24,837 nt of DNA, taken from Elainellaceae cyanobacterium. GTDB taxonomy: Bacteria > Cyanobacteriota > Cyanobacteriia > CAZCXK01. Positions 1 to 24,837 of this stretch are shown here, piece after piece. The notes beneath the pieces are model-generated. The model made no database searches and had not been told where the DNA came from. It saw only the letters and a program-made list of their open reading frames with translations. The translations under genes were made by a program, and so were the position numbers. Where the stretch lies: NCBI GenBank assembly GCA_051117555.1, contig JBNPEG010000110.1, positions 2,776 to 27,612 of the forward strand, given 5' to 3'. Position 1 is the stretch's first letter, and each line of letters starts with the position of its first letter.

Positions 1-507
1 AGCAAGCTCGGCATCGTGGCGCTCAGCATTTCGTTCAATGTTTTCCTGGATTCGAGCCATCTCTAGGTCGCTCCGCTCGGCGTTCCGATTCAAGACTTCA
101 TGAATTTGAGCGATTTCTAGATTGTGCCGTTCGGCCATCTGCTCAAAGCGGGCATCGATGTGCTGCTGCCGCTCGGCCATCTGCTCAAAGCGGGTGTCAA
201 CGTGCTGCTGCCGCTTGGCCATCTGCTCAAAGCGGGTGTCAATATGCTGTTGCCGCTCGGCCATCTGCTCAAAGCGGGTGTCAATATGCTGTTGCCGCTC
301 GGCCATCTGCTCAAAGCGGGTGTCAATATGCTGTTGCCGCTCGGCCATCTGCTCAAAGCGGGTGTCAATATGCTGTTGCCGCTCGGCACTCGCCGTTCGC
401 ATGTCAGCCAATTGCTGAACGTTCCGCATCGTTAGCTCTGCGGTTTGCATGAGTAGCGCTTCAATATGGTCTAAGCGATCGCCAGTTTGCCCATTCCCTT
501 GAGTCAC
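1..507 (-). CDS. Coiled-coil tandem-repeat hypothetical protein (3'-partial, runs off window start)
   Basis: Not in the ORF track. GTG at 507 lies 1 nt after the upstream TAA, preceded by GAGGAG. Frame is open to base 1: MTQGNGQTGDRLDHIEALLMQTAELTMRNVQQLADMRTAS, six AERQQHIDTRFEQM-type units, then AERHNLEIAQIHEVLNRN-AERSDLEMARIQENIERN-AERHDAELA. Most substitutions between repeat units are synonymous or conservative in this frame. Confidence 0.8.
   Translation of the reverse strand, partial: MTQGNGQTGDRLDHIEALLMQTAELTMRNVQQLADMRTASAERQQHIDTRFEQMAERQQHIDTRFEQMAERQQHIDTRFEQMAERQQHIDTRFEQMAKRQQHVDTRFEQMAERQQHIDARFEQMAERHNLEIAQIHEVLNRNAERSDLEMARIQENIERNAERHDAELA
126..387. repeat. 42-bp tandem repeat, about 6.2 copies (coding VNTR, 14 aa per unit)
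   Basis: CCATCTGCTCAAAGCGGG recurs at 135, 177, 219, 261, 303 and 345, with no spacers. Confidence 0.97.
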
Positions 508-508
508 T

Positions 509-778
509 TTAGAACTCCTCTACTTCGATTGATACACAGGCCATCTGGAACCGACACCCTACTGCTGCGGCCAGGACAATTGCCGTATCCAGGGTGCAAC
601 TGCCTACCTCAAACGCTCGTTGAATCTGTGGCTTGCGATTTCGTACAGTCGCTTTCGGATCATCACTAAGATTACAATACTCTCGCACTATTTCTAGCAA
701 CCAATTCTCTTCGCCCCATTTGGTAATTGCACGGTCTTTAATGCGCTCCAGTACGGTTTTTCCGCTAACAATTCCCAC
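509..778 (-). CDS. Small hypothetical protein, possibly HTH-like DNA-binding
   Basis: ORF track 509..850. A GTG at 778 (MGIVSGKTVLERIK) seems the more plausible start. The segment RKPQIQRAFEVGSCTLDTAIVLAAAVGC resembles XRE-type helices. Tightly coupled to the downstream repeat gene. Confidence 0.6.
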   Translation of the reverse strand: MGIVSGKTVLERIKDRAITKWGEENWLLEIVREYCNLSDDPKATVRNRKPQIQRAFEVGSCTLDTAIVLAAAVGCRFQMACVSIEVEEF

Positions 779-848
779 AACGTTACCGCAACTCGGCTCT
801 GTTGATTGTAGCGGTAAAATTAGTGCAAATGTCATCTTTTTAGAGTGC

Positions 849-875
849 AATGCCCCTACCAGTGGCAGGGGCGTT
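849..875. terminator. Stem-loop, possible terminator
   Basis: AATGCCCCTACC-AGT-GGCAGGGGCGTT, about 20 nt past the minus-strand stop at 895. A T-rich tail is present only on the + strand, so direction is uncertain. Confidence 0.4.
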
Positions 876-894
876 TGTTTAATTTCGATTGGGC

Positions 895-1135
895 TTAAGC
901 CGCTTGGCTACTAGCGTGTAGTTCCATCATGGCGATCGCCTCCCGGCGTTCCAGCTTAAGAATTGAAAACTGGTTTCTGAGTAACTGTAGCTCAATGTCT
1001 AGCTCAGCTTTAATATCCTCTTTCTTTCGCAGTTGTGCCGTAGCTCCGATGAGATCACCATCTGTTTCCATGAGTTTCGTACGTTTCGCTTTATGTTGAG
1101 CATCATTTTTGAGGTCTTTGTCAAAGGCGATCGCC
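895..1135 (-). pseudogene. 5'-truncated conserved cyanobacterial hypothetical protein
   Basis: Frame reads AIAFDKDLKNDAQHKAKRTKLMETDGDL...LQLLRNQFSILKLERREAIAMMELHASSQAA*. The DLKNDAQ and LRNQFS.KLE motifs resemble a cyanobacterial hypothetical family recalled from memory. Upstream of the HIP1 at 1126-1135 the frame reaches a TAG with no start codon. Confidence 0.55.
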
Positions 1136-1229
1136 CTAAAGTAAGCTTTTACAGTAATAAATTTTCTCTAGAATCTAAGCTTAGAGTCGGGCGTAGCCGG
1201 ACGCTATGAGAATCTGTAGGCAACTAGAT

Positions 1230-1405
1230 TGAGCTTTTCACAATTCTTGGATAAGCTCGACTGCTGCTTCCACTATTCTTGATGGCCTTGGCAAAGTCTT
1301 TTTGGCAAAGTCTTTATTGACTGTTACTCCGTCAACACGTTCACGAGGCGTTAACGCCTGTGAGTTGCCGAATAGATCCATCTGAGAATCGGACTCGTCC
1401 GAGGG
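1230..1405 (-). pseudogene. Frameshifted remnant of a hypothetical gene
   Basis: SDSQMDLFGNSQALTPRERVDGVTVNKDFAK, then an exact 14-bp tandem duplication (TTGGCAAAGTCTTT at 1288-1301 and 1302-1315) shifts the frame. It continues AIKNSG and, after a second shift, SSRAYPRIV. Confidence 0.4.
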
Positions 1406-1539
1406 ATGGAAGCTTCGCCTTAGCGCGTACGGAAGGTTAGCGAAATACAGTGCGTGTAGGATCGCCCCTTAACAAATTTCCAATTGACAAGCTTTGCCAC
1501 ACAGAACGTATGATCTAGCAAAGTTTCAAACATCTAGCT

Positions 1540-2282
1540 ATGGCGAATGAGCTATCCAACATCGGGAGTGACTACGAGCTTCTCCTGCGAGAACTAAAAG
1601 ACTACATCCGCAACGCTCAAGTACGGGCCGCGATCGCAGTCAATTTGAAAGTCAGCTCTACAAGAGACAGGGAGGAGCCATCACCAACTTTGAACGGGCT
1701 CTCCCCAAACCTCAATCTGATCTGGCGCAGCAACTTCTTAAAGATCCCTATCATTTTGACTTTCTCAATCTAGGAGTAGAAGCTCAAGAGCGGGATTTGG
1801 AGAATGCGTTGGTCAACCATATCCGGGAGTTCTTGCTGGAATTAGGGATAGGATTTGCTTTCGTGGGAAGCCAGTATCACTTGGTGATAGGAGGCGAAGA
1901 TTTCTACATCGACCTGTTGTTCTACCATTTATGATTGCGATGCTATGTGGTGATTGATTTGGAGATGGCTGAGTTTAAGCCAGAGTATTCAGGCAAAATG
2001 AACTTTTACGTGTCAGCAGTGGACGATCTGCTACGACACCCAGATGACCAACCCACCATTGGGATAATTCTGTGCAAGTCGAAGAACAAATCCGTAGCCG
2101 AATATGCGTTACGAGATGTGAATAAGCCGATTGGGGTTTCGACTCATCGTCTGACAGAGACATTGCCAAAATCACTGCAAGGAAGTTTACCAACGGTTGA
2201 GCAACTAGAAATTGAGCTAAACACAGCCGTTGTATCAGCTCAGAAGAGACCTGATTCGACAGATCTAAAGGCATCAAATTAG
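1540..2282 (+). pseudogene. yhcG: YhcG/DUF1016 PD-(D/E)XK nuclease-family pseudogene
   Basis: N-terminus ...IRNAQVRAAIAVN jumps out of frame at about 1645 to ESQLYKRQGGAITNFERALPKPQSDLAQQLLKDPYHFDFL...FLLELGIGFAFVG...FYIDLLFYHL. TGA at 1932-1934, then LRCYVVIDL...PEYSGKMNFY...PTIGIILC...AEYAL. Confidence 0.9.
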
Positions 2283-2453
2283 AGCGATCGCTCACCAGTG
2301 TTAGATTAGAGCACAAGACAGGATGATGAGACAAGAAGGTTGGGCGATCGCCTCGTGACAGTAAAGACAAATCCCAACTGGTGAAAATCTTATCGAGCTT
2401 GTATGTTGTACAAAGCAGTAACAGGATCGTAGAACGTTGTCAGTAAGATGCAG

Positions 2454-3008
2454 CTACAGCCCAGCTTGGCGAAACACGTCTTGAGCCGTCAGCCGCAATC
2501 CAGGCAACAAGTCATCCGTCAAAAGAGAACCACCCCGATAAATTTGTGGCACCTGGTCTGGCATGAATACAGTGATACTCTGAGACTTGGGGTCAACAAT
2601 CCAGACTCTTGAAACGCCTGCGGATAGGTAATCAACCGCCTTTTCTGTCATCTCTCCAAACGACTGGTCAGGAGAAATGATTTCTACGGCAAGCTCTGGC
2701 GGTACTGGGCAGGGACCGTCTTCAACAAAGTCGTCTGGGAGACATTGATTAGAGATATAAAGTAAGTCGGGAACAGGCACCCAATCTATGCCCCTCCGTT
2801 TTAATGTTACAGACCATTCAATGCCCACTTCGCCACGGTCGCGTCCCCAGTTTTCCAATATGAATAGTAATGTCTTTTGGGTTCTTGAATGAAAGCGCTG
2901 AGGAGCCACTTTAGGAATTGCTTCTCCGTTGACTAATTCATAGGCAACATCCGTTTCTGGTAGTGACAGAAACTCGTCGAGTGTCAGATTTTGGGTGGAT
3001 TGCACCAT
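2454..3008 (-). CDS. Uma2 family (DUF820) endonuclease-like protein
   Basis: LTLDEFL, YELVNG, VPDLLY, PELAVEIISP and YLSAGVSRVWIVDP motifs; 184 aa. Confidence 0.93.
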   Translation of the reverse strand: MVQSTQNLTLDEFLSLPETDVAYELVNGEAIPKVAPQRFHSRTQKTLLFILENWGRDRGEVGIEWSVTLKRRGIDWVPVPDLLYISNQCLPDDFVEDGPCPVPPELAVEIISPDQSFGEMTEKAVDYLSAGVSRVWIVDPKSQSITVFMPDQVPQIYRGGSLLTDDLLPGLRLTAQDVFRQAGL

Positions 3009-3103
3009 TGGAAGTGCTCTTAATTGCCTATGTTTTGATTCTATGACGATTTACCGAGTTGAGACAGCCTGCCAAAAGGGCGATCGCCACATACACAAGA
3101 AAA

Positions 3104-3412
3104 CTAGGTGTCCTCGACTAATTCAGCCCGCTCTTCCAGTGCCAGATTGACCAGATCGTCTACTGAACTAAACGTGCGATCGCCTTCTGTCAATTGGATA
3201 TATATTGCGGTGTAATTCTCTAATGTGTACTGGGCACTATAGCGATTACGGGTTTTGCTTAAAAAGAAAAATAACTTTAACTTGGAGGGATCATTCATAG
3301 AGCTCGGTCGGCACACTTCAGCCCACGCCAACCTTTTGATAAGCTTACGCTTGTAGAACTGTTGTTTACCTTCCATCATTTCGCGTTTCGGATAGGGCAA
3401 AAATAGCATCAA
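3104..3412 (-). CDS. Hypothetical protein, probably 5'-truncated next to the IS remnant
   Basis: Protein-like frame extends upstream of the called TTG (CAEFIPEYPGVNRPR) into the transposase fragment. No recognisable domain. Confidence 0.35.
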   Translation of the reverse strand: MMLFLPYPKREMMEGKQQFYKRKLIKRLAWAEVCRPSSMNDPSKLKLFFFLSKTRNRYSAQYTLENYTAIYIQLTEGDRTFSSVDDLVNLALEERAELVEDT

Positions 3413-3469
3413 TCGAGGACGATTAACGCCCGGATACTCTGGAATAAATTCGGCACAAACCTTTGTTTC

Positions 3470-3647
3470 TGCTGCTCGGTAATTTGTTTGACTAGATGCG
3501 TCAAGTCGGAGGCTTTGCGCGCTTCGCTTTCGACCACTAACCAGCGTTGTTCAATCCCCGCAAACTGACGCGTCAGCCACTCTAATCTCAGATGCATTCA
3601 TACATCAAAAATACAATATTTCTATCTCAAAACCTGCGGAATGTGGG
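3470..3647 (-). mobile_element. IS1634-family remnant (left end plus internally deleted transposase)
   Basis: Minus strand begins CCCACATTCCGCA at 3647, a terminus typical of cyanobacterial IS1634. ATG at 3601 gives MNASEIRV, fused out of frame to the mid-transposase segment FAGIEQRWLVVESEARKASDL. Confidence 0.75.
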
Positions 3648-3708
3648 TTTTAAGTTTGTCTGCGCCGCACATGGGAATCCTAAAGATGGCACTTAGCAGG
3701 TACCATCA

Positions 3709-6453
3709 ATGGCTAAAAAATATCGATTCTCTTGGGATGCATTTGACGATCGCGTCGTAACTGCGATCGCCATCACCAACGGGTATTCATTCCTATTCGG
3801 CTCCGATCCACGCACATGGCTAACTACAACCTGTAGCTGCCCGGATGAATCTTTCATTCAGCGCATGAAATCAACGTTGGAGCAAAGCTGGCTACCGAGC
3901 TATCCCGGCACGCCTCAGATTGTCGAGCAACTACTAGATGCAGGCATTGGACCGATGGGTAGCCCCAAAACCCAGCATGATTGTGTCACGTATATCCGCA
4001 AGTGCCGTAACTCAAAAACACTTCGACTGCAATTGTTGGAAGCAATGCTCCGCTATGGCAGTCCGGATCGTCAGCCCGATGACGATTTTCTATCTGTCTC
4101 CACCCGTCGCGTTGCTCAATTTGCCGTCCTTGAACCTGCAAAACAAGCCGTTGATAGTCGCCAACCCCATGATTATCAAGTTGAAGCCTGGAATAAGCTA
4201 TCTGCCCACTTAGCAGAGTCTGAAGCAACCCATATTTTCCAAGGGCTTTTGGTGATGCCAACCGGATCTGGAAAAACCTTCACGACGGTTCGATGGCTCT
4301 TTCAGAATATTATTAACCGGGGCGATCGCGTCGTTTGGCTGGCACACCGGCATGAACTGTTAGAGCAAGCTGCGCGGGAATTTCACGCTCTAGCAGGTCT
4401 AGCAAACCGGATAGAAAAACTGCGCGTGCGCATCGTGTCTGGAATCCATTGCTCCCCAACTCAAATCGATCCGGCTGACCATATCCTGATCGCCTCAGTT
4501 AGCAGTTTGGCCCGTCGCCCCGACTTGATTCGTGAAATTTTGGCTGATCCAACGACATTCTTGGTGATTGATGAAGCGCATCACTCAGCTACCAAAAGCT
4601 ATACGAGCCTAATTGATTGTTTGAATACGGGCGATCGCCGCATTCTCGGTTTGACAGCAACGCCAACTCGCACGTCAGAGCGAGAGCGCGGCACCCTCGC
4701 CGCCATGTTCGGTCACCGCATTCTATATGAAGTCCCTATCAAAACCCTGATTGAGCGACAGTTTCTTTCTCGACCCTTGCCGGTGCATGTTTCAACCCAT
4801 ACCGATGTGGAAGCCGGGATATCGTTAGATGACGAGAAACACTTGGCTCGGTTCAACGAGTTGAGCGACGACTGGCTTGAACGAATTGCCACCATTCAAG
4901 AACGAAACCATTTAATTGTGAGCCACTATCTTGAGAATGCGCAAAAATATGGCAAGACACTAATTTTCGCAATCAATGTCCTACACGCTGACCTCTTAAC
5001 TGAACGCTTAAAAGATGCAGGAGTAAGAGCTGAATATATTGCCAGTGACCGTTTAGATGAGAATCGGATTAACAATCAGGACGTGATTCGTCGATTTCGG
5101 AGCAAAGACCACGACAGTTCCATTGATGTGCTGGTCAATGTGCAAATCTTGACGGAAGGAATTGATATTCCCACTATTCAAACGGTGTTCTTAACGCGAC
5201 CTACTATCAGTGAAATCTTGATGCGACAGATGGTTGGACGGGCACTACGGGGTGAAAAAGCAGGTGGGACAAAGGAAGCCTATATTGTCTCATTTGAGGA
5301 TCACTGGGAGCGCTTTCGTGAATGGCAAAGCCCCCTAACCCTGGTTCCAGATATTGTACCACTGGAGTCTAAGAGAAGTACTGATTTTGACAATTCTGAT
5401 AATTCTGATAATTCTGATAACTTTGGAAATGCTGACAATGCACAGCCACCTGATCTTTTAGAGGCTTTACCGTGGGATTTGATCCATGCGACAGCAGCCC
5501 AGATTTCAGATAGGGGGCAAGGATACGAAGCAGATATATTTGAAGCCGTTCCACATGGTTGGTACGTACTTTCCCGCGAAAACGATGACGGCGACGTCTA
5601 TCAGGTCATTGCCGTGTATGAACATCAGCATCCATCATGGGACGCACTTCTTAACCAGTTGTGGATACTTCCTGAAGCAGACCTTGATTCTATCCAAATA
5701 AACACCACCTTTGACGAATTTTTTTGCGATTGTGATTACCCACTACCTTCCCAATACGAAGTTCAAAAAGTAATTGAGCATCGATTTGCAGGGGGCGATC
5801 GCCCGGAGTATAATCGATTGCAAGAACGAGAGAGGTGTGATCCCTATCGGATTGCCGATCACATCTTGATGGAAGATTTAGGGCCTAAAGCACAGACTCG
5901 TCTCATCAATGATTGCTATACCGATCTTGCTAAAGCCATTTATCCGGGTTTGCGCGATTTTCGAGCCGCGATCGATAATGCCCTCTACGAGCGCCAGTAT
6001 CCTGACGAGATGACCCGTTTCCATCGTGCTGTTCCTATCTTCGACCCCAGACCTGACGAGATGTTGCAATCCGGCCCTTATCACAACCTAGACCGGCTAA
6101 TGGCTGAGGTGATAGAGCAGATTCCGGGATTACTAGGGCTCAATGCATCACTACTTCACCGAAGTACCATATCGTGGACAAAGCGATTAGTGAAGGGATG
6201 GTATGGACACGCACATTGGGAATCAGGTCAGTCTAATGGACACGGCTCTATCCGAATTAATCGGCTCTTGGATAGCCCGGATGTCAGTGACGATATAATT
6301 CGGTACTTGATTTGGCATGAATATCTTCATCTCTATTTACAACAAGGACATACTAATACCTTTCGAAACTACGAGCGTCGTTGGCCGACCTATCGGGAGT
6401 GCGATCGCTTTTTGAATAACCTCAATGAGCGCTTCGGTGTGCAGTTTTGGTAG
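3709..6453 (+). CDS. SF2 DEAD/DEAH helicase (ResIII-like + Helicase_C) fused to a C-terminal SprT/YgjP(DUF45)-like zinc metallopeptidase
   Basis: Helicase motifs HDYQ, MPTGSGKT, LAHRHELLEQ, DEAHH, TATP, LTEGIDIP and QMVGRALR. C-terminus IRINRLLDSPDVSDDIIRYLIWHEYLHLYLQQGHTNTFRNYE (HExxH...H). Confidence 0.88.
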   Translation: MAKKYRFSWDAFDDRVVTAIAITNGYSFLFGSDPRTWLTTTCSCPDESFIQRMKSTLEQSWLPSYPGTPQIVEQLLDAGIGPMGSPKTQHDCVTYIRKCRNSKTLRLQLLEAMLRYGSPDRQPDDDFLSVSTRRVAQFAVLEPAKQAVDSRQPHDYQVEAWNKLSAHLAESEATHIFQGLLVMPTGSGKTFTTVRWLFQNIINRGDRVVWLAHRHELLEQAAREFHALAGLANRIEKLRVRIVSGIHCSPTQIDPADHILIASVSSLARRPDLIREILADPTTFLVIDEAHHSATKSYTSLIDCLNTGDRRILGLTATPTRTSERERGTLAAMFGHRILYEVPIKTLIERQFLSRPLPVHVSTHTDVEAGISLDDEKHLARFNELSDDWLERIATIQERNHLIVSHYLENAQKYGKTLIFAINVLHADLLTERLKDAGVRAEYIASDRLDENRINNQDVIRRFRSKDHDSSIDVLVNVQILTEGIDIPTIQTVFLTRPTISEILMRQMVGRALRGEKAGGTKEAYIVSFEDHWERFREWQSPLTLVPDIVPLESKRSTDFDNSDNSDNSDNFGNADNAQPPDLLEALPWDLIHATAAQISDRGQGYEADIFEAVPHGWYVLSRENDDGDVYQVIAVYEHQHPSWDALLNQLWILPEADLDSIQINTTFDEFFCDCDYPLPSQYEVQKVIEHRFAGGDRPEYNRLQERERCDPYRIADHILMEDLGPKAQTRLINDCYTDLAKAIYPGLRDFRAAIDNALYERQYPDEMTRFHRAVPIFDPRPDEMLQSGPYHNLDRLMAEVIEQIPGLLGLNASLLHRSTISWTKRLVKGWYGHAHWESGQSNGHGSIRINRLLDSPDVSDDIIRYLIWHEYLHLYLQQGHTNTFRNYERRWPTYRECDRFLNNLNERFGVQFW
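5389..5420 (+). repeat. 9-bp tandem repeat (AATTCTGAT x3) encoding a DNSDNSDNSDN linker
   Basis: Exact copies at 5392, 5401 and 5410. Confidence 0.85.
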
Positions 6454-6480
6454 GCCGCCCAGAGTTTAGACTGGGTTGAT

Positions 6481-7479
6481 TTATTGTGAAAGACGTGCGA
6501 TTTGATGCCGCAAATTCGCCCAAAGCCCCATCGGGGCAAACCGAGCAAACAAAATAATAATCACGCCGTAAATCAGCATTCGATATTGGTCGGAGCTGCG
6601 GAGTAATTCTGGGAGTAGAGTAAACAACAGTCCTCCGAGGACGGGGCCTAACACTGTTCCCATGCCTCCACCCAGCACCATGATAATGATAGAAACCATC
6701 AGAATAAAATAGAAGACATCGGGGCTGAGGAACTGGGTGTAGTGACCATACAGCCCTCCTGCAATACCGGCAAAGAAAGTGCCGACCACAACAGAAATCA
6801 GAGCATAGATGCGAGTGTTGATTCCCAGCGATTCTGCTAGGTTTTCGGCTTCTCTCATTCCCATCAAGGATCGCCCCACGTCAGAATGAACTAGGCGAGA
6901 GATAAACAGGACAGCAACGGCGCAAACCACCGCTACAATGAGATATGACTGTTGAGCAAGTGACCAATTCCACGCTGAAAGTAGCGGTAGGTTTTGCGTG
7001 AGCACGGGCACTCCTGTTATGCCCATAGGGCCTTGGGTTAGCGACTCCCAGTTTGTAGCAATCAAGCGCATAATTTCAGCGAAGGCAATCGTTGAGATCA
7101 CGAAGTAAGCGCTCCGGAGTTTTAATAATAGGGTGCTTAGCAACCACCCCGCGATCGCCGCTGCAACACCGCCAAGAGGAATAGAAAGCCAAAGCGGCAC
7201 TGACAATTCTAATGATAGAAGTACTGAGGTATAGGCTCCAATGCCGAAAAAAGCATGATGCCCCAATGATAGTAGCCCAGAGTATCCCATGACCAAATTG
7301 AGGCTAGAGGCTAAGAGTGTATAAATCGCAGACAATACCAGTAAGTGCATGGCATAGGGAGATGTCACCACTAAAGGCGGCAGGAGAATAGCTAGCACCA
7401 CTAGCACAGCTTGCCAAGGAAGACGCCGGAGAGAATCACGGGTTAGAGCAGGAGGGATTGCTAGACGCATTGGACGCAT
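6481..7479 (-). CDS. livM: Branched-chain amino acid-type ABC transporter permease (LivM family)
   Basis: SLNLVMGYSGLLSLGHHAFFGIGAY and LGGGMGTVLGPVLG motifs; hydrophobic. Symbol is family-level only. Alternative start at 7470. Confidence 0.92.
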   Translation of the reverse strand: MRPMRLAIPPALTRDSLRRLPWQAVLVVLAILLPPLVVTSPYAMHLLVLSAIYTLLASSLNLVMGYSGLLSLGHHAFFGIGAYTSVLLSLELSVPLWLSIPLGGVAAAIAGWLLSTLLLKLRSAYFVISTIAFAEIMRLIATNWESLTQGPMGITGVPVLTQNLPLLSAWNWSLAQQSYLIVAVVCAVAVLFISRLVHSDVGRSLMGMREAENLAESLGINTRIYALISVVVGTFFAGIAGGLYGHYTQFLSPDVFYFILMVSIIIMVLGGGMGTVLGPVLGGLLFTLLPELLRSSDQYRMLIYGVIIILFARFAPMGLWANLRHQIARLSQ

Positions 7480-7530
7480 GACATGGATGGATTAGACTCG
7501 TAAACTTGATAGTCAATAATGCTCAAATAT

Positions 7531-8406
7531 TCAAGATTCAACCGATTCGGCTCGTCCAAACAATCCTTGGGGGCGAAAAAACAGAAGTGCCAACAGCAAC
7601 ACGAAGGCGATCGCATCTTTATATCCCACTGCAATGTAGGTGGCAGCTAAACTCTCGCTTAGCCCTACTACAATGGCACCTGCAATCGCTCCGGGTAAGC
7701 TACCGACGCCGCCCAAAATCACAATTGTGAATGCTTTTGGGGTTGCCAAGTCTCCCATAGAAGGCGTCATAAAAAACACCATCGAAAGAATCGCTCCCCC
7801 AGCAGCGGCTAGACCCGCACCAATAGAAAATGTTAGACCATAGGCGCGATCGACGTTCACTCCCATGAGTTGTGCCGTCTCTTGGTCTTGAAAGCAGGCT
7901 CTCAAAGCAATGCCCTCTTTCGTTTTCTTAAAGTACAGATGCAGTCCTAGAATTAGGGCGATCGCAAGAGCAGTTGCTAGCAGATGAATAGGAGCAACGT
8001 AGATTCCGGCGATTGACCATGAATCGGTGCCAATCGGGACGGGAAGACGTTTTTCAACGGGTCCCCAAAGCAACAGGGCTGCATTTTGCAAGACAAGCAT
8101 CAGTCCAATCGTCGTCACCATACGAATCAGAATGTCTCGATTCCGCAGAGGACGAAACAAAACAATATCAACGCCATAGGCAAATACCATAACCGCCAAG
8201 ATTCCCAGGGGAAACCCTACCCAAAATGGTAGCCCTAATAATGCAGTAGTCGTAAATACAAAGTAAGCTCCTAGCATGTAAAACTCGCCGTGAGCAAAAT
8301 TGACCAAATCCATCAGTCCGAAAATCAGCGTCATGCCGACTCCCATCAGCGCATAGGTGCCAGCCAAGATAATGCCGTTGACAATGACTTGTCCTAGTTC
8401 TTCCAT
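7531..8406 (-). CDS. livH: Branched-chain amino acid-type ABC transporter permease (LivH family)
   Basis: GMTLIFGLMDLVNFAHGEFYMLGAY, ILGGVGSLPGA and FRPQGLFG motifs. Start moved to ATG 8406 (MEELGQVIVNG). Symbol is family-level only. Confidence 0.92.
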   Translation of the reverse strand: MEELGQVIVNGIILAGTYALMGVGMTLIFGLMDLVNFAHGEFYMLGAYFVFTTTALLGLPFWVGFPLGILAVMVFAYGVDIVLFRPLRNRDILIRMVTTIGLMLVLQNAALLLWGPVEKRLPVPIGTDSWSIAGIYVAPIHLLATALAIALILGLHLYFKKTKEGIALRACFQDQETAQLMGVNVDRAYGLTFSIGAGLAAAGGAILSMVFFMTPSMGDLATPKAFTIVILGGVGSLPGAIAGAIVVGLSESLAATYIAVGYKDAIAFVLLLALLFFRPQGLFGRAESVES

Positions 8407-8540
8407 GGAAAGTAGCGTTATTCCAAACGAATACGTCCGATACGTAAGCAATATGGGAATGATAGATCCGGTGTAGTTCATGCGTCATGCTTGGATGAAT
8501 CTATCCATGGATGAGTCCAGTGGTCTATCATTTCCTGCTA

Positions 8541-8628
8541 TATAGCGATCCTAAATCGCTTGTAAATTGTGTGTAAGAGGTGGGGCGGGCGCCGCCCGCC
8601 CCACCTCTTACAACCCGGGATTGCTATA
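8541..8628. mobile_element. 88-bp MITE-like element with IS630-like TA-bounded ends and an internal long hairpin
   Basis: Left end TATAGCGATCC, right end GGATTGCTATA (10/11 inverted match). Perfect 20-bp inverted arms at 8572-8591 and 8593-8612. Ends 1 nt from the stop codon of the binding-protein gene. Confidence 0.7.
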
Positions 8629-8629
8629 A

Positions 8630-9877
8630 CTATTCGCTTTGCACCACAAAGTCTACGGAGCCATCTTCTTTAACCATTCCAATGAAAACAGGTGGCACGT
8701 TTTGGTTGATTAAGCCTTGCCAATCCCCAAATGAAATATCACCATACATGACTCCTTGGTATTTCACTGATTTCAACGCATCGCGAATCGTTTCATGATT
8801 AATATCCCCATCTAGAGAATCGAGCGCTTCTTCCATCGTATAAACAGCATCATATCCTCGTCCGGCTTCTCCCAGCTCCGAAAACTTATAGCCCTGTTCT
8901 TCCCATTTTTCAGTAAACTCGGCGGCTTGATCTGGAGCTTTAGACAAGGAAGAATCATAAGCTCCTGGAAAAAATACCGTGTGATAGCTGCCGCTACTCG
9001 ACTCTAGCCCAGCCAGTTCCACTACTTTTTCTGGCCAGCTTCCCCCCGTTGCTAAAATCTTCAGGTCAATACCTAGGGTCTTCGCTTGCTCTAGGATCAG
9101 CGCAATTTGGCTATTGCTTGTGGTGACAATGGCAGAATCGGCTCCTGCTGCCTTGACCTTGCTCAACAGAGGCTTAAAGTCTACCTCAGCTTGCTCAAAA
9201 TACTCCTCGCCAACGATTTCGCCTCCGTTCTCGGTGATATGGGGACTGTAGCTAGCAATGGCTCCACGTCCCCAGTCATTATTAACGGCTAAGAAAAATA
9301 CGTTGTTAAAACCTAGAGTTTTTACTAAGTCATCTCGAACAGCCCATGCTTCTAGAGGCGTAGGGGGAGCTAGGCGGAACGTCCACTCATTACCGGACTC
9401 CTCTGGATCGGTAATTTTGAAAGAACTAGAAGTTTCGACTAACAACGGTACTTCATACTGCTGAATGATTGGAATCACAGCCAAGGTACAGGAACTGCCC
9501 CACGCGCCGATGATAGCTTCAACCTCATCGCGGGTCACAACTTTGGTGGCTGCGCTGGTACACTGGGCTGGATCATTCGCTGTATCTTCGATGATCAGCT
9601 CGATAGGGCGGCCATCCACGCCACCCTCATTATTAATTTCTTCTACTGCGATTACCGCTGCATCTCGAATCGCAATGCCATTGGCTGCGACAGGCCCAGT
9701 GAGGGGTTGAAGCAGCCCTATTTTGATGGGTTCTCCTTCTGTGGTTGCCTCTGCTTCTGTTGAGGAATCGACCGACTGTTCACTAGAGGGAGGGGCACTA
9801 CACGCTACGATTAGAGAGGTTGCAAGGGTCGCAAGAATACTCGGAATCCAAAGGCGTCTAGAGGAAGACAGAGTCAT
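8630..9877 (-). CDS. ABC transporter substrate-binding lipoprotein (LivJ/K, Peripla_BP_6 family)
   Basis: Lipobox-like IVAC, IKIGLLQPLTG, INNEGGVDGRPIELIIED; AAGGAG upstream of the ATG. Confidence 0.92.
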   Translation of the reverse strand: MTLSSSRRLWIPSILATLATSLIVACSAPPSSEQSVDSSTEAEATTEGEPIKIGLLQPLTGPVAANGIAIRDAAVIAVEEINNEGGVDGRPIELIIEDTANDPAQCTSAATKVVTRDEVEAIIGAWGSSCTLAVIPIIQQYEVPLLVETSSSFKITDPEESGNEWTFRLAPPTPLEAWAVRDDLVKTLGFNNVFFLAVNNDWGRGAIASYSPHITENGGEIVGEEYFEQAEVDFKPLLSKVKAAGADSAIVTTSNSQIALILEQAKTLGIDLKILATGGSWPEKVVELAGLESSSGSYHTVFFPGAYDSSLSKAPDQAAEFTEKWEEQGYKFSELGEAGRGYDAVYTMEEALDSLDGDINHETIRDALKSVKYQGVMYGDISFGDWQGLINQNVPPVFIGMVKEDGSVDFVVQSE

Positions 9878-9945
9878 GGCAAATCTCCTTTCAGATCAGA
9901 AAAATGGGTGATGAAATCAACTAAACCGACCAAACAAAACCTTCG

Positions 9946-10653
9946 TCAGACACCTAGATAAGCAGCTTGAATGCCGCTATCTTGCATCAGTAAGTGGCCT
10001 TCTCCTTCACGAATCAATGCCCCTCGCTCTAACACATAGGCATAATGAGCCAGGTTTAGGGCGATCGCCACGTTTTGTTCTACTAAAAGTACCGACACTC
10101 CTTGCTGCACAATCTGCTGCACGATGTCCACAACCGCATCGACAATGACGGGGGCTAATCCAAGAGAAGGTTCATCTAGCAGAAGTAGACGAGGCTGAGC
10201 CATCAATGACCTCCCGATTGCTAACATTTGCTGCTCTCCTCCACTCAGGCTTCCGGCTGCCTGTCGGCGTCGTTCCCACAGGCGCGGAAACAAGTCAAAA
10301 ATATATCCAACGCGCGATCGCCATCGTTTATTAGGTAGACTGTAGGCTCCCATCCGCAGATTCTCTAGTACTGTCAACTGAGGGAATACACGCCGCCCTT
10401 CGGGACAAAGGGCGATTCCGTGTTGCACAATCTTCCGTGACGACAACTGCTCAATCGACTGTCCTTGAAAGAGCACCCGGCCCGATGATGGCGGCAATAG
10501 GCCGGAGAGGCATTTAAGTAATGTACTTTTTCCAGCACCATTTGAACCCACAATAGCAATGACTTCGCCCTCATCTACCTTCAAGTCAATGTCAAACAAT
10601 GCTTGAAACTCACCGTAGTGAGCATTCAGGTGCTCAACCGATAAAAGGCTCAT
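9946..10653 (-). CDS. livF: ABC transporter ATP-binding protein (LivF family)
   Basis: GSNGAGKS, LSGGEQQMLAIGR, LLLLDEPSLGLAP, VEQN. Confidence 0.95.
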   Translation of the reverse strand: MSLLSVEHLNAHYGEFQALFDIDLKVDEGEVIAIVGSNGAGKSTLLKCLSGLLPPSSGRVLFQGQSIEQLSSRKIVQHGIALCPEGRRVFPQLTVLENLRMGAYSLPNKRWRSRVGYIFDLFPRLWERRRQAAGSLSGGEQQMLAIGRSLMAQPRLLLLDEPSLGLAPVIVDAVVDIVQQIVQQGVSVLLVEQNVAIALNLAHYAYVLERGALIREGEGHLLMQDSGIQAAYLGV

Positions 10654-11426
10654 ACTGCTACACGCTCCTGCCGACCTAGGTAGGCTTCAATGACGGTCGG
10701 ATTTTGACGAATGCTGTTCGGATCTCCTTCCGCAATTTTTTGCCCATGATTTAACACAATGATGCGGTCGGAACTATTCATAACAAATCGCATGTGATGC
10801 TCGATGATCACAAGGGTTAATGACTGACGGCGTAAAGTTTCCACAAGCTGCATGACTTCTACCAACTCGGTGGGATTCATTCCGGCACAGGGCTCATCTA
10901 GCATGAGCACCTGCGGACGAGTCGCAACCGCGCAGGCAATTCCTAATCGGCGCTGTGCGCCATAGGGCAACTGGGCAGCAATTTCATCAAACGGCAGCAG
11001 AAACTGGTCACAAAGGCTAGATGCTTGAGTGCGAAGTAGGCGATCGCGCTGACGAATACTCCCAAACCCTGCTGCCTGTAACAGAGTTTGACGGATACTC
11101 TGGCGGATACCACTCTGGCAGGCAATCATGAGGTTGACGCCGACCGTCAGATTCGTGAAAAAACTGCGCTTCTGAAAGGTTCGAACAAGCCCTGTGCGAG
11201 CAATGTGGTGTGGAGATGCGGTGGTAATATCATTCCTGTTGAGCCAGACATGTCCTGTTGTAGGGCGAATAAACCCCGTAATGCAGTTAAACAGGGTGGT
11301 TTTCCCGGCACCATTAGGCCCAATAATAGACACTACTTCTCCTGGTTTTACAGAAAAAGAAACGCCTTCTAGCGCAGCCAGTCCGCCAAAACACACTCCC
11401 AAGTTTTCAATAGTTAAAATATCCAA
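10650..11426 (-). CDS. livG: ABC transporter ATP-binding protein (LivG family)
   Basis: GPNGAGKTT, RTFQ, LPYGAQRR, LMLDEPCAGMN, IEHHM, VIEAYLG. TTG start; 4-bp overlap with livF. Confidence 0.95.
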   Translation of the reverse strand: MDILTIENLGVCFGGLAALEGVSFSVKPGEVVSIIGPNGAGKTTLFNCITGFIRPTTGHVWLNRNDITTASPHHIARTGLVRTFQKRSFFTNLTVGVNLMIACQSGIRQSIRQTLLQAAGFGSIRQRDRLLRTQASSLCDQFLLPFDEIAAQLPYGAQRRLGIACAVATRPQVLMLDEPCAGMNPTELVEVMQLVETLRRQSLTLVIIEHHMRFVMNSSDRIIVLNHGQKIAEGDPNSIRQNPTVIEAYLGRQERVAV

Positions 11427-11583
11427 CGTTGGAACCCTAAATAAATAACACCAGAACTATCCGAGCAATGCACAGACCGTAGCCTCAACACCTCGTTTAT
11501 CTCAAAATTACTCCAAAGGCAGGTATCGAATGGGCCTTATGCAATGTATTTTTGGAGTGGCTACTCAAGTAAAGTTAGGTCAG

Positions 11584-11625
11584 ATAGTACAAGGATGAAA
11601 TATTGCCCTCTGTAGCAGTGAGCAC
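11584..11625 (-). promoter_or_regulatory. Class II NtcA-activated promoter of the ABC operon
   Basis: Minus strand: tttttGTG-CTCACTGC-TACa (11625-11612), exactly 22 nt, then TACTAT (11589-11584). Matches GTN10AC-N22-TAN3T with one deviation from GTA-N8-TAC. Confidence 0.7.
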
Positions 11626-11700
11626 AAAAACAAGCGTGAGCCATTGTTTAACTCAATACGGCAAATTCATCTCGCCAATAGACTTTGAATCTCCGTTAGC

Positions 11701-11791
11701 TATAGTCCTACGGGGTCAGGTTTGTGTAGTGAGTTCCTCGGCGGGGGCTCACCACGCGTCAACGCCCTACCGCAAGAGCGTACAAGCTATA
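11701..11791. mobile_element. About 91-bp MITE-like repeat
   Basis: TATAG...CTATA ends and an internal imperfect hairpin. Right end CAACGCCCTACCGCAAGAGCGTACAAGCTATA is related to the copies near 12900 and 22005. Abuts the Rieske stop codon at 11792. Confidence 0.55.
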
Positions 11792-12775
11792 TTAGGTTGT
11801 GCCAAAGGTGATTCCCAACGTTCTCAACCACTTTCGATACGCGATCGCGGTTCGATCTGACGGGAGATGCAATTCTGCTTGTAAATCAAGGGGCAATAAC
11901 TCGGGGCGCTGGGATTCTAGAATTCGCACGTCAGCAGCGACGATTTTATCCTCAAACTGCTGGAACGTTTCGGGCGGAATGTCAAGCCCATAATTCATCG
12001 CAATCCACCACCAACTGATGCTTTCAGTGGGAGACACGGGGGTGGTAGTCATAAAAATCACACGACGATGTTCTTTCACCTCTTTAGAGGCTTTGATGAA
12101 ATACGCGGTAAAGGGTCTGGGCACCGTATAGTCATAGGTCACTTTTGCTCCCTGTCCTAACCCGCCGTAGGGATCGGGCTGCCAAACGTGTACATTTTGA
12201 GCAACCAGACCCTCTGGGGTGAGGGTTACCGTGTAGTCTTCAATTTCGGGATGATGCGGATCGCCAAGCATTCCGTCATGCACAAAGGGAAAATGGCCCA
12301 CATCCAGAAAGTTTTCAATTGCCCGAGGTGCGCTTGCGTGATAGTGATAGGGACCACAAAATACTTTGCGATAGCTGGCATCATCCCACTCTGGAAACGG
12401 GGGAATATCCTGCTGTGGATTGCCCAGACACACCCAAATCAGTCCATAGCGCTCTTGCACCGAGTAGGTCTGCACATTGGCCCGTGCCGGTGGCGTTAAC
12501 GTCGGATGCGCTGGAATATGGATGCATTGTCCGGTGGAGTCATAGGTCCAACCATGATAGGGGCATGCCAATGTGCCGTCTCGGATGCAGCCGAGCGACA
12601 GTCTAGCGCCTCGATGCACACACAAATCACGCCATGCTAACACGCGATCGCCACTCCGCCACAGCACTAAATCTTCACCCAAGAGCCGGGCTGCTAATAG
12701 CTCATCAGATGTCACATCGGGCGATCGCGCGACAACATGCCAATCATTTAGAACGACTAAATCTTGAATCGTCAT
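11792..12775 (-). CDS. Rieske non-heme iron oxygenase alpha subunit, NdmA/VanA (demethylase)-like
   Basis: Rieske CVHRG...CPYHGW, mononuclear Fe motif ENFLDVGHFPFVH, and C-terminal ESQRPELLPLDLQAELHLPSDRTAIAYRKWL resembling NdmA-type enzymes. ATG 12775 is preceded by GGAG. Confidence 0.88.
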   Translation of the reverse strand: MTIQDLVVLNDWHVVARSPDVTSDELLAARLLGEDLVLWRSGDRVLAWRDLCVHRGARLSLGCIRDGTLACPYHGWTYDSTGQCIHIPAHPTLTPPARANVQTYSVQERYGLIWVCLGNPQQDIPPFPEWDDASYRKVFCGPYHYHASAPRAIENFLDVGHFPFVHDGMLGDPHHPEIEDYTVTLTPEGLVAQNVHVWQPDPYGGLGQGAKVTYDYTVPRPFTAYFIKASKEVKEHRRVIFMTTTPVSPTESISWWWIAMNYGLDIPPETFQQFEDKIVAADVRILESQRPELLPLDLQAELHLPSDRTAIAYRKWLRTLGITFGTT

Positions 12776-12885
12776 ATTTGACTCCAAGGTAGGTAGCAAT
12801 CAGCAAGTAGCGGGGCCTCTGGTTCTTAAGTTCCAAAGGCCACCAGGAACCCATCAATATAGTGAGGCTGCCTACTTAACAAATA

Positions 12886-12925
12886 CTACACGTTCAACGT
12901 CCTAACGCGAGAGCGTACGGCTGTA
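12886..12925. repeat. Partial copy (one end) of the same MITE-like family
   Basis: CTACACGTTCAACGTCCTAACGCGAGAGCGTACGGCTGTA versus CACACGTTTAACATCCTGACGCGAGAGCGCAAGGCTATA at 21991-22029. Confidence 0.65.
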
Positions 12926-13047
12926 GTATTCAAAAATAGAATGTTGGATATTGAAAATCTGAATCCAAACTGTCTTACTCGACACATTCTCAAATATTCG
13001 CCAGTGAGACGTTGACGGTAGTAGTTGAGCTGATAAATTGCACACCT

Positions 13048-14262
13048 ATGACCTTTGATCTGATAATTCAGAATGGCCGAGTGATTGATCCATCACAGGG
13101 GTTGGATGATGTATTAGATATTGGAGTAGCCGATGGAAAGATTGCGGCTCTTGGAAAAGACTTAATGTCATCTCCCGAGATGCAGTCCCTAGAAACGCAA
13201 GTTTTAGATGCCTCTGGAAATCTCGTGACTCCTGGGCTGGTTGATATCCACGTCCATGCATCAGAACATGTAGGAGGCTTTAACGTACCTCCCGATGTCG
13301 TTGGTGTCAAGATGGGAGTCACGACAGTTGTGGATGCTGGAAGCTGCGGTATTTTAGGATTTCCAGGCTTTCGCAAGCTAGTTGCCAGTAGTTCTAAGAC
13401 GCGGATTTATCATCAGCCCAATGTCTATTTGCTTTACCAAGCCTCAGCAGACTTTATCACGCTAAAAATTGGTGCGGTATTTGCAAAAGAAAACTTTAGC
13501 TTGAATAAAGCAATCCGGCTGTTTGAAGAAAATTCAGATATCATTGTCGGCTTTAAATGCATTGCAGCGACCCGCGAACCCCACGATACCGAATCTATTT
13601 CGCTCAACTATGGCAAGGAGATTAGTCGTGCTACCGGCCTACCGCTTACGGTTCACTTGGGCTGGCTGCCTTACTATTCGTGGCTTGATCCGCGACTGGT
13701 GCTCAATAAGCTTGAAGCCGGAGATGTTGCAACCCACGTCTATCGTCGCGTGGGTCATATCCTCAATGAATCAGGAAAGGTTTTTCCGGAAGCGTTGGAT
13801 GCGCGCGATCGCGGCGTAGTGTTTGATATTGGTCACGGCACGGGAGATTTCGATTTTGAAGTAGCTAAACGTGCTCTTGACCAAGGGGTAAAGCCAGATA
13901 CTATCAGTGGTGACATTACCAACCAAAGCTCAGTGACCGGGCCTGTCTTTAGCCTGACAGAGACGATGACTAAGTTTCTGTATTTAGGGCTGGATCTTAC
14001 TGAGGTCATTGCAATGACAACCTGCAACGCAGCCCGGGTGATTAACCGCTCTAATGAACTGGGTAGCCTCCTTGTTGGACGCGACGCCGATATTTCAGTG
14101 TTGGATTACCGGGAAGGGCTGTGGCGATTGACCGATGGCATCCACCACATCAACTGGGACGGTCGCAAGCTGATTCCGAAGTGGACGGTTCGAGGCGGCG
14201 AAATAATTCCCTGTGAATATCCAGCGCGATCGCTACGTCGCCAAGAGTTAGCCCCGGCGTAG
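13048..14262 (+). CDS. Amidohydrolase/deacetylase family metallohydrolase (COG3964-like, dihydroorotase-related)
   Basis: PGLVDIHVH, GVTTVVDAGS, GFK, TVH, ATH, FDIGHG, PDTISGD, GRDADISV. ATG 13048 (MTFDLIIQNG) preferred as start. Confidence 0.88.
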   Translation: MTFDLIIQNGRVIDPSQGLDDVLDIGVADGKIAALGKDLMSSPEMQSLETQVLDASGNLVTPGLVDIHVHASEHVGGFNVPPDVVGVKMGVTTVVDAGSCGILGFPGFRKLVASSSKTRIYHQPNVYLLYQASADFITLKIGAVFAKENFSLNKAIRLFEENSDIIVGFKCIAATREPHDTESISLNYGKEISRATGLPLTVHLGWLPYYSWLDPRLVLNKLEAGDVATHVYRRVGHILNESGKVFPEALDARDRGVVFDIGHGTGDFDFEVAKRALDQGVKPDTISGDITNQSSVTGPVFSLTETMTKFLYLGLDLTEVIAMTTCNAARVINRSNELGSLLVGRDADISVLDYREGLWRLTDGIHHINWDGRKLIPKWTVRGGEIIPCEYPARSLRRQELAPA

Positions 14263-14370
14263 ATTCTTCTCTATGCCAGCCTACCAGGTATCGCAGTATG
14301 CGGTGCTGTTTGGATGATACTTCATGAAGCTATTTGGATAGTGTATGTTTCAACGGTGAGGAGCCAGTTT

Positions 14371-15588
14371 GTGGAACAGTATGATTTAGTTTTATCGGGC
14401 GGGCGCGTCATTGACCCAAGCCAGTCTCTCGATGGTTACTACGAAGTCGCAATTCGCGATCGCACCATTGCTGCCATTGATCCCCAACTCCCTCCCCATA
14501 TCGCCCAAGACACTCTATCTGTTGCCGATCAACTTGTCTGTCCTGGCCTGATTGATCTCCATGTCCATGCGTATGAGTGGGTCACTGACTTTGGGCTCTG
14601 TGCCGATGATATCGGCGTTCATGCTGGCGTCACCACCATCGTAGATCAGGGAAGCTGCGGACCGTTGACGTTTTTAGGGTTCAAAGCCAATATTGTCAGT
14701 CAGTCACAAACCGATGTGCGCTGCTTCCCATCCGTCAACTTAGCCGGGGCGCTCAAGGGAGGGATGGGGACGCCTGCGTTGCACAGTCCAGAGATGGTAG
14801 ATCTGGATGCTCTCGTTCAACTGGCGAATGACCATCCAGAAATTGTGCGAGGATTTAAAGTGCATGGAGAATCCGGGGCGCTGTCACGATGGGGAACGCA
14901 AGTTTTAACGCTAGCGCGTCACGCTGCGGATGCTGCCCATCTCCCCCTGTATGTGCATACTGGAGAACTGTTTGCTGTCGTTGAAGAGAATCGTCCCCGC
15001 CCCGATCGCGTCATTGATTGCGTCTTGCCATACCTCAAGTCGGGCGATCTATTAGCGCACTGTTATAGCTGTCGCCCTGATGGGTTGATGGGCGATCGCC
15101 CGTCTCCGTCCCCGGCTCTAGTCAAAGCCGTTGAGGACGGGGTTCGGCTAGATTTAGGGCACGGCATCAATTTTAGCTTTACCATTGCTCGCCGAATGAT
15201 CGCTCATCGCCTATTTCCCTACACCATTAGTAGTGACGTGCATGGTGATTTCAATACGCCTCACAGCGACGCTACGTTAGACTACAGCTTATGTGGTGCT
15301 CTGTCGAAACTCCTTGCTCTGGGGATGGATTTGCAGGAGGCGATCGCGGCAGTCACCGTTCATCCTGCTAAAGTTCTGCAAGCAGAATCGGACATTGGTA
15401 CGTTGAAAGTTGGCTCCCGCGCTGATATCACGGTTCTAGACTATAGCGAACGTCCTTGGGTTTGCAAGGATGCGATGGGCGAGCAGTTGATTGCTCATCA
15501 AATGCTAAGCCCAGCTTGGGTCGTCCGAGTAGGGCAGTTGATCCAGCCCAATCGTCGACTGCTTCGAGATCTCGTCGCTGCCAGTTAG
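14371..15588 (+). CDS. Amidohydrolase/deacetylase family metallohydrolase (second paralogue)
   Basis: PGLIDLHVH, GVTTIVDQGS, GFKVH, YVH, AHC, LDLGHG, ISSD. GTG 14371 is preceded by GAGGAG. Confidence 0.88.
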   Translation: MEQYDLVLSGGRVIDPSQSLDGYYEVAIRDRTIAAIDPQLPPHIAQDTLSVADQLVCPGLIDLHVHAYEWVTDFGLCADDIGVHAGVTTIVDQGSCGPLTFLGFKANIVSQSQTDVRCFPSVNLAGALKGGMGTPALHSPEMVDLDALVQLANDHPEIVRGFKVHGESGALSRWGTQVLTLARHAADAAHLPLYVHTGELFAVVEENRPRPDRVIDCVLPYLKSGDLLAHCYSCRPDGLMGDRPSPSPALVKAVEDGVRLDLGHGINFSFTIARRMIAHRLFPYTISSDVHGDFNTPHSDATLDYSLCGALSKLLALGMDLQEAIAAVTVHPAKVLQAESDIGTLKVGSRADITVLDYSERPWVCKDAMGEQLIAHQMLSPAWVVRVGQLIQPNRRLLRDLVAAS

Positions 15589-15663
15589 GAGAATCCGAGT
15601 AAATTCGAAAAGCTTCTAATCATGCAAGAATAGGGTATCTGCACCCCTCTTACGGGCGATCGC

Positions 15664-16605
15664 ATGAATCGATTTGAGCTAAGCCAGCTAGAGATGTCTG
15701 CCCTAATCGCGTTTATAGAAGTAGCAGAGCGCGGCAGCTTTACGGATGCAGCAGCATCTCTGCATCTCTCTCAGCCCACCATTAGCCAGCAGGTGCAGCG
15801 GCTTGAGCGGTTTGTTGGAGTCAAGCTCCTGCATCGCAAATCGGGTAAAGTCTCATTGACAGAAGCGGGTGAAACATTCATTCACCACGCACGAGACAGT
15901 TTGCGAACCATCGTAGATGGGATGAAAGCCGTATCTCAGATATCTCAAATTGTGACAGGCAGCATTACTCTAGGGCTGACGCCCTCAGCAGCTCACCGCT
16001 GTTTGTCTAGTCTTTTACCTCAATATTGCACCCAATATCCAGGTGTTGCGGTGCGTATCATAGAAGATTATCCTAATGAACTCATTGAAGGACTGGAGCA
16101 ACGCACCATCGATTTAGCCGTGTTGTCGCTACCTGTTCCACTAAAAACATTCAATGTTGACGTGCTCTATGAAGAACCCTTGGTCTTGGTGGCTGCTGCG
16201 ACCCATCCATTGGCAGCGATCGACAACATCACCTGGGGCGATTTGAGCCATCAATCGATTGTTTTGCCGCGGCAGCGGGTCGATTTTGGCATTCGCTATA
16301 TTATCGAAGAGTTGTATTGCACCCACCATCATTCCATCAAAGCGGTAGCTGAGGTGAGTGGCTTTCAGTCTCTTCGACAGCTTGTCTTGTCTAATTTTGG
16401 CATTACCTTTCTACCCCTTTCTCAAGTTCAACACGATGTATCAGACGGTAAGCTGGTAATTCGTAAGCTGCCAGGTCAACCTCTAACCCACAAGGTCGCC
16501 CTTGTGACTTGCCGCCAGCATTCTCTTAGCGTGGCAGCGGAGAAGTTGGCGGATGCCATTCAAGCCCATGCCTATCAAACCATGTCAAGCCAAATAGATT
16601 TCTAG
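15664..16605 (+). CDS. LysR family transcriptional regulator
   Basis: FIEVAERGSFTDAAASLHLSQPTISQQVQRLE...LTEAG HTH plus substrate-binding domain; 313 aa. Confidence 0.96.
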   Translation: MNRFELSQLEMSALIAFIEVAERGSFTDAAASLHLSQPTISQQVQRLERFVGVKLLHRKSGKVSLTEAGETFIHHARDSLRTIVDGMKAVSQISQIVTGSITLGLTPSAAHRCLSSLLPQYCTQYPGVAVRIIEDYPNELIEGLEQRTIDLAVLSLPVPLKTFNVDVLYEEPLVLVAAATHPLAAIDNITWGDLSHQSIVLPRQRVDFGIRYIIEELYCTHHHSIKAVAEVSGFQSLRQLVLSNFGITFLPLSQVQHDVSDGKLVIRKLPGQPLTHKVALVTCRQHSLSVAAEKLADAIQAHAYQTMSSQIDF

Positions 16606-17792
16606 GCCACTATCTCTGCGATCGCCCGTTCAAATAGAGTCAGAGGTGGGCGATAGATTCCTTTGCCTACCATGCCGCTGATGCCCTGTTGATCCAACAT
16701 TGCTAGATTGATGAGCGGTGTCATTCTCATGTCTCGTACGGCTGCTGCCGTTAATCCGACGCGAAGATGAGAGGCAACAAAGCCGGGATGTGCGGTGGCA
16801 AGCAGGTATTGAGGAAGTTGGTCAAAATCGGAAGGAGCGATCGCCTGGAGGGCAGTCGCGAGTTGAGGAGCATATGACAGTGCCATTCCTCCCAAGCCGA
16901 GCGTATCAATCACCGCACTATCTCCAATCGCTCCACAATACTGCTCTGGAAACATCGAATCGTTTGAGTGATGTTGGGGAGGGAGCGCGGGTGCCGTAAT
17001 CCAGCGACCTGGATTGGCGCTGAGGGTGATGCCAAACTCTCGCCCGTTGCCTGCCATGCCAGTAATCAGGCTACTGCCCTCGATGCCAGACGCGGCGTTT
17101 AGCATGCATTTGCAGGCTCCCATCCACAGATTGAGAAAGAAAGTCGGTGACACTTGGATAAATTTCAATGCGTCGGTGTCAAGATTCATGGGCTGAAGCA
17201 TGTTGCACAGTAATTCGGTGCCCGCAGCGGTCATCCCATGACATTCATTTCCCGAGGCTAGCGCATAATCGGCGATTGGGATGAGATCGATGGGCGTATG
17301 CAACACCGTCTTAAGTGCAGGGGCTAGCCGATCATGCAGCCATCGCAACCGCTCGACGATTGTCAAATCTAGCGTGCCGAATCGCAATGCTGGAGAGGGT
17401 CCGCCGTTCAGAGGGCTGTATGCACGATGGTGAGGATGATGGCGATCGCCAATGACCTGTAACACCATAGAGGGAGAGACTACCGAGGCTAATGGGGTCA
17501 CCACTGACCAATCTTGAGCAGGGCGTAGTTGAATTCGTCCTGACGCGATTAGATGAGCTGCTTGCTCTACTGTAGTTGCCCACGTCTCAAACAGGATTGC
17601 AAGGATTGCAGAATGATAGAGGGGAGGGGCGATCGCATCCCTAGGGTGAATGGGGGGCCCTGCATGGAGCAGAGTGTAGTCATCAAGCCCAATCAATTCG
17701 TGAGTAGTGCCCAATTCGATCCAGATGGGCTCAACATCCATCAATCTATTAAGGGCCTGTTGATCCGCATGATTTAGTTTGGGCATCATCAT
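16602..17792 (-). CDS. DUF1116 family protein (YlbE/AllG, YahG-like)
   Basis: LLHAGPP, GNECH, FFLNLWMGACK, MAGNGREFGI and GDSAV motifs. ATG 17792 preferred over TTG 17798. Convergent 4-bp overlap with LysR. Confidence 0.85.
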   Translation of the reverse strand: MMMPKLNHADQQALNRLMDVEPIWIELGTTHELIGLDDYTLLHAGPPIHPRDAIAPPLYHSAILAILFETWATTVEQAAHLIASGRIQLRPAQDWSVVTPLASVVSPSMVLQVIGDRHHPHHRAYSPLNGGPSPALRFGTLDLTIVERLRWLHDRLAPALKTVLHTPIDLIPIADYALASGNECHGMTAAGTELLCNMLQPMNLDTDALKFIQVSPTFFLNLWMGACKCMLNAASGIEGSSLITGMAGNGREFGITLSANPGRWITAPALPPQHHSNDSMFPEQYCGAIGDSAVIDTLGLGGMALSYAPQLATALQAIAPSDFDQLPQYLLATAHPGFVASHLRVGLTAAAVRDMRMTPLINLAMLDQQGISGMVGKGIYRPPLTLFERAIAEIVA

Positions 17793-17847
17793 ACTCAATC
17801 ACGTTTTATCCGTCGTGCAATAAGCCGCCCAAAGAACAATATTAACT

Positions 17848-17879
17848 GTAGGGTGATGTTAGCGCCAGCGTAACGCACC
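17848..17879 (+). repeat. GTAG-type REP-like palindrome
   Basis: GTAG-GGTGATGTTAGCGCCAGCGTAACGCACC: a GTAG tetranucleotide followed by an imperfect GGTG..GTTA/TAAC..CACC hairpin. Confidence 0.55.
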
Positions 17880-18094
17880 GGAATATTTGTTGAAAGTACT
17901 AACTGTAGGAAATTTAGGGGCGATCGCCTCAGTCCTAATATAAGCAAAAGTTGTCGAGTTACTATCAATCGTCTAATGACTCAGATGCTTTTTATGCTTT
18001 TATCAGGTCGTTCTCATCTGAGAGTGATGTGATAGTTTTATCAGCTCGAAAGATACTTCGATAGCATACGCTTCAGATTGGAGGGGATAAAATC

Positions 18095-18718
18095 ATGGCA
18101 CGTGATGGGATTACGGTCACTTTGTTTCGTTGGGCAGGTGCTTGGGGACCTTTCAAGGTCAAGATTCCGTGCGGAGAGTGCGCATTAACCAAAGATGTAA
18201 TCCGAGACACTCTAGAGGCAGAGCTAGCAGGCATCCCGGTTGAATTAGATATTCGAGAGTGGCTCACCGAATGGTGGAAGCCTCTCCTCAAAGGAGGTTG
18301 GCATGCCCCGATTGTGATCGTTGATGGCAAGGTCGTTAGTCAAGGAGTCGCCCTCAACCGAGGCGTCTTGACTCAAGCAGTAACTACAGCCTATGCCAAA
18401 CAGTCTGCGATCAAAGGCAGTCATTTGTTTGGTAAAGCAGGCTGTCCTCACTGCGATCGCGCTAAAGGCTATATGCAGCAGGCAGGCATTCAATATACCT
18501 ATCACGATGTCGTTCGTAGCCCGCGGGCGCTCTATGAGATGTTAGCTCGGGCAATGCCGCTGATTGGGCATAAAACCCCTATCACGGTTCCTCAAATTTG
18601 GCTGGGGGGTCGGTATATCGGCGGTGCGGATCAGCTTGGTGAGTTTATCCAAAAGCATCGTGTGCCTGATGAAGCACTGATTGAGCACACTACCGGACAC
18701 ACCACTCCCACAGCATAA
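18095..18718 (+). CDS. Glutaredoxin-like protein with two thioredoxin-fold domains
   Basis: N-domain CGEC...HAPIVIVDG; C-domain GCPHC...TVPQIWLGGRYIGG. GGAGG upstream of the ATG. Confidence 0.85.
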   Translation: MARDGITVTLFRWAGAWGPFKVKIPCGECALTKDVIRDTLEAELAGIPVELDIREWLTEWWKPLLKGGWHAPIVIVDGKVVSQGVALNRGVLTQAVTTAYAKQSAIKGSHLFGKAGCPHCDRAKGYMQQAGIQYTYHDVVRSPRALYEMLARAMPLIGHKTPITVPQIWLGGRYIGGADQLGEFIQKHRVPDEALIEHTTGHTTPTA

Positions 18719-18744
18719 TGCTGGTTAAAAAATGCCGTATCAAA

Positions 18745-18853
18745 CATATAACCCCGGCATTGCTGCCGGGGCTGGTTAGGTATAGAGAGTTCAAATCACT
18801 TACGCTCGGTTTCTGTATAAAGGGTTCGAATAAGATTCGATTAGGTGCGAACT
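18745..18853 (-). ncRNA. Candidate small RNA, sibling 1 (about 109 nt)
   Basis: -10 TAGACT (18865-18860), then A after 6 nt; internal hairpin UCGAAUCUUAUUCGA; two RAACYCUYUAUAY motifs; 3' GCCCCGGCA-GCAA-UGCCGGGGU hairpin. Paralogous to 19203-19301. Confidence 0.55.
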
Positions 18854-19202
18854 GGGTTCAGTCTAAGCACTATTCAACGAAGAGCGAATAAACCTGCTTT
18901 AAAGCCTCGATAAAGAGTAAAAAAGAGCGCGATCGCCCAACCGTGTAGAGTGCCGCACTGCTATTGTATGTCTTGACAGCAGTGCATATAGAAAGGGGGC
19001 GATCGCCTCGTGCATTAACGAACTTGGCATTTGAGCGTGCAGTCGAAAACTCTTAGGACGAGCGCTCATCTGACGCATCACTTTAGGCCATACCTTCATA
19101 ACTAGAGTGCATACCAGAGCGATCGCACTAGACAGGTGTTGATGATTTGGAGCGATCGCCAATCTTGTAGCGACTGTTTTCCAAATAAAGAGGGCTTTAA
19201 AG

Positions 19203-19301
19203 CATATAACCCCGGCATTGCTGCCGGGGCTGTTTAGATATAGAGGGTTTGAAATAGTTTCGAGCTGTTTAGATATAGAGGGTTCGAATAAGTTTCGTCT
19301 T
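19203..19301 (-). ncRNA. Candidate small RNA, sibling 2 (about 99 nt)
   Basis: -10 TAGGAT (19313-19308), then A after 6 nt; two tandem 35-nt units (19229-19263 and 19264-19298); 3' 30 nt identical to sibling 1. Confidence 0.55.
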
Positions 19302-19482
19302 GGATGTATCCTATGCAATATTCGACGAAGGGCTGATAAATCAGGATTAAAAGCTTGGTGAAGACTGGAACTCTCCGCTCTACATCTATATGAAGGCTTG
19401 GCAGATTGAATGCCGCATTTTCAGGATGGAGTGGTTATCGTAGTGGAAACAGAAATATCCCCCCTTACATTCCTGCCGCGTG

Positions 19483-21939
19483 ATGACCTATCCCAAACAT
19501 GCCTTCATCAGCTACACCAAAGCCGATCGCGCTTGGGCAGAATGGATTGCCTGGACACTTGAGGAAGCGGGCTATTCTGTCGTCATTGATATCTGGGATT
19601 TTCGCGGCGGGCATGACTCTGTGCAGAAGATGCACGAGGCATCGATTGAGTGTGAAAAGCTAATTGCCGTTCTCTCTGAAGATTATCTGCAAGCTACTTA
19701 TACCTAACCGGAATGGCGATCGGCGTTTGCCAATGATCCGCAGGGGGAGAAGCGTCGGCTGGTATTTGTGCGCGTACGCGAGTGCCAGCTACAGGGATTG
19801 CTGAAGCCTCGCATCTATCTAGACTTGATTGGCACGTCTGAAGCTGCTGCGAAACGCGACATTTTGGGCATTTGGGAAGAGCGCGGCAAGCCTGACCAAA
19901 AGCCATCTTTTCCAGGAGTATCGTCACGAGTCGCTTCAAAGCCAGTCGAGTTTCCGACCAGTGCGAAGCAACGCCTCCCCTGGAACATTCCGTTTCCTCG
20001 CAATCCGTTTTTTACCGGGCGAGACGAATTACTCAGCGACCTACGCAATCAACTGACGCAAACGAGCGCTGCTGCTCTGTCGCAACCTGCTGCCATCAGC
20101 GGCTTAGGCGGCATTGGCAAAACCCAAACTGCGATCGAATATGCCTATCGATATCGCGACGCGTACAGCGCTGTGTTTTGGGTGAGGGCGGAATCTGAGG
20201 ATAGACTGATTTCAGGGTTTATGGGGATTGCGGAGCTGCTGAAGCTGCCGGGGCGTGACCAGCAAGACCAGCAGATTGTTGTAGCCGCCGCGAAGCACTG
20301 GCTGAATGAACACGAAAACTGGCTGCTGATCTTTGACAATGCCAATGAGCTGAATTTGCTTCGAAACTATCTGCCGCGAGAGATGGGTGGGCATGTGCTG
20401 ATCACCACTCGCGCTCAGGCAATCGGCACTTTTGGTCAACGGATTGAACTGCGGCAGATGCAAACGGACGAAGGGGCCACCTTTTTGCTGCGTCGTGCTC
20501 GGATTATTCTTGATAGTCAGTGCTTAGACGATGCATCCGATGCCGATCGGCAAACCGCTCAGGAGATTGCGAACCTGATGGATGGCTTGCCGTTGGCACT
20601 CGACCAGGCAGGTGCATTTATCGAAGAGATGATGATTAGCCTCAGCGAGTATCAAGACCTGTATCAGCAAGAAGGCATCAAACTACTGGCAGAACGCGGT
20701 GAACTGGCAGGCGAACGAAGTGATACAGAAGAGGATCACCACCCAGTGACAATCACTTTCTCCCTTGCCTTCAAAAAAGTCGAAGAACGCAACCCAGCCG
20801 CAGCCGACCTACTGAGAGTCTGCGCTTTTTTAGCGCCCGACGCCATCCCTGAAGAGATTTTTGTAGAAGGGAAAGACGTGTTAGGAGAGCGCCTGAGTAA
20901 GGTCACGCAAAACCGAGTTGCGCTCACACGAACAATCGCGGAAGCCGCAAAGTTTTCGTTGGTCTATCGCAATCCAGACGCCAAAACGCTGGATATGCAT
21001 CGACTGGTGCAAGACGTTTTGCGAGACGAGATGGATGAGGAAGGACAGAAAACCTGGACAGACCGGGCAATGAGAGCTGTGAATGCGGCGTTTCCCAACC
21101 CTGAATTTGAGAATTGGTCGACGTGCGATCGCCTCTTGCTCCACGCTACCACTGTCATAATTTGGCGAAGACAGTTTCAGTTAAAGTCCGAAGCTGCGGG
21201 TCGCTTGTTAAACCAAACAGGCTACTACTTGAGGGAAAGAGGAAATCTCAATGAAGCTGAAACCCTATATCAAGAAGTCCTGGTGTTAAGTCAGAACTTG
21301 TTCGGCGATCGCCATTCCTACGTTGCTACTATTCTCAATAACTTAGCAGGGTTGTATGATTCGCGAGGAAATTATACCGAAGCTGAATCACTCTATAAAC
21401 AAGCTTTGGAGTTGCGGCTAGAGGCACTAGGCGATCGCCATCCTGATGTGGCAACCAGTCTGAACAATCTCGCAGAATTATATCGGTCGCAAGGGCACTA
21501 TGAGGCCGCCGAACCCCTCTACCTTGAAGCGTTGCAGATACAGAAGGAGCTGTTGGGCGATACGCGCTCCGCGCAGGCGAGCCAACGCCATCCTGATGTG
21601 GCTGGCAGTCTAAACAATCTCGCGGAATGTCGGTTAAAATTCTCTACTCTTCTCCTCAAGCAGATTGGAAACCAGATAGAACTTAACGAACGAGCCATAC
21701 CCAAAGCTACTACCCTGACGGAATATGTAGTGAACACATTACTCAAATCATACTGTGTACTGCCACAGGCTCCTTGGGCGATCGCCCAAGTTTTTCTCCT
21801 ATCAGTTCGAGGGGCGATGAAACTATTTCCTGTCCTGCTGGATATGAGCCCTGTATCCAAGCAACTTTCAGATAGGTTCCAGCTTGTAGGAGGGAGAACC
21901 TCAGACTTCAAGCTCCCTAAGTTCAAATATTGCTTTTAG
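19483..21939 (+). pseudogene. TIR-NB-ARC(STAND)-TPR protein with an in-frame nonsense codon and a truncated TPR array
   Basis: TIR AFISY...WAEWIAWTLE...YLQATYT*PEW with TAA at 19705-19707. The same frame continues to FTGR, GLGGIGKT, LLIFDN, GLPLAL, MHRLV and HPDVATSLNNLA TPRs. Homology stops abruptly at about 21630. Confidence 0.9.
21562..21585. mobile_element. 24-bp insertion inside a HIP1 site (small dispersed repeat-like)
   Basis: GGCGAT[ACGCGCTCCGCGCAGGCGAGCCAA]CGCC. The two preceding TPRs have intact GGCGATCGCC (GDRH) at the equivalent position. Confidence 0.8.
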
Positions 21940-22029
21940 ACCTACGGGCTTGGAGTTGTGTGTAGAACCTAAGGCTACGAGGAGGTTCTACACACGTTTA
22001 ACATCCTGACGCGAGAGCGCAAGGCTATA
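21935..22029. mobile_element. About 95-bp MITE-like repeat with a 13-bp-stem hairpin (possible terminator)
   Basis: Hairpin GTGTGTAGAACCT...AGGTTCTACACAC (21958-21995); ends related to 11701-11791; lies 10 nt from the porin stop codon. Confidence 0.6.
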
Positions 22030-22039
22030 CGCTTACAAT

Positions 22040-24064
22040 CTAGAAAGTGAATGCAGTTCGCAAGACTCCTACTACAGCAGTATCATTTCTGCTATACCCT
22101 TCGGGATTGAAGACAGCAAACACACCAGGAGTCACGGTGATAAAATCTGACACCCGGAAGCTGATATATCCTTCCAAATGATAGGGGTCAGAATCTTCAG
22201 GGTTGAAGGCATCGCCGCCTGTGCTATCTCGATTTAGGGGTTGCCCGAAGACGATGCCTGCCGAGTTGCCCTCCCGAAAGATGTCCTGTGCATGGACACC
22301 CACCATCCAGTTGATGAAATTGGTAGATGCATCAACATCTACCAGATCGGCAAAGATATAAGCACCCGATGCAGTAAACGAGATATTGTCTAGAAAGCGC
22401 CAATTGATGGTTGCTCCAAGGGAGTTCATGCGAATCCCTTCATTGGCGATCGCCAGTACCGAATCACCTCCCGTTGCAGCTAACTGATCAGCATCGGGAT
22501 TAAAGAGAACTGAACCGATATCTGAACTGCTCAAGCCCGTAGCCAAAATATTGATCTGATGATAGCTGTTGGCATAATTTAGCCCAATGTCTAGAGTATC
22601 GCTGGGAGTAAGAGTGAGTTGTGATGCAATCACATAACTTCCATTGAATAGTCCTGCTCCCAGTGGAGTTCCGCCCAGTAATCCCTGATTATCAGGAATG
22701 GGCGCATTTACACTGGCATATAACCCCACCAAGCTGACCCAATCTGCAAGATTCCAAACGAAGCCCCCAGCGGATGCCAAGCCAGTTCCCGATGTCCCTC
22801 CAGACACTCGCACCGCTGCATTATAGGGTGCGAAACGAGAGATGGCTCCCTGGGTGTCGCTTGCGAAGGGACTAACTGATGGAAATACATCGGTAACCTC
22901 GACATTCGAAGCCACAAAGAAGGTGACATCGTCAAAGACAGGAAACAAGTATGCTAGTTTGTATAGCCGGAGCTCATTGGGGTCAAGGGGGGAAAGGGTT
23001 TGAGGGTCGGTGCCCGGAAACTGGGGTTCAAATCCTAGGCGTGTCGTACTAGCATTGAGGGAAAGTGGATCAGAATACCCCAACGTTCCTTGAGTACTAT
23101 TCGGATCGCTGAGAAAGTTGTAGGCTTGTAGTCCTGTAATGAGTGCATCCCGCCCGGTAAAACTGGTAGTCAGATTTAGGCGGACTCGATAGTTGAAAGC
23201 AATCTGTGTATCATCGCCGGCCTCTCCGCCCGTGTTGGTCAAAATGCCGGGAGTGGTATCAGATTCGCCAGCCCCCGGATAGGCTCCTCCCGCACCAACC
23301 ACTCCAAAGATGACTTCTCCATTCAGTCGGGTTGTGGTCGAAAATTGGTTGGCTTCTAATTCAGCAGTGCGGGCTTCGAGGGCATCAACCCTGCCACGTA
23401 GAGTTGCGAGTTCGGCGGCAAATTCTTCTTGCAATCGTTGGAGCACTGCCAGATCACCACGGGTCACCACATCAGCCAGCCCTGCTGCAGTCAATTCATT
23501 GAGCCGATCAAGGCAAGCATTCAATCCGGCAGCAAATTCATATCGGCTCAGAGCACGATTGCCCCGGAAGGTGCCATCGGGATATCCTGCGATGCATCCA
23601 TACCGTTCTACCAAAGACTGTAGTGCCTGAAATGCCCAGTCGGTCGGTTGGACATCCGAAAGTTGCGATACCGATGTTACTTGTGATAACGGATTATTAT
23701 CAAGCGATAGCGAATTATTATCAAGGGTAGGTGTTTCAACATGCGGCATTGAGGATTGTGGAGCAGGCTGGATCGGAGTCGCTTCGTCAACATCCGCTTG
23801 ACTGTCTTGTGCCGCAGCCGTCAATAGTTCTATTGCCTGCAGGTCAGCGACCTGTTGCTCATATTTAAATGTATTGTCTGACGTATCTACATCCCATATA
23901 TCCAAACTTGAATGAGTTGGGGATATATCTGATTGCTTAGAGAAATCTGATTGTTTAGAGAACATATTAGTCTCTGCTGCTGCCACTTTAGCTCCCCAAA
24001 GAGCATGCAGCAACAAATAAGCAAGGGTAACTCGCTGAAGGTAAATTCGAGAAAATATAGACAC
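22040..24064 (-). CDS. Cyanobacterial outer-membrane porin (SLH + OprB; 'iron uptake porin' family)
   Basis: QVTSVSQLSDVQPTDWAFQALQSLVERYGCIAGYPDGTFRGNRALSRYEFAAGL, QFSTTTRLNGE, C-terminal VLRTAFTF. GTG start with GAGGA upstream. Confidence 0.96.
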   Translation of the reverse strand: MSIFSRIYLQRVTLAYLLLHALWGAKVAAAETNMFSKQSDFSKQSDISPTHSSLDIWDVDTSDNTFKYEQQVADLQAIELLTAAAQDSQADVDEATPIQPAPQSSMPHVETPTLDNNSLSLDNNPLSQVTSVSQLSDVQPTDWAFQALQSLVERYGCIAGYPDGTFRGNRALSRYEFAAGLNACLDRLNELTAAGLADVVTRGDLAVLQRLQEEFAAELATLRGRVDALEARTAELEANQFSTTTRLNGEVIFGVVGAGGAYPGAGESDTTPGILTNTGGEAGDDTQIAFNYRVRLNLTTSFTGRDALITGLQAYNFLSDPNSTQGTLGYSDPLSLNASTTRLGFEPQFPGTDPQTLSPLDPNELRLYKLAYLFPVFDDVTFFVASNVEVTDVFPSVSPFASDTQGAISRFAPYNAAVRVSGGTSGTGLASAGGFVWNLADWVSLVGLYASVNAPIPDNQGLLGGTPLGAGLFNGSYVIASQLTLTPSDTLDIGLNYANSYHQINILATGLSSSDIGSVLFNPDADQLAATGGDSVLAIANEGIRMNSLGATINWRFLDNISFTASGAYIFADLVDVDASTNFINWMVGVHAQDIFREGNSAGIVFGQPLNRDSTGGDAFNPEDSDPYHLEGYISFRVSDFITVTPGVFAVFNPEGYSRNDTAVVGVLRTAFTF

Positions 24065-24837
24065 AATGAATCCTCACAAAATGACGCAAATAAATTAGAA
24101 AAAAGCGAAGAATTAGGTCTTGAATATGCCTATCGTTTGCAAAAGTGAATACGAAATGGAGTTGCTAATTGGAGTGCAAATATTAGATTCTTGGATTTTG
24201 AGTGCCAAGGTACATACGCGATTCACATTCCTGTAAGCCTCTTCTACAGAATTTTCCGCAACCCCAGAACAACTGATTTAGAAAGGCGTATGGAGCCTGT
24301 TACAAACAGCAGATAATCCATGAAATGCGATCGCATTTCGCAGAATTCTACCAACGTTCATGAAGTTAAATTCTTTAAGCTAAGAGGCTCGGCAATATTG
24401 GAAGTAATGCCTAACTTGTCAGCGCTCCTTGTTAAAACAGATACTATCACGTGACTTGACTAGGCTTATTTTTGATTCCCTGAAGTCAATGATTTGATTA
24501 TTTAATCCTATAGAAATATCTCTTACTTCTTGATAGAAACAAAGATAGAATTGTCGAGGCATATTTATGTTTATACTCAGGATAGGAGTGCTTACCCTCT
24601 CGGACTTGCCTGCCCAACACTTTGTTTGAGCGAAGCTTGTAGGTGTTGCCATAATTGAACGGGAGAAGATTAAGCAGAAGTTATATAACATAAATGGTAT
24701 TTATATTTATTTGCGTTTGAATTTGTTAAGTTTATGACTAAACTAGAGTGTAGGAAGTTGAATAGCACTGAACTTAAAGATAGTTGCCATTGTTCAATTC
24801 ATCACACAACAAGAAATATGGGTCCGAGCACTCTACT

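Follow-up and report, generated by a model that had tools for sequence, protein, structure and literature searches.

A stand-alone SF2 helicase ending in a zinc peptidase-like domain, found in an Elainellaceae cyanobacterium, is a candidate single-gene anti-mobile-element system

The window studied here is the whole 24,837-nucleotide stretch of an Elainellaceae cyanobacterium contig (JBNPEG010000110.1) in which the helicase-peptidase gene lies. The gene is a single open frame with an ATG start, encoding a protein of 914 aa, and is intact as first annotated (Table 1). With minus-strand genes upstream and a convergent operon downstream, it stands as a monocistronic unit. The initial annotation placed it at the edge of a decayed accessory region. 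A YhcG_C fragment and a weak match to an IS1634 transposase were indeed found upstream, but the Uma2 gene there is intact, as is the convergently transcribed branched-chain amino-acid ABC transporter operon downstream. Two sister genomes have ordinary housekeeping genes as upstream neighbours, indicating that the decay is peculiar to the window's genome and is no property of the family's locus. No methylase domain and no hsdM, hsdS or hsdR was found among the 23 window ORFs scanned, matching the earlier description of a locus with no methylase. HIP1 octamers occur in the gene at the window average (5 in 2.7 kb), indicating that it is a long-term resident and no recent arrival. This long residence was counted against the anti-mobile-element reading.

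Table 1. Features of the helicase-peptidase gene and its surroundings (window coordinates; residues are those of the 914-aa protein)
Feature	Position	Strand	Remarks
YhcG_C fragment	1935-2282	+	upstream; profile positions 70-157 of 157
Uma2 gene, intact	2454-3008	-	upstream of helicase-peptidase gene
62-aa ORF			upstream; weak IS1634 transposase match, E 1.9e-4
Whole ORF	3709..6453	+	914 aa plus stop; monocistronic unit
N-domain	3709..4158	+	residues 1-150; specific to helicase-peptidase family
SF2 helicase/translocase core	4159..5343	+	residues ~151-545; Pfam ResIII, DEAD, Helicase_C
Q-motif PHDYQ	4165-4179	+	residues 153-157
Walker A GSGKT	4264-4278	+	residues 186-190
DEAH	4570-4581	+	residues 288-291
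TATPTR	4654-4671	+	residues 316-321
Motif VI QMVGRALRG	5227-5253	+	residues 507-515
Acidic low-complexity linker, variable	5344..5463	+	residues 546-585; D+E 25%
9-bp tandem repeat in linker	5384-5420		encodes (DNS)n
Conserved acidic middle domain	5464..6078	+	residues 586-790
Predicted minigluzincin/SprT/YgjP-like zinc-hydrolase domain	6079..6450	+	residues 791-914
HEYLH	6316-6330	+	residues 870-874
Third His	6349-6351	+	H881
HIP1 octamer GCGATCGC	6401..6408	.	inside gene's 3' end; breakpoint of the deletion in sister genome G002
Terminal tail ERFGVQFW	6427-6450	+	residues 907-914; nearly invariant
Terminator-like hairpin, then T-rich tail	6457..6476	+	between convergent stop codons; consensus scan only

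Profile comparison marks the motor as a complete SF2 core of the restriction/repair type, closest to restriction and repair translocases. The Pfam models ResIII (residues 152-321, E 2.4e-23), DEAD and Helicase_C (residues 406-514, E 2.8e-12) all matched, with ResIII and Helicase_C both above their Pfam cut-offs, which places the protein in SF2. All helicase motifs are invariant in 27/27 aligned homologues (43-90% identity), and the full DEAH core reported initially is thus confirmed. The closest solved structures were 7clg (E 3.6e-29, query residues 146-511), an entry titled 'Putative helicase' which we take to be SauUSI, followed by RadD (6jde, 1.4e-25) and a type I HsdR (3h1t, 1e-24). In NCBIfam the best match was the repair helicase RadD (E 6e-31, residues 155-529), and EcoAI-type HsdR matched at E 1e-27. 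Scored against the family cut-offs, RadD (NF053632) reached 107.3 bits, over the core only, of the 720 required, and the window protein is therefore no RadD orthologue. HsdR membership was likewise rejected, the EcoAI family giving 96.8 bits against a cut-off of 550 and TIGR00348 30.9 against 284.55.

Searches of PADLOC v2 led to the same region of the protein. PbeA, mREase_IV and REase_I were the best matches, and all covered the helicase core only. No near full-length match was found in PADLOC-DB v2.0.0 for the window protein or for 10 relatives, which included HNH-ending forms and forms lacking the N-domain; these too matched over the core only. A SauUSI-type enzyme was considered and rejected, with no PLD match in Pfam and mREase_IV matched at positions 219-554 of 945 only. 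Neither PADLOC v2 nor the literature searched contained the architecture as a whole, which the initial annotation had not recognised as a named system.

The N-terminal domain was described initially as unrecognised, and residues 1-150 indeed gave no match in Pfam, NCBIfam, PADLOC, PDB profile or Foldseek searches. No nuclease family was detected there by Pfam, NCBIfam or PADLOC, and the predicted domain is all-helical: residues 14-117 are modelled as a six-helix bundle and residues ~120-150 as a low-confidence linker (AF2 pLDDT 84.4). All 32 sequences compared conserve the domain, and W9 and P86 do not vary in it. Beyond the full-length proteins, only three shorter ones have it, and each is a fragment of a family member. 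In VIA comparisons of the model the top rows were CARDs, namely NOD1 (Z 5.8) and RIP2 (Z 5.5), followed by NLRC4, caspase-1 and ASC (Z 5.0), all below the noise level of Z 7-8. The modelled six-helix bundle could be a death-fold-like oligomerisation module. If so, the protein would be laid out much like RIG-I, with an adaptor domain, a sensor helicase of SF2 and an effector.

Between the motor and the C-terminus lie two acidic segments, bearing out the acidic middle domain noted earlier. The linker is gap-rich and unconserved in alignment A1. The middle domain that follows (D+E 19%, K+R 9%) has conserved motifs (LPWDLI, FEAVPHGWYVL, VYEHQ, F-DCD-P and R--CDP) and was modelled mostly at AF2 pLDDT 80-96, with no convincing match among PDB folds. 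The Atlas structure search related it to helicase clusters, some with HNH, at TM 0.56-0.62, and the Atlas feature search returned EcoEI_R_C with a score of 0.84, no more than a lead by the tool's own rating. Sister helicases have the same motor and middle domain with an HNH nuclease replacing the peptidase. They align with the window protein up to residue ~739-805, and HNH was above the Pfam cut-off in four of them (L060, L063, L062 and L066) and weak in six further proteins. By alignment, the effector slot has thus been exchanged, an HNH nuclease in the sister proteins standing in for the peptidase.

Both profile comparison and the predicted structure identify the C-terminal module as a zinc hydrolase domain of the SprT/YgjP/minigluzincin type, in agreement with the HExxH module proposed from the sequence at the outset. 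Seven residues (W869, H870, E871, L873, H874, H881 and E889) are invariant in all 27 aligned homologues (43-90% identity). HExxH was found in 45/46 aligned locus-encoded relatives, the exception (L032) ending before that region. Invariance of both HExxH and the helicase motifs in 27/27 homologues rules out chance. The protein ends in an aromatic-Trp tail, with W914 shared by at least 90% of the A1 sequences. Pfam YgjP-like matched the window protein only at residues 859-904 (profile positions 161-206, E 0.051) with 14 bits against a cut-off of 26, and SprT-like gave no match at E<=1. Three relatives passed the YgjP-like cut-off (P0191, 38.4 bits; L071, 28.2; P0182, 27.7), and P0191 also passed that of SprT-like (28.7 bits; cut-off 25.6). 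YgjP-like homology is thus supported transitively, while the window protein itself is no member of the model.

Profile searching of the PDB with the C-domain returned peptidases only, with projannalysin at E 1.2e-4 and selecase at 2e-4, and H870, E871, H874 and H881 aligned with their HExxH...H. In VIA comparisons of the predicted C-domain (pLDDT 84.9), the best match was 4jix (Z 10.5, rmsd 2.5, 100/104 residues), followed by 4qhf (Z 10.3) and 4jiu (Z 10.2). These minigluzincins superposed on the model over 100-107 of 104-109 residues at rmsd 2.5-2.8. SPRTN (6mdx) reached Z 8.7 and Wss1 Z 6.1-6.4. The Foldseek search proposed in the initial annotation put SPRTN first (E 5e-3), with selecase and abylysin also among the top matches. 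Some relatives lacking the N-domain bear a C-terminal zinc ribbon. Neither the C-module nor the N-domain was found standing alone outside fragments.

The C-domain model also resembles the endoribonuclease YbeY (7y7o Z 7.5, 1xm5 Z 6.8, 1oz9 Z 6.6), which leaves room for a substrate other than protein. The HExxH domain might then be a metal-dependent nucleic-acid or nucleotide hydrolase and no peptidase, making the protein a classical helicase-nuclease like its HNH sisters. An HNH DNA nuclease fills the same position in those sisters, and a nucleic-acid-cutting effector would thus be the simplest functional equivalent. A nucleotide hydrolase activity has been reported for E. coli YgjP, and we know of no proven protein substrate for the YgjP-like family, the nearest in Pfam. 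We nevertheless consider this reading improbable. The HExxH motif has an invariant catalytic Glu, whereas the YbeY motif is H-x-x-x-H and has no Glu. The peptidase matches are clearly stronger and nearly full-length, peptidases alone were returned by profile searching, and selecase has the same histidine spacing, HExxH(x6)H, in the profile alignment.

The family comprises 251 clusters (50% identity, E<=1e-30), with no annotation beyond "DEAD/DEAH box helicase". It was found in more than 10 phyla, which are interleaved in its tree; the Myxococcota label needs 7 changes. A full-length copy occurs in 1/401 sampled cyanobacterial genomes, namely the window's own, and 2/301 sampled genomes carry the gene in the phylum of the Nannocystaceae genome G403, which holds locus L012. 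Within the taxonomic family of the window organism, 2/4 genomes have it. In sister genome G002, which is of the same genus and 99% complete, the gene was removed by a clean 2.8-kb deletion that left its last ~55 bp as a remnant. The gene is accessory: rare, patchy and spread across phyla. The concern that homologues would prove to be core or already characterised was not borne out.

We also counted genes within two positions either side of 30 full-length loci, a neighbourhood survey that the initial annotation had called for. PADLOC defence proteins were present at 13/30 loci and the total was 19/30 when loci with Pfam-only PIN, HEPN, McrBC, DUF2357 or DUF433 were added, although these are raw counts over loci that are not phylogenetically independent and the labels PIN, DUF433 and AAA_21 are ambiguous. 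The nearest defence or TA genes belonged to RM, BREX, DISARM, Abi, Mokosh and TA systems. The PADLOC neighbours were, at one locus each, IetA with DrmA, AbiEii, type I R, AbiLi, BrxB with BrxC, a Dsr2-like protein, type IIG with Ppl, BrxD with BrxHI, MkoA with a type IV REase, a DrmD fragment, a GmrSD-like protein, type I S with R, and AbiEi with AbiD. Some 11/30 loci had housekeeping or unannotated neighbours only. No conserved partner gene was found for the full-length form, neighbour families being common to loci only among close kin, and the lack of a partner noted at the window is thus general across the loci.

Type I R-M loci often contain stand-alone YgjP/DUF45 genes, and the window protein might itself be an R-M accessory, acting as an alternative motor docking on a type I methyltransferase or as a protease that brings about restriction alleviation by controlling restriction subunits. 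L033 does have the helicase-peptidase gene within a type I locus, where the S subunit and then an unknown gene precede it and a PIN gene and then an EcoEI-type HsdR follow. An EcoEI-type HsdR is directly upstream in L008 and, by ORF layout only, in L037. The likeness of the motor to EcoAI-type HsdR and the Atlas lead from the middle domain to EcoEI_R_C point the same way. This role is very unlikely, however, as type I genes were found within two genes in only 2/30 loci, hsdM, hsdS and hsdR are absent from the window, and no neighbour family is conserved. The C-terminal region compared with EcoEI_R_C of two neighbouring HsdR proteins gave a profile probability below 1%, and the protein has no PD-(D/E)xK nuclease domain.

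Repair of DNA-protein crosslinks (DPCs) or roadblocks is the other functional option and the chief rival reading. A RadD-like motor would travel on host DNA and a SprT/Wss1-like protease would degrade proteins caught covalently on that DNA, making the protein an analogue of SPRTN/Wss1. This would fit the C-domain fold, which matches SPRTN and Wss1, and the position of RadD as the motor's best NCBIfam and second-best PDB match. In two Ruminococcus strains (L061, L064) a SRAP gene of the HMCES/YedK type, a family that itself forms DNA-protein crosslinks, lies ~360 bp upstream, pointing to crosslink processing, but the strains are near-identical. In the window organism's genus the gene sits between housekeeping genes and outside any defence island, a setting that suits repair and was counted against defence. 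A general repair gene would however be expected to be widespread, and this gene is rare among the sampled genomes, was lost by simple deletion from a nearly complete genome of the same genus, and moves between phyla. The RadD score is far under its cut-off, 13-19/30 loci have defence or TA neighbourhoods, and an effector slot that can be swapped with an HNH nuclease is typical of conflict systems. We therefore regard crosslink repair as unlikely, and of the two functional options the neighbourhoods favour defence.

Taken together, our results suggest a single-gene anti-mobile-element system, probably anti-phage, in which a double-stranded-DNA translocase would deliver a latent zinc metallopeptidase; we put the probability of this at roughly 0.55. 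We infer from the architecture that DNA is the track and protein the substrate, and likewise the latency and the biological role. An ATP-driven motor of the SauUSI/HsdR/RadD type would bear a latent minigluzincin/SprT/YgjP-type peptidase at its C-terminus, with the N-domain and acidic middle domain keeping the enzyme off or choosing its target. The motor may load on foreign or aberrant DNA and translocate until it stalls against a DNA-bound protein, which would free the tethered peptidase from auto-inhibition. The aromatic tail could block the cleft, by analogy with minigluzincins, since in the zymogen proabylysin the C-terminal tail occupies the cleft and contacts the zinc (PMC5557861). Once freed, the peptidase would cut the roadblock, which could be a replication, packaging or terminal protein of a phage, or alternatively an essential host DNA-bound protein (abortive infection). 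More tentatively, immunity might be aimed not at DNA but at the proteins sitting on it, with collision of the motor firing a SPRTN-like protease and the HNH sister clade doing the same job with its nuclease. Possible targets would then be phage or plasmid proteins that bind the invading genome or are covalently linked to it, namely terminal proteins, replication initiators, packaging motors and protective DNA-coating proteins.

Single-gene defences that combine a helicase with an effector are known, as are protease effectors. We found no characterised DNA translocase fused to a SPRTN/minigluzincin-type protease, either in PADLOC v2 or in the literature searched. If the protein is anti-phage, it would represent a new effector logic, in which proteolysis is carried along DNA, and its peptidase and HNH versions would offer a natural comparison pair on one chassis. 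If it acts in DPC repair, bacteria would have in it a motor-coupled counterpart of SPRTN/Wss1, for which we know of no bacterial equivalent. In either role, a sizeable family lies behind a bare "DEAD/DEAH box helicase" annotation, and as one gene it is tractable.

Among known systems, the SauUSI type IV enzymes are the nearest solved relatives of the motor, and PADLOC mREase_IV is one of its two best matches (E 4e-22). The two share a single polypeptide, an SF2 DNA translocase joined to an effector, and residence in defence islands. SauUSI starts with a PLD nuclease and ends with a modified-base reader, whereas the window protein has no nuclease domain and instead has a helical N-domain, an acidic middle and a zinc-peptidase tail. 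Type I HsdR (EcoAI/EcoEI; 3h1t) has a homologous motor and is an occasional neighbour (L008, L033), but the window protein lacks the N-terminal PD-(D/E)xK nuclease, a detectable EcoEI_R_C and any hsdM or hsdS in the window. RadD (YejH; 6jde), a conserved chromosomal gene in enterobacteria, also resembles the motor but has no peptidase domain, and the helicase-peptidase family, unlike RadD, is rare and patchy.

On the effector side, SPRTN, Wss1 and bacterial SprT (PF10263), the last with a C-terminal zinc ribbon, share the zinc-peptidase fold and act as proteases in a DNA context. SPRTN and Wss1 lack a built-in motor and rely on p97/Cdc48 or the replication fork, whereas in the window protein motor and peptidase are fused. 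The minigluzincins (selecase MJ1213, projannalysin and proabylysin; 4qhf, 4jix and 4jiu) are the closest match to the C-domain by both profile and predicted structure. They are free-standing archaeal proteins of ~110 aa, whereas here the module ends a 914-aa helicase, after a dedicated middle domain. With the YgjP-like/DUF45 family (PF01863, COG1451) the C-domain shares a strand ending in I-R-I-N, HExxH and a later His and Phe, but the match is limited to the last ~45 of 207 profile positions, and YgjP proteins stand alone at ~170-240 aa.

Hna and Nhi are single-protein helicase-nuclease defences. A Halomonas Snf2-nuclease fusion is reported as a further example (PMC11232893). These defences share with the window protein the logic of one polypeptide, an SF1 or SF2 motor with an effector and location in defence islands. 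The HNH-ending sisters fit this class directly, while the effector of the window protein is a zinc peptidase-like domain in place of a nuclease.

The predicted SF2 motor of the helicase-peptidase protein is complete as judged from its motifs, and the coordinates of these and the other features are listed in the table. Composition counts gave 25% D+E in the linker (residues 546-585), and the conserved middle domain that follows (586-790) is acidic too, with 19% D+E versus 9% K+R. These ORF, Pfam, motif and composition data agree with the initial annotation, which had described an intact ORF with an N-domain, a DEAH helicase core, an acidic middle and a C-terminal HExxH module. The acidic linker is the family's most length-variable part. 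A 9-bp tandem repeat of 4.1 copies (window 5384-5420) encodes its (DNS)n run, and linker length could shift by slippage at this repeat.

Features of the helicase-peptidase gene (window coordinates) and of its product (residues)
Feature	Position	Strand	Details
ORF	3709-6453	+	one open frame, ATG start, 914 codons
ResIII	residues 152-321		Pfam E 2.4e-23
Helicase_C	residues 406-514		Pfam E 2.8e-12; DEAD likewise matched
YgjP-like	residues 859-904		Pfam, sub-threshold (14 bits vs cut-off 26)
Q-motif	residues 153-157		
GSGKT	residues 186-190		
DEAH	residues 288-291		
TATPTR	residues 316-321		
QMVGRALRG	residues 507-515		
HEYLH	residues 870-874		followed by H881
ERFGVQFW	residues 907-914		terminal tail

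The gene is its own transcription unit: the genes upstream lie on the opposite strand, the ABC-transporter operon downstream runs towards it, and its stop codon is followed by a terminator-like hairpin. A promoter scan gave results no stronger than those from shuffled sequence. The 6.06-Mb genome has one copy of the gene. Only two soil-metagenome DNA runs from one study contained part of the stretch, and no RNA run was listed.

The nearest solved structures to the motor were 7clg (E 3.6e-29), which we take to be the type IV restriction enzyme SauUSI, RadD (6jde, 1.4e-25) and type I HsdR (3h1t, 1e-24), with Hef, LGP2, FANCM, XPB and UvrB ranked lower. PADLOC and NCBIfam profiles for PbeA, mREase_IV, REase_I, RadD and EcoAI HsdR matched the core only, far under their family cut-offs. 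The likeness to RadD is one point for the main rival reading, that the protein acts in crosslink or roadblock repair.

A second point for repair comes from the C-terminal domain. The C-terminal region (residues 578-914) was modelled with AF2 from a 44-sequence alignment (pLDDT 84.9, pTM 0.75) and its last ~124 residues (protein 791-914) were superposed on known structures. Projannalysin (4jix) scored highest, at Z 10.5 (rmsd 2.5, 100/104 residues), followed by selecase (4qhf, Z 10.3), proabylysin (4jiu, Z 10.2), SPRTN (6mdx, Z 8.7), YbeY (Z 7.5), BepA (Z 7.2) and Wss1 (Z 6.1-6.4). Foldseek placed the same structures on top, none at E<=1e-3. Projannalysin (E 1.2e-4) and selecase (2e-4) were also matched by sequence profile, in alignments that pair HExxH and the next His. 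The structure and profile matches bear out the SprT/YgjP-like label first given to this module. From the predicted model, the closest structural class would be the minigluzincins, to which PMC4559962 and PMC5557861 assign Wss1 and SPRTN, and this fold is what favours repair. We consider it distinctly unlikely that nucleic acid, and not protein, is the substrate of the zinc domain.

Within the 578-914 model, the middle domain found no convincing PDB match by Foldseek or VIA-align. An Atlas structure search tied it to other helicase clusters, some HNH-bearing, at TM 0.56-0.62. Its identification as EcoEI_R_C, the HsdR C-terminal Pfam domain, was dropped for want of support because hhalign of the C-terminal region alignment against the EcoEI_R_C regions of HsdR proteins at two loci gave probabilities of 0.4% (L008) and 0.2% (L033); an Atlas feature score of 0.84 is a lead only. 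The N-domain (residues 1-150) had no match in Pfam, NCBIfam or PADLOC. It was modelled as a six-helix bundle (pLDDT 84.4), for which there was no PDB sequence match, no Foldseek match and no usable Atlas match. Its top VIA rows were CARD domains at Z 5.0-5.8, under the tool's stated noise level, so that a CARD-like fold is a lead only. Predicted as a complex with the C-terminal region, the N-domain scored 0.22 against a mark of 0.32, an uncontrolled value that weighs neither for nor against binding.

A word-indexed search in which 8000 candidates were scored returned 879 relatives at E<=1e-3. The best 120 of these were 42-89% identical to the query and about 880-980 aa long, all but one at 96-100% query coverage. 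Names of the listed relatives, where given, were only "DEAD/DEAH box helicase" or "superfamily II DNA or RNA helicase". In an alignment of 27 homologues, the helicase motifs were invariant together with W869, H870, E871, L873, H874, H881 and E889, as were F7, W9, F12, P45, W61 and P86 of the N-domain; the final Trp was kept in at least 90%. The HExxH motif, on whose conservation the initial annotation had made its proposal depend, is thus invariant across these sequences.

One genome from each of 185,579 species was scanned with a pattern, which found 282 stretches encoding a relative; 78 loci were kept. Full-length forms occurred at five loci in Cyanobacteria, at many in Myxococcota, and in Latescibacterota, Thermodesulfobacteriota, Acidobacteriota, Hydrogenedentota, Planctomycetota, Bacteroidota and Bacillota, as well as in Pseudomonadota-labelled bins and one Gordonia bin. 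A second clade, from Bacillota and Caldisericota, is N-less: the N-domain is absent and the motor, middle domain and HE[LMQ]LH-x6-H[DN] are retained.

An exhaustive search with the profile of residues 578-914 matched 2332 cluster representatives at E<=1e-3; tightening the threshold to 1e-10 and 1e-30 left 561 and 251. Most of the top 150 were 750-930-aa proteins whose C-terminal end is the module; fragments also occurred. We scanned 22 matches, picked for odd length or module position, against Pfam, and all 22 carried helicase domains. YgjP-like rose above its cut-off in two of them (P0191, 38.4 bits; P0182, 27.7 bits) and SprT-like in one (P0191, 28.7 bits), and there was an extra C-terminal zinc ribbon in 8/22 and TPR repeats in 2/22. 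A search of shorter proteins gave 38 matches to the C-region and three to the N-domain, mostly short pieces on short contigs. Stand-alone or split forms were rejected, these matches being read as fragments of the same helicase family. At that search's sensitivity, both modules therefore appear confined to this family.

Relatives whose match to the query stops at residue ~739-805 have a C-terminal HNH endonuclease, not a peptidase. HNH Pfam scores were 46.9, 41, 30.8 and 29.8 bits at L060, L063, L062 and L066 respectively (cut-off 21.4), and six Bacteroidota proteins scored weakly at 17-20 bits. Because an HNH endonuclease takes the peptidase position in these sister proteins, the motor and middle domain would form a chassis with the C-terminal domain as a swappable effector. 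Such exchange on a shared chassis is typical of conflict systems. In the ten variants scanned, matches to named PADLOC v2 systems went no further than the helicase core. At one locus (L042:336-4700) the chassis-HNH protein reaches 1454 aa with TPR repeats, a zinc ribbon and two further domains, a Ser/Thr protein kinase and one resembling FGE-sulfatase.

To compare neighbourhoods, ORFs were called in the 78 loci and the window and all 884 were clustered against one another; no neighbour family was shared beyond close kin. We also scanned 111 proteins encoded by the two nearest genes on either side at 30 full-length loci, having left out the near-duplicates L003, L004 and L037 and truncated loci. 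PADLOC defence proteins (E<=1e-15) were found at 13/30: IetA and DrmA (L002), AbiEii (L007), type I R (L008), AbiLi (L011), BrxB and BrxC (L013), Dsr2-like SIR2 (L014), type IIG and Ppl (L015), BrxD and BrxHI (L017), MkoA and a type IV REase (L019), a DrmD/BrxHII fragment (L023), GmrSD-like HEC-05 (L024), type I S and R (L033), and AbiEi and AbiD (L034). Pfam added six loci (PIN, NTase+HEPN, PIN_10/DUF433, DUF2357, DUF433 and McrBC). The union, 19/30, is a raw count of loci that are not independent and some of whose labels are ambiguous; at the other 11 the neighbours were housekeeping or unannotated. These defence-type neighbourhoods weigh against crosslink or roadblock repair. A role for the protein in type I restriction systems, genes of which lie beside it at L008 and L033, we consider improbable.

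At L002, and likewise at L003 and L004, one flank of the gene holds an IetA-type ATPase gene and an RNase III-like gene, and the other a NERD/UvrD-type helicase followed by a 1337-aa DrmA (DISARM). These surroundings are a dense defence island common to three cyanobacterial genera.

The N-less forms have clade-specific upstream genes. In the Caldisericia-type loci (L052:8941-9912 and L067:8852-9733) a separate gene for a 293-323-aa HNH endonuclease lies immediately upstream, so this clade may combine both effectors. L053 and L054 have an AAA_14-DUF4143 ATPase gene upstream. In one Ruminococcus flavefaciens strain, a gene for SRAP (SOS-response-associated peptidase, HMCES/YedK family; L061:8969-9664) lies ~360 bp upstream, and clustering gave the same layout in a second strain (L064). 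This neighbour may connect the protein with the handling of DNA-protein crosslinks and counts towards repair.

Two of the four genomes in the window genome's family have the gene, and it was not found in G002 (a sister genome of the same genus, 99% complete) or G001. G002 follows the homologous contig L001 until 10 bp short of the upstream hydrolase gene's stop codon and rejoins it 55 bp ahead of the helicase stop, a 2817-bp deletion that leaves the last codons in place. The breakpoint has an ~11 bp overlap at a copy of the cyanobacterial octamer HIP1, matching the window copy at 6401-6408. This deletion places the gene in the ancestor of the genus and shows it to be dispensable. Matches at E<=1e-50 were found in 6/401 sampled genomes of the phylum; full-length forms were limited to the window's own genome, and one other genome had an N-less form. 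Matches at E<=1e-100 were found in 2/301 genomes of the phylum of G403, the Nannocystaceae genome that carries locus L012, itself included. Rarity of the family is the other point against repair, which overall we think unlikely.

In a quick maximum-likelihood tree (46 rows, L032 left out), the five cyanobacterial loci and the window formed one clade (SH-aLRT 100), nested among Myxococcota and other phyla; seven changes are required for the label Myxococcota. The HIP1 octamer GCGATCGC, a cyanobacterial signature, occurs 44 times in the whole window versus 0.63 expected by chance. Five of these sites fall inside the ORF, an average density, and its G+C equals that of its surroundings, which marks the gene as an old resident of this lineage and not a fresh import. 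With tblastn, no copy at >=80% coverage was found among 1120 matching phage or 1178 matching plasmid records, whose matches were confined to the helicase core. The scaffold of L003, a cyanobacterial homologue, bears the title of an unlocalised plasmid.

Similarity to the sister contig begins at 3648, 61 bp 5' of the ATG. Window 1-3700 is unlike the upstream region of either sister genome, where aminotransferase-V and DUF1400 hydrolase genes sit; its own content is an intact Uma2 gene together with a YhcG_C fragment and two small ORFs that overlap, 3104-3412 and 3409-3597, of which the second shows a weak match to IS1634 transposase. Downstream, between a permease gene (7531-8481) and a binding-protein gene (8630-9877), the intergenic stretch 8525-8635 carries a ~90-100-bp element with a palindromic core (8572-8612). 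It has dozens of copies at 82-91% identity on many contigs of the sister genomes G002 and G003, and looks like a MITE-like small dispersed repeat. Further along, a 723-aa STAND-type protein (19768-21939, +) with NB-ARC, DUF7779 and TPR_10/TPR_12 repeats has a bacterial NLR-like architecture; the next gene encodes a 674-aa SLH-OprB porin (22040-24064, -).

Taken together, the best-supported reading is a stand-alone anti-mobile-element function, to which we give a probability of about 0.55. It draws on the restriction-type motor, the swappable effector slot (peptidase or HNH) and variable sensor-like add-ons (N-domain, zinc ribbon, TPR, kinase), and on rarity, cross-phylum spread, easy loss and frequent defence-island neighbours. 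In this reading, a DNA translocase would deliver a latent protease to proteins that sit on the DNA it tracks. The protease might be kept latent by the nearly invariant aromatic tail at the C-terminus, much as in proabylysin, the minigluzincin for which a passage of PMC5557861 describes tail-based latency.

PADLOC v2 matches were limited to the helicase core, in keeping with the earlier view that this is not a recognised named system. No description of the architecture was found in PADLOC v2 or in full-text literature, mostly outside subscription journals, and the part of PMC8195603 consulted makes no mention of it. The Tiamat preprint reports a Wss1-like fold that is inactive and belongs to another protein. 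Single-protein helicase-effector systems are a known kind, and what appears new here is a SPRTN/minigluzincin-type peptidase as the putative effector.
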